From a virus: 64,000 bases of DNA. Location: the IMG/VR virus record IMGVR_UViG_3300012953_000016, positions 1 to 64,000 of that record; one strand, given 5' to 3'. Shown in pieces: positions 1 through 64,000 of this stretch (position 1 is the first letter of the stretch; each line of letters opens with the position of its first letter). Below the pieces are notes generated by a model. That model had not been told where the DNA came from and searched no databases. It saw nothing but the letters and a program-made list of their open reading frames with translations. The position numbers and the translations under genes are program-made.

Positions 1-510
1 AAACCATGCTTCTGCTACAATTGCTTCCGGGGTACCGGCTGTGTATGCAAGGTGTGCAACTCCAGCTGGATCAGTAGCCCATAAAGCATCATAGTCTTCC
101 TGAGATATCGATTCACCACCTTCTTCCCCACCAGGAGATCCTTCAACGGCAGCCGTTATTAAAGCGTTGTCGACTGTGACGATGGCGGTATCAAATTGGC
201 CGTCGCCTGTAGTATCCTCCATTTGCATTGATTGCAAGAAATTTGAAGTAGTTATGATGGCAAAGCTATCGCTTTCATCATATCCGCTAGAAAAATCATG
301 GCCTGGTGGGAAAAGTACTACAAACCCTTCAGAATAGTCGGAAAGGGAAAGAGGTACAATCTCACTCTCATCACCCGCTAAAAACTCATCTGGTTCAAGG
401 TTTTGAGGATTAAAGACCGGTATGGATTCGGTAGATATTAGATTTCCACCATTATCATTGTCAACTAACGCAAACGAAAAATCGGAACTATTGTTAATAA
501 TTAAAATCAT
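1..510 (-). CDS. Acidic virion-type protein, N-terminal part (runs off window edge)
   Basis: Not in the ORF track. ATG at 510 with AAGGA SD; open for 170 codons to base 1 (MILIINNSSDFSFALVDNDNGG...AIVAEAWF); D/E-rich with no K or R; late motif at 667-673. Confidence 0.75.
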   Translation of the reverse strand, partial: MILIINNSSDFSFALVDNDNGGNLISTESIPVFNPQNLEPDEFLAGDESEIVPLSLSDYSEGFVVLFPPGHDFSSGYDESDSFAIITTSNFLQSMQMEDTTGDGQFDTAIVTVDNALITAAVEGSPGGEEGGESISQEDYDALWATDPAGVAHLAYTAGTPEAIVAEAWF

Positions 511-666
511 TTTATTTTTTCCTTTTTTTTGACAACACACACGTGTTGCCTGTTCACATTAACTTAGTTAAACTAAACTGTGACTAATAAAGGAAAATAA
601 CTGGAACTTTAAAGACTAACGAACTTATCTAAAGGATGTACATGGAGTATCCTCGTTAACAACGTA

Positions 667-673
667 TAAGTAT
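667..673 (-). promoter_or_regulatory. Putative late promoter motif ATACTTA
   Basis: Matches the ATANNTA motif found upstream of most virion genes in the window. Confidence 0.5.
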
Positions 674-752
674 GTTAAAGGGATTATGTAAGCCTTTAGA
701 GTTTCAAATTCTTGTTCATTATTTACGAAATAAACCACTAACCATCACGCAT

Positions 753-860
753 AAAAAAACAGTCATAAAGTATTGTCTTAAAAAAAACTAACTTTGACTG
801 TTCTAACGGGAAACTAGGATGTTTCAACCAACGTATTCAACGACGATTAATGCTCGTCGA
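753..860 (-). ncRNA. Candidate small structured RNA (three hairpins ending in a U tract)
   Basis: Late motif at 864-870; stems at 841-859, 807-830 and 758-802; U7 at 753-759; no ORF. Confidence 0.4.
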
Positions 861-863
861 ATA

Positions 864-870
864 TAAATAT
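864..870 (-). promoter_or_regulatory. Putative late promoter motif ATATTTA
   Basis: Most common form of the recurrent motif; no ORF directly downstream. Confidence 0.5.
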
Positions 871-878
871 TCAGCTCA

Positions 879-1118
879 TTACGATTTATACAGAATTTTT
901 TTCAAATTTCTCACATTATTATCAAACTGACAACATTCTGAGCTAAGGAACTCTACTGATTTCTGCCGGCATTCATCATTAGGGTCATCAAACTCAAAAT
1001 AAAACCGACCGTCAGACAAACGCTTACAATCAATCAACTTAAACCCATGGGTCTGTAAATACGCCGCAATTGCAATGTCAGACGTAACGAATGTTTTATT
1101 AGTACCTAAAGTTGACAA
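879..1118 (-). CDS. DUF5659-like small protein
   Basis: TSDIAIAAYL...G...RFYFEF pattern; TTG start with AGGAG SD; late motif at 1161-1167. Confidence 0.6.
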   Translation of the reverse strand: MSTLGTNKTFVTSDIAIAAYLQTHGFKLIDCKRLSDGRFYFEFDDPNDECRQKSVEFLSSECCQFDNNVRNLKKILYKS

Positions 1119-1207
1119 ACCTAAACTCCTCTAGAAGTTTCTAAAAAATGCTTACGATACTAAGTATTGCGCATATTAGTATCTTGCCTGGTTATCTATA
1201 GAGATAT

Positions 1208-2104
1208 CTAGCCAATTGTGATCGTAACAATATCATGCATTTCCAATGCAAAAGAAAATATAATTCCACCTGAAACTATCGTATAGTCAAGGTTTTCTCC
1301 CTCTAAAACCATAACACCATTAACGAAGACATCAATAAGTTTGTTATCATATCCGGAAATATTTTCTGAATTTTCGAAGATAAGCGTCTGTCCTGCAGGA
1401 TAGGGTTCCACTGCAACAACAGATTCCTTAATACGTGAAGTGCGGCCTACTGTAAGGATGCCATTGCTCGAGTCTACGGTGACACCTGGACCGGGAACGA
1501 TATGGGTTGACAAATAATCGTCTCCGTTACCATCCAGTAATTCGCTAGTCCGGACCTCAGGTGTAGAAACAGCGCCGATGACAGATATGCTAGCTGCATT
1601 AATAGCACCAGAAGAATTTATATTTGATGCCGCTAAATCTGCAACCCTAAGATTGGCATAACCCCCCTGGTCCGGATGATCAGGATCAGGGAAATCAGTT
1701 ATATTAACATCAGCATCTGTAATTGCTAGTCTAAACTCAGCTTGATCATGATCCCAAAATAATGAAGGGTTCAAGCCAGATGCAGTAAAAATTAATCCCC
1801 GGTCAGAATCAGGCACCTCATCAGGCATGCCTTGCCCTAATGATATCACCGTATTTTCAACATTGAGATTATTAACAGCAACTTCATTATGATTTGTAAC
1901 TGTTAAATTTTCAATGACAGCAGTCTGAAAGGTGTTAACACCAGAAAATGCATTATCCTCAGGTAGCAATGCTATTCCGATGTTAAAGCCTGCAGGAAGA
2001 TCCTCAGGTATCAACCCTTGAAGTAATTCTTCTAACTTTTCATGTTCTACGTCGCCAGCATCTGGCAGTTCATCATGTTGAGTTATTACGATATGACCTG
2101 ACAT
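1208..2104 (-). CDS. Virion structural protein (tail-fibre-like motifs)
   Basis: DRGLIF...SLFWD...F fibre-type segment; C-terminal DVFVNG...DYT...FSF.L...D.V domain; acidic. Confidence 0.55.
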   Translation of the reverse strand: MSGHIVITQHDELPDAGDVEHEKLEELLQGLIPEDLPAGFNIGIALLPEDNAFSGVNTFQTAVIENLTVTNHNEVAVNNLNVENTVISLGQGMPDEVPDSDRGLIFTASGLNPSLFWDHDQAEFRLAITDADVNITDFPDPDHPDQGGYANLRVADLAASNINSSGAINAASISVIGAVSTPEVRTSELLDGNGDDYLSTHIVPGPGVTVDSSNGILTVGRTSRIKESVVAVEPYPAGQTLIFENSENISGYDNKLIDVFVNGVMVLEGENLDYTIVSGGIIFSFALEMHDIVTITIG

Positions 2105-2112
2105 ATTCTCTC

Positions 2113-2838
2113 CTACAGCCCTCTAATCTCTCTATAAGCCGAAACCGTTACAGGCCAAAGATCTTCTGCAATATCCAAGCATGCTTTAGCAACCTGCTGA
2201 ATTTCCCACTGGGCACCATCATGGGTTCTCAACTCAATAAACTTAATTAGATTATTAAGGTTACATGTCCCGTAGTACTCTGTATAAAGATTTTGGGGGA
2301 GCACACCTCTGGCTTGTTCTCTACAGATACCTGCATTAATAAGTTCGTTATATAACTCTAGGCTGCGGGCATGATGAGACCGAACCATTCCGCTAGCGTA
2401 TGTTCGACCACCATCCTCATACGCGCGTATACACGGGTCAAGCTGTTCAGTTAGGTTTGAAGCTTGACGGTTTGATTTATGCTGTGTACGAAAGGTTTTC
2501 GGTTCGTAGAACCGAAGATCTACATCAGTATACCTTCTGCTAATCTCGTTATAAGACCATGTTCGATGACGATGGTGCTGAGAGCGTATGAACAGAGGAA
2601 CACAAAACCTGAAAGTAATAACATTGTGCTCCAGAGTCGAAGTGTGTCTGTGTTTGATAAGGTAAGTAATAAGCTTTTCATCTTTTTCATCTAATTCCCC
2701 TTTCTGCTTACCAAACGAAACTCTTGCACTATTAACGATTGTTAAGTCAGAACCCATATGTTCGACATATTCAACCGTACCGATTGAATCATTATAGAGA
2801 TCAATTTTCTTACTTCCTGGCATCGCGGAGTGTGTCAT
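2113..2838 (-). CDS. thyX: FAD-dependent thymidylate synthase ThyX
   Basis: NSARVSF, HTSTLEH, RHRTWSYNEISRRY signature, REQARGVLP, AQWEI. Start moved from 2934 to the ATG at 2838 (AAGGGG SD); 2823 is an alternative. Confidence 0.95.
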   Translation of the reverse strand: MTHSAMPGSKKIDLYNDSIGTVEYVEHMGSDLTIVNSARVSFGKQKGELDEKDEKLITYLIKHRHTSTLEHNVITFRFCVPLFIRSQHHRHRTWSYNEISRRYTDVDLRFYEPKTFRTQHKSNRQASNLTEQLDPCIRAYEDGGRTYASGMVRSHHARSLELYNELINAGICREQARGVLPQNLYTEYYGTCNLNNLIKFIELRTHDGAQWEIQQVAKACLDIAEDLWPVTVSAYREIRGL

Positions 2839-3232
2839 CTTTAACCCCTTTTCCTTTCCAGCGTGCCTTGCGGCCCCGGACATCATAATGAACAAATGTT
2901 GTGTAAAGGCCAACGCCTCCCTGGACCATTTCACCTTTAGAGATTAATTCCTCTATAGCTTCCTTGACTTCCTTTGGTATCATACCTTTAATTTTTATAT
3001 CGCCGGCCTTTGCAGACATATGCTGGCTTCGTCGTGCACCACCGATCTTCCTATTATACTTTGGTGACCTGTACCCGCTGATTACATGGATTGGTTTACC
3101 AAGATTATCTCTTAATACTTGTAGGTTCTCTGCCAAGCACTGGGCGTTTTGCATTAGCTCATCAGGAACATCGGATCCATCACGACACCTAAACTCAGAG
3201 AGATTAAAATTTTTCGTAAGTTGTTTACTCAT
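2810..3232 (-). CDS. Peptidase M15 family Zn peptidoglycan peptidase
   Basis: NFNLSEFRC, ISGYRS..YN..IGGA..SQH...AGDI, GVGLY..FVHYDVRG. Confidence 0.9.
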   Translation of the reverse strand: MSKQLTKNFNLSEFRCRDGSDVPDELMQNAQCLAENLQVLRDNLGKPIHVISGYRSPKYNRKIGGARRSQHMSAKAGDIKIKGMIPKEVKEAIEELISKGEMVQGGVGLYTTFVHYDVRGRKARWKGKGVKDDTLRDARK

Positions 3233-4142
3233 TCTCTATATCTTTCAATAGGCCTACCACATCTAAGCCGGCACAGTCAATCTTTCTACGCGTTAAATTG
3301 TAATGATTGATGAAGCCCTTAAACTCTCCCCGTTCACAACGCTTGTCAACACCTGTAACAAGCTCTCCGTTGGAATCTGTAGGACATTCCAAGGGGATAC
3401 CGGTTGCACCATGGATAGCTACCCAAAGAGCTTTAAGAGCCTCTAGTTGGACAGGGTAAAAATCCAAGTGTTCTTCTAGCTTACGGCCGTGGCATTCAAC
3501 GTCATTAACAACAGGACGAGCACCATAACCATTACGAACATACCAATCCTGGTATTTCGTGTAGTATGCATTAGATATTTCAACTCCTATACTTTTTGTA
3601 TTCCACATAGAGCCACCAGCTTGCCATGCCCTATGTTGGGTGTCTAGCAACTGGTATATTGTACCATCATTGTCAATGCAAAAATGGATTGATATCCCTC
3701 TCTTTGCAACTACCTTTGCACAGCTCTTTGCAGAAAGACAAACGTCCCAATGGTTTACAAAAAATGTAGGATCCCTATCTTCTTTGCCAGCCCATGAAGT
3801 ATATGTTCCTGGCTTGCAACTAAGACCGGCTTCGTCGTCCCATAAAACAACTTGCGGCCACTCAATAGGGTAAAACTTTCCATTGTGTACAATGTTTTTA
3901 TTCATTGCAGTAAAGCACATTTGGGCAGGCTCATGTTCTGAAATATTTGATTCTCTCTCAGTCCAGACCCTTCTGTATGTAGACGGGCCACAAAGACCGT
4001 CTGCAGTCAGTTTATGTTTGCGCTGCCACTTTTTAATTGCGTTAACTAAGTCATCATCAAAGTTTTGTGCGCCAAACCAGGTAGGATCCCACCCAAGCTT
4101 TGTTGCTGATGCTTCATTATAAAAGTTCTTGTCTATTGCCAT
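3225..4142 (-). CDS. Endolysin: peptidoglycan-binding domain plus N-acetylmuramoyl-L-alanine amidase
   Basis: AIKKWQRKHKLTADGLCGP.T binding motif; amidase NHWD, HFCID, AWQAG, SIGVEI, NH...KIDC. Confidence 0.85.
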   Translation of the reverse strand: MAIDKNFYNEASATKLGWDPTWFGAQNFDDDLVNAIKKWQRKHKLTADGLCGPSTYRRVWTERESNISEHEPAQMCFTAMNKNIVHNGKFYPIEWPQVVLWDDEAGLSCKPGTYTSWAGKEDRDPTFFVNHWDVCLSAKSCAKVVAKRGISIHFCIDNDGTIYQLLDTQHRAWQAGGSMWNTKSIGVEISNAYYTKYQDWYVRNGYGARPVVNDVECHGRKLEEHLDFYPVQLEALKALWVAIHGATGIPLECPTDSNGELVTGVDKRCERGEFKGFINHYNLTRRKIDCAGLDVVGLLKDIENE

Positions 4143-4157
4143 GCTATCCTCAAGTTA

Positions 4158-4760
4158 TTACTCAAAATCTATTTCAACGTCAACCTTAATATTGATCTTA
4201 GGAACCCTGACATGATTTACAATGCCATGCTTCTTTGCTTCTGCTGCATCCATAAACCAATCAGCATGCTTTTTCGTGAAAACCTTCTTCTTAAAATAGT
4301 CGTCTTTTTTTCCACAATTTCTTGCCATCATCGTAAATATCTTTTCATCTAAACGTTCAGCTTCTTTAACATCAGCCTTGAGCTCTTCAATCTTTCCAAA
4401 GCCACCGCTGCTAACGTCATGAATCATGATGGTTGCATCAGCATCTGCAAACCGCATGCCATCCTCCCCAAAAGTAAGTAAAACGGCCCCGCAGGACATT
4501 GCCTTACCCTCGACGATTGTTGCAACAGGAAGCTCAGAGTTCTTAATCGCACTAACCATAGTCATAAGACTATATACTTGACCACCATAAGAATCGATAA
4601 TTACAGGAATTACCTTCTGGCCGGTGTTGTGTGCTTGAGCAATCTCTAGCTGAAACTTGTTTGCAGAATCTTCATCAAATTTATTGACCCTGATAATTAC
4701 AGGTTGCTTTCTTAGTTCGATCTCCTTAATAAGAGGAGATATTTTTGTTGTCCACTTCAT
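4158..4760 (-). CDS. clpP: ClpP-like ATP-dependent protease proteolytic subunit
   Basis: IDSYGGQV, GKAMSCG (catalytic Ser), IMIHD (His), WFMDAAEA...G. Start set at the ATG at 4760 with GGAG SD. Confidence 0.88.
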   Translation of the reverse strand: MKWTTKISPLIKEIELRKQPVIIRVNKFDEDSANKFQLEIAQAHNTGQKVIPVIIDSYGGQVYSLMTMVSAIKNSELPVATIVEGKAMSCGAVLLTFGEDGMRFADADATIMIHDVSSGGFGKIEELKADVKEAERLDEKIFTMMARNCGKKDDYFKKKVFTKKHADWFMDAAEAKKHGIVNHVRVPKINIKVDVEIDFE

Positions 4761-4770
4761 TAGTTCTCCG

Positions 4771-7227
4771 TCAACTACACTTACTATGACCACACGAAGT
4801 ACAGGCTACGCAACCCTCTTGATAAACCAATGAATCTTCTGCGCTACAATGTTCACACACTGTCTTGCCTGGCTTGGTGCCGTCGATGATATAATTTTTA
4901 AGTACCCTTGCAATAACCTTCGAAAAGCTAAACAAATCTGCATCTCTATCTTTCTGCAATTGTTCTACTACATAATGGATAGGGGCTCCGTGGCGAAGTG
5001 CAAGGGAGATTGTTCTTGTAAAAGCCGAATGGTTAGGGTTGTCAAAAAGAGATACAACATCCCTTAAGATAACCTCATCTCCATTCTCACCGAAATGTAA
5101 GTCATATACAGAATTCCTAGACTTTCTTGGGTGCTTTACTATTTTTCCTGTTTTATATTTCTTTGGGATCTCAACAAACTTTGACAAGCCACCTATAATC
5201 TCATATGGTTGGTTATCAAGTTTTCCTACTAAGATTGTCCATGCCTCACCCTTAATATTTGCATTATGGATTGTACAGTCAACCTCAAGCGGCCGCTTTG
5301 GTGCTGAGTGGGGTTTGAATGCATCTTCTTTCTCTGTCTTTGAAACCAAAACGCCAGTCCGAGATCCATCCCTATAAACAGTTACCCCTTTGCAGCCAGT
5401 CTCCCAGCCTGTCATGTATATATCTTTAACTGTTTCTACCTTAGTTTCATTAGGGATATTTGTTGTATTTGAAATAGCATGACAAATCCACTTCTGGGCA
5501 ACGGATTGCATCTTTACCTTCTGGACCCAATCAATCTCAGTTGCAGTAGCACCGGCATAAGGTGATTCTTCAATCTTAGACAAGCCGGTTATACTCATCC
5601 ACTTTTTGAACCCGTGATGGTAAACATCATATTCCTGCCATTTGTCACCTGAGTCGTCAACAAAATCAATACGAGCATTTACATCGGTTTCTGTCAGCTT
5701 TTTTCTTCTAGTATATTTCAACATGTAAGCCGGCTCGATACCTGATGTTGTTTGAGTCAATGTTGAAACAGAACCGGCTGGGGCGGTTGTTGTCAATGCG
5801 ATATTTCTTCTTCCTGTCTCTTTATTCATCCCATATATGTCAGGGGCCTCTTCCCAGATCCTATTCAAAAATGGGTGCTCCATTTCTCTTTCATGATCAT
5901 GGACTGGGAAGGCACCTCGTTCCTTTGCCATAACACATGAAGAACGGTATGCATTAACTGCTAGGGTTTTATAAAATTGTTCTACAATTTCGATAGAGGC
6001 GTCAGATCCGTATCTCACCCCTAATGCTGCCAAGGCATCGCCTACGCCTGTAACGCCTAACCCAGTTCGGCGACCATTTTGCGCCTGAGATTTTATCTTG
6101 GTCCAAAGGTTTTTCTCAATAGCCTTAACTTCATCAGGCTCAGGATCATCCTTGATCTTCTTTAAGATCTTATCAACTTGCTCAACTTCGAGATCAACCA
6201 TATCATCCATTAAGCGTTGGGCCTGCTGGGTTACCTCTGCTAACTTGTCGAAGTCAAATTTGGCCTCGGGGGTAAATGGAGAGCTAACGAATGAATATAA
6301 GTTAAGAAGCATCAACCGACAGCTATCATACGGGCTCAAAATAATCTCGCCACATGGATTTGTAGAACTTGATGCAAAGCCCTCGTCAGAATATAGATCT
6401 GCAGGAGTTAATGAGGTTGCAGTATCCCAAAATAATAAACCAGGTTCTGCGCATGCATGTGCAGAAGAAATAATCTCATCCCAAACTTCTCTAGCATTTT
6501 CGTTGTATGAAACCTCAGGCTCTGTTGAATCAACAGGCCAGCGTTGCTGGTATTCACTGTTGTTTTTTACTGCATCAAGAAACTCATCAGATAACCTTAC
6601 TGAAATGTTCGCTCCTGTGACCCTGCTTAAATCCCTTTTGATCTTTACAAAATCCATCACTTGTGGGTGATGAACAGAGATTGTCAACATTAATGCGCCG
6701 CGGCGACCATTCTGCGCGACTTCGCGACATGAATTTGAGAACCTATCCATAAAGACCTCAATCCCGTCTGTCGTCCTTGCACAATTACCGGTTGATCTAC
6801 CCTTCGGGCGGATGGTCGATATATCAAACCCAACGCCTCCGCGGCGCTTAGCAATTTGAACAAGCTCTTGATCTGTCTTAAGAATGCCGCCGTAAGAGTC
6901 ATGGGGAGGTTCAATAACAAAACAATTTGATACTGACTGGATCTGGAATGGATTTCCAACACCCGACATAGGTGATCCTTGAGGCACAACGTACTTAAAG
7001 TCCTTGAACAAATTATAGATCTGTTCTTCTGACATAGGGTTTGGGTACTTACCTTCTATCCTTGCGAATTCCCTTGACAGGCGTCGATGCATATCATCTG
7101 GTGTGTTCTCATGTAAGTTGCCGTCACGATCAATCAACGCATACTTAGAGACGAATACGTTCGCTGCTAAGTCATCCCCATTAAAGTATTGTAACGACTT
7201 TCCAAATGCTTCATCAAATTTTACCAT
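4771..7227 (-). CDS. nrdJ: Class II (adenosylcobalamin-dependent) ribonucleotide reductase
   Basis: SNCFV, RGGVG, TNPCGEI, SCRL, RRTGLG, APAGSVS, CKGVTVYRDGSR; C-terminal TSCPD-like domain and CxxC...CxxC Zn ribbon; no beta subunit nearby. Confidence 0.92.
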   Translation of the reverse strand: MVKFDEAFGKSLQYFNGDDLAANVFVSKYALIDRDGNLHENTPDDMHRRLSREFARIEGKYPNPMSEEQIYNLFKDFKYVVPQGSPMSGVGNPFQIQSVSNCFVIEPPHDSYGGILKTDQELVQIAKRRGGVGFDISTIRPKGRSTGNCARTTDGIEVFMDRFSNSCREVAQNGRRGALMLTISVHHPQVMDFVKIKRDLSRVTGANISVRLSDEFLDAVKNNSEYQQRWPVDSTEPEVSYNENAREVWDEIISSAHACAEPGLLFWDTATSLTPADLYSDEGFASSSTNPCGEIILSPYDSCRLMLLNLYSFVSSPFTPEAKFDFDKLAEVTQQAQRLMDDMVDLEVEQVDKILKKIKDDPEPDEVKAIEKNLWTKIKSQAQNGRRTGLGVTGVGDALAALGVRYGSDASIEIVEQFYKTLAVNAYRSSCVMAKERGAFPVHDHEREMEHPFLNRIWEEAPDIYGMNKETGRRNIALTTTAPAGSVSTLTQTTSGIEPAYMLKYTRRKKLTETDVNARIDFVDDSGDKWQEYDVYHHGFKKWMSITGLSKIEESPYAGATATEIDWVQKVKMQSVAQKWICHAISNTTNIPNETKVETVKDIYMTGWETGCKGVTVYRDGSRTGVLVSKTEKEDAFKPHSAPKRPLEVDCTIHNANIKGEAWTILVGKLDNQPYEIIGGLSKFVEIPKKYKTGKIVKHPRKSRNSVYDLHFGENGDEVILRDVVSLFDNPNHSAFTRTISLALRHGAPIHYVVEQLQKDRDADLFSFSKVIARVLKNYIIDGTKPGKTVCEHCSAEDSLVYQEGCVACTSCGHSKCS

Positions 7228-7239
7228 TTCGCAATTTCC

Positions 7240-8643
7240 TTAAATTTTACTAACTTCATTCCACTTTTTCTTTAAGAGGTCTTTCATAGCATTTTCATCT
7301 TGTGCCGCGGCTTCGCCTAGGGTCAATGAGTTCTCATCTAATATTTCAATTATAGACATTGAAGTGTCAATGTGTATGGGGAAAAGTAAACCATCTCGGC
7401 CCGCACGGTTCTTTGCAATAAATAACCTACCTGACCCTGTAGATTTTTCCATTGCTTTACGTGAGATAGACAAGACAACATCAGCAACCATTGCCTTACC
7501 ATACGCCTCTGACATGTTCTCCAGGCCGACCACATCTGAGTTTGCGGATTCACGGTTTGCTTGTGAGGCAGTCCAGACTGGGAGATTCATGTCCATTGCC
7601 ATATTTCTTAATTCTTCATAAATTAACTTAAGTTCGTGGCGAAGGGAATCATAACTCCTTGTAGAGCGCATAATATCTGCATAGTCAATAATAATTACAT
7701 CAGGCTGAAAGCCTTTCAACAGCAGCTTTTCAATATGATTACGAATCGTGACAATTGAGGCAGCACCTGTAGGGTACTCCTTAATAATCAGTCTACCAAG
7801 CTCAGTGTTTTCATACTTCTCTAAAACCTCAGCCTTATTATCACAAACGTCGTTGCTTGCGATACCGCAGATATTTGAATCATACCTTAATCCCACCGCA
7901 TGCTCTGTCAGCTCGAATGTATAGTGGACGACATTTTTCCCGGCCTTCATGGCGTTAGCACCCATTTGTACAAGGAAATGACTTTTACCTACGCCTGTAT
8001 TAGCAGTAATAACACCAATCTCACCCCTACCAAGGCCGCCCTGCAAAATATCACCTGCATCAAGCCTATCTAGGCCGGTCGGGCAAACCCTTCTGGCTAG
8101 CTTAACAAACCTTGCATCGGCATCTTCGAAAAAATCATGGCCAGTTGAGGAAGGCATGCCGACTGCAACGGCTTCCTTCATGAGGGTAACAACACTTTCA
8201 AACTTATCAGTAGAAATAAGCTCTACTGCTTGCTCTAAGGCTTCCTTAAATGCCTGCCGCTTACAAAAGTCTAGCGACTTATCCTTGACATATTGAAGAT
8301 CACCCATATCTGGGTTATGCTTAACCCTGTGTAAAAACTCTACAATCTGATCACGTAGAATAATATCATGCCCTTGTGATAAATCATCCTTAATAATAGT
8401 TATCAATAGTGACATCGTAGGAAAAGACTTATACTTAATATGATACGAAAAGTACTTGTCGGCAAGGTAGTTCAGGTATTTCAAGTCAAAAAACTGGGGA
8501 TTCATAACCTCAATCATTTGCGCGGCCCATGAATGATCAGACATAAGACTTTGAAAAATCTTTTCCTGAAACTGTTTTCCGTATTGCGCAAAATATGGTT
8601 GTGACCCATTTGCTACCTGTAGTACTGTATTAGTATTGCTCAT
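7240..8643 (-). CDS. Replicative DnaB-like helicase (T4 gp41-like)
   Basis: Walker A ANTGVGKS, IKEYPT, IIIDYAD, WTASQANR, AKNRAG. Confidence 0.92.
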   Translation of the reverse strand: MSNTNTVLQVANGSQPYFAQYGKQFQEKIFQSLMSDHSWAAQMIEVMNPQFFDLKYLNYLADKYFSYHIKYKSFPTMSLLITIIKDDLSQGHDIILRDQIVEFLHRVKHNPDMGDLQYVKDKSLDFCKRQAFKEALEQAVELISTDKFESVVTLMKEAVAVGMPSSTGHDFFEDADARFVKLARRVCPTGLDRLDAGDILQGGLGRGEIGVITANTGVGKSHFLVQMGANAMKAGKNVVHYTFELTEHAVGLRYDSNICGIASNDVCDNKAEVLEKYENTELGRLIIKEYPTGAASIVTIRNHIEKLLLKGFQPDVIIIDYADIMRSTRSYDSLRHELKLIYEELRNMAMDMNLPVWTASQANRESANSDVVGLENMSEAYGKAMVADVVLSISRKAMEKSTGSGRLFIAKNRAGRDGLLFPIHIDTSMSIIEILDENSLTLGEAAAQDENAMKDLLKKKWNEVSKI

Positions 8644-9623
8644 TAATTACTTCCCACTCCAAGGGTTGAACTTATTGACATATAGAACGAGTCAGCATCA
8701 AATGTTGACAGGCCTTCGCGTATAAGCGTTTTCATTAGTTTAATCTTATTACCGTTGCTGTTAAAAGTATCAACAATACCTTCAACTTTTTGAATTTGGC
8801 TAGCTGCAAGGTTTGAAATGCCTAAATACATAAGCTTCCAGTTCCTATATGCTATCTCAGAATTTTCATTAATGTTATGGAAAAGCTTTATCTTTTTCCC
8901 TGTTGTCATACTTCGCTCATGGCTTAACTTAACAACTTCATCAACAGAAATAAAATCCGGACTGCCCAACTCTGGAAATCTTTTTAGCATTGTCTTAAAT
9001 CCGGCACCTTTAATTCCTGGTAACGAGTCAGAACCATCACCACAAAAACATCTTGCTACAAGAAAATTGTCAGGATACATTCCAAACTTTTGTATAACAT
9101 CCTTTGCCGTAACAAAATCTTTCTGGCCGGGAGACCATTGAATGATATTACTTGAAAGCAGTTGATAATAATCCTTATCAGATGACACTATCACGCATCT
9201 ATTATCTGAGTATTTATTCTTTGCTAGGTATGCTATAACATCATCTGCTTCACAGTCTGAAACGTAAATCTGTTTCACAGGCACCGTCTTTAATAACTCT
9301 ATAGTTAGCGAAATTTGGTGGCTTCTATTTTCGACAGTATCTGGAATATCATCACCGTAAAATCGGTTTAACTTCTGTGGTCGGCTCTTTTGCTTATAGT
9401 CGCTATAAATTGCACGTCTTCTAAGTGAGCCTCCCCCTTCCCAAATGACGCATACATCGATTGGGTTTAACATATCAGTTAATCTTGCAATCGATTTTAT
9501 AAACCCAAGTGTACCGCCTACATGACTACCATGAATAGACATTGCAGGGTTAGCTATAAAATGTCTGGTAAAAAGATTATATGCATCGACCAAGAGGACT
9601 GGGCGAGTAGATACAATTGACAT
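8643..9623 (-). CDS. 5'-3' exonuclease / flap endonuclease (PolA N-terminal or T4 RNase H-like)
   Basis: LLVDAYN, YK..R, EADDVI, SSDKDYYQL, GDGSDSLPGIKGAG (H3TH). Confidence 0.92.
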   Translation of the reverse strand: MSIVSTRPVLLVDAYNLFTRHFIANPAMSIHGSHVGGTLGFIKSIARLTDMLNPIDVCVIWEGGGSLRRRAIYSDYKQKSRPQKLNRFYGDDIPDTVENRSHQISLTIELLKTVPVKQIYVSDCEADDVIAYLAKNKYSDNRCVIVSSDKDYYQLLSSNIIQWSPGQKDFVTAKDVIQKFGMYPDNFLVARCFCGDGSDSLPGIKGAGFKTMLKRFPELGSPDFISVDEVVKLSHERSMTTGKKIKLFHNINENSEIAYRNWKLMYLGISNLAASQIQKVEGIVDTFNSNGNKIKLMKTLIREGLSTFDADSFYMSISSTLGVGSN

Positions 9624-9624
9624 A

Positions 9625-10818
9625 TCAACCCTCCGGTAAAATTAACTCTTCTTCTAGCCCCATCGCGATGGTTCGGACTTCCTCATAAGATTCAGCATCA
9701 ATATCAACATTTTTGGGATCAAACTCTTTGACTAGTGCTGCCTTAAGTAGAGCGTCGACGTATCCACCATACTCTTTAGAATACATGACTTCATCAAAAT
9801 CTTGTTTATAAAACTTTTTCTCGATCTTGACTTCACCGGTATCAGGATTTGAAACGGTCAACGTTTTCCATGCACCGGTGCCTGATACTGTAACTTCTTC
9901 GTCGGCGATTACTTCACTTCCATGCTTTCGAAGTAGATCAAAAACCTGTTCATGTTCAACAATGCCTTTACCAAAACGAATTTCAAAGTTGGCACTTCTA
10001 AATGGAGGTGCTACCTTATTCTTAATAGTCTTAGCTGAAACGTGAATTCCAATTACTTCTTTGTCTTTATTTTCAATTCGCTGGCCGGCCCCCAACTTAA
10101 TTCGTACAGACGAGTGAAAAGGAATTGCCTTACCCCCGGGTGTAGTAGTAGGATCTCCATACATTACTCCAATTTTAGTTCGGATCTGGTTAAGGATTAC
10201 AAACAGCACATTTTGATTCGCAATTACTCCGGTAATTTTTCGCATACCTTTTGAAATTGCCCTTGCTTGTAGCCCGATAGTTTCCTTGTCATAATCGCCT
10301 ACTAGCTCCGCCTTGGGAGAAGTGGCAGCAACCGAGTCCCACACAATCGTAATCGGGACATCCTTATCCATTGCTTTTGCTTTCATAATTGTTGCTTCAG
10401 CGATAGATAGAACTTCCTCAGTACAATGTGTATCAACATACACAAATCGTTGTGAAATGTCAACACCAAGTAATGCAAGGTTCTCAACAGAAGTTGCATT
10501 CTCAGTATCGATATAAACTACGATTCCGCCCATCTGTTGTGTAGACCTTGCAATTTGAATTGCAAGGTGAGATTTGCCAATAGATGGAGGGCCGAAGATC
10601 TCAATAATTCGTCCTTCTGGCATGCCTCCATTTTCCCTATTAGCAACAATATAATCTAGCTGTTTACATCCTGTAGATATCCATCTCTTTACATGGGTTG
10701 GAGAAACATCATATGCTAAATTATATGCAACCTTGCTTCCATGTTCTTTATTAAGAGATTGAATCAAGTCATTCGTAAAGTCATCGGTTGCGGGAAGGGT
10801 CTTCTTTTTCTTTGCCAT
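9625..10818 (-). CDS. recA: RecA/UvsX recombinase
   Basis: GGMPEGRIIEIFGPPSIGKS, IDTE, VWDSVAA, NQIR.KIGVMYG.P.TTPGG.A, KNKVAPPFR. Confidence 0.95.
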   Translation of the reverse strand: MAKKKKTLPATDDFTNDLIQSLNKEHGSKVAYNLAYDVSPTHVKRWISTGCKQLDYIVANRENGGMPEGRIIEIFGPPSIGKSHLAIQIARSTQQMGGIVVYIDTENATSVENLALLGVDISQRFVYVDTHCTEEVLSIAEATIMKAKAMDKDVPITIVWDSVAATSPKAELVGDYDKETIGLQARAISKGMRKITGVIANQNVLFVILNQIRTKIGVMYGDPTTTPGGKAIPFHSSVRIKLGAGQRIENKDKEVIGIHVSAKTIKNKVAPPFRSANFEIRFGKGIVEHEQVFDLLRKHGSEVIADEEVTVSGTGAWKTLTVSNPDTGEVKIEKKFYKQDFDEVMYSKEYGGYVDALLKAALVKEFDPKNVDIDAESYEEVRTIAMGLEEELILPEG

Positions 10819-10843
10819 ATTGCAATCCTTTTGTAGATACTAG

Positions 10844-10872
10844 AGTATACACTTAAAGCAGCTGAATGTTCA
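10844..10872 (-). promoter_or_regulatory. Sigma70-like promoter TGAACA-N17-TATACT
   Basis: Directly upstream of recA; same architecture upstream of gp32, polA and primase. Confidence 0.6.
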
Positions 10873-10904
10873 AAAAGAAAGGCAGGGTTTCCCCTGCCTT
10901 TTTT
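10872..10904 (-). terminator. Intrinsic terminator after gp32
   Basis: AAAGGCAGGG-GAAA-CCCTGCCTTT stem-loop followed by a U-rich tract. Confidence 0.8.
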
Positions 10905-10925
10905 AATTAAAACTCTAAATACTTT

Positions 10926-11762
10926 TTATAGATCTTCTAGATCCGCAAAAGCATCATCTAGACTTCTATACTTTGCCGATGCTTCGGTAGACTCGCTAGT
11001 TTCGCTCGTAGTTTCATTGCTAGCAGTGGTAGCCTTAGCTGCAGGTGCAGCCGACTTAGACTCGGTAAAGCTTGACGTTGCATTTCGAGTAGTGCCGTCG
11101 GTGTCTTCTTCACCATTGAGCCAATCATTTACAATCTTCTCAAGCTCTTCAAATGTCTTAAGTGTATAAAGATCATCTAGCGACGGGACATTATCAGTCC
11201 ACGTCTTAATCTGGGCTGCATCGGAAGATAGGGCTGTTGCCTTTCCCCGAGGGCGAACCGTTGTAGTAGCCCACATTCGGCCAGGTGGCTTTGTACAGAC
11301 AACCTTAACGTCGCGTCCTTCGGTAGGATCTGTGATATCGCCATAATCTTCATCCAACATAATGTTCAATAGAGACTGATACACAGTCTTTCCGAATGAC
11401 CAAAGACGTACACCTTTCTCCTCTTCACCGCGGACAACAACCGGCGCATAACAACGCATCTTAGGATAAAGCTTCTTAGCTAGCTCGTATGATTCCTTTG
11501 AGCCGTCTTCACGTAGCGTATTAATAAGGTCCTGAATTGGGTCTGGTTCACCAAATTGCTTCGGTGCCAAAAGGCCAGGGTTGTTTCCGATATTATAATA
11601 GAACCACCGCTCCTTAAAGGGCTGCCCATCATTGTCTGAGAATGAGAGAAGACGTACGGTATGCTCCTCTCCTTCTTCCGGACGCCACATTACATTGCGA
11701 CGACTGTTAGTGCCAGAAAGTTGTCCTAGCTTCTTGCGAATTGCATCAAAATCGATTGCCAT
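10926..11762 (-). CDS. Single-stranded DNA-binding protein (T4 gp32-like)
   Basis: W.P..G...VR, DPI, LWSFGK.VY, DYGDITDP.EGRD; acidic C-terminus LDDAFADL. Confidence 0.88.
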   Translation of the reverse strand: MAIDFDAIRKKLGQLSGTNSRRNVMWRPEEGEEHTVRLLSFSDNDGQPFKERWFYYNIGNNPGLLAPKQFGEPDPIQDLINTLREDGSKESYELAKKLYPKMRCYAPVVVRGEEEKGVRLWSFGKTVYQSLLNIMLDEDYGDITDPTEGRDVKVVCTKPPGRMWATTTVRPRGKATALSSDAAQIKTWTDNVPSLDDLYTLKTFEELEKIVNDWLNGEEDTDGTTRNATSSFTESKSAAPAAKATTASNETTSETSESTEASAKYRSLDDAFADLEDL

Positions 11763-11832
11763 TATTTTAACTCCTTAAATTTCGAACTGTATAAAGTTCA
11801 ACTGTTTGTTATTGTGGTACAACCACATGATA

Positions 11833-11860
11833 AGAATACTATGTTATGCGCTCATGTACA
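11833..11860 (-). promoter_or_regulatory. Sigma70-like promoter TGTACA-N16-TATTCT
   Basis: Upstream of gp32; matches the replication-gene promoter class. Confidence 0.5.
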
Positions 11861-11867
11861 AGAAAAA

Positions 11868-12116
11868 CTACCATTTATCTAATGGGCATTTATGTTTTGG
11901 GGCGAATACGACAGCGGGAAAAAAACATGAACATTTTCCGCACTTAAACCTAAGGGGTGCAACAGACTTTGGGAATATGGTATGTTGTAACTCTGGGCAC
12001 TCTATGCATATATTTGAACGATGCTCTACTAGAATCTTAAGTTTTGGATCCTGATGAATTTTAAGGAAGGACGAAAATAAGTTTGTCCAACCATCTTTTA
12101 TATCTTTAAGATTCAA
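11868..12116 (-). CDS. Small Cys-rich protein (DUF6171-like), paralog 2
   Basis: R..ICxxCP...CxxCxC...CPxxKW. Confidence 0.65.
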   Translation of the reverse strand: MNLKDIKDGWTNLFSSFLKIHQDPKLKILVEHRSNICIECPELQHTIFPKSVAPLRFKCGKCSCFFPAVVFAPKHKCPLDKW

Positions 12117-12372
12117 TTTTTCCCCACTTCCCTATTGGGCAACGTTTTCTAGGGGCAAATATCATGGCAGGAAAACTACACCCGCACTTTTTGCATCTGC
12201 CTTTGGGTATACTGGAATTTACTTTTGATGTTATATTAAGCTCTGGGCAGACGACACAAATCTTCGCTCTTTCTTCAACAGCTATTTTTAGTTTAGGCGA
12301 GAGTGATCTTTTGTTAATACTGTTCAAGATATAATTGAACCACCCATCTTTTATATTTTTTAATAAGCCCAT
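12106..12372 (-). CDS. Small Cys-rich protein (DUF6171-like), paralog 1
   Basis: IKDGW; R..ICVVCP...CKKCGC...CPIGKW. Confidence 0.65.
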   Translation of the reverse strand: MGLLKNIKDGWFNYILNSINKRSLSPKLKIAVEERAKICVVCPELNITSKVNSSIPKGRCKKCGCSFPAMIFAPRKRCPIGKWGKIES

Positions 12373-12375
12373 GGG

Positions 12376-12642
12376 TTATTCCTTATATGTACCGCCGCCA
12401 AAGGAACGAGAATTTAAGTCAGGCTTTTTCTTCTTTTTCTTCTTTTTCTTTACTTTGTCATCCGGATAAATACCAGTCGTACCAAGGGGTGCGACTGCTC
12501 CGCTTATTGACATCCCGCCTAAGGAAATCATCTCATCCTGCTTATCTTCATCTCGCTCATCAGGCTCTTTAAGCATATGGGTCTCCTTCTCAAGTAAAAC
12601 CCTCAACGATTCGCGAATATATAACCTTAGTACATCATGCAT
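12376..12642 (-). CDS. Hypothetical, likely internal head protein
   Basis: N-terminal LRLYIRESLRVLLE; poly-Lys stretch; late motif at 12662-12668; GAGG SD. Confidence 0.55.
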   Translation of the reverse strand: MHDVLRLYIRESLRVLLEKETHMLKEPDERDEDKQDEMISLGGMSISGAVAPLGTTGIYPDDKVKKKKKKKKKPDLNSRSFGGGTYKE

Positions 12643-12651
12643 ATCTTTACC

Positions 12652-12981
12652 TCACGTACTATAATTATTATCCCCAACAGATACTAGTATAATGCGATCT
12701 TTAAAGCTACCTTTTTTTGAGGCCTTAAGGGTGGCCGTTCGAAAAACCTCTTGCATATCTAAATCATGACAACTACACATTGATGAAAGAACCTCCCATA
12801 TATCTGCAGCTTCTTCATATGATGGGTTCTCTATAAACTCTTCAAGCTCTTCGCGAAGTTTATTATATAATGCCGATTTATATTCACTAAGATCAGTAGC
12901 TTGTGTAGTCTCGAAATTCTTACCGGTACTCTTAATAATGCTAGGGATCTTGTCCCTGACTAGCTTATTATACCGGATCAT
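12652..12981 (-). CDS. MazG-like NTP pyrophosphohydrolase (phosphoribosyl-ATP pyrophosphohydrolase-like)
   Basis: YNKLVRDKIP, KLREELEEF, EEAADIWEV, KKGSF. Confidence 0.8.
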   Translation of the reverse strand: MIRYNKLVRDKIPSIIKSTGKNFETTQATDLSEYKSALYNKLREELEEFIENPSYEEAADIWEVLSSMCSCHDLDMQEVFRTATLKASKKGSFKDRIILVSVGDNNYST

Positions 12982-13561
12982 TCTTGTCCCTATGGATTGT
13001 TACAGCTTTTGCCTGCTGCAACAATAGTGCCAACGAAGGCTCACTATTTACGTAAAAACGATTCTCTTCAAAATGAAATCCTGCAGCTAACTGAACTGCT
13101 AACCACTCATCATTTGTAAGTACTACACCATAATGCTGTAATAACCATAATGTACGATGTGAGACTGACATCTTGTTTAGATCTTCATTGTACTTATAAA
13201 GTTGGCCAAGTTTTTCCCGGTGCCAGTTTGAATCCTGCTCAACAAAATATCTCTTTGAAAGATCACCAACCTTGCCAAGTTCATGTAAAAGACCAACCTT
13301 AAGAATAGATGCAGTCGCAATATTCATGTCTAACGATGAGTTTAGCGTACGCATTGTTTGGGTTACTCTTAAAGCATGTTCAATAAGACCACCTGGGGCA
13401 CAACCATATTGATCAGTCCGAGGGGAGGCAGGACACATTATAAGCCTCTCGCCTAATGCATCTAATAGATTGTTAATTTTATCATCTGATAATCTTCTTA
13501 AAAGATTATCATAGGTTTCCCATCGGGATTGTAGTTCTTCGAAATCGACATCTTCTGACAT
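12968..13561 (-). CDS. HD-domain protein with degenerate metal ligands
   Basis: PAS...GGLIEH..RV, LLHELGKVG; extended -10 (TGaTATAAT) upstream at ~13586-13594. Confidence 0.75.
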   Translation of the reverse strand: MSEDVDFEELQSRWETYDNLLRRLSDDKINNLLDALGERLIMCPASPRTDQYGCAPGGLIEHALRVTQTMRTLNSSLDMNIATASILKVGLLHELGKVGDLSKRYFVEQDSNWHREKLGQLYKYNEDLNKMSVSHRTLWLLQHYGVVLTNDEWLAVQLAAGFHFEENRFYVNSEPSLALLLQQAKAVTIHRDKNDPV

Positions 13562-13616
13562 GATATACTCCAGTTGTTCAAATAGATTATATCACACAAC
13601 CTAGCGTTTTATAAGA

Positions 13617-14162
13617 TTACTGCCAACGGTCGCTATTATTTCTTACCTGGTACATCATTGTACCGCCGCTTGTTGGCTCAATTCGAATATGTCCATCCAT
13701 TTTGATAAGCCCGACTGATGCAGCTGCACGTACAGTATCAAAGACGAAAAGAGTTGACTGCCTGTCTTGTGGGAGACCGGCATTAGGATAAAAATACCCT
13801 TTCTTACCTTCACTATCTTCTTGATCTTCACCCTTACCAATTGCTTCAGCAAAGGTGCTATTTGCACGGCGGACACTCTCAACAACGGCATCTGCACGCT
13901 TAAGCGTCGAGTCCCCGCTACCTGTCTGTGCCCTAAGGGTTGACATCAACTTTCCTGGATTTACACTTGCCAGCCTCTTAGCTTTAGCAGTACTGCCATC
14001 CTCACCAGCAAATATTTCTTTTACCCACGCAGGATAATTACCTTGACCTGTTCCGCCTAAGACCTTACCACGGCCCCGGGATTTTGTTTCTTCTTTTTCT
14101 TCACGAAGGAGCATACGTTGAATATGACGCCTAATAAATAACTCTGCTTCTAAATTTGACAT
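13617..14162 (-). CDS. Hypothetical, likely internal head protein
   Basis: N-terminal FIRRHIQRMLLREE; late motif at 14184-14190. Confidence 0.6.
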   Translation of the reverse strand: MSNLEAELFIRRHIQRMLLREEKEETKSRGRGKVLGGTGQGNYPAWVKEIFAGEDGSTAKAKRLASVNPGKLMSTLRAQTGSGDSTLKRADAVVESVRRANSTFAEAIGKGEDQEDSEGKKGYFYPNAGLPQDRQSTLFVFDTVRAAASVGLIKMDGHIRIEPTSGGTMMYQVRNNSDRWQ

Positions 14163-14186
14163 AAAAACCTCTTATCCTCTAATTAA

Positions 14187-15404
14187 TTATTCGCCTGAGT
14201 CTCTGATAACACTTAGAGTGACAGGAAAATTTCCCAATGGTGATATATCAATCCCACCAGATAATAGCTCAGACAGGCCTTGGACATCATCCGGATGTAC
14301 GTCTAAAATCATTGCGTCGTGGATAACATACGTTGGAACACATCTCAAATTAAGATTATCAATTTTTTCTCGTAAGTTAATAAAGCCTAGTAATGCTGCA
14401 TCAACAGCGGATGACTGGATATAGTAGTTTATGATAGCTGGATCATCTGTCCTGTCAGGTTCTATATACCTACCAAAGTAATTTTGAAATCTCGAGTTTG
14501 TAGTAAGCTCAGGCTTTAAAGACTTTAATAGCTCTGGTACCCCGAAGAACTTTCTAATTTTATCAATAACAATCGATGCATTAAATTCTCTTCCAAGCAT
14601 TTTTGATAACCTAGACTTGGATACACCATATAGGGCGCACAATACAGCAATTTTTGCTTGTTCCCTAGTAATCCCAGAATTGAATAACTCTTTTGAAAGC
14701 TGGAGATATACATCATCGTCTGACTCAAACCCGGCGGTCAATCGGGCTACACGAGGTTCCAAAGAAACAAAATCAACTTGTAGTATCTTCCCACCCTCAA
14801 ACCGTGATGACATTATGTCTCTATATTTTTTTGGTAATGTTAATACTTGAGGACCTGAGGCTACCGTCAATCGGCCCGTCAATGTCGAAGACTGGTTATA
14901 TGTTATAGCCGGTGCCGTTGAATCAGCGGATGGCCGAAATGACTTAAGAGTGCTGCAAACTGTTTGGTTTTGTTCACCCTGGATGTATGAAGCTAGTAGC
15001 GGACCATCCACGAATGCACGTGATAGGCTTAAGAGGAAGCTTCGCTCTTTGATGAATACTTCATTATATTCATTGTCGGAGAAGCACCCAAGTGCATTCT
15101 CGAGGCTAGAAATTAATCTAACTAGTGATTTCTGAAACTCAGCAGGGGGTAATACAGCATGCCATGGTATTTCCTTCATATTATCTTGCAATATCGACCT
15201 AAATGATCTAATATGAGGCTTTGATTGTACCGAAGGTTTCTCGAAACCAAACAAATCCATGAGAGCATCGATACTTTTGGTCGAGGAAGGTTTTCCATAG
15301 ATCCAGGCATCTTCCGGAAATGTATTTGACCATGAGTATGATCCACCATGGTATACAAGGTGCTTTTTCGTGCCTAGCACATCTGAGCTTACGCAAATCA
15401 TCAT
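14187..15404 (-). CDS. Minimal family A DNA polymerase (polymerase domain only)
   Basis: TLTGRL, motif A VDFVSLEPRV, motif B REQAK.....LYG, NYYIQSSAVD, motif C IHDA; no exonuclease motifs recognised. Confidence 0.8.
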   Translation of the reverse strand: MMICVSSDVLGTKKHLVYHGGSYSWSNTFPEDAWIYGKPSSTKSIDALMDLFGFEKPSVQSKPHIRSFRSILQDNMKEIPWHAVLPPAEFQKSLVRLISSLENALGCFSDNEYNEVFIKERSFLLSLSRAFVDGPLLASYIQGEQNQTVCSTLKSFRPSADSTAPAITYNQSSTLTGRLTVASGPQVLTLPKKYRDIMSSRFEGGKILQVDFVSLEPRVARLTAGFESDDDVYLQLSKELFNSGITREQAKIAVLCALYGVSKSRLSKMLGREFNASIVIDKIRKFFGVPELLKSLKPELTTNSRFQNYFGRYIEPDRTDDPAIINYYIQSSAVDAALLGFINLREKIDNLNLRCVPTYVIHDAMILDVHPDDVQGLSELLSGGIDISPLGNFPVTLSVIRDSGE

Positions 15405-15410
15405 ACATTA

Positions 15411-15438
15411 ATAATATAAGGTATGATCTAAGTGTTCA
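15411..15438 (-). promoter_or_regulatory. Sigma70-like promoter TGAACA-N16-TATTAT (near-leaderless)
   Basis: The -10 box lies 6 nt from the ATG; no SD. Confidence 0.5.
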
Positions 15439-18400
15439 CGGGTTCTCTGAGATACTTCTTAATGACTGTGTCGCTAGATTTAATGTCGACTCATATGCAC
15501 CGTATGCATCAAGCTGCGTCATCTTTAAGCTTGTCTTAAATTCACCCTGCACTAACGCATGAGAAATTCCTGTTATGGCATATACATTATCGACATTTGT
15601 GCCTGTTCCAAAGTCAATAAAGAACTGTTGTCCGAAGCCAACTAGGGGGCAACCAATTATCTCTAAATCTAAAGAAGTTGGTGCAACCTTAAGGGGTAAC
15701 CCAGCATCTCGTGTCCCGGTAGGCGATCTAGCATCACCATGACCTGATCTCATCATCATAATTGTAGCCATTTGCGGGTCATTCTGGCTTGATAAGCTTG
15801 CATTCAAAACAGCGCTGGTCGAAGAGCCATATATTATACTCGGCATTACACTTCTTATAAAGTTTTTTATTCTCGGGAATCCACCATTGATTCTAAACAT
15901 TGATGGCTGTCGGCCTTCCGATGCATTGCCATCTCCAGTAACTGCGACAAGTAATTCTTGTTCAGTAGCTAACTCTATTACTTGCTTATGAGCTGCGCTG
16001 CGGTCGGCTGCGGGTACGGGCTCAGTTGATTGATTTTCTCTAAGTGCGGTAGAGATCTGGCCCATTGTATCATTCCTAGCAGCAGTTAAAAGATCTTGCA
16101 CACTTGAATAAGACGACTGGGCCTTGTCATACACATGTATCTTCAATATGGTCCTTACTTTTCCAGACACACCAGACTCATCTGAATTCATTGCGGGAAC
16201 ACATTCTGTATGAATTCCTATCCTGGGCTTTTTGAATTTCATAGATGACTCGGTCATTGTTATATCAGAGTGATAAGCATATGCCAGTCTTTTATTTTTT
16301 GCATCATGAAGAGCAGTAGGGCTTCCCTCTGTGTAATCCTTATGTAACTCTCTGTTACCTTCATCATTTGTCGTATACAGGTCGGCTAGCCCCCAGGCCT
16401 CATTATCTAAGCTACCCAAGAATTTTCTTTGAAGCATTCCTAAAAATCTACGTAAAGGAACGAATGCCGTCTGCTCTGTTAGTTTCTGGAGCTCAGCATC
16501 AAATTTTTCAACATTTATTGGAAACTCAGATATTTGCCGGTTTCTCATAAATGATGCATCTTTATTTATCGGGTAAAAAAACCATTGAATTTCATCAAAC
16601 TTTTCATCCATTGCTAGCGGTCCGGCGACATACGTCATTAAAACCTTACCCAACGAAACAAATTGTGGGTAATTCCTAAAAGCATATGGTAACCTATTAC
16701 CGTTTGCTGACTTATCATCTCTGCTTAAATGAGCATCAATGCGAGGATCACAACAATTAATCCTGACCTTACAGAAATTATGTTGATCCGGATGGATCGG
16801 TCTCCACCATGGATCACCTGAATGACTTGATTTAAGATGCTCTTTTTTCCATCCTAATGCTGCATCAATTGTTTGATCTAGCTCATGTAATGCGCCTGAC
16901 TCTGGATCACCAGGTTCACCCAAGAGACCGTCTAACGCAGTTGCGAGATCAGATGCAGAAGGGCTTACACCATCTGCGCCGGCGCGGTTCTGTGTACGCC
17001 AGGTATTCATTGCTGTTCTTGTCTCATTATCCAAGCCACCTATACCAGACATTGACGTAACACTATTTAACCATGTCTCACCGGTAGCATTAGATGAACC
17101 GGATTCACCTTGGGGACGCATTGCCCTCCGGAGGCGGCGTACTGTATCAAAAAGGCGATTAATTTCGTTTAGTTTCTGAGAAACGCCCGGGCCCTTGGAA
17201 ATATCAGATGTGTCAAAGCTTATAAGTCCCATCATGGAAAGCTCAACACCAATCTCGACCTGGCCGACTTCGTCAAAACTAAAATCAGAGTTTATAATCT
17301 TATATTTTTCTTTTACTCTCATTGAATTTAACAACGTTGCAAAAGGATTATCAGTATCATCTGTAGCTAAATGTAATCCGTCGGGATGCATCCATCCATA
17401 TTCTACTAATAGCTCTGTACTTCCATAAAGATCAGGCTTTATAAATTCACCCATCTCTGCTAATCTAGACCGATCATGTAATGTTATCTGTATCTTTGCG
17501 GTCTTATGTGACATCATGCCGCCAGAAGGTGTAACCTCAACAGTGAACGATTGCAATGTTGCTAATGGCCGGAATTTATCTAATACCCTTGCAGCCCGTG
17601 AACTTCCTATTCCGCCTGGATCATTTGCACTAGCTGCATGTGTTGAATCGGGCAGCGTAAAATCCATATTATCAGCATCAATCATCATTTGTGGCGATGT
17701 AAATAACTCCATCCCCGCTGTTGCAATTTGAGATTCATCTTTATCCTCTGAGTCAGGATCATCCCGGTACATACCTGAGGATAGTAAACTAGCATTTGTA
17801 GACTTAGTAATAATATAATCTGCCGACTCGCCACTAGGATCCAGCGTCTTCAATTCGACATTACCCATTAAAAACTGCGATAATGAAACAGTATCAACTT
17901 TTTCGTTTTCCCCAGTAGTAGGTGGGCGCTTACTTATTATCTGAATGTCTAAGTAAGGCTGGCAGCGAGACATTTCAACAGTTGGAACAAAGTTCATAAA
18001 TACTGCAACGGCACTCGAGTCCCTGGTCGCTGGGGAGAGATGTGAATCTTTTATATCAAAAACCGTAACTACTGGAGTTTGAGGTGTAGGGTTATCTAAG
18101 TGAGACTCGGAGTTGATACCAAGGCCATTAGCCATATCATCACGATCAGCATTTCTTCCTTGTAGATCATACTTGTTTATAGCATCAGGATCTTTCTCGA
18201 CCATCGCTGCTATAAGCTCGTCACTCCAAAAAAGGTTTCTTATACTTGCGGTGTTAGGTGCATAATGATCTGTATTCATTGCCCCTGCATCCCAAGCCAT
18301 CTCAGGATCTAAGAACGACAGGTCAGGCTTTTCGCGGAAGGAACCGCCACAATGACCAGCAGCTGATTCGTCAGCCCATTTAATAGGGATTGGGCGAGCA

Positions 18401-18753
18401 ACCTTATCACAGCCCTTTGCAGCAAGTGCGGATGGCTCAAAGGTTACACTCAACATCTCTATTAGTTTTGATGCATGTTCCCCACCAAGCTCCTCCGATA
18501 GTTTGTCTAATAGTTCCATCGTAGATAAAGAGCCTTCAGTTGCCTGTAAGAATAGTTCCCCTATTTTATGCTCTGGAGGTTTCTTCGCTAGTGCAGCTAA
18601 TTGCTGCTCCATTGTTGTATCTTCATCTGTTGCTGAGGAATCTTTCAATTCAATTAGAAGGTTCACAAATGCACTTTTTGAACGGATATTGAAATAACGC
18701 CCTAAGGCATCAATAGCCTTTGCAACCTCTGTATCCGTTTTCTTCTCAGCCAT
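15436..18753 (-). CDS. Large baseplate hub-like protein
   Basis: Follows the LysM gene; LLVEYGW hub-type motif; C-terminal L.IIGCP...GQQFFIDF...DNVY.ITGISH....G.F.T. Confidence 0.6.
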   Translation of the reverse strand: MAEKKTDTEVAKAIDALGRYFNIRSKSAFVNLLIELKDSSATDEDTTMEQQLAALAKKPPEHKIGELFLQATEGSLSTMELLDKLSEELGGEHASKLIEMLSVTFEPSALAAKGCDKVARPIPIKWADESAAGHCGGSFREKPDLSFLDPEMAWDAGAMNTDHYAPNTASIRNLFWSDELIAAMVEKDPDAINKYDLQGRNADRDDMANGLGINSESHLDNPTPQTPVVTVFDIKDSHLSPATRDSSAVAVFMNFVPTVEMSRCQPYLDIQIISKRPPTTGENEKVDTVSLSQFLMGNVELKTLDPSGESADYIITKSTNASLLSSGMYRDDPDSEDKDESQIATAGMELFTSPQMMIDADNMDFTLPDSTHAASANDPGGIGSSRAARVLDKFRPLATLQSFTVEVTPSGGMMSHKTAKIQITLHDRSRLAEMGEFIKPDLYGSTELLVEYGWMHPDGLHLATDDTDNPFATLLNSMRVKEKYKIINSDFSFDEVGQVEIGVELSMMGLISFDTSDISKGPGVSQKLNEINRLFDTVRRLRRAMRPQGESGSSNATGETWLNSVTSMSGIGGLDNETRTAMNTWRTQNRAGADGVSPSASDLATALDGLLGEPGDPESGALHELDQTIDAALGWKKEHLKSSHSGDPWWRPIHPDQHNFCKVRINCCDPRIDAHLSRDDKSANGNRLPYAFRNYPQFVSLGKVLMTYVAGPLAMDEKFDEIQWFFYPINKDASFMRNRQISEFPINVEKFDAELQKLTEQTAFVPLRRFLGMLQRKFLGSLDNEAWGLADLYTTNDEGNRELHKDYTEGSPTALHDAKNKRLAYAYHSDITMTESSMKFKKPRIGIHTECVPAMNSDESGVSGKVRTILKIHVYDKAQSSYSSVQDLLTAARNDTMGQISTALRENQSTEPVPAADRSAAHKQVIELATEQELLVAVTGDGNASEGRQPSMFRINGGFPRIKNFIRSVMPSIIYGSSTSAVLNASLSSQNDPQMATIMMMRSGHGDARSPTGTRDAGLPLKVAPTSLDLEIIGCPLVGFGQQFFIDFGTGTNVDNVYAITGISHALVQGEFKTSLKMTQLDAYGAYESTLNLATQSLRSISENP

Positions 18754-18755
18754 TT

Positions 18756-19052
18756 TTATCCCACAATAGATGCAACGCTATTTAAGTCCGTTGGTATCAA
18801 TAATCTAGTACCCGGAGGTACTTGTAAAGCCCAGCCGATGCTAGACGCTGCTGCAATGACCCACCATAACTTTCCATTACCATATATTCTTCCAGCGATT
18901 GTATCCAGGCGCTCTGCATCAGATGTTACATATTCTCTTGTGGTAATTGATCCTGATCTTACAGCAGCCCTAATTGATACGACACCTCGAGGGGTAGCAT
19001 ACTGCTTATTGCCAAAAATTAATCTTGTTCTACCGTATCTATTCAAAGCCAT
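18756..19052 (-). CDS. LysM-type baseplate wedge protein (gp53/P2 X-like)
   Basis: ERLDTIAGRIYG..KLWWVIAAA...PPGT.LLIP. Confidence 0.8.
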   Translation of the reverse strand: MALNRYGRTRLIFGNKQYATPRGVVSIRAAVRSGSITTREYVTSDAERLDTIAGRIYGNGKLWWVIAAASSIGWALQVPPGTRLLIPTDLNSVASIVG

Positions 19053-22000
19053 TATGGTGCCTTCGCCTCTTTGTCCTTGGGTTCAATCTGTGCATCGTCC
19101 GTTGCACGTTCTGAGTTCCACCCCTTAACTAGTGGGTCGTCTTTAAAGTTTAATTCTGAACCGTGAACATCCGGACCTGATAGGTTATTCATTATGTCAC
19201 CAACGTTATAAAGTGGTGCTCTATTGAATCCATCATGATCAAGTCCTGGTGGTAGATCATGGATTGGTGTAAATGATACGCTAACCTTTACCCACATTGG
19301 AGCTCTTGAGCCAAGCTTCCTAGTCTCCCATGGTGCATCAGCGTAATCATAGCTTAATGATGTTATAACGCCCGCTAAACCCCGGCCTTTTGTTGACTCA
19401 AATGCACGTACTATCGCATTCTTTTCTGGATCGAAAAACCCTCTATTTGTGCCATCAATTGGATCCGGTGTCTCCGGAGGTAATGCTGTGGTTGCACCTA
19501 AGTCTTTTTGAACTTGTTCAAAATCGTGCATCAACATACTGTGATCGACATAAAACTCGCCGTCGTATATCGCGGCGGCATCAGAATCTGCAGGAAACTT
19601 TGCAACATAAGCAGGCGGGCCTACCCGGGGTGGACCAAGCGATACTAATGGTGCACCAGGATACTCCTTTGTAACTATCTCTATGACTGTATTACTTTGT
19701 ATCTCAACATATTGTGACTCACCATCAAGCTTGACAGGCAACAACCCACCAAGTTTTTTCGGTGCATTAGACATACCCTTGTTAGATCTCATTATTGCAG
19801 TTGCACCATCTTGCCACCCATGATCTGAGTCTGAATCTGTTTCTGGTGCAGTATGTAACTTGTCATAATAGTCTTTTAGCTTCTTCCCATATTCCGCAGG
19901 ATCACCATCATTCCACTTTTCAGCGTCAGCCGCTTTTGAATTTCCTGCCTGATGATAGAAACCATCAGCTGCATCATCATGACCGATGCCGAATATTCTT
20001 GCTAGGTTAAATCTGCTATAGTTACCCTTGATCAAGTCACCGATCCTCATCCGGATTATTGGGGACGCTGCAGGGACTTGAGAGAATGGCATAATAAATG
20101 CTTTATCTCCTGAGTCTTTCATATGGGTACCTGCAGACCATTGTGGGTACACAAGTGATGTTAGCTTATTAATGCTCCACCACATTTCATCAAAGTCTTC
20201 TGGGTTCGTAGCCGCAACCATAAATGATATTGATATTGCTCTAGTAGTCTTATTAAAGATCTGTATTTGATCCATACGGCCATAGCCGCCCATTGCAGAC
20301 CATTCTGGGGAATAGTCATCTGAAATTGAGTCAAGAAATGCATGAAACGCTAGTATCTCGTTTGTTCTTAGATCTTGAAAATAAAATGGAACGTATTCAC
20401 AATCTAACTTGTTTTCAATTTCTAAAACTGTCTCAGGGGCAATCCTTCCGTTCTTAACACCTTTACCATATATTAACTTGTCCTTGAGTGGTAATAATGC
20501 TTCATGCCCCTGCCCTGATCTTAACTCATATTGTAAAGCCGCTGTTATTGTTGATTTCGGTAATAAAAACCTAGAAGGTAGTGCACCATGGCGTAGTACT
20601 GATCTAGCATTTCGTTTACTAATCCTACTTTTTGCAGTTCGGCTAGCTCCTGACTCGACAAGGTTATCAGGATCTGAACTATATGGTGAGAACGTATAAC
20701 TGTCACCGACATACATTAGATCACCTAATTTTGCACATGTCATCAAAAACCGTACTGACGTACAAGCACCTAAGGCTTTTATTATGCCTATAACACCTGC
20801 TGCTATTGAAACAGCATTCCCTCTAATCTGTGCTGCGATGTTTGCAACATCCTCTAAATCTCGTGTAGCATGACGCATAAGATTAGCAATAAACCCACCT
20901 TGTTCCATTAATGCACCGAACATATCAGCTAAATCACCAAGGCCAGGAATTCCATCTAGGTTCGGAACATTAAATAATGATCCAATCCCTCTAAGCATAC
21001 ACTTAAATAAATCGTTCTCAGTCTCTAGCTCAGGCACGCCGAGCCATGTCAATATAGGCCCTACTAAAGCATTATACCCTCGAGGACTTTGACGCTTACC
21101 TTTGGGCATTTTCCATGGTGCTTCAGGATTTCTTCTCTCTGGTAGCGCTTCTGCACCAAGCATACACAACATTATAATCCCATAAATAACTGCTGCCTGG
21201 ATTAATATTGCTAGTAACCCGCCCAAGGCTGCAGTTATCATTCCCATTGGTAAAGCGCCTGAGAATGTTTCAAAATAAGAGTTTAAGTGTCCGAATGTAT
21301 CGTCTGAATCTATCTCATTGTCAGTCCACCCAATGCCCCCTATGTTAGTATCAGCTAGAAGGTATCCGCCACTTGTTCTTTTGTATCCGCCCACGACATC
21401 AGCGGCAAGATCTGTAACAGCAATTGTGACATATGGTATACCCATTTGCTGTAAACTAGGTAATAACGAGGCCATTGACTCGCTAGCATCAGCAGCGTGA
21501 CCGACCCCTCCGACCATCAACATTCTACCTATTTCGCTTAATTTGCTAATTTCGAACCCAACGGCATCAGGATTATAAACACCCAATAGTTCTTGATGAC
21601 TGCCCATCGTACCGGTACCAGAGCCGGTAGAGAATGCGCCGTCCAAGATATATGGTGATCCAGATGTTGGGTGAAACCGATTGTTTTGTAATACCTCAGA
21701 TGTTCTCTGCTGGATTACATGAGGGCCAGGTGGTACAACCTTACCTAATACCCTATCTGGTGCTGATTGTGGCGAAGGAGTACCAGAAACTGAGGCTAAT
21801 AAAGTGTGCCCTTCGCCGCGAGATCCTTGTACACCCTTATTATAAATGTGTGGTTCGTTATCTTTTAGTGCAAACGGATTAACTGTACCCTTTGCTACAG
21901 ATGGGCTTTTGTATTCACTTACGCCTATATTTGTAAAGTCTTTCTCTTTAACAGCTCCATGCCCTAATACTTCATCTAAAAATGTCTGGTCGGTACCAGA

Positions 22001-22288
22001 ATTGTTTATTGCACCGGCATTCTTGTAAGAATCATAAACTGGTGGCGCACCTGTAACATCGCGGTGGCTTACAGCCTCTGTAGAACCTGGGGACGGATGG
22101 TATTTATTGACCTTTGCAACACTACTTAAGTAATCACCTAACTTCTCTAAGGATGCGCCTTCTCCTGATTCAGGTAGATCATCACCTTCGACAAGCATAC
22201 CATCACGGTCACCATGAGTGCCGGAGCCCTCAGGCCTGTATGTTGGCCCAAACTTATCAGTATCTAGTGGTTTCTTTGTTTCTGACAT
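19052..22288 (-). CDS. Baseplate/tail-tube initiator-like protein with hydrophobic N-terminal region
   Basis: PFYFQDLR...FHAFL.SISDDYSPEW...GR......F..T.R.ISISF, L..LVYP, P.IR.RIGD, G.ITSL; located after the tape measure gene. Confidence 0.6.
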   Translation of the reverse strand: MSETKKPLDTDKFGPTYRPEGSGTHGDRDGMLVEGDDLPESGEGASLEKLGDYLSSVAKVNKYHPSPGSTEAVSHRDVTGAPPVYDSYKNAGAINNSGTDQTFLDEVLGHGAVKEKDFTNIGVSEYKSPSVAKGTVNPFALKDNEPHIYNKGVQGSRGEGHTLLASVSGTPSPQSAPDRVLGKVVPPGPHVIQQRTSEVLQNNRFHPTSGSPYILDGAFSTGSGTGTMGSHQELLGVYNPDAVGFEISKLSEIGRMLMVGGVGHAADASESMASLLPSLQQMGIPYVTIAVTDLAADVVGGYKRTSGGYLLADTNIGGIGWTDNEIDSDDTFGHLNSYFETFSGALPMGMITAALGGLLAILIQAAVIYGIIMLCMLGAEALPERRNPEAPWKMPKGKRQSPRGYNALVGPILTWLGVPELETENDLFKCMLRGIGSLFNVPNLDGIPGLGDLADMFGALMEQGGFIANLMRHATRDLEDVANIAAQIRGNAVSIAAGVIGIIKALGACTSVRFLMTCAKLGDLMYVGDSYTFSPYSSDPDNLVESGASRTAKSRISKRNARSVLRHGALPSRFLLPKSTITAALQYELRSGQGHEALLPLKDKLIYGKGVKNGRIAPETVLEIENKLDCEYVPFYFQDLRTNEILAFHAFLDSISDDYSPEWSAMGGYGRMDQIQIFNKTTRAISISFMVAATNPEDFDEMWWSINKLTSLVYPQWSAGTHMKDSGDKAFIMPFSQVPAASPIIRMRIGDLIKGNYSRFNLARIFGIGHDDAADGFYHQAGNSKAADAEKWNDGDPAEYGKKLKDYYDKLHTAPETDSDSDHGWQDGATAIMRSNKGMSNAPKKLGGLLPVKLDGESQYVEIQSNTVIEIVTKEYPGAPLVSLGPPRVGPPAYVAKFPADSDAAAIYDGEFYVDHSMLMHDFEQVQKDLGATTALPPETPDPIDGTNRGFFDPEKNAIVRAFESTKGRGLAGVITSLSYDYADAPWETRKLGSRAPMWVKVSVSFTPIHDLPPGLDHDGFNRAPLYNVGDIMNNLSGPDVHGSELNFKDDPLVKGWNSERATDDAQIEPKDKEAKAP

Positions 22289-22291
22289 TTA

Positions 22292-22591
22292 TTACTCTTG
22301 CTTTTTTGGTGCCTTTGTTGTCTTTAGCTTCTTCTCTAAATCTTTAACAACGTTTGGATCACTCAGCGCTTTTTCAATCTTAAATATTGTCTCGGACCAT
22401 TTCTCAGCCACACCAGTCGCGTACTTTTTCATAGACTGCTTCTGGGCATCTGTCATCTTGTTTTCAGTAGAGTTATCAAACCCCTCAATATACCGTTCGA
22501 TGCCAGCCATGCCACCGATCATATCAATAATATTCTTTTTATGCTTTTCTGCACCTTCTAATTCAGGTTTCTTATTTTCTTTATCAGACAT
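22292..22591 (-). CDS. Hypothetical protein
   Basis: 99-aa ORF with AGGAG SD, tightly packed between tape measure and baseplate genes. Confidence 0.6.
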   Translation of the reverse strand: MSDKENKKPELEGAEKHKKNIIDMIGGMAGIERYIEGFDNSTENKMTDAQKQSMKKYATGVAEKWSETIFKIEKALSDPNVVKDLEKKLKTTKAPKKQE

Positions 22592-22603
22592 TTTTTTCTC
22601 CTA

Positions 22604-25600
22604 TTAAGTGTCTACAGACTGGCCGCCCTTTCTTGAAAGCTGGATTGTATTTGTCCCTCGGGGCCTCTTACTATCACTCATAGCTAGTGAAAGTTGGTCG
22701 GCATCCATTGTAACATTAAGATTAACAGTAACGTTAATCGGTTTATTCTCAACCGTAATCGTCTCAGATGTTAATGCCATGTTGTCGCCAAATTCCTGAA
22801 GCCTTGCACTAATATCTAGGGGGCCTATTGTTGCCAATAAGTTATTTAGCTCTGCATATTCTGTCATCATTGTTGTTACGGCATTAACTGCGTTAGTAAA
22901 CCCGGTCTGGATGGATGGTTCAATTTTGCTAGAAACACCCTCTAGAGTATGTTGTATCCAGGCCGCAGTAAGAATAAGGCCATCAGCATTTTGACTCAAA
23001 TAATGCCCTACATTATTAGCAGCTACGAAAGCTGGCCTAGTTCCGCCGAAAGTATGCATAAATGCCTCAAGCTCTTTTACTGCATCGGCACGGCCCTTAA
23101 TCCTCCTAGTACTAAAGTCCCAGTTGCCGGAGCCTAGTTTCGTAAGTAGCGATTCAAGACTGTTTGAGTCATTTGCCCAGTTAACGCCGTTTAACTCCAA
23201 GAAGGCGGTGTCAATCGAATCAGCGACACCGGAAAGATCATGGCCTCCGCCAGAGGTGTCCAAACCTTTCATTACGGTCACGAATTCAAATATTGTTTTT
23301 AAGGCATCAAGTGCTGGACCGACCTTCTTCACGTTCCTAGATTGGGAGTCGGTTATCGATATATTCCCTAATTTTGTTACTAGATCTTGTAAAGGACCGT
23401 TTGCTCCAAGGACTCTGTCGGTAAATGCTGTCATATTATAAATAGCTGCACCCAGCATACTTACACGTTGGCCATTAACTGAGTACTGTACTGAATCTGC
23501 TGAGCTAACAAATGAGCTGAATACGTTACTGGTACTCGGATCAAACATTTGCATTAAGTTACCAACGGCCTCGATAGCTGTGGAGACAATATCAATCTTA
23601 GGGCCCATTGTCTTGGCATCACCAACGCCACTAGCTGCCTGAACTACAGAGTTGACTAAGGTGCCTAGTGAGGGACCCATGGTAGTTAATAATTCACCTA
23701 CTGACCCAAATACCGTCTTCATAGAACCTGAGATTCTGTTTAACTTATTAACGTTGATCTTACCTTTGTTATTTTGTGCACCCTTAATAACTTGGTTAAT
23801 GATCGGGAATACACCGGACATCATTTCGCCTAAGGCCGTGAAGATTGGACCAAGCATCGGGGCAACAGCCTTAAGGGTTTCTTCAGATCCTGGTTTGATA
23901 TTATTAATCATGGTGCCAACAGATGCAATTACGTCTTTCATTACTGGGCCAAACGACTTAATCATTTTTCTCATTTGAACGCCTTGCGTTTGTGCAAAAC
24001 GTGTCATTTCTCTCATAAAGTCATCATAATCGTCATCATCAATAGAGCCTTTGATAGCCTGGAATATAGCGGGATCTGGTTGCAATGCCTTGGATATATC
24101 AGCTATAGCTCCAAAAACAGGAACGATTGCTTTAACAAGCTCAATTCCTGGACCTGTTATTTTGTTTGCAGTCTGTATAAACTCATCGCTTAGTAACCCG
24201 CCAGGCTTTGTTAATTGGTTCATTAATTGATTTAATCCCTGGCTCGTCGTTGCTGTAAATTGGGTCGCTGCCCTCATAAACTCGTCGACGTCATCATCAT
24301 CAATTCCTTCCATCACAGAGTCTATCATTCCCTGGTTTGGTTGGATGGCACCCATGATGGATCCGATTGCTGATAACACTGCACCTACTGCTTGGGCTGC
24401 CTGAACACCAAGGCCTGTTATATCTGTGCTCTTCGACAATGATATGATTTTTTCAATCACCTGGTTTATACCATTTTTAAGCATTGCATCCAGCAAATCT
24501 TTCGCAGCGCAGATATTTTTTGCCATCTGATCTGGTGCACCGTCTGGTGGAGGCTTAAGAGCCTCTAAGACCCTAGCAAATTGACCCGTGAAATTCGCGA
24601 TAGCATCTATCACGCTGACAACCATATCAACTACTGTCTTTACTTTATCAGGATTCTCTATTTGCATTCCGGCGATGTCTTTGATTGCAGGTAATACTGC
24701 TCCGACCAATGCAGATGTTAATGTTCCTAAGACGCCGAAACCAGCTAATAGTATCGCAACACCTGCAGTACCGAATGGGAATGCCATAAGCATTACGCCC
24801 AACATACCTGCTATAGGTAACATAAGTGCCGTTGTTAATAACATTGTAGAGATAGCATTCATCATAGCAGCAATCCCTTCCGGATTACTAAAGACACTTA
24901 ACATACCCCCGACTATTAAGCCGATGGCACCAAGCGCGATCATAACGATGCCAAGAACACCAAGGCCCACTGCAATTTGCATGCCGAATTTATCAGCTAT
25001 CATCCCAACAGGAATTGATAATAATATTGCAACTAGGCCTGCAACCATAATTGCGCCCATCACAATGAAGAAGTTTTTGACTCCTTCCATCGTAATAGAC
25101 ATCTGACCGAAAGCAACTAATACACCTCCCATAATCAGGGTAAGTGCAGACATGGCAAGTAGAGCAATACCAAGTTTACCCATGGCACTCATCATATCTT
25201 TCCAGCTAACTGCCTTAAGCGCTAGCGCTGCTTGCGACATTGGCAGCATTGATAACATTAAACCGATTAATACCGCTGACATTATTGCTAGTTTTGTGCT
25301 ATCAACCTGACTAACAATCGATACTGCAGCCCATAATGCCACAGCCAAGCCAACAAGCGAAACGCCAACGAAGATTATTAGTTTTGCTATGTTTGCAATA
25401 GCCTTATTCATATCAGACGACTTCAGCTTCGCGATATCTCGGATAACCTTCTTCATGGCATTAATAAATCCGCCACCACGCTTCATGGTTTTGGCGCCTT
25501 CTTTGCCTCCGGCATCAGCACCCTTTGCCATGGCACTACCAAAGAGCATCTTAAATCCCTTGAATAATACTCCCCAAACTGCACCAAGCGTCATGTTTGC

Positions 25601-27748
25601 AGCGACGGCGACAATTGTCTTAAAGATAATGGCACCAAGAATATACGGCCAGATCACTTTCCAAAGCTTACCTAAGGCAGGCTTACAAGCTTCCCATAAT
25701 GCGCCGAATGCTTCAACCAATACTGGCCAGGTGTCAACTACATTACCCCATGCAGAACTCAATGCTTGTTGTAGGCCATCTCCCAATCCTGCAGCAGCAT
25801 CTGTGAATGCACTGGGATCCCTGATAAAGTCAGCTAGCTTATGAATAAGGTTAGCCAGTCCTCTCATCATTACAGGTAGTAGACTAAGGATTAACAATGC
25901 AACTGTCTTACCAAAGGTCTTGAGGCCTTTCATGAACTGTTTGCCTGCACCCCCAGAACCATTAAAGAAATTAGCAAATATCTCTTTAATCTTCTTTGTA
26001 AAAGTCTCGACACCCGCCTTGGGGTCTGTCCTTAAGTCTCTAAATAAGTTTCTAAATGCTCCAAGCAAATCGCGTCGGAGCCTGTTAAATCTGGCGGGAC
26101 TGAATAGGTCTGTCAGGCCCTTGACCATATCTTGAATGCCGGGAAACATTTCAACAAACATTTTTCCAAGATCGCGACCGAAGCGAGATGTCTCTTTAAG
26201 GGAACCGCGGATGTTTTGGAACATTTTTCTCATCCCCTTGCCACGCATGATTCCCTTTTCAAATCCAGAAACCAGGGCTTCCATAAAGGTCTTTGGACCT
26301 CCAGAACCACCCTTAAATGTTTGTTTCATTGCATCAGCAAGCTCTTTCATAGCCTCAGCTTGGGATATAGTCTTTGCTTCAGCATCTTCTGATCCTGCAA
26401 GGATATCATCATAATCCATGTCAGAAGATAATGCCTTCTTAGCAGCCTCCTCAGATAGTCCCATCTGGGATGCTAATAATTTCATCTCTTGGCGGCTTAG
26501 ATCTTCAACAGATTTTCCTGTTGCCTGGAATGATTCTCTCATCATATCCATGCGTTTACCAGGGTCCTGCTCATTCATCATTGCCATGGCATCAATATTC
26601 ATACCAAATGCTTGAGATAGTTTTGATGCGCCCTTTGCAGCATCCTCGAAATTATCCCATGCAGAAATCACACCAGATAATTCTTTTGCCTCAATTCCTA
26701 GCTTTCGTGTATAAACTGCTAATGAAGATAAGACCTTAGGGCCGAGTGTGCCAAAGTCTGCAACGTTCCCAGCCATTGAAGCCATATCGGAGGCAATTAG
26801 CTTTGATGATATCCCAAACTGCTTACCCATATTTATAGACTGGCTGCCTACCGTATCTAACGTTTCCTCTAAGGATCTGCCGGTAGTTGCAGCCATTGTT
26901 GCTAATGACTTAAAATTATCGCCCGTTAAGCCGAGGCCTCTTCGGTATACCTCAAATACACCGGCATTATTTTCAATCTCGCCAGAGAACTGTGACATCA
27001 TTGGACCAAGGTCGGTCATCTGTTCGCCTACAGCCTTTAATGCTGCGGCTGCACCATCTCTACCTGGGCCGAATATTCGTGATAATCTAACCCCAGACCC
27101 GCCAAGGCTCTGTGACTGTTTTCGTATATTCTTAAAACCAGAGACAACTGCCTTACCTTCATTTGAAGACAGGCTACCAAACGTCTCCTTAAGATCCTCC
27201 ATCGCTTCTCGAAGAGCGGACACACCTCCGCCTGCACCTGCCGCAAAGGAGGTGAGATTATTTAATAGGCTAAAAGGTGCCATCAGTATTGCTTTACCGA
27301 TACTACCAACTATTCCTATAACTCTTTTACCGGAAGAAAGAAAACCACCTATCATATTGGTGGCACCCTTGAATGCGGACATCATTCCTACACCAAGGCC
27401 GGCAAACATACCACCCATGGGAGAAAAGACCTTAGACATCAGGCCGCCCTTTTCGGCACCCTGTGAAGCCATTTTATTAATTGCTGAGCCGGCGTTCTGT
27501 GCACTACCTTCAAGTGCAGCGGCTTCATCTGATGCTTCTGATAATCCTGCTTGAATCTCAGAGAGGCGTTCTTTCATGCCATCTAGACCTTCACAGTCTA
27601 AAGCATTACACATCTCAACAGCAGTTTGAGTTTGAGCCGAAAGAAACTTAGCTTGATTCTTCAAGATCGCAGTTCTGGCTTGCAGAACTTTATTGATCTG
27701 ATTTTGAATATCTAATTGACCGGCGGCCTCTTTATTATTATCAGCCAT
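22604..27748 (-). CDS. Tape measure protein
   Basis: 1714 aa, helical and Ala/Gly/Met-rich with many hydrophobic segments; follows tube and chaperone genes; late-like motif at 27782-27788. Confidence 0.85.
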   Translation of the reverse strand: MADNNKEAAGQLDIQNQINKVLQARTAILKNQAKFLSAQTQTAVEMCNALDCEGLDGMKERLSEIQAGLSEASDEAAALEGSAQNAGSAINKMASQGAEKGGLMSKVFSPMGGMFAGLGVGMMSAFKGATNMIGGFLSSGKRVIGIVGSIGKAILMAPFSLLNNLTSFAAGAGGGVSALREAMEDLKETFGSLSSNEGKAVVSGFKNIRKQSQSLGGSGVRLSRIFGPGRDGAAAALKAVGEQMTDLGPMMSQFSGEIENNAGVFEVYRRGLGLTGDNFKSLATMAATTGRSLEETLDTVGSQSINMGKQFGISSKLIASDMASMAGNVADFGTLGPKVLSSLAVYTRKLGIEAKELSGVISAWDNFEDAAKGASKLSQAFGMNIDAMAMMNEQDPGKRMDMMRESFQATGKSVEDLSRQEMKLLASQMGLSEEAAKKALSSDMDYDDILAGSEDAEAKTISQAEAMKELADAMKQTFKGGSGGPKTFMEALVSGFEKGIMRGKGMRKMFQNIRGSLKETSRFGRDLGKMFVEMFPGIQDMVKGLTDLFSPARFNRLRRDLLGAFRNLFRDLRTDPKAGVETFTKKIKEIFANFFNGSGGAGKQFMKGLKTFGKTVALLILSLLPVMMRGLANLIHKLADFIRDPSAFTDAAAGLGDGLQQALSSAWGNVVDTWPVLVEAFGALWEACKPALGKLWKVIWPYILGAIIFKTIVAVAANMTLGAVWGVLFKGFKMLFGSAMAKGADAGGKEGAKTMKRGGGFINAMKKVIRDIAKLKSSDMNKAIANIAKLIIFVGVSLVGLAVALWAAVSIVSQVDSTKLAIMSAVLIGLMLSMLPMSQAALALKAVSWKDMMSAMGKLGIALLAMSALTLIMGGVLVAFGQMSITMEGVKNFFIVMGAIMVAGLVAILLSIPVGMIADKFGMQIAVGLGVLGIVMIALGAIGLIVGGMLSVFSNPEGIAAMMNAISTMLLTTALMLPIAGMLGVMLMAFPFGTAGVAILLAGFGVLGTLTSALVGAVLPAIKDIAGMQIENPDKVKTVVDMVVSVIDAIANFTGQFARVLEALKPPPDGAPDQMAKNICAAKDLLDAMLKNGINQVIEKIISLSKSTDITGLGVQAAQAVGAVLSAIGSIMGAIQPNQGMIDSVMEGIDDDDVDEFMRAATQFTATTSQGLNQLMNQLTKPGGLLSDEFIQTANKITGPGIELVKAIVPVFGAIADISKALQPDPAIFQAIKGSIDDDDYDDFMREMTRFAQTQGVQMRKMIKSFGPVMKDVIASVGTMINNIKPGSEETLKAVAPMLGPIFTALGEMMSGVFPIINQVIKGAQNNKGKINVNKLNRISGSMKTVFGSVGELLTTMGPSLGTLVNSVVQAASGVGDAKTMGPKIDIVSTAIEAVGNLMQMFDPSTSNVFSSFVSSADSVQYSVNGQRVSMLGAAIYNMTAFTDRVLGANGPLQDLVTKLGNISITDSQSRNVKKVGPALDALKTIFEFVTVMKGLDTSGGGHDLSGVADSIDTAFLELNGVNWANDSNSLESLLTKLGSGNWDFSTRRIKGRADAVKELEAFMHTFGGTRPAFVAANNVGHYLSQNADGLILTAAWIQHTLEGVSSKIEPSIQTGFTNAVNAVTTMMTEYAELNNLLATIGPLDISARLQEFGDNMALTSETITVENKPINVTVNLNVTMDADQLSLAMSDSKRPRGTNTIQLSRKGGQSVDT

Positions 27749-27814
27749 TTACTGATTGGCTCCTCTTGCATTTGATAGGAATAAATAGGCGGTTGGCCTA
27801 AAATTCTAATACAA

Positions 27815-28087
27815 TTATAGCAACCAGCGAATACCTGTAACCTGTTGAAACCCTACGGAGGCTACACGTTTATTCTCCAGGAGTCTGGTGACAGATTTTA
27901 GAGTTGCACCAGGATTATTTAGCTCTTCGAAAAGTGCCTTTGATGCATTAACGACTTTTTTTGTTGCAGTTATTCTTTCAGGGCTACCCTGAATCTTGAT
28001 ATTGGATTTTTCACCAAGAATATACGCGGCAACTGCAACATGAAAAGCCTTATAAGCAGCAGTTTCTTTTGAAAGTTCTTTATCCAT
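27815..28087 (-). CDS. Hypothetical tail-associated protein
   Basis: AGGAGG SD; late motif at 28103-28109. Confidence 0.65.
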   Translation of the reverse strand: MDKELSKETAAYKAFHVAVAAYILGEKSNIKIQGSPERITATKKVVNASKALFEELNNPGATLKSVTRLLENKRVASVGFQQVTGIRWLL

Positions 28088-28115
28088 ATTTGCCTCCTAA
28101 ATTAATTATGGCGTT

Positions 28116-28403
28116 CTAAGTAAAACGCCTTAGATTAGCAGGCACCTGGCTTCTATGTCTACCCATCAATTCTCGAGACTCTGCATCATTATGATGAGCG
28201 GCACGGGTGGCTGCACCGTTGCCATTGTTCGCATCATTTGATCTCTTAATCTCTTTATTAAGACGCTTCAGAAACCATATACGTTGCCATACCGGTACGT
28301 TATATGCTTCTACATAGGTAAAGCCCATATAGTACATCAACGTAAAAATATGTTCTAGATAGACTTCTTTATCATTCGGTGTCAGGCCAAAAAAACGAAG
28401 CAC
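28116..28403 (-). CDS. Tail assembly chaperone, T-like segment (probably reached by frameshift)
   Basis: F.L.YY.GF...EAY..P...R.WFL.RL pattern; overlaps the upstream ORF at a T7 run; no well-spaced SD. Confidence 0.65.
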   Translation of the reverse strand: MLRFFGLTPNDKEVYLEHIFTLMYYMGFTYVEAYNVPVWQRIWFLKRLNKEIKRSNDANNGNGAATRAAHHNDAESRELMGRHRSQVPANLRRFT

Positions 28404-29241
28404 CCATCGGGAGACGCACCTCCGATGACTCTAAACATGCGGGACAGTCCATCCACGATTTCATATCGATACCGGGTTCTGCCCGGTCAATATGACGCCT
28501 CAGCTCTAGAGAGTCACGAGCTGGCATATTCCTAATAAACATTCCAATCTTAGTTCTATCAGTAATACCTTCAATAGAAACTAATGCATGCTGAAGTCTG
28601 GTCGTTACAAGATTTTCGCCTGATAAACCTGACTTCTTTTTTCGTTCCATTGTAATCATGATTTCTTGCTCATCACGACCGGTCAAAAACTTAAACCGCA
28701 CATTCTTTTTAGATACTGGAAGGTGGAACTCAAACAAGTTAGCACCCTCAGCTACAGGGGCAATGTCTAGCCGCTTAATTGGAAGTTCTGTCAGGTTAAA
28801 TGCTTGTTTTGATCTTTCGCCACATGCCGGACAATCAACTTCTACATTATATTCTGCACCATAACCCGTAATCCGGAGCGCAGTCATAATTGCATTTCTA
28901 TCACCAGCTAGCATTCGGTCAGGCTCAATATTCTTATCAACTAAACAAGACTTAAGAAGATGAGTAATTACAGTACCCTTCTTAATAAGCGCCTTAGAGG
29001 TAAGAATATCTTCTTCCTTTGCGGTCATCGCTCTAATATCGACAGTCTCTGTATTAAAGAGGGGATCCTCGGCAGTGTAGGTAATACCTCTGGATGGAAG
29101 CGGTACAGTTTCAACAGGAATTTCGAACCCGAAATCGTCTTTCATAACGTTTCGGGTAGGCATACCTGGGTGTCTCGCTCCGGGATTGTCTCCCTTAAAG
29201 ATCTCATTTTTTTCTGATCTTGTTTTCTTATCGTCAGCCAC
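28372..29241 (-). CDS. Baseplate hub assembly / tail assembly chaperone (T4 gp26-like)
   Basis: VPLPSRG, MTAKEEDIL, GDR.AI...RI..YG, two CPAC motifs, C-terminal FFWP; GTG start with GGAG SD. Confidence 0.8.
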   Translation of the reverse strand: MADDKKTRSEKNEIFKGDNPGARHPGMPTRNVMKDDFGFEIPVETVPLPSRGITYTAEDPLFNTETVDIRAMTAKEEDILTSKALIKKGTVITHLLKSCLVDKNIEPDRMLAGDRNAIMTALRITGYGAEYNVEVDCPACGERSKQAFNLTELPIKRLDIAPVAEGANLFEFHLPVSKKNVRFKFLTGRDEQEIMITMERKKKSGLSGENLVTTRLQHALVSIEGITDRTKIGMFIRNMPARDSLELRRHIDRAEPGIDMKSWMDCPACLESSEVRLPMGASFFWPDTE

Positions 29242-29358
29242 GTTTCATCTCCATTTGATATAGCACTATGCTATCTTCATATATCATTGCTATGCTTTAA
29301 GTATCCACCAGGAGGAAAATTCTGTAAAACTATTTTGCAGTGGAGATTCTAAAAATGA

Positions 29359-29385
29359 CAAAAGCCCACCTATGGTGGGCTTTTG
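29359..29385 (-). terminator. Intrinsic terminator after the tail tube gene
   Basis: CAAAAGCCCACC-3 nt-GGTGGGCTTTTG inverted repeat. Confidence 0.75.
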
Positions 29386-29422
29386 ATTCGAATTATCGCG
29401 TTAAACGATTAGTATTAGTATA

Positions 29423-29911
29423 TTAGTACTGTAATACGCAGTTGTCAAAACGGATAGTCAATGAAATCTCAGTTGGATCTTCACCACCATAATCCAGGTC
29501 ACCGAATGACGCGGATGTAAGGAAGCAACCCTTGAGGTCCCAAAGCTCTACCACAGTTCCAACTGGATCCAAAAGCTTAAGTTGGCAATCACGCTTGTAG
29601 AAATCAGCATAACCTGCACGACCTGATACAGATTCGAAGTGGGTACGAACCCATTCCATAACCTGCTGTGCACCTGAAGGTGCAATCGGATCATGTAAGG
29701 TGCAACTAATTGCATCAAACTTAGTTTTACCTGCTAAGTAACGAGTGGAGTTCATATAAGAGACCTCCTGCTCAGCAGTATTAATTGTGGGGCGATTTGC
29801 AGTCTTCATTAAAAATGCATCAATACCCTCAACCGCAAAAACCCACCTAAACTTACGTTTAGGCTCAAACTTATTGGGTAGCATATCAGTGACGGAAAGT
29901 GTCTCAGCCAT
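29423..29911 (-). CDS. Tail tube protein (T4 gp19-like)
   Basis: FEPKRKFRW, L.DPI.PSGAQ.VMEW, ESVSGR.GY.DFYK, LDP.G.VVE.W.L.G; late motif at 29944-29950. Confidence 0.92.
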   Translation of the reverse strand: MAETLSVTDMLPNKFEPKRKFRWVFAVEGIDAFLMKTANRPTINTAEQEVSYMNSTRYLAGKTKFDAISCTLHDPIAPSGAQQVMEWVRTHFESVSGRAGYADFYKRDCQLKLLDPVGTVVELWDLKGCFLTSASFGDLDYGGEDPTEISLTIRFDNCVLQY

Positions 29912-29965
29912 GTCTTTTAACTCCTATCAAAAAGATTCTATTCTAAATATTCTGCTGCTACAGAA

Positions 29966-32900
29966 TTATACTTCCATACCGGCGTTTGTAACAACAAAAT
30001 CAAGAGAGATGAATTCAACAGTCCTTGTGGGCTGGAGGAATATCTTACCTCTAACAGTATTGTTCTCAATATCCGCCTGTGTGGTAGTAGTAGTGTCAAT
30101 TACAACTTTAAACTTATCAAGCCCTTGCTGCTGTTGGATTCTTTGCAGGATCGGATTAACAGCCGCAGAGAAGCGCCCTAATGTTTCTTCCCTATTAGGT
30201 TCGAACAATAGATTGTTTCCAGCTTTACGAACTTCACGACGAATTTCAATAAGAAGTCGTCTAACATTAACTCTGTCTAAAGCAGATTGTGCCTGCTGTA
30301 GTGTCTTCTGGCCCCATACAACAACTCCAGGAGTGTGCGGGAAGGCAGCCAGAGGATTCACATCAGACTCATATAAGGTATCAAGGTTCCTACGGCTTAA
30401 TTTAACCTGTGTTTCAACAACAGATTTAAGTGCGCCTCGGGAGAACCCTGCCGGTGCAAACCATGGGTGAGCAATTGAGTCATTCAAGGAGAATGCGCCA
30501 AGTACTGCGACTGATGGTGGGCACTGTACATTTATACCTAATGCAGGATCGGTGATTACAACATCTGGGAAGTAGGCTGCTGCGAAAGATGAGTCGAGAT
30601 TTCTACCTGCAAGTTCCTCAACTGTTAGACTAACGCTTGGCTTCTGTAATGAATAATCAATCATTAGATCATTATTCACTGCCTTCTCTTCGATATCCAT
30701 AATATACATTGCGTCGAATCGATCTTCTACAGCATCGATCGCATAATCTGTAATTGCTTCTTCTCTCATGCCCGGGACGGCAAGTAGCTTAATGTCAACG
30801 TCAGCCTTCTCAGCCATGACATCTACTGCTTTTCTAAATGCAGCAACTGTGCTACCTTCAACGCCACCCTGGTCTGCATCATCCATTTCCCAAACAGCAG
30901 CTCTATTTGAAAGTGACCGCTTCTCTTTATTGAAGGTATTTGTTCCATCAAATCCTCCCTGTAAGAAGAATGAGAACTTCATGAATCTTCTGGTAGAAGA
31001 ATCAGCCATGTCAGTTTGTGGATCAAGGAACCTTGCACTAACTGTGGGTGTACCTGAAATTAAGCCATCATCCGTAACGTCACCGGATGGTACCAGCGAT
31101 ACTAAGGACGAAGATGAATCAAATACATTTAAGCCTTCTAGCGTTGTAACATCTAAGTTTAGCTTCCCATCCCTACGATACTCAGCAACGGCCCATTGTT
31201 TATGATCAACCTTACCGGAAACGTTTGGATTCTTTGAGCTTACAACAGTTGGACGTTTCGAAACAATTTGGATTCTCTCAAGTGAGAAAAAGTTGTTGTT
31301 GAATCTATCGCTGTCTTGTACTGAGGTACCGTCTGCGATGTCTTTTACGCCGGCGTTATCACCTACAGAAACATCTGGTTGCGAGCTGGTTGAATTCTTC
31401 CGAAGGGTTGGGAAATATTTTCCATGTGATAAAATAGAATCATTAAACTTAACGTTTTTATTAGGTTCATCATTATCATCAACAACCTGGAAGTGTGTAC
31501 CCCAGCAAAGTTGGGCCGAGGCTCTTTTCTTAGGCCCGGTACCCGTAGCAATTGTGCTTCTCATTGGTACTGGAGGCTCGACTGCATCATTTAAGATTGA
31601 GTCCTGCGCGGGATTGCTAAGGGAATCAATAGCACTAAGTCCGTCTTGTAAGAATCGTAATCCACCAGGTCCTGGTTGTCTTGCATCTGTGTTTAAGTGG
31701 TGATATCCACGGTAGCCCATTGGAAGTGCATCACTTGGCACCCCACCTGAGTCTACTCGAGGATCCATCTCTACGCGAATGAATTTTGAACGTGCGGGGT
31801 GGATGCCGTCAACAACAAGCTTTTGAGACCCAGGCCTTTTATCAAAATCATAATACATGTATTGATCACCAATAACTCTGGCGATATATCTGTCAGATTG
31901 TGGGTTCAAGTCTAGACCGAGGAACTTTTCATATACTCGAGGTGTATTGTCATCATCGGCAATGTCTCGAACATGTACATCAAAGGTCCCATGACCTCCT
32001 GAGGAACTCATTAAAACATTTGCAATGGTAATCTTAAACTTACCGGACCCTGCCATCCCATCATCAAGTGCGTGGAGGCGGAAGAGGTTCTTTGGTTTTG
32101 CACCATAAACTTGTGAAACTACCCATGGAGATTTTGCAGTGCGGAATCTGTCCCTGAAGTCTTCAAAGCATGGTTCATCGCCAAGCCCTGTGACATCGCT
32201 TGTTTTTCCATGGATCAAGAATACTGCAGCCGCTTGATCTGTTCCACCCATTGCTGCATGATTATCTTCTATCTCATGGCCAGAAACTCGAGCTGCATCG
32301 TTATATACATTATAGTGTGCATATACGTAGTGGCCGGCCTTCTCCGCACAAGCTGAATCATGATTTAGAATGTTCATGAAGTAATCTGGTGCTTGTGGAT
32401 CTAGGCTACATGTAATACTGCTTGGATATTCATCCGAATCAATATGACCGTTTAATAATAGGGTAAATCTTTCTTGTGATTTGTCTAGACCAGTTACCAA
32501 CCCTAGTTCACCACCCTGTGCGTTTGCTCCGCCGGCGGTGACGTGCGCGGCAAGTGGTGCGGACGGTGTTAATCCGGCATTGTCATCTGCATGACATACA
32601 AGCGATGCATGGACACCCTGGGGTGTCATAAGGACCGCTCTAATAATTGGTACCGCTCTATCAAGTGGAGCCAGACCAGAATCCGAGGTCACTGCAGAGG
32701 TGTTTATCCCTGCATCAAGCCAGTGCTTATGAGAAACATCACCCTCAGTTGAGTCTCCGCCACCAGAGAAATTTAGTACCGAACCTGTAAGCCCTGCCAC
32801 ATCTGTTCCGGGTGCGCCACCATCATCAGATGAATCATCATCAAAAGCCACTGCAGCAGTACCTGCTTCAACAGCAGTAGCAACTAAATCTGAGTCCCCA

Positions 32901-34915
32901 AGATTTGTACCCACTGTATCAGCAGGGGCAGTAGCGATACCTAAACTAAGATAATCAATTGTAACAGTAGCTGTGTCTATAGATGTGGTTACCTCTAGTG
33001 AGCTAGCTGCGATAAGAGCTTCAATCCTAGTTGCCATCTGAGCCTCTGTCTGAGCAGTAACACCACCCGAGAAGTTTACAGAACCATTTAGTGAGAAGTC
33101 ATCTAGATCTTCAAAGTTTGTACCCACTGGAGTATTACCGCCAGAACCAGCGGTTCCTTGAGTAAGATCAACATTAGTACCATTTACTGCGGCACTGATA
33201 TCGATTGCAGAAGCATTGATACATGTTACTAAGTCTTGGGCTGCACTAACTCCAGCAGCGGAATTAATATTCAACGTACATGTGAAGTTTGGTGATATCC
33301 CTCCCGCTACCTCAACAGGATCTCCTGGGAGGCCAGCAAGGGCGGTGATTGTAAGGGTATCTCCGGCTGTGTCCGTAATCGTAACAGTATCAGGGTTATT
33401 GGCTAAAATTGATGCGGGTGCACCATCTGTTATAATAGTTGCTGTTGCTACAGCATCCTCAGCACAACTTACCTCATTGGCACCTGGGGTCTCATCCTTC
33501 GTGAAAACAATTACTAGACTATTTCCAGCAAGATCAGTAACCGTAAATGACTCTGCAGCTGCAAAGGATGTGGCTGGGTTTGCAACTTCAATCGTGTGCT
33601 GTGCATGGCTTCCGCCTGAAGCAAGAGCACCTGTTTCGCCAAAATTTCCTGCAATACCATCCTTATCTTGTGTTATAACAAGGTCATCGCCATCTGCAGA
33701 AAGTGTAACCCCTACGCTCATAGCAGGAACTGCTGCAGCTGATGCTGCAACTACTCTTTCAGCTAATTCGCTTGCAGTAAATTCAGCACCACCCCAGCCA
33801 GATAAATTTTCTCTAATATCTGTATCTGCTGCGTCTAACAAGAGAAGGTGGCCGCCGATGAATGCGCCGCCATCTGGTTCATCAGATGGATTCCCGAATA
33901 CATCAGTTGTCAAGTTAACATCTGCACCAACTGCCACAGCAGTTATTTGGATTGGGGATGCGGTAATAGAAGCTGCAATCTGTATTGCAATATTTTCCGC
34001 AGTATCAGGTGCGCCGGCGCCATTATCAATATCAACCACTGTAGGGGATGTGAAGTCGCCAACAGCTCCGCCGCCTAATTGAAATTGGGCTTGCCATTGC
34101 CTGGTATCAGTAACTGCAGGATCTGGATCTATATCAACATCTGTTAGTTCAACATAGAGACCCTCCATGGTGTTGTTATCAACACGTAAGACCGCGTTAC
34201 CACGTGAACCGACAGAAACAAAGATGTTTTTTGCATCTTCAAAATCGTTTAGGTCATTCGTAAGTGCTGGTTGACCGGCTGATGTTAGGTTATCCGGGCC
34301 TTCATGGAACCAAATTGTTCCTAGACCCCCATCGGAATCGGTTATCGTAATTGCAAAACCTTTCTCATCTTGAGCAACTAGTTCTGCAGGTACAAATGAG
34401 GTTGGATCAAATGTTAACCTAGCAACAGCAGCTGCCTCGCCATCAGATGCATAATTTTCCCTCATCATTGCGCCGAGGAAGAATGTTCGGCCAGCACAAG
34501 GCTGGTCACCGGCATCGTCATATGCATATGGGTTGATCCCTAATTGCCCGCCACCTGGATTGTCAGTATCCTGAGGTAGCTCTGTACCAACAACGAATCC
34601 CGCGTTCGTAACCGCACCGGTGCTGGAATCTCTCTTCGCTGCATCACCGACCCCGAGTACTCGGACGTATGTACCAGCTCGAGCATTTTTCATCCACTCG
34701 TTCATAGCAAGAGGACCGAACTTCTTTCCGTCGGTACCTCCGAATTCTGCCACAAAATCTTTCCATGTGGCAACAGTAACAGGGACAAATGCTGGTCCCT
34801 TTTGGGCGGTACCAATGACCCCTGCCGGTACCCCTTGTGGCTTAATAGCCGTAGGTCCGCTTAAGTCTATTTCTCTGGTACTTACCCCAGCACTCTTAAA
34901 TGTAAGTTCAGCCAT
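29966..34915 (-). CDS. Tail sheath protein 2 (gp18-like, large acidic insertions)
   Basis: SAGVSTREID, KGPAFVP, PWFAPAGFSRG, VVWGQKTL, LDRVNVRRLL, LQPTRTVEFISLDF; late motif at 34954-34960. Confidence 0.92.
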   Translation of the reverse strand: MAELTFKSAGVSTREIDLSGPTAIKPQGVPAGVIGTAQKGPAFVPVTVATWKDFVAEFGGTDGKKFGPLAMNEWMKNARAGTYVRVLGVGDAAKRDSSTGAVTNAGFVVGTELPQDTDNPGGGQLGINPYAYDDAGDQPCAGRTFFLGAMMRENYASDGEAAAVARLTFDPTSFVPAELVAQDEKGFAITITDSDGGLGTIWFHEGPDNLTSAGQPALTNDLNDFEDAKNIFVSVGSRGNAVLRVDNNTMEGLYVELTDVDIDPDPAVTDTRQWQAQFQLGGGAVGDFTSPTVVDIDNGAGAPDTAENIAIQIAASITASPIQITAVAVGADVNLTTDVFGNPSDEPDGGAFIGGHLLLLDAADTDIRENLSGWGGAEFTASELAERVVAASAAAVPAMSVGVTLSADGDDLVITQDKDGIAGNFGETGALASGGSHAQHTIEVANPATSFAAAESFTVTDLAGNSLVIVFTKDETPGANEVSCAEDAVATATIITDGAPASILANNPDTVTITDTAGDTLTITALAGLPGDPVEVAGGISPNFTCTLNINSAAGVSAAQDLVTCINASAIDISAAVNGTNVDLTQGTAGSGGNTPVGTNFEDLDDFSLNGSVNFSGGVTAQTEAQMATRIEALIAASSLEVTTSIDTATVTIDYLSLGIATAPADTVGTNLGDSDLVATAVEAGTAAVAFDDDSSDDGGAPGTDVAGLTGSVLNFSGGGDSTEGDVSHKHWLDAGINTSAVTSDSGLAPLDRAVPIIRAVLMTPQGVHASLVCHADDNAGLTPSAPLAAHVTAGGANAQGGELGLVTGLDKSQERFTLLLNGHIDSDEYPSSITCSLDPQAPDYFMNILNHDSACAEKAGHYVYAHYNVYNDAARVSGHEIEDNHAAMGGTDQAAAVFLIHGKTSDVTGLGDEPCFEDFRDRFRTAKSPWVVSQVYGAKPKNLFRLHALDDGMAGSGKFKITIANVLMSSSGGHGTFDVHVRDIADDDNTPRVYEKFLGLDLNPQSDRYIARVIGDQYMYYDFDKRPGSQKLVVDGIHPARSKFIRVEMDPRVDSGGVPSDALPMGYRGYHHLNTDARQPGPGGLRFLQDGLSAIDSLSNPAQDSILNDAVEPPVPMRSTIATGTGPKKRASAQLCWGTHFQVVDDNDEPNKNVKFNDSILSHGKYFPTLRKNSTSSQPDVSVGDNAGVKDIADGTSVQDSDRFNNNFFSLERIQIVSKRPTVVSSKNPNVSGKVDHKQWAVAEYRRDGKLNLDVTTLEGLNVFDSSSSLVSLVPSGDVTDDGLISGTPTVSARFLDPQTDMADSSTRRFMKFSFFLQGGFDGTNTFNKEKRSLSNRAAVWEMDDADQGGVEGSTVAAFRKAVDVMAEKADVDIKLLAVPGMREEAITDYAIDAVEDRFDAMYIMDIEEKAVNNDLMIDYSLQKPSVSLTVEELAGRNLDSSFAAAYFPDVVITDPALGINVQCPPSVAVLGAFSLNDSIAHPWFAPAGFSRGALKSVVETQVKLSRRNLDTLYESDVNPLAAFPHTPGVVVWGQKTLQQAQSALDRVNVRRLLIEIRREVRKAGNNLLFEPNREETLGRFSAAVNPILQRIQQQQGLDKFKVVIDTTTTTQADIENNTVRGKIFLQPTRTVEFISLDFVVTNAGMEV

Positions 34916-34963
34916 TGTGTTTTGCTCCTACCTGTTCAAAAACTTGTCTATTATAGGTATTCA

Positions 34964-37900
34964 TTACTCGAACATTACGCCGCTTCTAGTGATGATAAAG
35001 TCAATTGCAATGAACTCGATTGCTCGAGTCGGTACAACGACGATCCTACCATTTAGCCTGTTGCTTTCGTAATCCTCTATTGTGTTATTTGTATCGTCCA
35101 TGACAACTTGGAATGATTCAATACCTGCCTGAGCCTGTACCAACGCGAGAAGCGGGGTAACAGAACCAACGAACCGAGCCCTTGTTTGTGGGGTATTAGG
35201 TTCGAACAGAATATTGTTAGCAACGCTTACAACCAGTCTCTTAACTTCAAGAAGCATTCTGCGTACGTTCACTCTATCAAGTGCAGATTTTTGCATCTGC
35301 AATGTCTTTTGTCCAAAGATAACGAAACCGGCATTTGGGAATACAGCTATAGGATTAATTCTAGAATCGTATAGTGTATCTCTATCACCAGCTGTTAGCC
35401 TTGTTGTTACGTTAGAAACCATTTCTAATGCACCTCGATTAAAACCTGCTGGTGCGAACCAGGGGTAAGCAACCTTGTCATTAAATGCCAGGGAAGCGAG
35501 GGCTGCAATAGATGCAGGAACTCTAACTTTAAGATTATTAATTGGATCATCAATCCAAACATCCGGGAAGTATGTTGCGCAATAGTTGTTGTCAAACGCT
35601 CTATTCTCAAATGTCTCAGCAGTATACTGTACATCTGCTTTCTTGGAATCCTGTAAAGGCTCACCCAAGAAGAGGCGACCTTGATTTTCATCATAATAAG
35701 GAATATCCATTAAGTAAATTGCTTTTGAATATGCCTTCGTTCGCTCAGCAGCTAAATCAGTTACAAATTGATCTCTAATTCCTGGAATACAAAGGATGTT
35801 TGTATTTACAGTCATCGTGTCCGTCATCATTTCTACTGCGGCACGATAAGATGCAATAACATTATTTCTCTTGCCAGACCCATTAGTGTTTGATACTTCA
35901 TTATCACCGGTACTGTTGGTACCTGCTGGTGCATCAGAGAAGTGGATTAGCCCATCATCGGTCCAGCCTTCAGTTGCCTTTCCAACAACATCGCCTGAAG
36001 TTGAAACGTTATCTTGATCTCCAGACTCGGTAGAGCTAGCTCTATCATTCATTAATGCAACATCAGGATCTAGTATGTTCAGCCCATCGAAGCCACCATA
36101 AAACACAGTTGAGAATTTTGCCCAGCTGCTGAATCGGTTAAAAGCAACCTTATCATTTTGAAGTAATGATGCCAGGGTAAGACGTCCGGGTGCACCCAAT
36201 AATGCGTCTTCAATTGTATAATCAGATTCATCAAGAGTACCATCTCTCATATAAGCAGCTGATCTCATGTGGATGCTGGCTGGCTCAGTAACATTTTCGC
36301 TAATGCTTTGTGCAACTGAATGTTGATCATGTTGTTCAAGCAATGCAACCTTTGCTAGTGAGAATTTGTTGTTTCCTAGCTCGTCTGCGTCAGCCCCAGT
36401 TACCACTGTACCAAGCTCAGAAATTCCTTGGAACTTCGTGTATGCTTTAACAAGTGGATTCGGTGAGGAAGAAACATTAGTATTTAACACTGCTGCCGAT
36501 CCGGACTCACCTTCATTAGGACATCTTTCAAACTTAACTCCCCAGTAGAATCTCGAATCAGCTCTCTCATTCGCACCTAAGTGACCAACATAATCCTGGT
36601 CGCCTGGAATCAAAGGATCCACACCAGCAGAAATGTTTCCGCGGGAGCACTTAAACCTGAAGGGAAGGGGAGGTACTAACGACTGGACCGGAGCACCAGC
36701 TGTAATAAGGGTGGTACCATTCCAGAACTGTAGTCTGCTACCATCGGAACCATCTACTAATCCTTCGTTCATATTTACGACTGGTATACCCTTAAATCCA
36801 AATGGCAGCATGTCTTTCGGGATGCATGAATCTCGCCCATCGATTAGGGGGTTCATCACTACCCTTGCGACCGCACTGCGGTTAGGATACTTTCCAGATA
36901 TTACTAATCTGCGTTCATCAGCATCATCAGCATCAAAATCAAAAGATACGTTATAGTCACCAATTTGACGTGCAACATAACGATCACTATCTGGATCTAG
37001 GTTACAGTCAGGGTATGCTTCAATAACTTCCTTATCTAAGTCAGTATCGCCGAATCTACGAATTTGAACTTCGAAAGTTCCATATTCATAGCTGGGATCT
37101 GTACTGGCTCTTAAGTTAGCAATCGATACCTTGAACCTGCTGTTAGGGTAACTACCATCATCTAACGCCTCAAGGCGGAATAGATCATACTCTGTGGCGC
37201 CATAAGGTTGTGAAATTATCATAGGCGTAGTTGCAGTCTTATATCTAGTGTCGAAACGACCAAATAATTGAGACCAATGTGCCTGCAAGTCAGACTCACC
37301 ATCTTCTGTTGTACCGCCACCAAGGGCAGCGGCAACATCGGCATCATCGGTTACGGCCTGGCGACCTCTGCATAATGTTATACTGTCAGCTAGCGCAACA
37401 GGGGTTGAGTCAAGAATAACATCACCGCCATCATCATCACCATCAGTACTAAACGTTCGGCCTGCCATGGCAATTTCATCTTCAACAGCATAATCACACC
37501 ATAGAACATGTTCATATTCCTGGAAACGTGATGGGTCTGTGTTTAAGATCTTTCCAATATATGCAGGTGAGGTTGGGTTTAACGAGGCGGAGAGGATTCT
37601 TAATCCTTCAAAATTGTCGTCAAGTCCAAAATTTTCACCAGCAGATGAAGAAATGATAAGCTTAAAAATACCATCATCATCTGGAGTGATCTGTTGATCA
37701 CCCACAGTCGTTATGTGGGTGACTGGATCATCACCTGTAATAATAATCCTAGAGCCGGATGCAACCATAATACTTGCGCGAAGCAAGTTGACTGTACCTA
37801 AAACGTTAGGTGTTCCACCATCACTATCATGATCCCAGTCCGAAGGGTCAAAAGAATCATTATCAGTAAAGATTGGGAATCCTTCTGCCTCTCTTGGTCG

Positions 37901-38362
37901 TACAGTGTGGCGTGCAACTAAGAATTGAATACCACCTTGTAAATCGTCATCGGTATCTTCGCCCCCAGGTAAACTGGCGACTGCAACACCTTCGATGTTA
38001 ACATCAATACCATCATTAACCTGTACAGAAAAGCCGGCGTTCTTTACGATGCCGTAGCTCTCAGTATTGCTAATCTCAGTCCCTGATTCATTTGATCCAG
38101 CGCCTAAAACACGCATGTAGGTAACGGCCTTACGGTGCTTCAGAAATTCTCTGACAGCATAAGGTCCGAAACGGTCTGGATCAAGACCACCAAATTTTGT
38201 TTCAAAGTCCGCAAAAGATCCTACAGTCACTGGTACAAAGGCAGGCCCTCTTGTTGCAGTCCCGATAATTCCTGCAGGGGTGCCAGTTGGCGATTGTTTT
38301 CTCGCGGATAAGTCTATTTCCTGTTCAAAAAATCCAGGTGATCGGAATGTCTGTTCGGCCAT
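34964..38362 (-). CDS. Tail sheath protein 1 (gp18-like)
   Basis: SPGFFEQEID, RGPAFVP, PWFAPAGFNRG, IFGQKTL, LDRVNVRRML, PTRAIEFIAIDF; late motif at 38398-38404. Confidence 0.92.
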   Translation of the reverse strand: MAEQTFRSPGFFEQEIDLSARKQSPTGTPAGIIGTATRGPAFVPVTVGSFADFETKFGGLDPDRFGPYAVREFLKHRKAVTYMRVLGAGSNESGTEISNTESYGIVKNAGFSVQVNDGIDVNIEGVAVASLPGGEDTDDDLQGGIQFLVARHTVRPREAEGFPIFTDNDSFDPSDWDHDSDGGTPNVLGTVNLLRASIMVASGSRIIITGDDPVTHITTVGDQQITPDDDGIFKLIISSSAGENFGLDDNFEGLRILSASLNPTSPAYIGKILNTDPSRFQEYEHVLWCDYAVEDEIAMAGRTFSTDGDDDGGDVILDSTPVALADSITLCRGRQAVTDDADVAAALGGGTTEDGESDLQAHWSQLFGRFDTRYKTATTPMIISQPYGATEYDLFRLEALDDGSYPNSRFKVSIANLRASTDPSYEYGTFEVQIRRFGDTDLDKEVIEAYPDCNLDPDSDRYVARQIGDYNVSFDFDADDADERRLVISGKYPNRSAVARVVMNPLIDGRDSCIPKDMLPFGFKGIPVVNMNEGLVDGSDGSRLQFWNGTTLITAGAPVQSLVPPLPFRFKCSRGNISAGVDPLIPGDQDYVGHLGANERADSRFYWGVKFERCPNEGESGSAAVLNTNVSSSPNPLVKAYTKFQGISELGTVVTGADADELGNNKFSLAKVALLEQHDQHSVAQSISENVTEPASIHMRSAAYMRDGTLDESDYTIEDALLGAPGRLTLASLLQNDKVAFNRFSSWAKFSTVFYGGFDGLNILDPDVALMNDRASSTESGDQDNVSTSGDVVGKATEGWTDDGLIHFSDAPAGTNSTGDNEVSNTNGSGKRNNVIASYRAAVEMMTDTMTVNTNILCIPGIRDQFVTDLAAERTKAYSKAIYLMDIPYYDENQGRLFLGEPLQDSKKADVQYTAETFENRAFDNNYCATYFPDVWIDDPINNLKVRVPASIAALASLAFNDKVAYPWFAPAGFNRGALEMVSNVTTRLTAGDRDTLYDSRINPIAVFPNAGFVIFGQKTLQMQKSALDRVNVRRMLLEVKRLVVSVANNILFEPNTPQTRARFVGSVTPLLALVQAQAGIESFQVVMDDTNNTIEDYESNRLNGRIVVVPTRAIEFIAIDFIITRSGVMFE

Positions 38363-38447
38363 TAGAAGATTCTCCTTGGACTTGTGTCACTCTTTACTAA
38401 GTATTGGGTACGAAACCAAACTTCTTGATTATCACGTGCTCGTAGCA

Positions 38448-39800
38448 TTAAATTTCCCCTAAGTCTTTGGTAAGGCCCTCTCGATAGACGGTCTCACCTT
38501 TTCTTTGATTTCTAGATTTAACTCTCACAACTTTTGTTACCTTCTTTCCAGTAAATGGATCATACGAAATTCGTAGCATTTGTTGGGCTCCCCCACTTGC
38601 AGAAAAACCCCCGATAGCAGCTTCAATTTTTTCTGGAGGGGCAGCCCCTCTTTTTGAATTCATGCTGCTTGGCCTGTTGTCAACTGCAGCCACTGAGGCT
38701 CCTGGCTGATCAACACCGGCTATTCTGAGTGTTGATGCCACCCCATCGGCTCCTATCGCTTGACCGGGTAAAGGTTCATCTGCTAATGCAAAATCATTTA
38801 ATATATATGAATTCACATCCGAAGATGCCACTCCACCTTGCACTGGATCTACAGGAACTCCAGAAGTTTGTGTCGACGCAAAGGCAATCTCAGGCGCAGA
38901 AACATACTTTCGGAGAGCATTGGATGAACCTGGAAAATCTGGTACTACCAAATAACCAGGTACTTTAATATTGAAACTAAGTTTAACTAGTCTCTCTTCG
39001 TCTGTGAAGTCATCATAGTTTGTCCCCGGTGTAATTGCAGAATCAACTGTTGCAACAAACCAATATCCTTTATCAGTCTCAATCCTAAATTGGCGAGCAT
39101 GATTGTTATGGTAGGATGACAACAAGGCAGATAACATATCATTTATCTGTTGCGTATACTGGGCCCAAAATGTGACTTCATAGTTGCTAGTAAAAAACTT
39201 GACTGGGGGCATTTCAATTATTTCAAATATATTTGCACCTAGTTTCGCTTTTACATGCATACCAGATCTAGTGTCTTCGTCTGGCAATTGATCAACCCGA
39301 CGGGTTGCTAATGTTCCATCGTTAGTACCTTCACCTTCGCCGTCAGCAAGATGACTTGGGTGATCTGCACTATCTTGAAATTTTAATTTTCTCTTATTTA
39401 ATAATCGCTGGTATTTTGGGTCGTCCTTGCTTAGTTTTTTCTTTATAACAGCCGGGCCACCCTGGCCTGGACCCATACCCATGTCTGGCGATTGATTAAT
39501 CTCTGTTCTCATAATTGAGACTAGCGGAAGTATTAAAGCACCCGATTTATCGCGTAATGGCTTCTTTCTCCGAAGCACTGCAAAACGCTCACCGGTTGCA
39601 AAAATAACTGGAATTCTATTTATATTGTTTTCAAACTCATAAAATAATGGTATATCACTATTAAATAAGTTAAAGAGGGCCCTATCAACATCCTCTATAG
39701 TACAGGATGGTAAGAATTCGTCGACAGCAACATTCTGCCCTTCAAATCCAAGGCCCTTTGAAACCTTATCTGCTTTTACTTTATCATATCTAGTTGACAT
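38448..39800 (-). CDS. Tail terminator/completion protein (gp15-like)
   Basis: IEDVD.A...F, IPVIFA..ERF, G.LILPL.SI.R; position between neck and sheath genes. Confidence 0.7.
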   Translation of the reverse strand: MSTRYDKVKADKVSKGLGFEGQNVAVDEFLPSCTIEDVDRALFNLFNSDIPLFYEFENNINRIPVIFATGERFAVLRRKKPLRDKSGALILPLVSIMRTEINQSPDMGMGPGQGGPAVIKKKLSKDDPKYQRLLNKRKLKFQDSADHPSHLADGEGEGTNDGTLATRRVDQLPDEDTRSGMHVKAKLGANIFEIIEMPPVKFFTSNYEVTFWAQYTQQINDMLSALLSSYHNNHARQFRIETDKGYWFVATVDSAITPGTNYDDFTDEERLVKLSFNIKVPGYLVVPDFPGSSNALRKYVSAPEIAFASTQTSGVPVDPVQGGVASSDVNSYILNDFALADEPLPGQAIGADGVASTLRIAGVDQPGASVAAVDNRPSSMNSKRGAAPPEKIEAAIGGFSASGGAQQMLRISYDPFTGKKVTKVVRVKSRNQRKGETVYREGLTKDLGEI

Positions 39801-39807
39801 AGTTCAC

Positions 39808-40473
39808 CTATTCGTCTCCGTAGAATGCAGAATCAGTTGTGGCTGTTGTGCCTTTGGAGGATACCTCCTGTGGGCCGTCGAGTGGTGCGTCAAGTTTGCC
39901 ATCCTCTTGAAGCTGGCGTTTATCCCCAGTCTTCCCTAAGCTATTCTCCTCTGCACCTCGTTGCTGAACGAACGTTTCTTGTACAGCATCTTGCTCATCG
40001 ATCGTTTCAGACGTTGGGCCTAAAGGTTGTACATTGATTTGCCCTTTACGAGCTTGCTTACCAGTTAGCTTATATCCTGTCTGGTGTTCAACCTGACCAT
40101 AGACATTTTTATCAGCGATAACGGACGTTATTTCAAAGAATAATTGTCCGAAACTGAAGTAATCACCGCTTTGTACTTTAAAGTCCTTATCTAATAGATC
40201 ACGTGCGTGAAGGTAGACTTCAATCGTCGCAATCTCTTCAGAACCGAACCTTGTAGTCTTAAACGTTTCAGGTTGCCATTCAACCAAAGCGTCTAGCTCA
40301 ACAGGGGGATTGAATACTTTTTCCGGGGCTTCCTCATATACATCATGTACGCTAGTTAGATCTTCGCGTATTTTATAATAGAAAATCTTTTGCCCTATTA
40401 CATCCTTCGTGATCTCTTTAGTTAGATCGGATATATAGTCAATCTCTCTCGGTGTTACAAAAAGTCGTGCCAT
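39808..40473 (-). CDS. Head closure/neck protein (gp14-like)
   Basis: E...D.IGQ.I.YY, VYEEA..K.F..PV...ALV, GD.F.FG...FEI. Confidence 0.7.
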   Translation of the reverse strand: MARLFVTPREIDYISDLTKEITKDVIGQKIFYYKIREDLTSVHDVYEEAPEKVFNPPVELDALVEWQPETFKTTRFGSEEIATIEVYLHARDLLDKDFKVQSGDYFSFGQLFFEITSVIADKNVYGQVEHQTGYKLTGKQARKGQINVQPLGPTSETIDEQDAVQETFVQQRGAEENSLGKTGDKRQLQEDGKLDAPLDGPQEVSSKGTTATTDSAFYGDE

Positions 40474-40483
40474 CTTCTAATTC

Positions 40484-41728
40484 CTATCCTACAATAATTG
40501 CTTTCCCACCAGGAACTGGCATATGGCTTAAGATTTTTCGCATATTCTCTACAGTCGCTGCTTCATCTTCAATCATCTTGCTGTACGTTAGTCCAGCAAG
40601 CAACTCTTTGAGCTGCTCTTGCATTTGCGTTTTTTCTTCGCGGCCCTGTGATACAAGGTCTGAGCCATTAAGCTGCAAGTCCCCACCGGGGATTGGAACC
40701 GAACCAAACTTGGAACGTACTAAACCTAATAATTCTTTTGATAAAGCTAAACAATACTGGCGAATCCATTGACGGCCCATGGAGTTAATCTTCTCATACG
40801 AAAGGTTTCCATAAGGAACATTCGACAAGTTACTCACGCCGTAAATGGAGTCATCCTGGATATCAGGATTGAATGGGTCCGGACTAAACGCAACTCTAAT
40901 CCAGAGTTTCTTTGGATTATCCCCTGTTGGGGTCGGGAAAATACGGATATTAGCACCAGACGTTCTGTATGAATAATTAGACCGCCTAACCCTATTGGAC
41001 AGCTTCATCTGCCCGCCACGTAATACATCTTCAAATATTGGTAGAACGTAGAAAACTGTTTCCGGAGTAAATGACTCAAACGAAAACTCGTTATTTAAGT
41101 AGTTGATTGCTGACGTTGTGTCAAAGAAACGATATTGCGCTTGCGGAGAGTAATGACATATCTCCATAATTTTCATCTTTGTCTTAGGATCACCATCAGG
41201 GGATTGAAGACTAAAAAGCGTGTCACCATCTTCATTTACTAAATCAGTGTACATATCATAATCTTGCTTATCAGTTACTAATTGTATAGATCCTGAATAA
41301 TGGTTATATGATCCACCTATGCCTGCATCGTGTGCATAAGGTGCAGCTCTTCGAAGCATAAACTCGAGGTTCTCCATCGGGAATGTTTGTTCTTTTCCAG
41401 ACGGGCCGGTATATTCAACTCTATCTTCACCTTGGCCTGGCTGACCTTTAACAACTTGCCTAAATGAATCTACACTACCCGTGGGTATACCCAAGAGATT
41501 CATCAATTGAGATGATGCTGCATGTTCGTTAATGATGCTGCTGTATTCTAAAAATGATTCTTCAAAACAAGCCCATACCTGCTTCTTAGTTAGCTCAACG
41601 CTAAGAATGTCATCGCCAAGCTTTCTCTTAACAAAAGTCACCATAGCATCAGCTTCTCTTTGAAACGCAATGTCAGCGTCAAAGAACCCGAATGGAGTAG
41701 GTGCCAATGTATTTATAAATGTTGCCAT
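40484..41728 (-). CDS. Neck/head-tail adaptor (gp13-like)
   Basis: RKLG...L.VELT, QWIRQYCLALSKELLG.VRSKF...PIPGG...LNG; late motif at 41763-41769. Confidence 0.85.
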   Translation of the reverse strand: MATFINTLAPTPFGFFDADIAFQREADAMVTFVKRKLGDDILSVELTKKQVWACFEESFLEYSSIINEHAASSQLMNLLGIPTGSVDSFRQVVKGQPGQGEDRVEYTGPSGKEQTFPMENLEFMLRRAAPYAHDAGIGGSYNHYSGSIQLVTDKQDYDMYTDLVNEDGDTLFSLQSPDGDPKTKMKIMEICHYSPQAQYRFFDTTSAINYLNNEFSFESFTPETVFYVLPIFEDVLRGGQMKLSNRVRRSNYSYRTSGANIRIFPTPTGDNPKKLWIRVAFSPDPFNPDIQDDSIYGVSNLSNVPYGNLSYEKINSMGRQWIRQYCLALSKELLGLVRSKFGSVPIPGGDLQLNGSDLVSQGREEKTQMQEQLKELLAGLTYSKMIEDEAATVENMRKILSHMPVPGGKAIIVG

Positions 41729-41874
41729 GTTACTTTCTCCAGCTAAGGCCGTTGTACAGTATTAAATATACGGCTCGGATCCAGACATTCCACACAGTTG
41801 TATGGAGCTCGTGAAAAAGTTGGGATGCTTGTGCAAATATTACACACAGGCGCTCAGAAAAAATTTGAAAAAAA

Positions 41875-41904
41875 ATAAAAAAGGCGGGCATTGCTGCCCG
41901 CCTT
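41875..41904 (-). terminator. Intrinsic terminator after the decoration genes
   Basis: AAGGCGGGCA-GCAA-TGCCCGCCTT followed by a U tract. Confidence 0.85.
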
Positions 41905-41930
41905 AGTTACAAATTAAGAACTCTTAATGT

Positions 41931-42893
41931 TTATGCGATCCCAACGGACCCCTCATTCTTAAGTACTCCCCAACCAAGCCCTGTTGAGAGTAGGTACAAG
42001 GCCTCTGCATCTGCATTGAATGTCGCAGTTTTCGAGACTCCAGCATGATCACTATATGACATAGCAATTATACCAACGCCGCTTTGGATAACGAGCTTCT
42101 TTGCGCCAGCCGGAGCATTAGCTAAAGTACATGTGCATGTTTCGCTACCTGTATTACCAATAACTGATGTTCCGAAAGCCTGAACTGCAGAACCATTGTC
42201 ACCAGTACCGTCTGTATATGTAACGGTCCAATCATCATCAAGGCCATCCTCACCAGTTCCAAGGTTTCTTAAATCACCTTCGCTGGTATGAAGAGTATCC
42301 CCTAATGACCCATCGATTGATCCAACAGGAAGTACTTCAATCGTCACAACGGACCCATCATCGGTTACAGCAAACTTGGTACCAACAGCATCAGCACCGA
42401 GGCCAGCAGTGTCAGCAGCTCCATCCGGTACTTCATCGGTATCAGCCGGACCAAGTACAGCCGTACAAATGGTTGTATCACCATCAGCTACAGTATCACT
42501 ATAATCTAGACCAGTAGCGTTATTGGCAGTCGTTAGACGTGCTGTGATTGCATTACAAACCTTAACGAGTGTATTAAGTTGTGCAGGACTCTCGCTAAGC
42601 CGAATACTGTTTGCAACAGCTAGGTCGGCGGGTGTAGGGTCTGTCGTATCAGCAGAACCACCATCAAACCAAACATAAAATCTTTCGTCTGGGGTTGCTA
42701 TTCTGAAATATTTTCCAGTAATGTCGATGGCGGAATCACCATCACCACCATCGGCGACATCCGGAGTTACAGTAATGGACGCGCCACCGGCGACGGACTC
42801 TGACTCCATTAAAATTGGGGCATCATTCACCTGAAAACCTGTACCAGCTTCCTGAAGGATACCCTTTGCATTACTAAATGTTACTTTAGGCAT
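41931..42893 (-). CDS. Putative capsid decoration protein, long paralog
   Basis: Follows the MCP; N- and C-termini match 42918..43289; central acidic insertion. Confidence 0.6.
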   Translation of the reverse strand: MPKVTFSNAKGILQEAGTGFQVNDAPILMESESVAGGASITVTPDVADGGDGDSAIDITGKYFRIATPDERFYVWFDGGSADTTDPTPADLAVANSIRLSESPAQLNTLVKVCNAITARLTTANNATGLDYSDTVADGDTTICTAVLGPADTDEVPDGAADTAGLGADAVGTKFAVTDDGSVVTIEVLPVGSIDGSLGDTLHTSEGDLRNLGTGEDGLDDDWTVTYTDGTGDNGSAVQAFGTSVIGNTGSETCTCTLANAPAGAKKLVIQSGVGIIAMSYSDHAGVSKTATFNADAEALYLLSTGLGWGVLKNEGSVGIA

Positions 42894-42917
42894 TTTCTTT
42901 CTCCTTTAGTTAGTTGG

Positions 42918-43289
42918 TTATGGGGTGGTTTCTTCAGCAACGATGACCCATGCATCACCGGTCCATAGAAGGTGAAGATAATCGCCGGCTGCAGTGAGGT
43001 TATCACCAATTTGAGCCGGGTCGGAATTATTAACGGTCAATGCACCAACACCGCCGGCGTAAACAATTGTCTTTAATTGACCTGCAGCATCACCATCAGG
43101 AAGTACTGTTGTTTCTGCATCGCCGCCTGTTGTGATTGAAGATACCCCAAAATTTTGCAAGCTTTCGCCGTCTGCTTCATCAGCGGCGAGCGTTTCGATT
43201 TCTTCTAAGACAGGGGCATCATTTACCTGAAAACCTGTGCCTGATTCTACGACTAATCCCTTAGCCGAACTATAAGTTACTTTTGCCAT
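42918..43289 (-). CDS. Putative capsid decoration protein, short paralog
   Basis: Directly after the MCP terminator; LPDG..AGQLKTI...LLWTG..W; AGGAG SD. Confidence 0.6.
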   Translation of the reverse strand: MAKVTYSSAKGLVVESGTGFQVNDAPVLEEIETLAADEADGESLQNFGVSSITTGGDAETTVLPDGDAAGQLKTIVYAGGVGALTVNNSDPAQIGDNLTAAGDYLHLLWTGDAWVIVAEETTP

Positions 43290-43299
43290 GATCTTTCTC

Positions 43300-43362
43300 C
43301 TTTTTGCATTGCATGATTCCGAAGCGCTGGCAAGTCAGCTGATCAAAAATGCTCCGGGCCTA
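43300..43362 (-). promoter_or_regulatory. Structured 5' leader (candidate cis-regulatory RNA)
   Basis: CCGGAGC/GCUUCGG stem enclosing a GCUG-ACUUGC-CAGC hairpin, between the late motif (43367-43373) and the SD. Confidence 0.45.
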
Positions 43363-43436
43363 CTATTATGTATTGCAAGCAAATATAAACTGATCCATGT
43401 ATATTGTATCACAGGTATGGCAATTTTGCACGAAAT

Positions 43437-43468
43437 AAAAAAAAGGGGCAGTCCGAAGACTGCCCCTT
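43437..43468 (-). terminator. Intrinsic terminator after the major capsid gene
   Basis: GGGGCAGUC-UUCG-GACUGCCCC followed by U8. Confidence 0.92.
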
Positions 43469-43493
43469 AGTAATAAAGACTAACCCGTTCAGA

Positions 43494-45479
43494 TTAGATG
43501 ACGTTCATATCCAGTACGGTAACAGTACCGTAGAAGTCGGAACGAACCATCTTCTTACCATATCGAGTCATGACACCCTTACGTGGGGTGAAGTCCTCTG
43601 GCTGGAAGATAGTTGGGGTAACAATGAGTGGTACGTACGGAGCGTAAACGTAACCGGTCTCAAGATAGCTGCCACCCTTGTATCCAACAAGGATCTTGTT
43701 GCGTGGGAAGTATGGGTCCTTATAAACCGTAAAACGATTTGAAAGGGTACCAACCTTATCCGCGCCGATTGTCATCGGGGAACCGACCTGTCCGTCACCA
43801 TCAAGGCTATAGGAGGGTCTGTACATTACGGAAGACTCGAGGATTGTTGCAACATCAGGTCCAACGACGATGAAGTTTGCAGAACCACGAAGAGTCTTGC
43901 GGTGAATTGCGTTAGCGGCGTCGATAACTGTCTCAGTAAGAGTCTCATACCACTCACGAACCGTACCGGTGAAGGCAGGGCCAGGAGTAAGCGAAGATGT
44001 ACTAGAAACTTCGGCGCCGGTTTCCTTGTTGACAAACTTACCAGGTGAACGCGACCAGAAGAGGTTTGCGCCATTACCCTGGACCAGAAGGTCATTAAGG
44101 ATTTCGCGATCGATTTCAAGAGCAATCTGCTCAGAAAGAATCTGTGTAAGCTCAACCTCAGCGTCAAGGCTGTGATAAGCGTTAAGATCTTGTGCAAGCT
44201 CTGGGGACCACTTGGCCTTGAGCTTACGTGACTGAGCTGTTACTGCAAGAGATTCAATCTTAATATCGATTTCTGGCATAACATTGTTGCCGTTCTCGCC
44301 ATCACCTTCCATGGAAGGAATAACAAGCGAACTAGCGTCATTAGCAGGTGAGTCGAACCCAGCACCAATAACATGCGATAGAGTAAGACCGATGTGAGCA
44401 TCAGCAAGATCACCTACTGCGGTGCTGATTGCAGTAGCACCAGCAGATGCCTTTCTAACAATCATCTTGCAAACTAGTTCACCAGCAGCTGCACTTGCAT
44501 CATCACCACGAGCAGCAAAAGCATTTGCGGTGAAGTTGTTACTAGCATCTAAAGTACCAAGCTCGTTTAAGCGACGTAAATTAGCTGCTGTCCCTGCTTG
44601 CATTCCGGCGGGAATGGTAGAGAGACCTGCATGTGCACCAGGTGTACCAGTTAATGCTAACGCAGTAACTTGAGTTGTATCAAGGTTTGCGATCGTGCTT
44701 CGCATTGGGACATAAACAACACCCCACGCTTCACCAAGATCACCATCGATACGATTAGAAACCTCTGGGTCGAAACCAAGAAGTCGGCCATCAGCACCAG
44801 TAGTTGCAAGATCATTACCTGCAGCTAGTGCGCCACCTGCATGAGCACCTTGAGCGGTTACTTGCAATGAGTGGGTGGCGCCTAGGGCACCAGCACCGGC
44901 TGTTGATGTGTCGCCATCGTTGCTGACAGATACCTCAAACTGGACGTCAATCGTTGCAGCACGATCTGTACAAGCGATTGAGTGGCGCTTTGAGTAGGCT
45001 GAACCGGCAAGATCATACTGACCACCGGAGCCAAGAGATCCACTCTGAATTCCTTTACCAGCTGGTCCATTATATAAGGACTCTTCGGCATTGGCTACCC
45101 CACCCTGATCTGTACCATAGGTGTAATCAAGGTAAAAGAGTAATCCGGAAGGAAGGCTCATTGGTTGAATGCTAACAAGATCATTAGCGATAAGGCCGCC
45201 GAATACTCGGCGAACAATTGGGAAAGCTACGTTGGAAAAACCACGTACCTTGCCGGCATCACCCATAGCACCTGCAGCAGAGCCAAGAGTACTTGCCTCA
45301 CGCAGGACTTGAGATGCCTGATTTTCTAACATACATGCCATGTTCTCGCGGTTTACACCATCGAGTCCACGGAGGAGCCCTGTGCGGCTCCACTTTTCGA
45401 CCAACCGTCGGTTCTGAGTGCCGAGATGACGTGCTCTGATGCCTTCGGTTAGTTGTTCTAAACTAAAAGACTTTGACAT
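43494..45479 (-). CDS. Major capsid protein (T4 gp23-like)
   Basis: KW...GLL, FPIVRRVF..LIA..LVS.QPM..PSGL.FYLD, RKLKAKWSPE.AQDL.AYH..DAE.EL, YAPYVPL, F.PRKG.MTRYG. Confidence 0.97.
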   Translation of the reverse strand: MSKSFSLEQLTEGIRARHLGTQNRRLVEKWSRTGLLRGLDGVNRENMACMLENQASQVLREASTLGSAAGAMGDAGKVRGFSNVAFPIVRRVFGGLIANDLVSIQPMSLPSGLLFYLDYTYGTDQGGVANAEESLYNGPAGKGIQSGSLGSGGQYDLAGSAYSKRHSIACTDRAATIDVQFEVSVSNDGDTSTAGAGALGATHSLQVTAQGAHAGGALAAGNDLATTGADGRLLGFDPEVSNRIDGDLGEAWGVVYVPMRSTIANLDTTQVTALALTGTPGAHAGLSTIPAGMQAGTAANLRRLNELGTLDASNNFTANAFAARGDDASAAAGELVCKMIVRKASAGATAISTAVGDLADAHIGLTLSHVIGAGFDSPANDASSLVIPSMEGDGENGNNVMPEIDIKIESLAVTAQSRKLKAKWSPELAQDLNAYHSLDAEVELTQILSEQIALEIDREILNDLLVQGNGANLFWSRSPGKFVNKETGAEVSSTSSLTPGPAFTGTVREWYETLTETVIDAANAIHRKTLRGSANFIVVGPDVATILESSVMYRPSYSLDGDGQVGSPMTIGADKVGTLSNRFTVYKDPYFPRNKILVGYKGGSYLETGYVYAPYVPLIVTPTIFQPEDFTPRKGVMTRYGKKMVRSDFYGTVTVLDMNVI

Positions 45480-45534
45480 TTTGTAATCTCCTTATTGATT
45501 TAATATCGTTGTGTCAAAACTGGAATACGATAAC

Positions 45535-47310
45535 TTACTTGCTACCTAATCCAGCAAGTACTGCCCAACGATCTACCTCAACACCACTCTTGGCCGCAGC
45601 AGCGGACCGGGTTGATTTGGAAGATGAGCCACCGCGCAGTGCGCGACTCTCAGTTAAAGAACGACCGGATGTCGTACTCTTCTTGAGAGAAGCAGTGAGG
45701 CTCTGATATAGCAACTTGGCTTCCCTAAGTGTCTTAGCCTTATCAAGGGCTTCAACAATGGCACGCTGTTGCTTTGGCGTAACATTACGGTTTTGCATAA
45801 GCTTATTTGCATAAAGCAGCTTAGCATTAAACAAGTTCATCTCAGTAAGTTGAGTGCGGAGGGAACCGACCGCTTTCTTATATTCAACTAACTGTCGAGA
45901 AAGAGCACGACTCTTACGGCTCTCATTTACTCTACGATTTCTTGAAACTTTACGATTTCTTGCAGCTCGTCGACGTCGATAACTCTCTGGCATCGCGTCA
46001 CCCCCTGCAGGGCGTCCACCAGCATCAGGACTTGGTGCATCACCAAGTTCGTCAGCCAATGCATTTAGAAGTGTGTCTTCATCAACATCTACAAAAGAAT
46101 CACCTTCTTCATCGCCGTCGCCGAAGTTATCAAGGACGGCAGCATCTACGCCTTCGCCTTCTCTAATTCTTTGTCGGCGCATGCGCTGAAGCTCACGTCG
46201 AAGCATTGTTTCGCTAATCTCTACGATTTCATCATCGTCAGAAACTGCAACATCAACAGAAATGCCGTCGTTCTCAAGGGCAAACTCATCGCCACCCTCT
46301 TCTTCGCCGCCAGCTTCCATTCCTTCGCCGCCTTCTTCACCTTCTTCATCACCAGGTGCTTCAATTTCTAATTCAAACTCAAGGTCGCTTAGCAGGGCAT
46401 CAAGTTCCTCAGCTTCTTCTTCATCAGCTGGGGCCAAGACTACCTGAGCGTCAACCTCTTCGAGTTCTTCCTTTGTCTCTTCTTCTTTCTCTTCAGCCTC
46501 AAATAGGTTCAGAACGCTAAAGAGGTCCTTTTTATTATAAGCCATGTGCTTCATCTCCTTAAGTATAGATCGTGCTCGCCTACGAAGGCCGGTTTTATCG
46601 GACTCTCCTTCAGTAAGTATTGCATCATTGTACAAACTGAATGCTTCCCTGAGCAACTTCGTATAGTTTTTACGGATTATTGCCTGTTGGGAAGGTTGTA
46701 GATTGTTAATATTCAAACGTTCAAAAATTCGGCTTAGCTTTCGAACATTTTTTTCTAGATGCTGAATTCTCTTCAGCTTAGTCGATGCCTTTCGCTCATT
46801 TTGCAAAAGACTAGTTAAAGCTTCCGCCATTTGCTGGCTTAAGAGAATATCATCATCCTCGCCACCACCTTCGGCATCGCCTACGTGAAGATCAACGCTG
46901 CCGGTGTCAACGACAACCGAACCATCAGCCCCAATCTCTACATCCACATCTGCACCAGCTGGAACACTTACTGAAGGTTGTCCAGAGACACCTTCAGGTT
47001 CATCCACCATTGCTGGTACATCGAGTTCTGCTCCAGCGGAGGCCAATGCATCTAAATCAATAGTCATTGGCTCCTCTGCAGGTGGAGCTTCTCCCTCAAT
47101 ATCTGTACCCATTTCCTCAGGCATAGCGCCGAGGTCTTCAAGATCTTCATCAGACATGTCTAATGCTTCTTCATTTAAGAGCTCTCTTTCAATGAGCGCT
47201 CGAATCTTGGGTGTTACAGCGTTAATAATTTTATTCTTTGCATTTTGCTCAGCCATCTCTCTTAATTGCCTGGCTTCTGCAATAGCTTCTTGATAAAGGT
47301 TTGTTCCCAT
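45535..47310 (-). CDS. Prohead scaffold/core protein
   Basis: EAIAEA..L...A..NAK, long Glu-rich region, EMNLFNAKLLY.NKL; directly upstream of the MCP; late motif at 47339-47345. Confidence 0.8.
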   Translation of the reverse strand: MGTNLYQEAIAEARQLREMAEQNAKNKIINAVTPKIRALIERELLNEEALDMSDEDLEDLGAMPEEMGTDIEGEAPPAEEPMTIDLDALASAGAELDVPAMVDEPEGVSGQPSVSVPAGADVDVEIGADGSVVVDTGSVDLHVGDAEGGGEDDDILLSQQMAEALTSLLQNERKASTKLKRIQHLEKNVRKLSRIFERLNINNLQPSQQAIIRKNYTKLLREAFSLYNDAILTEGESDKTGLRRRARSILKEMKHMAYNKKDLFSVLNLFEAEEKEEETKEELEEVDAQVVLAPADEEEAEELDALLSDLEFELEIEAPGDEEGEEGGEGMEAGGEEEGGDEFALENDGISVDVAVSDDDEIVEISETMLRRELQRMRRQRIREGEGVDAAVLDNFGDGDEEGDSFVDVDEDTLLNALADELGDAPSPDAGGRPAGGDAMPESYRRRRAARNRKVSRNRRVNESRKSRALSRQLVEYKKAVGSLRTQLTEMNLFNAKLLYANKLMQNRNVTPKQQRAIVEALDKAKTLREAKLLYQSLTASLKKSTTSGRSLTESRALRGGSSSKSTRSAAAAKSGVEVDRWAVLAGLGSK

Positions 47311-47499
47311 GCTTATCTCACCTTGAAATGCTAGTTCATAAATATATCGCTGGGTGTAAAAGTTACATACCAGCGTGCATCATTTATTATATGTATTCTC
47401 ATCAACTCAACAGTTCCACAGACATTTTCAAGATTTTGTTGCATTTGTTCTTTCATTTGTTATCCTAACAATATCCACTGTAAGCATGAATTTGTAAAT

Positions 47500-48111
47500 T
47501 TAATCTTGCGATTTGCTTTTTTCTTTGTGTTGTTCACTATGAATTGCGTTAATTAATTGCCTTAGTTTTAACATTACATCGTTTTCTGTCGGAGGTATAT
47601 CATTAATTTCATAAGCTGGTGGTTCTTTTATTCCCATGTCCATCGGGGGTGGGCTTTTAGAGTATCCATGTTTGGTACCATAAGAAATATTTCCTGAGCC
47701 CCTAGAAGGATACTCAGGGCCTGCATGATGGTGTCCAGATACAGACCCACCCAATGCTACTTCTCTTCCTTTATATAAATCAGGAATCGGAACCATACTG
47801 TTTTTTGCAATACCTTCGCTTAACCGGGTATTTCCAGCTACAAAATAAAATGGATTATTTTTTTTATTTGACATAAAGTCCGTGATGTGATGTCCCATAT
47901 TTGTCTTTCTTACAAATACGTCTATAGTTTCATCATCGATTTGTTCTTCTATATCATCATGATCATCAGGCTCGATATACGGAAACGTATCATGCTGCAT
48001 TTTATGCACATGAAACTCAGGCTCGAGGCGACCATACCCCAAGCCTTTTCTATCATCATAATTACTTTTAACAGCAGATGTTGGTCGTTTGCTAAGATAG
48101 CTGCCAGACAT
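47500..48111 (-). CDS. Hypothetical head-region protein
   Basis: 203-aa ORF in the head operon. Confidence 0.65.
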   Translation of the reverse strand: MSGSYLSKRPTSAVKSNYDDRKGLGYGRLEPEFHVHKMQHDTFPYIEPDDHDDIEEQIDDETIDVFVRKTNMGHHITDFMSNKKNNPFYFVAGNTRLSEGIAKNSMVPIPDLYKGREVALGGSVSGHHHAGPEYPSRGSGNISYGTKHGYSKSPPPMDMGIKEPPAYEINDIPPTENDVMLKLRQLINAIHSEQHKEKSKSQD

Positions 48112-48119
48112 TTAGCACC

Positions 48120-48659
48120 TTATCCTTTATTATACGAACCAATTGAGCCTTTGTGGCTCTTACCCATGATATATTTTTTAACTTTATGAGCTGATTGTCT
48201 TTTTGAAGACGCCATGGGATCTAGTGCAGAACCTTCCCCAATATATGGTGGGCGTGACGTCTTCATCTTTTCAAATCCATCAGGTGGATCTGGTAGATCG
48301 GCAGGATTTACACTTCCTACACCAGGACTAGCTGGGTTTGGAACATGTGGGCCAGCAGGTAGACCACCTGGTCCGGTCTCTACCTGGGAAAGAACAGGTG
48401 GTTTGTTTGGTGTTGTACCCTTATCATAATCGCGGCTGAATGATGAAAAGCAATATCCGTTCTCAACAACACCATCTAAAACATTTTCCTGAAAATGTTC
48501 TTGAATAAAATCCCGGGTCAACGATCCGTCATGAATCGGTGACCCGGGAAAAGATGCCTTCAAAGATTTTGTGTTCGAACGAGATAGTTCTTTCACACCA
48601 CCAAGCTTACCATTCCCACCTTCAGGAGTATCTACTGTATTTTGATTGTGGCTTGGCAT
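48120..48659 (-). CDS. Pro/Gly-rich head-region protein, paralog B
   Basis: SPIH, RDY, VETG.GGLPA...VPNP.SPG.GS.NPAD shared with 48674..49150. Confidence 0.7.
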   Translation of the reverse strand: MPSHNQNTVDTPEGGNGKLGGVKELSRSNTKSLKASFPGSPIHDGSLTRDFIQEHFQENVLDGVVENGYCFSSFSRDYDKGTTPNKPPVLSQVETGPGGLPAGPHVPNPASPGVGSVNPADLPDPPDGFEKMKTSRPPYIGEGSALDPMASSKRQSAHKVKKYIMGKSHKGSIGSYNKG

Positions 48660-48673
48660 AGCTTATTACCTTA

Positions 48674-49150
48674 TTATGATGGAGTCGACTTACCTAAGCC
48701 ATAATCACCAAGTGTGTGAGTTGAAATCGCCTCAGAAGACTTTTTCGGGCTTAGCTGGGAACCTACTCCGGTACCCCATGTATCGCCGGCTTTTTCACCA
48801 TATCCATCTGGTGGATCTTGTTGATCAGCTGGATTTTGACTTCCTGGTCCTGGTGATGTTGGGTTAGGAACCCAAGCGCTAGCGGGAAGTCCGCCTCCGC
48901 CTGTTTCAACATCGCCATATTCAGGGGCGTCAGAATAATCTCTATTTAAGATACCAAAGGTGTGACCTGCATCATTAACAGCACCATCGAGACAAAGCTC
49001 TTGGAACTGCTCCTTAATGCTATCAACTGTCATATCAGACGAATGAATAGGAGAGGCAGCAAAAATAGTTGACATCTGTTTACTGTCATGGCGTCCTTTG
49101 TCCTTATTAGAAACAACAGACTTAACAGTTACTTGTTTATGAGTTGGCAT
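48674..49150 (-). CDS. Pro/Gly-rich head-region protein, paralog A
   Basis: Co-linear similarity with 48120..48659; AGGAG SD. Confidence 0.7.
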   Translation of the reverse strand: MPTHKQVTVKSVVSNKDKGRHDSKQMSTIFAASPIHSSDMTVDSIKEQFQELCLDGAVNDAGHTFGILNRDYSDAPEYGDVETGGGGLPASAWVPNPTSPGPGSQNPADQQDPPDGYGEKAGDTWGTGVGSQLSPKKSSEAISTHTLGDYGLGKSTPS

Positions 49151-49168
49151 AATTAACTCCTTTTAGAA

Positions 49169-49462
49169 TTACTTGCGACGTGCTGTACGTACAATACGTC
49201 CGCGAAGCTTCTTTTTAGCTTCATTTACTTTACGCAACTTTTTCTTCAACTTGCCTTCCTCAATTTTGAGAGCGGCCATAATATCGATATCTTTAGCAAT
49301 GGTATCTGCTTCGTCACCGGCTTCTACTTCATCAGCAGTGACCTTAGCAGGATCATCAATTCCGGCCTCGATTGGGTCGGATTCTCTAAGCATTTTAGCT
49401 TTTTCTTCTAAAACAAGGCGCCGAAGCATCCTTGGTGTAAGTCTTTTAACTCGTCTTGACAT
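49169..49462 (-). CDS. Small prohead core/internal protein
   Basis: LT..MLRRLVLEE..MLRE N-terminus; late motif at 49503-49509. Confidence 0.6.
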   Translation of the reverse strand: MSRRVKRLTPRMLRRLVLEEKAKMLRESDPIEAGIDDPAKVTADEVEAGDEADTIAKDIDIMAALKIEEGKLKKKLRKVNEAKKKLRGRIVRTARRK

Positions 49463-49537
49463 GATTCTTAACTCCTATTCATAATAATTTACGAATCTAT
49501 TATACATATTTCGCTTAAGCAGATTTTGACCTCTGTT

Positions 49538-49957
49538 TTACGGCATTGTTTTCTTTTCAGTGAAAGCTAAACTAGCCCAACGGTCAGTAGCTTCTCCGAA
49601 TAAATCTTCTAGCTCAGCACCTTGGCCATGGCCTTCATTCACTAAATTGCTTCCACCGGCCACCTGTTGGCCGGTTTCGCCACCTAATTGATCTTGTAGC
49701 GTCGTCATCGCTGTATCCCTAAAAATACTTGTCATTATGGGATCGCTTGTTAAACCAGAAACCGTTTCATTGACAGCTGATTCAAATTTATCCACAGAAG
49801 GGCTGGAGACATTCATCGATGTAGATTTTCTTTTTGGCTTCCTTGCAGCCCTAGGGCTGGCCTGTGTACCAGAAGACTCATGAAGCAAACCTTCAGCTAG
49901 TATTTCCATTAAACACTCTTTAACGACATTCTTTAATTGATTTCTAGATACCTTCAT
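49538..49957 (-). CDS. Prohead core/internal protein
   Basis: MKVSRNQLKNVVKECLMEILAEG N-terminus; DP.M..IF.DTA.TTL, W..LAF. Confidence 0.6.
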   Translation of the reverse strand: MKVSRNQLKNVVKECLMEILAEGLLHESSGTQASPRAARKPKRKSTSMNVSSPSVDKFESAVNETVSGLTSDPIMTSIFRDTAMTTLQDQLGGETGQQVAGGSNLVNEGHGQGAELEDLFGEATDRWASLAFTEKKTMP

Positions 49958-49966
49958 TATGTCCCT

Positions 49967-50611
49967 TTAAGATATTACTGTACCAGCATCTCCGCCTGAG
50001 ATACCTTCTATTCCTCGAAGATCTAATTTATAAGGATGTACAATCCCAGTAAGCTCTGCATATACTCTAGCGCTACCCGCTGACCCAGCAATATAAATTC
50101 TTCTACATCGTACATTCATATCAATTGTTTCGCCATCGGCGAGTGTATAATAATGAGAATTAGCTAGTACGGCAGAGTCTGGCCTGGCATCGGAGACATC
50201 ATTATATGCAGCTAGCTCAGTATCAGTTAATACATCACCTCTAGCCGTTGGGGCAGGATCAAGAACGACCTGTGGATCTGCACCATTTTCGTCTGCACCC
50301 TCAAGATCTTCAGCAGGTACCATTAGTGAGCAAAAATAAACGAAGAGGTTATTTGCTGTTAAATTTTTGATAGTCACACGCTTGGTCACATAAGGAAATG
50401 TTATAGTAACATCATCACCCTTACAAAAATCATTTGCGGCGAAGCCTTCGGTGCTAATACCATCACCATTAGCGTGACCGTTATTTGGGGCGACCTCAAT
50501 TACATACGGCCGGCCAGACATTTGATACTCGGCAACCGATCCAAGGCCTGGACCAGGATAGCTTTTTACGTGTGGTGCATTATTAGATCTGTCTTTATCA
50601 TAATACGACAT
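49967..50611 (-). CDS. Virion structural protein
   Basis: PGLGSVAEYQMSGRPY, I.FPYVTK..T, AELTGI; start set at the ATG at 50611 with GGAG SD. Confidence 0.6.
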   Translation of the reverse strand: MSYYDKDRSNNAPHVKSYPGPGLGSVAEYQMSGRPYVIEVAPNNGHANGDGISTEGFAANDFCKGDDVTITFPYVTKRVTIKNLTANNLFVYFCSLMVPAEDLEGADENGADPQVVLDPAPTARGDVLTDTELAAYNDVSDARPDSAVLANSHYYTLADGETIDMNVRCRRIYIAGSAGSARVYAELTGIVHPYKLDLRGIEGISGGDAGTVIS

Positions 50612-50613
50612 TC

Positions 50614-51219
50614 TTATTTCTCCCAATCCAGTATATCATTAAATAATCTATCAACTCTATCAGTTTTGTTAAAATGCTTTCGTAGATCTTTTTGTGATAC
50701 CGATTTTCCTTCGGCCATCATAAATGCGCCTGGTGTTGAAGGCTCAGAAACAAAATCCCAACATATAAGCTGGAAGTCGTCTTGTACGACATCATAATCA
50801 CCTTCATTTTTTGTTGAACCAACCCCACGGGAGGAAATTCCTAACGTCACACCAGATTCAACAAGGCTCTGGAGAATCTTTCCGCATGGTGTATCTAGCA
50901 ACTCCACGTTGCCATAACATACACCGTCGTCCATCCATGCCTCCCTAATAATGTGTGACACGTTCTTAAGTTCAACGACAGACGAGTCAGGGTGATCACA
51001 TTCACCTAGCGCTCGATTTTCTCGAATAAACTTTTGATAATTTCTTACTTCTCTCTCTAAGATAGGGAGAGGATATACACGGCCATTCTGATTGAGGGTA
51101 TCTGCTTTTTGCAAAATTCCCTTCATGACAATCTTACCACCATGTTTGTCTTTTGACTCCTGGATCATCTCTTTCGTATATTCAAAAGCAGTCCAGGCTG
51201 TTAACAGCTTACTCATCAT
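50614..51219 (-). CDS. Prohead protease (T4 gp21-like)
   Basis: NQNGRVYP, ALGECDHP, NVSH, LDTPCGKI, GISSRGVGS, DFVSEPSTPGA. Confidence 0.95.
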   Translation of the reverse strand: MMSKLLTAWTAFEYTKEMIQESKDKHGGKIVMKGILQKADTLNQNGRVYPLPILEREVRNYQKFIRENRALGECDHPDSSVVELKNVSHIIREAWMDDGVCYGNVELLDTPCGKILQSLVESGVTLGISSRGVGSTKNEGDYDVVQDDFQLICWDFVSEPSTPGAFMMAEGKSVSQKDLRKHFNKTDRVDRLFNDILDWEK

Positions 51220-52063
51220 CAGCCTCCGTAATTTCCGACTTAAGTTGGGAGACTAGCAAAAACCTAGAAACGGTCTCATCATTAACGATAGCGATGTCTA
51301 AGCTATCTACAGCTGATTGGACTTTATTCATTTTCTCATTTAAGATAATATTCTTACAATTTTCGGAATAAAGTTCGAGCTCAGTGGTTAAACTTTCTTT
51401 TAGCTCATTCAAGTATCCCTTAAATTCTTTTGTCTCGCCATTTTGAGTACTAAACACATATTCCTTGATCAACGTCTGTTGTTCATCATTTAACTGTTGT
51501 CCGTATCTCTTATTAAATTTTTCTGTCATTAACCGTACCGTTAACGCACTTACGTCACCATCTGATAGTACTTCAAGTGGTTCGTCTTTCTTTTCGGACA
51601 ATAACATATTGCAAACTTTATTCTCATAATCAGCAACACGTGCTAGGTGAGGTTGGGTCTGGTTGCGCCAATCGTTCAGCAATGTCTGGATCGTCGCATA
51701 TTCCCTATATTCATTAATCCTTTGATTATAAAAGGTAGGATCTTCAAGTGAATAATTGATGTCCTTTATTAATGACGCCTTTTCTTTTCTTAGTTGTACC
51801 GAATCAAAATCTAAGGCAGCCTTTTTAGCTTCCTGTAGAATTCGTGTAGCTAAAGACTCTTTATCAACTGACGTTTTAACTAATGCATTAAAAAGTCTAA
51901 ACTCTCTATACAGCTGGGTACCTGGTTGAAAGTGACCCCTAATGATACCTAAAGTAGTTTTATACTTCTCTGTATCATCGCTGATCAAAGATTCAGCCAT
52001 CGTCCGTAGGAGCTGTTCATAGATAATACCAACATTTCTTTTTTTGTTGTGAGACTTACTCAT
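51209..52063 (-). CDS. Conserved head protein between portal and protease
   Basis: HNKKRN.G..YEQL, FY...I..YR.YA.I, FN.RY...L...Q. Confidence 0.7.
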   Translation of the reverse strand: MSKSHNKKRNVGIIYEQLLRTMAESLISDDTEKYKTTLGIIRGHFQPGTQLYREFRLFNALVKTSVDKESLATRILQEAKKAALDFDSVQLRKEKASLIKDINYSLEDPTFYNQRINEYREYATIQTLLNDWRNQTQPHLARVADYENKVCNMLLSEKKDEPLEVLSDGDVSALTVRLMTEKFNKRYGQQLNDEQQTLIKEYVFSTQNGETKEFKGYLNELKESLTTELELYSENCKNIILNEKMNKVQSAVDSLDIAIVNDETVSRFLLVSQLKSEITEADDE

Positions 52064-54127
52064 TTACTCATTATCCTCTTGATTATCCAGTGCTATATCA
52101 AAATCAATATCATCATCTAGATCTTCTTGATTCTCCAAAATCATACGTTTACTAGTATTACCTATTGCGCTGGACAGTTTACTTAACGTAGATTCTATCT
52201 CTCTTGTCATTCTAGAGTGCTGTTGAATTTTATTGTCTAAAAAGTCACTCATCCCGGGAACTGACTGGCGAGAGCGACCAGCATTTTCACGAAATGGATC
52301 TTTGAAGAAGTCATTATCAAACGGCTTATTTGAAGTATCTTGTTTTCTGGTAGCACCCCCAGTTGAGGTCATGCTAAGAAAGTCAGGCATATGTGTTGAA
52401 TCTGCACCAAAACGAACCTTGCGAGATTTCTTTATCGGTTCCCCAAATGCATTCCTGATTTGTGCCTGAGCTTTGGTAGGAGATTCTTCATCATCAATTG
52501 ACAAAATGTGTACATTGTCATCATCGTCTTCTTCGTCGTCATCGTCATCACCTTCTCCTTTCGAGGGAAGTGCTGTTAATAACTCACCTGAAACTTTATC
52601 ACCGGCAAAAAGATCATCCCCGCCAGCATCATCTTCTCCTCCGCCAGCATCATCTTCTGGCGCGTCTCCAAAGAGATCGCCTCCGCCGGCGCCACCGCCG
52701 GCGTCACCACCGGCTTCGGCACCGGGTGCTTGGGTAGCTTCAATTTCTAAGTCGCTAACCTTGTCAACTTTCTTTCCTTCTTCAATCTGCTTAATTTCCT
52801 GATCAGTGAGACCCATTACATTCTTTCGTATCCACCGGCGGTCGACCATCCCTTCCGGTGCTGTACCGGCTATCTCAAAACGTGCACGAATTAACTCTAG
52901 TTTTTGTTGCTGTGCAACTGAGGATGGGTTTGATAGTTGTAATTCGAAATCTAATAAGTCATCGCCTTCATACCCATGGGAAAATAAGTGAATCATAGCT
53001 AATTTATTTAACTCTGATAGTACTGTTTTCTGGATTCTCTGAATCGTCCTAGAAAACCTAATATCTTCTTGGGCCAAGGTTGCTTTCGAGCCCACATCTT
53101 CATCATATCCCAAATATGCTCGAGGAATCTTTAACGCAGCGAATAATTTCTTTTGGATATATTCAACATCCTCGATTGCTGTTGTATTCTGTCCACCTGC
53201 GAGAGTATCAATCTTTGTGCCTGATTCACCACCTCTAACAGGTAGAAAATAGTCTTCATCAACAGATAATGGATTATACCTTAGATCTACACGGCCGGTG
53301 TCTTTATCAACCACTGCCGACCTCTTGAGGCTAGTCTGTGCCTGTTCTAGGTATTCCGCAACATTCTCAGGAGGGACATTACCTACATCAATATAAAATA
53401 CACGACGTTCAGGTGCCCTTATAACCCTATAGACTAACATAGCATCTTCAATCAAAATCAACTGGCGCCAGATTCTCCTTGCCGGCTCAAGTACGGAAGA
53501 TCCATATGGTAGAAAAGCATCATTCCCTAATAGCCTAAAATGTGCAACTTGCCAGTTTTCTAAAATTTGATTACCTTGTGTAATCCACCTAAATCTTACT
53601 GCGGCTGGATCTTCTGGATCAAATCCTTCTTCTCGTTCCATTTCAGAAATTGGGATTGGATATGCATTAATAATTCCATATTCCGGTGAGACATCAGTAC
53701 ACAAAAAGAAATCGCCGTATTTACATAAATTTCGGACCCACATCGTTAGATTAAATTCAATGTTTAGCGTATCATAAAATACTATCTCAAGTAGTTCCTT
53801 AATTTTCCTATTGTCAGAGTGAATGTGTAGGTTGACGCCTTTCTCATTAACAGACGTCGTTTCTTCAGAGTAAATATCTAATGCAGCAGATATCTCCGGG
53901 GTTGCCTCCATCTCGCTGAAATCACTGTACCTTGACATCCTATCGAAGGATCCATACGTACTTAGGGTATTGTTGTAAAGATCATTATGGGCCTTGCCGA
54001 ACATCTGCATAGATGAAGCAGCAGATGGTTTGTCATAACCTTTTACCCTTCTTTTAATTTGTGGACCCGCGCGGAATAACTGCGTTAATCTTTGAAACAG
54101 ATTCGGATTCTTTTTTCTACTTGGCAT
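52064..54127 (-). CDS. Portal protein (T4 gp20-like)
   Basis: EISAALDIY, W.R..CKYGD, LIEDAML.YR..RAPERRVFYIDVGN, EDYFLPVRG, KLFAALKIP, EDIRF...I.R.Q. Confidence 0.96.
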   Translation of the reverse strand: MPSRKKNPNLFQRLTQLFRAGPQIKRRVKGYDKPSAASSMQMFGKAHNDLYNNTLSTYGSFDRMSRYSDFSEMEATPEISAALDIYSEETTSVNEKGVNLHIHSDNRKIKELLEIVFYDTLNIEFNLTMWVRNLCKYGDFFLCTDVSPEYGIINAYPIPISEMEREEGFDPEDPAAVRFRWITQGNQILENWQVAHFRLLGNDAFLPYGSSVLEPARRIWRQLILIEDAMLVYRVIRAPERRVFYIDVGNVPPENVAEYLEQAQTSLKRSAVVDKDTGRVDLRYNPLSVDEDYFLPVRGGESGTKIDTLAGGQNTTAIEDVEYIQKKLFAALKIPRAYLGYDEDVGSKATLAQEDIRFSRTIQRIQKTVLSELNKLAMIHLFSHGYEGDDLLDFELQLSNPSSVAQQQKLELIRARFEIAGTAPEGMVDRRWIRKNVMGLTDQEIKQIEEGKKVDKVSDLEIEATQAPGAEAGGDAGGGAGGGDLFGDAPEDDAGGGEDDAGGDDLFAGDKVSGELLTALPSKGEGDDDDDEEDDDDNVHILSIDDEESPTKAQAQIRNAFGEPIKKSRKVRFGADSTHMPDFLSMTSTGGATRKQDTSNKPFDNDFFKDPFRENAGRSRQSVPGMSDFLDNKIQQHSRMTREIESTLSKLSSAIGNTSKRMILENQEDLDDDIDFDIALDNQEDNE

Positions 54128-54182
54128 CTTACCCTCTTTTCACCATCTAATATTAACTTGCATATGCAAAAAATAAATCTAC

Positions 54183-55787
54183 TTAATCTAATAACCAGCT
54201 ATAGTCTTCATATGGGTTTTCGTCTTCTGATCCAGAGGTAGGCCTGCTTTCATCTAAAACCCGGGGCTTGTATGGGTTTTCTGCAAACTGCCCTTGCTTC
54301 GGGAGCGAAGAATCCTTAAATGTATTTCTGTTTACTGCAAATGCATTTAGCATGGCTGCATTAATATCAACTGATTGTTTATTATAATTCGGGGAAGTAT
54401 CATAAAGCCATACACCAATAGCCAAGGCCATGACGAGGTCATCATTCTGGCCTCTTTGCGCTTGTGCCTTATTACCTTTCCATATAAACGTCTTAAGCTC
54501 ACTGTACAACCTGTCAGAGTATAGTTTGATATGGCCATTGCGTAAGACTTCTTCTAGCTTTGTTAAGATTTGGGCACGAGACTGGCCAGACGTTGTAAAT
54601 CCAGCTTTATGAATGTTACTTTCGCCTGAATACATCGCTGCATATTTGTCTCGCTCCTTCTTATAATAAAGGTTTGGGTATCCAAGCTCAATAAGCTTCA
54701 TAACTACAGCATAGCCATATGTGTTATTCTCTGGACATAATAGAGCCTTACCATATCTCATGCCGGCTTCATTTAATAATATCGCAAACTGGTCCGGCGG
54801 GATTTTGCCCTTATACTCTGCAACGACCTCTGATTCCATTATATCGATTACATGAAATGCTGAATAGTCACCTGCATCACCTCTAGCAATATCGGCAGAG
54901 ACAATATATTTGTGTTCAGAAAGTGCATACTTCCACACCCATACCCCCATATCTGGGCCCCATTTTTCTAATGGAGGCCTTATTTGGGTTCTAATTTTCT
55001 CAATATGCTCAGCCTGCAAGAACGTATCACCAGAAGCAGCAAAATCGCATAACAGCTCTTGTGCGACTTGCTTTTGGGTCAGGTTTTTACTTTCGTTCTC
55101 GAACCACTCATCATCACGCTCAGGGTGCACATCCCAAGGAAGCTTAATCGGGTTAAACTCATTTTCTTTTGAGGCAGCCTTCATATACAGATCATAATAT
55201 TGGCCACCGACACCGTTTGGTGTTGACAGTACAATTGCACGACCACCAGTAGATAGCGTAGGGTACAGGCCCATCCATAACTCATCGAAGTTTCGAACAA
55301 ACGCTGCCTCATCTACGATTAGCAAGGTTAATGCCTCAGAACGACCTGCATCTTCTGACGTCGGAATTGCTTTTACGGAAGAACCATTTGAAAACTCAAC
55401 CGATTGCTTGTTATTACTGACAATCTCTGGTAAAACCAGCCATGGTGGTAAACCTTTAAGCGCTACCTTTACCTTTTTTATGAAGTTCATCGCAACGCTA
55501 AGCTTCGTTGCGATGACAAGAATGTTCTTGTCTTTATAAAAAATTGCTAGCCATACAGCGTATGCAGCAGAGAGCGTCGAAATCCCTAGCTGTCTTGACT
55601 TCAAGATAACATTAAACCGATGAGCAACAAAGTCATCGATGCAGTCGTCCTGAAAGTCAAACGTGGCAAAAGGGATTAATCCGCGAGTAGGATGTTGGAT
55701 CTTTACGTACTTATTAAAAAAGTACTTTGGATCCTTACCACACTTTATAATCTCTTTAACCTGGCGCTGTTTATTAACTGTGGCCAT
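54183..55787 (-). CDS. Terminase large subunit (T4 gp17-like)
   Basis: KSRQLGIST, LLIVDEAAF, LSTPNG, SADIARG, ENN..G, DDLVMALAI. Confidence 0.95.
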   Translation of the reverse strand: MATVNKQRQVKEIIKCGKDPKYFFNKYVKIQHPTRGLIPFATFDFQDDCIDDFVAHRFNVILKSRQLGISTLSAAYAVWLAIFYKDKNILVIATKLSVAMNFIKKVKVALKGLPPWLVLPEIVSNNKQSVEFSNGSSVKAIPTSEDAGRSEALTLLIVDEAAFVRNFDELWMGLYPTLSTGGRAIVLSTPNGVGGQYYDLYMKAASKENEFNPIKLPWDVHPERDDEWFENESKNLTQKQVAQELLCDFAASGDTFLQAEHIEKIRTQIRPPLEKWGPDMGVWVWKYALSEHKYIVSADIARGDAGDYSAFHVIDIMESEVVAEYKGKIPPDQFAILLNEAGMRYGKALLCPENNTYGYAVVMKLIELGYPNLYYKKERDKYAAMYSGESNIHKAGFTTSGQSRAQILTKLEEVLRNGHIKLYSDRLYSELKTFIWKGNKAQAQRGQNDDLVMALAIGVWLYDTSPNYNKQSVDINAAMLNAFAVNRNTFKDSSLPKQGQFAENPYKPRVLDESRPTSGSEDENPYEDYSWLLD

Positions 55788-55790
55788 TGT

Positions 55791-56165
55791 TTACTGCACT
55801 CTTAAACTGCAGTTCCTGCGATAAATTGCAATCTTACGAGGGTTATGTACGGAAGTAGAAATAAGCTCAATATTATCCATATTCGTTACTTCTTCTAGCT
55901 TTAATGTGCTACCCGAAACTTCTTTATATCGCTTCTTGGTAGCATCTACCTTCGATGCAATAACCTGAATCGATTCATCAACTAATCTATCAACCTGCTG
56001 TCGTAGTGATTGCTCTGAGGCAAAATGTACGACAGTCTGGAATTTGATTTGAAGCTGATCATCTTCAAGGGCACATGTTAATGATCTTGTACCATCACCA
56101 CTACTTTTACCCCATGTATAATTTACAATATCACCTAATTGATTTAATTCGTCTTTTGAAATCAT
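55791..56165 (-). CDS. Hypothetical protein upstream of terminase
   Basis: AGGAG SD; late motif at 56194-56200. Confidence 0.65.
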   Translation of the reverse strand: MISKDELNQLGDIVNYTWGKSSGDGTRSLTCALEDDQLQIKFQTVVHFASEQSLRQQVDRLVDESIQVIASKVDATKKRYKEVSGSTLKLEEVTNMDNIELISTSVHNPRKIAIYRRNCSLRVQ

Positions 56166-56212
56166 GATTTATCTCCTGGATATCCTTCCTATCTAAATAT
56201 CTAGATAGCGAA

Positions 56213-56518
56213 CTATTTGACCTGATAGATGAAAGAAGGATAGTTATTTCTCTTGTTTAGCTCACTTTTAATTGTTTTTTGGTCAGGTCTCCACCCGTTA
56301 GACCAACCTTCGCTGTGAGGTACTGCCCAGGTTGTCTCGCAATTAATACAACACTTATTTCTACCATATGATAATACATCATCATGATCTCTCATTAGAT
56401 ACATACACACAGGGCACTCTAGCGGGACTACATTGGGTAGCTCAGAAGGCATAATAACTGAATAGTTTTTTAGCTTTCTAAGCTTTCTATCATTGGGAAG
56501 TGTTTTCCAGTTATCCAC
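56213..56518 (-). CDS. Small Zn-finger protein
   Basis: CPVC...CCINC...W..GWRP; GTG start with GGAGG SD, overlapping the Rad50 stop. Confidence 0.65.
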   Translation of the reverse strand: MDNWKTLPNDRKLRKLKNYSVIMPSELPNVVPLECPVCMYLMRDHDDVLSYGRNKCCINCETTWAVPHSEGWSNGWRPDQKTIKSELNKRNNYPSFIYQVK

Positions 56519-59500
56519 TCAGTGCCTCCGGTCCTGAACATTGTATTAGCGAGTTTTTACCTTGCTGCCTTATATCCAATACAACATCAACAATATCTTT
56601 AACACCATCTACATGCGAAATAACCAATATGTTCCTAAACCACCGCTTCAGGGATTTAAGCAACCTATTACATGCCTCAACATTCATAGCATCTAAAGCA
56701 CCAAAGCCCTCATCAATTACTAGCAGGTTTGTCTTAGGAAGAGAACTGATATTTATCAGTGCAACCCGAATAGCTAAAGATGCCATCATTTTCTCCATAC
56801 CGGAACCACATTCAATAATACGCCGCGAGTCCCCATAGTTTATGAAAATATCCATAGCATTGCTGTTCGGTTCTGCTTCAAGCTCTACTGTGAACCCAAC
56901 GACATCCTGCAGAATCTTTGATATCTCTGAGTTGATGATTGGTAATTGAGAAGTGATAATCTGTAGTGGGATTCCTTTCTTAGAGACTGCATTCATAAAA
57001 AGCTCATATATCTTCCATTGTGACATTAGGCCCTTGAATTCATCTCTTTCAGTACCAAGACGTGCAATCTCAGATGTAAGCAAACCAATTGATTCAGACA
57101 GGCTCATACGCTGTGAGTCAAGCTCTGATACTACGCGCTTTAGATCATTAATTTTCTTTTTGATCAAGCTTACTTCTTCAGCAACAGATCCATCACTAAC
57201 TCTAAGCCTCATGTCATTGAGTAACTTTTCTTCTTCTAGTATCAATGACTTTAAAGTTGTAATCTCAGTCGATAGTGAGTGTAAATTAACTGCCATCCCG
57301 GAGGCTTCTACTTTTAGATTCGACTCTTGAGACATAATCGAATCATACTTCTCTAACTTCTCCGCTAGGCCTTCTTTTTCTAAAACCTTAATCGACTTCT
57401 TTGTTGATCGTACATTTTCTAAAATAGTAGAGATTTTTTCTTTTTGCTCTACTAGAAGTTTATTGTGCTTATCTGACTTCTTGACATATTGACATTTCGG
57501 CAAGTGCTCAAAACAATCACATGGCTCTAGCTTTTTTGCTAGCTTTTTCTTACTTTCAAGTAACTGCTTCTCTAGATCACGTTGGTGCTCTAGCTCCTGT
57601 AACGTTTTCTCTAGATCTCTCTGGACCTCAAGACGCTCTCTTAGCTCGTCAATGGGGAACTGTTCTTTTATTTGAGATATTTTTTCTACCCTACTATTGA
57701 CCTCATCGTATTCATGGCTAATGTTGGTATGGCGGAGGGATATCTCTGATAGTCTATTTTTTGATTCATCCAGTTTTCTTTGATGATCGGCCACATCCTC
57801 TGACGTCACTAAGTCTTTGTGCTTATGTGTTGCCAAGGATACGGTCAAATCCTGTAACTTCTTTCGCATTGTAGATAAATCATTATCTATTTCATCCCGC
57901 TCATTACTCTTTCTACCCATCGTCATATTTGATTGCATTATTAGATGGTCCCATTCATGATCAGGAGCATTCTTAATCAATGCCTTAATATGTGAAGAGT
58001 CATTAGATGCTGAACTTAGCATTTCTTCAAACATGTTCAGGTTTAAGAAGTTAGTAAGAACAGCTTTTCTCTGGGTGGCCTTATATTTTATGAAATTATT
58101 CATCTCACCTTGGCTGGCCATTGATGTTAACAAAAAGTCATCAGCAGTTCCAACCAGTTTTCTAATAACCTTTTCTGTCTCTGTTCTTTGTGAGCCGCTT
58201 AAATCTTGCGTTACATTACCAGCTGCATCAATTTTGAACAAGTTTAAGTGTGTTACAGCATGCAATTTCCCTGCACGTGTTTCATGTTTTGTTGACTGTC
58301 TTTCAATCCTATATAACTGGCCGTTGATCGACATATCTACAGATCCTTGACAGTATCCTTTTCTGGAATTTATGATATGAAGGTTCTTTATAGACCCCCT
58401 GTCTGTCGTATTAAATAAGGTATACATTAATGATCCGGGGATTGAAGACTTCCCTGACCTATTTGGGCCGAATAGTCCGACGATACCATTTAGATCATCA
58501 AAATTAATATAATTTCCCTTGCCGTAAGAAAATGTATTATCAAACCTAAATTTCTTTACTGACCACTTGACGTTTCTAGCTGCATCGCCATTTGATATTT
58601 GTGGTACGTATTTATTTATTAGTTCGTCTAATGCTAACCATTCTTCATCATCTAAATCAATTTCTGAATAGTATTCTCTCATTAGTTTTGAGTGTGTCTT
58701 TGCATCACGAAGGTCATCCTTGAATAACTCACCGTTGCCAAGATTGATAACAGATGTATTCTCTGTGTCAATGTCATTCTTATAGACAATCTCTGTAGCA
58801 TCTTTAAACTCTTTAAGAGCAGAGTGCAGCTGCTTTATCTCATGCTGCGATAATTGCTGATTTGTCCGGACTCGAAACCTTGAGCCGTCTGGATGTTTTT
58901 CTGCTTCGTCAAGGGTCGATTGCACATCATCTACCCAATCGATCGTTACAAATGGCTTTGTGTGGGGTACCTCATAAAAAGTTGACCTAAAATTGTCTTT
59001 GTCTTCAATTTCCCAAAATAAGAACCCCTTACCCGGGTCTTCACCATAATTCTGTTGAATTGTTGAACCTGGATATGCAATTCTTTTTTCGTGATCGAGG
59101 TATTGAAGCTTGTGAATGTCACCTAAGAAAGTAAACTCATAATCCTTGAAAAACTCTACATTTACCTCACCATCAATTTTCCAATTGATATCAGTATGAG
59201 AACCCTCAACGCCTCCGTGGAATGTTGCGATGTTGATCTCACCAGGTACCGGCTGAACTTCATCCCAGGAATCCATATCAAAACATGAAAACACACACCA
59301 GTTAAATCCAGGAATGCCAACCGGATATGTACCAGAGTCCTTATAGAGGAATAAACGAGGATTATTTAGCGCTGAAATAATGGGGCTAATCGCATCCTGC
59401 CTGTCCTTATTCATCATTAGGCCGTCGTGATTACCTAATATGATATGTGTAGGGGCAATCTCTGCTAGTCCTGTAAACCACCAGTTTAGAATATCAATTA

Positions 59501-59675
59501 GCTCAGGAGAAATCCCCTGCGTCTTTGAATGAACGATGTCGCCACCAACAAAAATAGCATCTGGATTCAGGCTTTTTGCTTTCTCAAAAAAAGCTTGAAA
59601 TGATTCGCGGTATTCATCATGGCGAGTTAAGCCCCTAAAATGAATATCTGATATATGTACACACTTAAAACTCAT
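56511..59675 (-). CDS. Fused Mre11/SbcD nuclease - Rad50/SbcC ATPase (T4 gp47-gp46-like)
   Basis: SDIH, GDIVH, GNHD, HG, GDIH, YPGS; then GPNRSGKS, SQGE, coiled coil, SGMEK, VIDEGFG, ISH, all in one frame. Confidence 0.92.
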   Translation of the reverse strand: MSFKCVHISDIHFRGLTRHDEYRESFQAFFEKAKSLNPDAIFVGGDIVHSKTQGISPELIDILNWWFTGLAEIAPTHIILGNHDGLMMNKDRQDAISPIISALNNPRLFLYKDSGTYPVGIPGFNWCVFSCFDMDSWDEVQPVPGEINIATFHGGVEGSHTDINWKIDGEVNVEFFKDYEFTFLGDIHKLQYLDHEKRIAYPGSTIQQNYGEDPGKGFLFWEIEDKDNFRSTFYEVPHTKPFVTIDWVDDVQSTLDEAEKHPDGSRFRVRTNQQLSQHEIKQLHSALKEFKDATEIVYKNDIDTENTSVINLGNGELFKDDLRDAKTHSKLMREYYSEIDLDDEEWLALDELINKYVPQISNGDAARNVKWSVKKFRFDNTFSYGKGNYINFDDLNGIVGLFGPNRSGKSSIPGSLMYTLFNTTDRGSIKNLHIINSRKGYCQGSVDMSINGQLYRIERQSTKHETRAGKLHAVTHLNLFKIDAAGNVTQDLSGSQRTETEKVIRKLVGTADDFLLTSMASQGEMNNFIKYKATQRKAVLTNFLNLNMFEEMLSSASNDSSHIKALIKNAPDHEWDHLIMQSNMTMGRKSNERDEIDNDLSTMRKKLQDLTVSLATHKHKDLVTSEDVADHQRKLDESKNRLSEISLRHTNISHEYDEVNSRVEKISQIKEQFPIDELRERLEVQRDLEKTLQELEHQRDLEKQLLESKKKLAKKLEPCDCFEHLPKCQYVKKSDKHNKLLVEQKEKISTILENVRSTKKSIKVLEKEGLAEKLEKYDSIMSQESNLKVEASGMAVNLHSLSTEITTLKSLILEEEKLLNDMRLRVSDGSVAEEVSLIKKKINDLKRVVSELDSQRMSLSESIGLLTSEIARLGTERDEFKGLMSQWKIYELFMNAVSKKGIPLQIITSQLPIINSEISKILQDVVGFTVELEAEPNSNAMDIFINYGDSRRIIECGSGMEKMMASLAIRVALINISSLPKTNLLVIDEGFGALDAMNVEACNRLLKSLKRWFRNILVISHVDGVKDIVDVVLDIRQQGKNSLIQCSGPEALSG

Positions 59676-59687
59676 TCAAATCCCAAC

Positions 59688-60662
59688 TTATAATAGTGAA
59701 CCACTTTTTATCGAACCGATTAAATGATATAAACGGTCTGTCGATCTCCATGGCTTAGCAGTCTTTTTAGCATGTAAGAAATCGATTTTACTCATTTCGC
59801 CGACATCGCTAAACTGTCCAAGGTCTAAAACTCTAACCTGAATTCCATATGAAGATAACAATTTACAATACTTTTGTGTCTTATCATTCATATCAGAATC
59901 TAGGGCTAATAAGACTGGAGTCTTATTTTTTATAATCTTCCGGAATACTGCATACTCTTCAGAGAAATGTGAACCCAGAAGGCATGTTGAGTTGCTATCA
60001 CATTTCGTAAGATCCATAGGGCCTTCGACAAGTGTTAGCTCTTTAGACCAATCGATGTTTATCTCATTAAAGATAACATTTTTCTTTGAAACCTTAGCAT
60101 TCAAATACTTCATCTTATTCTCGTCTTTATCAATTGTTCGGGCCACGAAGTAATTTAGATCACCGACGTCATTAAACGATGGCATAATAAGTCGTCTTCT
60201 AAACTTTCCTTTAGTACATGTACCAAGTTTAAAGTACCAAAAGTCACGGTTCGTCAAATTTCTAGATCTTGCATACCTAATTGTCTCTTGAACATCAGGA
60301 TCTCTCAAAGAAACGCTAGTAGCTAAAAGCTTAAACCCATCCGGAGGTATTACTACTTCTTCTTCCTGAGTGTCTGTCGCAACAAATTTCTTTTTACCAG
60401 CAAATTTATTTTCATACTCATGCAGATGACCAGGAAAATATTTCCTCAACATACCATGAAGTGTTCGACCTCTTAAATCACAAACCCAACAATGAAACTG
60501 GTCACTGTCTATTTTGATAATTAGTTTTTTCTTTGAAGAAACGCCATATGATCCACATCTAGGGTTGGGGCAACACACAGCAACGTTAAGGCCATCAGTG
60601 CCAACGACACATGTGCCAAACATCTTGTTCAAAAACCTAATTTTATCGCTCACAGTAGACAT
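59688..60662 (-). CDS. DNA primase (Zn finger + TOPRIM, T4 gp61-like)
   Basis: CCP...C...HCWVC, Y...R, RL.MPS, YFVAR, KYLN, LVEG..D, LALDSD. Confidence 0.88.
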   Translation of the reverse strand: MSTVSDKIRFLNKMFGTCVVGTDGLNVAVCCPNPRCGSYGVSSKKKLIIKIDSDQFHCWVCDLRGRTLHGMLRKYFPGHLHEYENKFAGKKKFVATDTQEEEVVIPPDGFKLLATSVSLRDPDVQETIRYARSRNLTNRDFWYFKLGTCTKGKFRRRLIMPSFNDVGDLNYFVARTIDKDENKMKYLNAKVSKKNVIFNEINIDWSKELTLVEGPMDLTKCDSNSTCLLGSHFSEEYAVFRKIIKNKTPVLLALDSDMNDKTQKYCKLLSSYGIQVRVLDLGQFSDVGEMSKIDFLHAKKTAKPWRSTDRLYHLIGSIKSGSLL

Positions 60663-60670
60663 CTTAATTT

Positions 60671-60699
60671 AATATACCCAAGGAACGTATAAGTGTTCA
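60671..60699 (-). promoter_or_regulatory. Sigma70-like promoter TGAACA-N17-TATATT (near-leaderless)
   Basis: The -10 box lies 8 nt from the primase ATG; no SD. Confidence 0.55.
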
Positions 60700-60735
60700 T
60701 TGTAACAAGAAAAATATTGAATTTTTATTTTACAA

Positions 60736-61299
60736 CTAGTTTCTGTCTTGACTAGCTATTTTTGACCCTGCCATGGCGATGACATATGCATCTGCGGAGT
60801 CGAAACAACCAGGATCTAAAATCTTTGTATCTTTTCGAGGGCCGCTCTTTAAAGTCTTGAGGGGCCAGCGGTATGTAACCTTATTGTCTACCCAGTCGAA
60901 AACCTGCTCTTTAGTAGGCTTTCCACCTTTTTTCTTCGAGATTATCTTAAGCCCAACTGCTTTCCTAGCTACATTTACATTAATATATTCAGGGGGGCAG
61001 GTAAACTCTTGTTGGGCAAGATAACTTATAATACCATTAAACCTCGCTAAGGTAAGAAGTGTTTTTGCAGACGAGAAACCCGGTCGGAATGCTTGAAGAT
61101 TTTCTTCTATGTACACACTAGTTATTCTATATTGGGTATGTAATGAAGACAGCCTCTCTAGGACTACCTGGGCCTTGTGGTAGGATGATAACTTATTACT
61201 AAGGGGAATATATCCCATATCAACAAATGACCCCTCAGAGGTTACTATACACCAACCGGTACAACTAGTCGAAATATCTAATCCTAAACTATAATTCAC
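60736..61299 (-). CDS. RuvC-like Holliday junction resolvase
   Basis: LGLDIST..TGW, YIEE, L..FNG, KEQV, D.ADAYVIA. Confidence 0.85.
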   Translation of the reverse strand: MNYSLGLDISTSCTGWCIVTSEGSFVDMGYIPLSNKLSSYHKAQVVLERLSSLHTQYRITSVYIEENLQAFRPGFSSAKTLLTLARFNGIISYLAQQEFTCPPEYINVNVARKAVGLKIISKKKGGKPTKEQVFDWVDNKVTYRWPLKTLKSGPRKDTKILDPGCFDSADAYVIAMAGSKIASQDRN

Positions 61300-64000
61300 T
61301 AAAAATCTACCTTAACCCTAAATGTCAAATTGTCAGCATCACGTTTCATGATTGGCTGAGCTAAATTAGTCCTTGCTACAATATTAAGGTTCTCGTCATG
61401 AAAGTTCAACCCAGTAACATAAACAAATTCAGTGTTCTCTTCGCTAGCAAATGTCGAGGCTTGGAGAGATTCATATCTTGGATTAGAACTTGAATTAATT
61501 TGGCCGGCTTGACATGGTACCATGACTTCCATTATGTGGATATTATGATGACCTTCTAGATTAACTTCAAACTGCTCTTTGCCAAAATATGGAATGCAAG
61601 GATTATGCACTATTGCAATGCCTTCTTCATATATTATATTCCCCACGCTTGACCATGTAGGATGAGGAGACTCGGCATCAGCCCTATATAAGCAACCATG
61701 GCCGTTGTCTCTTAGCGTAACCTTTACCTTACCACCAGAGCCGGTTAAGTCATGATCAATTAATTCGAATGTCTTCCCGGTTATCTTTTTTCCATAAAAT
61801 AAATTAGATACATCAAAAAATACAACTTCATTTGATGAAGTATCCCTAGTCCTCTGTAGTATTGCTAATACTGAGCCAGGTGCAACACCTGGATTTTCAG
61901 GTGTGGAACCAGCAACGGTTGCAAATATAGAATCACTACTAGTATCATCATCCCCAGACGAATCAACTGCAATCAGTCCTGGGTACATCATTTCTTCAGG
62001 AACCATATTACGTAAAGACACAAGACCATAATCAATTGAACCATAATCATTAATGAATTTTGAGGTTTCATGAGTAGAATCTGGCTTAGACTCATAACTT
62101 CCTGATGCTAGAATCGTAAAGTCCGGTATAAACTTGCCGTTGTCACAAGGAAGTATAGAAAGATTCCTTTTCCTGATTGAAGAATCTTCATTCAAGAATT
62201 CATTTGCCTCTTTTTCTTCCTGTGTAGTAGTATCAATGGTAGAACCGGTTAGGTTCATTAGGAGCGGGTACTCACCTTTTACAAATTCTCTAGAGAAATT
62301 CTCCAAATTCAGTAGGTGGCCGCCGACGCCAAACGACATTGCCACGTTAAATGGATCGTCTGTTGTTGATTTCATAGTCTGGAATGGCGTCAACATCACT
62401 TCCCTTTCACGGGTTTCTTTAACGAAAAATGGAGGGAGATAAAATAACAGAAATTCCTCTAGTTCTTCAATCCCGTCCTTTTGGGTCGACCAGATCTGAG
62501 GCAGGGTTCTGTATTCATTCCATATTTTGACTTCATGGATTTCTGCGTTCAGTGGATGACGTAATTGATACTGGTTCGGCTCTAATGGATCCGGATCTTC
62601 AGCTGTCCACCCAGACTCAGAGTCAACGTCGTCTAAGCGGCCCCATGTAACACCATGCTTCTCTGCAGCTTCATAGCTAAAGAACCCTTGAACATATTGA
62701 GTATTGTTTGAATCTAGAGTTAAAACCTGATTGTACACATAAGTTGCATCATGCTCTGCGCATGCAGCACCTAAGTTTGCATGCAGTGATTGTGATAAAA
62801 CCGGAGTATACTCAAGGTCAGGTATTGTGTAATTCGTTAGCGCGTCAAAATATGTTTCTCTAAGCTCAGAGTCAGTGACTGCTGGATCACCTAATGCAAC
62901 AGGTATATCTTCGGCAAATACTTCAATACCAGAGCTGTTTGTCCATATACCGACCTGAGGTGTACCGGGAGCAGCGGACGGGTGATCACCTTTTTCCTGA
63001 ATATACCATGCATATTCTTCTGATACGTGATCTCCTTCTATGGTTGGATTACCATCAGCGTCTAAATAAGACGTAAGCTGACTGTATGACGCTCCATTTT
63101 TTCCTTCAAAGTAATTTCCTACAAACAATGCTGCAGGATCTGCCTCAATATCTGTGTCGCTATTAGAAGTACCGGGAACAACACCTTCTGGTGTAAAGTC
63201 ATCATATGCCCATGGCTCAACATCACCAAACTCTTGAGGTATGCTTAAGTCTAGAATGCCTAAACCATCGTCGTCTGGCAGATTAAACTCAGAGTCAATT
63301 TTCCCATCTATTATAATTTGAGCCTTGCCATCGTCAATTAGCTCTGTACCATACCGAATAACGACATGATACCAGTGGTTCCTCAATAGTGAATTATCTG
63401 TAGAGAGATATACCTTGTTTGAAGATTCGACCTGTTCGAGTGTTGCATCAATGATGCCATCGTCATCAGGATCTGAGTTTTCCCAAGTTTCAGTACTATA
63501 ATCATAATACTTGGTATATCCATACTCTCCATTTTCTAGATATGGAATATGGGAGGGGGGAATATCTGCGGACGAGCTTAACTGTAGCATTATACGGAAT
63601 GCATCTGGATGACCAGCGGGGTCGATATGGCTACCGGTGACCAAGCTTATCGCATAGCTAGATGACATATGAAGAATTGTTCCCGCGTTAAACTGGTGTG
63701 AGTGATCTCTATCAACAACAACATGATCTCGGCCCCCGTCTAAATCAAGTTCAGATATATCAGTAGAATATACTGTTGGGCTTCCTACGGAGTTCCATGA
63801 AAAAGTATTAGCATTTGTATTTGCAAATGCATCACGTGCATCTTCATCGACTTCAGTTGCTAGCTCATACTTCTTTACCCACTCCCATGTTGTCAATACT
63901 GTAATACCATCTACGTCTAAAGACTCAACAAATGGTGGCGCAGCGTCAACAGTCGTTGACCAAGTCATTTCATCCCAAGCGCCGTACACAAGAGGATCAT
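61299..64000 (-). CDS. Large baseplate/tail-fibre-associated protein with LamG-like domain (5' end outside window)
   Basis: Frame stays open to the window edge; WYHVVIR...IDG...IHEVKIW LamG-like motifs; C-terminal VGNI.YEEG, S.NP, YVTGLN.HDEN.N.VA...LAQP..K......F.VK.DF. Confidence 0.7.
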   Translation of the reverse strand, partial: DPLVYGAWDEMTWSTTVDAAPPFVESLDVDGITVLTTWEWVKKYELATEVDEDARDAFANTNANTFSWNSVGSPTVYSTDISELDLDGGRDHVVVDRDHSHQFNAGTILHMSSSYAISLVTGSHIDPAGHPDAFRIMLQLSSSADIPPSHIPYLENGEYGYTKYYDYSTETWENSDPDDDGIIDATLEQVESSNKVYLSTDNSLLRNHWYHVVIRYGTELIDDGKAQIIIDGKIDSEFNLPDDDGLGILDLSIPQEFGDVEPWAYDDFTPEGVVPGTSNSDTDIEADPAALFVGNYFEGKNGASYSQLTSYLDADGNPTIEGDHVSEEYAWYIQEKGDHPSAAPGTPQVGIWTNSSGIEVFAEDIPVALGDPAVTDSELRETYFDALTNYTIPDLEYTPVLSQSLHANLGAACAEHDATYVYNQVLTLDSNNTQYVQGFFSYEAAEKHGVTWGRLDDVDSESGWTAEDPDPLEPNQYQLRHPLNAEIHEVKIWNEYRTLPQIWSTQKDGIEELEEFLLFYLPPFFVKETREREVMLTPFQTMKSTTDDPFNVAMSFGVGGHLLNLENFSREFVKGEYPLLMNLTGSTIDTTTQEEKEANEFLNEDSSIRKRNLSILPCDNGKFIPDFTILASGSYESKPDSTHETSKFINDYGSIDYGLVSLRNMVPEEMMYPGLIAVDSSGDDDTSSDSIFATVAGSTPENPGVAPGSVLAILQRTRDTSSNEVVFFDVSNLFYGKKITGKTFELIDHDLTGSGGKVKVTLRDNGHGCLYRADAESPHPTWSSVGNIIYEEGIAIVHNPCIPYFGKEQFEVNLEGHHNIHIMEVMVPCQAGQINSSSNPRYESLQASTFASEENTEFVYVTGLNFHDENLNIVARTNLAQPIMKRDADNLTFRVKVDF

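Follow-up and report, generated by a model that had tools for sequence, protein, structure and literature searches.

A conserved, putatively structured non-coding RNA unit between DUF5659 and a variable gene in uncultured marine T4-like phages

A short stretch that follows the DUF5659 gene of an uncultured marine virus appears, from comparison with related sequences, to be a conserved, folded, non-coding RNA. It lies in the first 64,000 nt (the window) of IMG/VR record IMGVR_UViG_3300012953_000016, a fragment of 123,515 nt with an estimated completeness of 36%, and the clade it comes from is a small group of uncultured marine T4-like myoviruses. In the reading that we tentatively prefer, the unit acts in cis and gates transcription into the variable gene behind it, by read-through of its last hairpin, H3. 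RNA polymerase would start at a promoter-like box or come from DUF5659 and would yield a folded leader of ~105–125 nt; most transcription would halt at H3, and the variable gene would be reached through read-through only or, in the window's clade, by way of a second box 190 nt downstream. The short RNA ending at H3 would then arise as a by-product, much as 6S RNA does at the lambda late promoter. The cassette may also double as a homology arm for swapping the variable gene, a possibility suggested by its conservation beside a gene that is swapped. The features discussed below are located in Table 1.

Table 1. Positions in the window of the unit, its parts, and its neighbors.
Feature	Position	Strand	Remarks
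DUF5659 gene	879..1118	-	79 aa, TTG start, TAA stop at 881-879; from the ORF list
Upstream copy of the ATAYTTA box, ATACTTA	1161..1167	-	49 nt 5' of the DUF5659 start; from the box census
First box, ATATTTA ("late motif" of the first-pass annotation)	864..870	-	9 nt past the DUF5659 stop codon
Complete conserved non-coding unit	753..878	-	126 nt, stop codon to end of U run; from the covariance model
Hairpin H1	834..862	-	from folding; core CGACGA/UCGUCG at 859-841
Hairpin H2, GAAAC/GUUUC	810..825	-	from folding
Hairpin H3 and U7	753..802	-	intrinsic-terminator-like end; from folding
Second box, ATACTTA	667..673	-	13 nt downstream of a -35-like CTTACA (692-687)
Leader of the next gene	511..752	-	hairpin, then A-rich ribosome site, then ATG at 510-508
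Variable downstream gene, 5' part	1..510	-	170 codons; cut by contig end

On the minus strand the DUF5659 stop codon is followed by the box ATATTTA, hairpins H1 and H2, hairpin H3 (802–758), and a run of seven U (759–753). This anatomy, with its two short hairpins, long stem, and U7, had been described in the first-pass annotation and is present as drawn there, coordinates included. The core of H1 pairs CGACGA (859–854) with UCGUCG (846–841), and its minimum-energy fold adopts a 9-bp register (862–854 with 842–834); H2 pairs 825–821 with 814–810; the outer stem of H3, AACAGUCA/UGACUGUU, pairs 802–795 with 765–758 and continues directly into the U run. Folded with some flanking sequence (745–885, minus strand), the region has a dG of -30.5 and a z-score of -2.17, with 6 of 200 shuffles equally stable; trimmed to 753–862, it reaches a z-score of -4.50, and none of 200 shuffles is as stable.

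The end of the unit has the shape of an intrinsic terminator, in that the H3 stem runs into the U run on the transcribed strand, and termination there is predicted from this shape. The U run measures U5–U8 in all copies. Three of the eight outer pairs of H3 in the window are G-C, which is low by the standard of Escherichia coli; the phage is itself low in G+C (unit copies have 32%–40% G+C). A consensus terminator scan omitted H3 because its loop is longer than the 3–8 nt that the scan allows. As the first-pass annotation had noted, the unit lacks an ORF: none of at least 30 aa occurs on the minus strand in 739–878. Short frames that open with the (A/G)TG past the U run vary in length and sequence among relatives (judged by eye), and a small peptide hidden within the unit or behind that run was rejected. 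Nor did the unit match a known RNA family, in keeping with the earlier view of it as undescribed: with Rfam 15 nothing was recognized within 511–878 down to an E of 10, with Rfam 10 related loci gave nothing to an E of 1, and a tRNA/tmRNA search was empty. A blastn search of 400–1300 against GenBank phages likewise found no match.

Relatives of the unit were recognized in other uncultured phages. There are 11 distinct full-length copies, 3' of DUF5659 genes except in L005 and L006, where the preceding gene differs, along with one truncated copy and one second-site copy in the relative G001. A covariance model, R1, trained on seven units, scores the window's unit at 120.3 bits and finds it nowhere else in the 123.5-kb record; the 108,871-nt G001 has two copies. 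R1 also finds copies outside its training set, namely L034 (46.2 bits, E 1.6e-6), L006, which equals L024 (45 bits, E 1.5e-6), L005 (38.6 bits, E 2.7e-5), L037 (25.7 bits, E 0.019), and the second-site copy in G001 (25.2 bits, E 0.01). Unit size ranges from 126 to 160 nt. An exact-pattern scan of IMG/VR for the H3 arm returned seven stretches, one a true copy (L010, equal to L003) and six chance occurrences in coding DNA; another H3-arm pattern scan returned six, three already known and three new (L119, L120, and L122) that R1 did not confirm.

Whole-unit folds give three hairpins in 10 of 10 cases, with z-scores from -1.8 to -4.7; in six of the nine units of the main folding set, none of 200 shuffles is as stable, and the added units L034 and L037 both have a z-score of -2.8 (the latter folded over 220 nt). 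H1 and H2 retain their pairing while their sequence changes. The 10 relatives have nine distinct H1 5' arms, each paired with its own 3' arm, although stems were drawn from each sequence's own fold and self-pairing therefore holds by construction; the outer arms of H2 include eight distinct 4-mers among 10 copies, and exchanging arms between copies leaves full pairing in just 5 of 90 combinations. The arms of H3, ACAGUCAA.. / ..GRCUGU, are near-invariant. The fold also has a strand. In 10 of 10 units the sense fold is more stable than the antisense by 7–17 kcal/mol, each unit has 3–8 G-U pairs, and in 8 of 10 copies a G-U pair of H3 would be C-A on the opposite strand.

Because a plain MAFFT alignment misplaces hairpin H2 and the stems of L004 and L021, RNAalifold run on it yielded no more than 12 pairs, two showing compensatory changes. 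The structural evidence used here is accordingly that of per-sequence folds and the covariance model; the R1-fitted alignment still misplaces H2 in L004, L021, L005, and L006, and the related sequences, 11 in all, do not suffice for formal testing of covariation. The unit proposed in the first-pass annotation, with promoter-like box, hairpins, and terminator-like end, is borne out in relatives, compensatory stem changes included. Since box, hairpins, and terminator are conserved together, a discrete RNA of ~105–125 nt is plausible.

The first box had been called a late motif, a label that has to be revised. ATAYTTA has 24 sense matches in the record, of which eight fall in gene-boundary windows making up 9.5% of it (binomial p 0.0012; the count leaves out the two boxes in the unit's spacer), compared to 1 of 15 antisense matches. 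Boundary boxes stand 23–63 nt 5' of the starts of sheath, tube, hub, and adaptor-like genes and of DUF5659 itself, and likewise before a 591-aa head-block gene, the gene preceding terminase, and one further gene. This sense-strand enrichment identifies ATAYTTA as a genuine recurrent upstream box, of a different kind from the T4 late promoter. The sense strand at 870–862 reads ATATTTATA; TATAAATA, which we take to be the gp55-dependent T4-type late promoter consensus, occurs only on the opposite (plus) strand, at 862–869. The record has four sense matches to TATAAATA, all within genes. With T4 spacing the plus-strand site would predict a start at ~875, but relatives do not retain TATAAATA at this place, nor is the motif in use in other parts of the record, and we therefore regard it as coincidence.

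Every relative with the unit has an ATAYTTATA-like first box, and relatives, even distant ones, have a comparable box 17–45 nt 5' of the DUF5659 start. By its sequence and position the first box is promoter-like and may be active. It has no -35-like partner (by eye), and a sigma-70 scan of the minus strand listed no site in 600–900. The second box is found 3' of the terminator in the window's clade (REF, L018, L019, and L020; less clearly L022, L004, and L021), and its arrangement of -35-like hexamer, 13 nt, and box recurs, with TTTACA as the hexamer, in L018, L019, and L020. A search for enriched 7-mers in upstream windows singled out no promoter. Sigma-70 region 2 (PF04542) had no match in the record, a fragment estimated to be 36% complete, and PF00940 (RNA polymerase) had none either, an empty answer given that its control matched no genome.

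As the second box has a -35-like hexamer and the first has none, the first may be silent, in which case the unit may be a structured 3' UTR of the DUF5659 mRNA whose hairpins protect the message and whose H3 ends the operon. This we consider unlikely. It suits the start of the unit 1 nt past the stop codon, as well as the minimum-energy folds of six of seven close relatives, which pair the post-stop GAGCUG with bases before H2 and enclose the box in a stem. It has to contend with retention of the box in every copy, though the region is non-coding, and with copies that follow other genes: in L005 and L006 the unit stands 3' of a gene of 127–130 aa that is not DUF5659, and the second copy in G001 is 3' of a 458-aa gene. 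The unit would seem, then, to travel with its downstream side.

That downstream side is consistent with the cis-acting reading. In five copies (L005, L006, L034, L037, and the second copy of G001) a ribosome site and ATG follow ~40–100 nt past the U run with no second exact box between, and we therefore read the unit as a cis-acting leader or attenuator. In the window the leader has a hairpin, GGCAACAC/GUGUUGUC, at 550–531, ahead of the A-rich ribosome site AAGGAAAA; a hairpin immediately 5' of the ribosome site is also seen in relatives (judged by eye). The detection by R1 of copies on which it was not trained, the kept pairing, the sense-strand fold, and the U run on that strand all argue for this reading, as do the distribution of the box and the variability of the downstream gene. 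Where the second box follows the terminator, as in the window's clade, read-through would be dispensable, and neither an alternative (antiterminator) pairing nor a regulator was found.

The conserved order of box, hairpins, and terminator would also suit a free-standing sRNA: transcription would start at the box and end efficiently at H3, and the resulting ~110-nt RNA, with no copying of a leader, would bind a protein or another RNA elsewhere. In the window's clade the second box and its -35-like hexamer past the terminator would then make the unit a closed transcription unit, and the invariant sequence in and beside the H3 5' arm exceeds what a plain terminator needs. Against such action in trans are the five copies in which the unit abuts the next gene, as well as H1 and H2, which keep shape and not sequence and so offer no obvious conserved seed beyond the terminator. 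No target was found, and the unit is single-copy in the record and has no Rfam relative; we think it improbable that the RNA works in this way.

We examined RNA evidence in two runs, X1 and X2, seen as Logan contigs, which cannot give strand, transcript ends, or level; the same contigs occur in both runs, which are hence not independent (shares of words 0.05–0.18). X1 record 3 (701–840), a contig from the RNA library, spans H3 and extends past it by more than 31 nt on either side. It weakly suggests that molecules continuing beyond H3 exist in that library, and these could be of DNA origin. No contig covers 847–874; Illumina adapter letters stand in front of a contig piece that starts at 875, and a piece that stops near 846 runs into adapter-like letters, so that neither this gap nor depth is used here as evidence. 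The stretch 1259–2072 is also uncovered, and it provides no control, as conservation of the gene it contains is poor among relatives.

The gene ahead of the unit is, as first proposed, DUF5659-like. It matches PF18903 at E 4.1e-10 (39.8 bits; cut-off 23.6), with residues 7–77 aligned to profile positions 1–74 of 75. We found 95 homologues of 43–139 aa, 92 of them 71–85 aa long and most with the same domain. To our knowledge the family is widespread and has no assigned function, and a full-text literature search returned no paper with the name DUF5659. The predicted structure is confident (pLDDT 90.6; beta-alpha-beta-beta-alpha-alpha). A Foldseek search of the PDB gave nothing at E 0.001 or better (best E 0.1), a wide VIA search reached at best Z 5.2, inside background and with no informative neighbor, and comparing the sequence with the PDB turned up nothing to an E of 10. 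With a pI of 6.5 (family median 7.7) the protein is close to neutral, and R1 leaves 73 of 80 IMG/VR DUF5659 loci unmatched. Nothing here (fold, charge, or co-occurrence with the unit) ties the DUF5659 protein to RNA, and the earlier suggestion that it is an RNA-binding regulator found no support.

That suggestion was part of a larger model in which the sRNA, as a copy of the leader of the next gene, serves as decoy for such a regulator of fibre synthesis; we judge it highly improbable. The four plus-strand motifs on which it was built are indeed where it placed them (AACTTT at 605 and 790, CTAACG at 616 and 803, AGGATGT at 633 and 816, and CAACGTAT at 660 and 829). Their sharing is nonetheless at chance level. 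The best collinear chain of shared words of at least 6 nt between 511–757 and 758–878 covers 33 bases, where dinucleotide shuffles give 25.1 ± 6.0 and 238 of 2,000 do as well, and the local alignment of unit and leader scores 20, as compared to 18.3 ± 2.8 (250 of 1,000). Among relatives the chain is at chance in seven of seven and the local alignment in six of seven, the exception being L022 (11 of 500 shuffles score as high, without correction). Leader mimicry was rejected on this basis, and of the proposed small-RNA unit what survives is the conserved box, hairpins, and terminator without an ORF. Somewhat in the model's favor, GTTAG occurs 20 times in the spacers of nine relatives, compared to 6.8 in shuffles (maximum 16 in 300), an excess partly due to shared descent, and spacers after DUF5659 genes are often long (median 106 nt; at least 100 nt at 39 of 73 loci). 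The fibre identity of the target is unsupported as well, as the available 170 codons of the downstream gene match no Pfam or PHROG family.

Counterparts of the downstream gene in relatives are unrelated to the window's gene, and among eight downstream proteins just 2 of 28 pairs are similar. Laminin_G_3 is found in those of L020 and L005 and weakly in that of L018. Given this near-universal difference and the lectin-likeness of some members, the gene, hypervariable and by sequence partly lectin-like and adhesin-like, probably encodes a host-recognition or decoration protein. Many of the relatives' contigs stop 60–1,700 nt past DUF5659. On the other side, the 298-aa protein upstream is 23%–47% identical among relatives, compared to 63%–99% for DUF5659; an exact-peptide search of IMG/VR for it gave no relative.

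Two phage systems are similar to the unit in part. In lambda, the late promoter PR' gives rise to 6S RNA ending at tR', and the late genes are reached by read-through under protein Q. In L005, L006, L037, L034, and the second G001 copy, the layout of promoter-like box, predicted short terminated RNA, and gene directly behind the terminator resembles this; the window's clade differs in having a second box behind the terminator, and termination and read-through are here predicted from sequence features. The put RNAs of HK022 are two stem-loops in the nascent phage transcript just ahead of terminators, with shape conserved more than sequence, and H1 and H2 are likewise two stem-loops with shape conserved over sequence. 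The unit differs in having no Rfam match, and the hairpin adjacent to the pair is here the terminator, whose arms are its most conserved part. T4-like phages are thought to time virion genes mostly by promoter classes, and we know of no terminator-ended structured leaders before late genes in them. Their promoter-early stem-loops (PeSLs) are reportedly treated by Arbiol and colleagues (2010, PMC2839356) as well as in the paper considered next.

PeSLs are composite promoter/terminator cassettes of T4-type phages, located at indels in variable regions (Comeau, Arbiol, and Krisch 2014, PMC4122927), and the unit resembles them, as outlined there, in being a conserved non-coding stretch of a T4-like myovirus with a promoter-like box and a stem-loop/terminator, bordered by genes that differ between close relatives. 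By the same outline, PeSLs are short, have a sigma-70-type -35/N17/-10 early promoter and one stem-loop, and occur serially in variable regions. The unit, at 126–160 nt, is unlike them in its three hairpins and in a box of the virion-gene class upstream of the terminator; the first box has neither a -35-like hexamer nor a sigma-70 site nearby, and there are one or two copies per genome fragment of at least 100 kb, whereas PeSLs come in series. That the unit is chiefly a DNA-level cassette of this type, a conserved promoter/terminator stretch letting unrelated genes swap in behind it, is quite doubtful. The unrelated downstream genes, the divergence of the 298-aa protein relative to DUF5659, and the many contig ends past DUF5659 would fit it; what points instead to selection on RNA is that H1 and H2 stay paired and that the sense strand has G-U pairs. 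This role and that of a cis-acting leader are mutually compatible.

A more specific variant, and a long shot, is an antitermination switch for host-recognition genes, in which the box would be constitutive, H3 would stop nearly all transcription, and a phage protein, which could be DUF5659, would bind CCGUUAG..ACAGUCAA(A)GUU around the H3 5' arm and release the polymerase. If true, this would be the first function for DUF5659 and would bring lambda-Q-like or Bgl-like logic to late control in T4-like phages; the unit is, in any event, a defined RNA partner with which DUF5659 function can be tested. If the unit is merely a terminator with stabilizing hairpins, it is an ordinary feature, useful chiefly as an RNA motif for annotation. 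If it gates or doses the variable gene, it would offer a handle on the regulation and exchange of host-range genes in uncultured marine phages.

The non-coding unit behind the DUF5659 gene occupies 878–753 on the minus strand, within a spacer of 368 nt that ends at the downstream gene. The box, the three hairpins (H1, H2 and H3) and the seven-U run described by the first-pass annotation all lie exactly where it had placed them, as do its four plus-strand motifs, and its description of the stretch as ORF-less is borne out (no minus-strand ORF of at least 30 aa within 739–878).

Coordinates of the spacer and of the ATAYTTA boxes at gene boundaries of the record
Feature	Position	Strand	Basis or remark
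DUF5659 ORF	879..1118	-	PF18903 E 4.1e-10; stop TAA 881-879
Box ATATTTA	870-864	-	sequence
H1 CGACGA/UCGUCG	859-841	-	sequence and fold
H2 GAAAC/GUUUC	825-810	-	sequence and fold
H3 AACAGUCA/UGACUGUU	802-758	-	runs into seven U, 759-753
Second box copy	673-667	-	-35-like CTTACA 13 nt upstream
Downstream gene start ATG	510-508	-	runs off contig end
Box	1167		before DUF5659
Box	29304		before hub gene
Box	29950		before tube gene
Box	38404		before a sheath gene
Box	41769		before adaptor-like gene
Box	47345		before 591-aa gene of head block
Box	56200		before gene preceding terminase
Box	69213		before gene at 69.2 kb

Searches with the DUF5659 protein yielded seven IMG/VR and 15 metagenome loci, and the spacers of the close relatives are homologous to that of the window. 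A covariance model built from seven units (R1) scores its sources at 96–134 bits and also finds copies outside the training set: L006, identical to L024 (45 bits, E 1.5e-6), L005 (38.6 bits, E 2.7e-5), L034 (46.2 bits), L037 (25.7 bits, E 0.019) and, elsewhere in the record of L006, a second-site copy (G001:451-614; 25.2 bits, E 0.01). There are 11 distinct full-length units at DUF5659 loci (the window's own, L018, L019, L020, L022, L004, L021, L006, L005, L034 and L037), one truncated where its contig stops (L002 = L016 = L017 = L031) and the single second-site unit; in the window's record the unit is single-copy. Among 80 IMG/VR DUF5659 loci collected by family alignment at 55%–99% identity (L031-L110), R1 matches only seven (L031-L037), the other 73 giving no match at E up to 1. 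The unit is thus a feature of one sub-clade and not of DUF5659 in general. Rfam 15 has no match for the window stretch or ten related loci, so that the RNA, as had been supposed, is undescribed there as a sequence and structure family. The second-site copy (L115, G001:C1 451-640, minus strand) carries its ATATTTATA box in the loop of a ~17 bp inverted repeat, directly 3' of the stop of a 458-aa gene; more hairpins follow, and then the same ACAGUC...GGCUGU-U7 end as in the other copies.

The fold program recovers the three described hairpins in the window, and they are common to the folds of all units. The minus strand of 745–885 folds with a dG of -30.5 (z -2.17; six of 200 shuffles as stable), the opposite strand more weakly (-22.5, z -1.55), and the trimmed stretch 753–862 reaches z -4.50 with none of 200 shuffles as stable. 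Across nine units the z scores are -4.50, -2.63, -4.32, -4.69, -1.77, -4.62, -1.90, -3.79 and -3.68 (0, 4, 0, 0, 8, 0, 7, 0 and 0 of 200 shuffles, respectively, folding at least as well); L034 gives -2.79 (3/200) and L037, over 220 nt, -2.81 (1/200). The sequence of the H2 stem varies almost everywhere: GAAAC/GUUUC, GGGCU/AGCCC, GGGC/GCCC, UGAGCGU/ACGCUCA, GAGAC/GUCUC, UGGCC/GGCCG, UGGCC/GGUCA, AGUCU/AGACU, GUCUC/GAGAC and AGAUUAUC/GAUAAUUU. Its four outer pairs show eight distinct 5' arms in ten units, and exchanging arms between units gives full pairing in only 5 of 90 combinations; for H1, with nine distinct arms, the figure is likewise 5 of 90. As both stems were taken from each sequence's own fold, they self-pair by construction, and the independent support for them lies in the shuffle z scores and in the fact that every unit has a hairpin at the corresponding position.

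The arms of H3 and the bases before them are nearly invariant (CCGUUAG.. ACAGUCAA(A)GUU .. G(A/G)CUGU), followed by U5–U8 and then often by (A/G)UG(C/U)GU. Directly 3' of the U run (753–745 in the window; also L022, L005, L006, L037 and L115) the DNA mostly reads (A/G)TG(C/T)GT, too short and too variable in frame for a gene; it may be part of the terminator context or a further signal. In all ten units compared, the sense strand folds 7–17 kcal/mol better than the antisense, with three to eight G-U pairs per unit, and in eight of ten the outer stem of H3 includes a U-G pair whose counterpart on the other strand, C-A, would not pair; therefore, the molecule under selection is the sense RNA. 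Conserved and structured, the unit is a genuine non-coding cassette.

It had been proposed that this RNA copies the leader of the next gene and acts as a decoy for a regulator, perhaps the DUF5659 protein. Comparing unit (758–878) and leader (511–757) against dinucleotide-preserving shuffles, we found a best chain of collinear shared words (six bases or more) of 33 bases, which 238 of 2,000 shuffles reach (25.1 +/- 6.0), and a local alignment of 20, reached by 250 of 1,000 (18.3 +/- 2.8). The chain is unremarkable in all seven homologous spacers and the alignment in six, L022 being the exception (11/500 shuffles, uncorrected for seven tests). Since the sharing is no more than chance, the mimicry is refuted by the condition that the annotation itself had set, and the decoy model that was built on it is left unsupported and very improbable. 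What remains is a weak excess of the 5-mer GTTAG in nine homologous spacers (20 observed; mean 6.8 and maximum 16 in 300 shuffles), part of which comes from counting a single conserved site once per relative.

The supposed regulator is a small protein. Its public metagenome homologues number 95 (43–139 residues, 92 of them 71–85 aa), and with a pI of 6.5 it is nearly neutral (the family median is 7.7, with 9 of 49 members above 8). The confident structure model (pLDDT 90.6) has the order beta-alpha-beta-beta-alpha-alpha, sequence and fold searches returned no solved relative, and the name DUF5659 is absent from the full-text literature searched. By crude ORF calls, the median spacer to the next ORF of at least 60 aa is 106 nt over 73 loci (at least 100 nt in 39, at least 200 nt in 18); such spacers are long for phage genomes, a lead for a regulatory role rather than evidence of one.

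The consensus of T4 late promoters is TATAAATA. In the spacer it occurs only on the plus strand (862–869), and the record's four sense copies are all intragenic, so that the annotated late motif fails as a T4 late promoter but stands as a recurrent upstream box, ATAYTTA, on the sense strand. Of 24 sense copies of this box, eight fall in gene-boundary windows, which by crude longest-ORF gene calls amount to 9.5% of the record's length (p 0.0012, binomial test; the two copies in the studied spacer left out), as against 1 of 15 antisense copies. These eight lie 23–63 nt 5' of gene starts, and in relatives, distant ones included, a comparable box lies 17–45 nt upstream of the DUF5659 start. By inference, ATAYTTA is a promoter-like box; no polymerase or sigma gene able to read it was found in the record, a fragment.

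The distance from the U run to the next gene in the more distant copies is decisive. The AAGGAG and ATG of that gene follow after ~40 nt in L005 and L006, where a gene of 127–130 aa separates DUF5659 from the unit, and the gene follows after ~45 nt in L037, ~60 nt in the second-site copy and ~95 nt in L034, with no second exact box between in any of the five. In these copies transcription would reach the downstream gene only through H3, the arrangement of a leader that carries a terminator. We tentatively favor, at somewhat less than even confidence, a leader or attenuator that acts in cis and of which the short RNA is a by-product. H3 would then be a fixed, leaky attenuator that keeps the dose of a minor virion or accessory protein low or, alternatively, a conditional terminator. 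The unit also directly follows the DUF5659 stop in the window, and could form the structured 3' UTR of the mRNA upstream, which we consider unlikely. In the window's clade the second box, ~190 nt behind the first, comes with a -35-like hexamer (TTTACA in L018, L019 and L020), so that the downstream gene has a predicted start of transcription to itself and the unit could there form a small, closed transcription unit. This speaks for a free-standing small RNA, an explanation to which we likewise give a low probability. Marine metatranscriptome contigs include a piece (701–840) that bridges H3 and others over the leader, the downstream gene start and DUF5659; they give no strand, ends or level and may stem from library DNA, and their contribution is small. 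In the window a hairpin GGCAACAC/GUGUUGUC (531–550, minus strand) precedes the variable gene's ribosome site; by eye, hairpins of other sequence take this position in L018, L019, L020, L022 and L004, the distance to the site being 8–25 nt.

The gene downstream of the unit changes in almost every relative: of 28 pairs among eight downstream proteins, only two are similar. L020 (E 2.4e-29) and L005 (E 3e-10) carry Laminin_G_3, which has a concanavalin-like lectin fold; L018 has a weak match to it, under the cut-off. The window's 170-residue fragment matches nothing in Pfam or PHROG, leaving the suggested fibre identity unproven. Identity among relatives is 23%–47% for the upstream 298-aa protein and 63%–99% for DUF5659. 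At least six contigs of relatives (L002, L003, L004, L005, L019 and L022), like the record of the window, end 60–1,700 nt past DUF5659, in what looks like a strain-variable hot spot at which assemblies break. That the unit serves mainly as a recombination cassette at this site we regard as improbable.

The record (123,515 nt, without end repeats, estimated 36% complete) has almost all its genes on the minus strand, as called crudely from longest ORFs. PHROG matches cover replication and repair (UvsX-like recombinase, gp32-like SSB, DnaB-like helicase, primase, SbcC-like nuclease subunit) and virion and packaging (terminase, portal, major head protein, tail sheath, tube, baseplate hub, tape measure). 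The major head protein is nearest, among GenBank phages, to that of an uncultured phage of 484 kb (51% identity across the stretch that matches), then to Flavobacterium phage vB_FspM_immuto (48.5%) and, after these two, cyanophages (~31%–34%); blastn of 400–1300 found no match in GenBank phages. Given this gene content and these identities, the record is a distant T4-like myovirus. Two tandem genes (29966-34915 and 34964-38362, minus strand; 1,649 and 1,132 aa) both carry a C-terminal tail-sheath domain (phrog_23, E 2.8e-55 and 2.6e-57). Nothing matches the long portions N-terminal to it, and a sheath gene thus duplicated and extended is unusual. Head-maturation-protease matches fall in two separate genes (4158-4793 and 50614-51219, minus strand), one ClpP/S49-like and adjoining a ribonucleotide reductase gene, the other in the head block. 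Outside the window, 92399-93132 (734 nt) is the record's longest stretch without an ORF of at least 50 aa by the crude calls.

Closest to the unit by position and make-up are the PeSL cassettes of T4-type phages, described as motifs that combine terminator and promoter and lie beside variable genes (PMC4122927). The unit differs in having neither a sigma-70-type early promoter nor many copies per genome, both defining features of PeSL. In its predicted logic the unit resembles the lambda PR'-6S RNA-tR' late leader; the likeness to the HK022 put RNAs is looser. The unit is thus predicted to belong to a known kind, the phage intergenic promoter/terminator leader, and what is new is this variant, which has no counterpart in Rfam 15.
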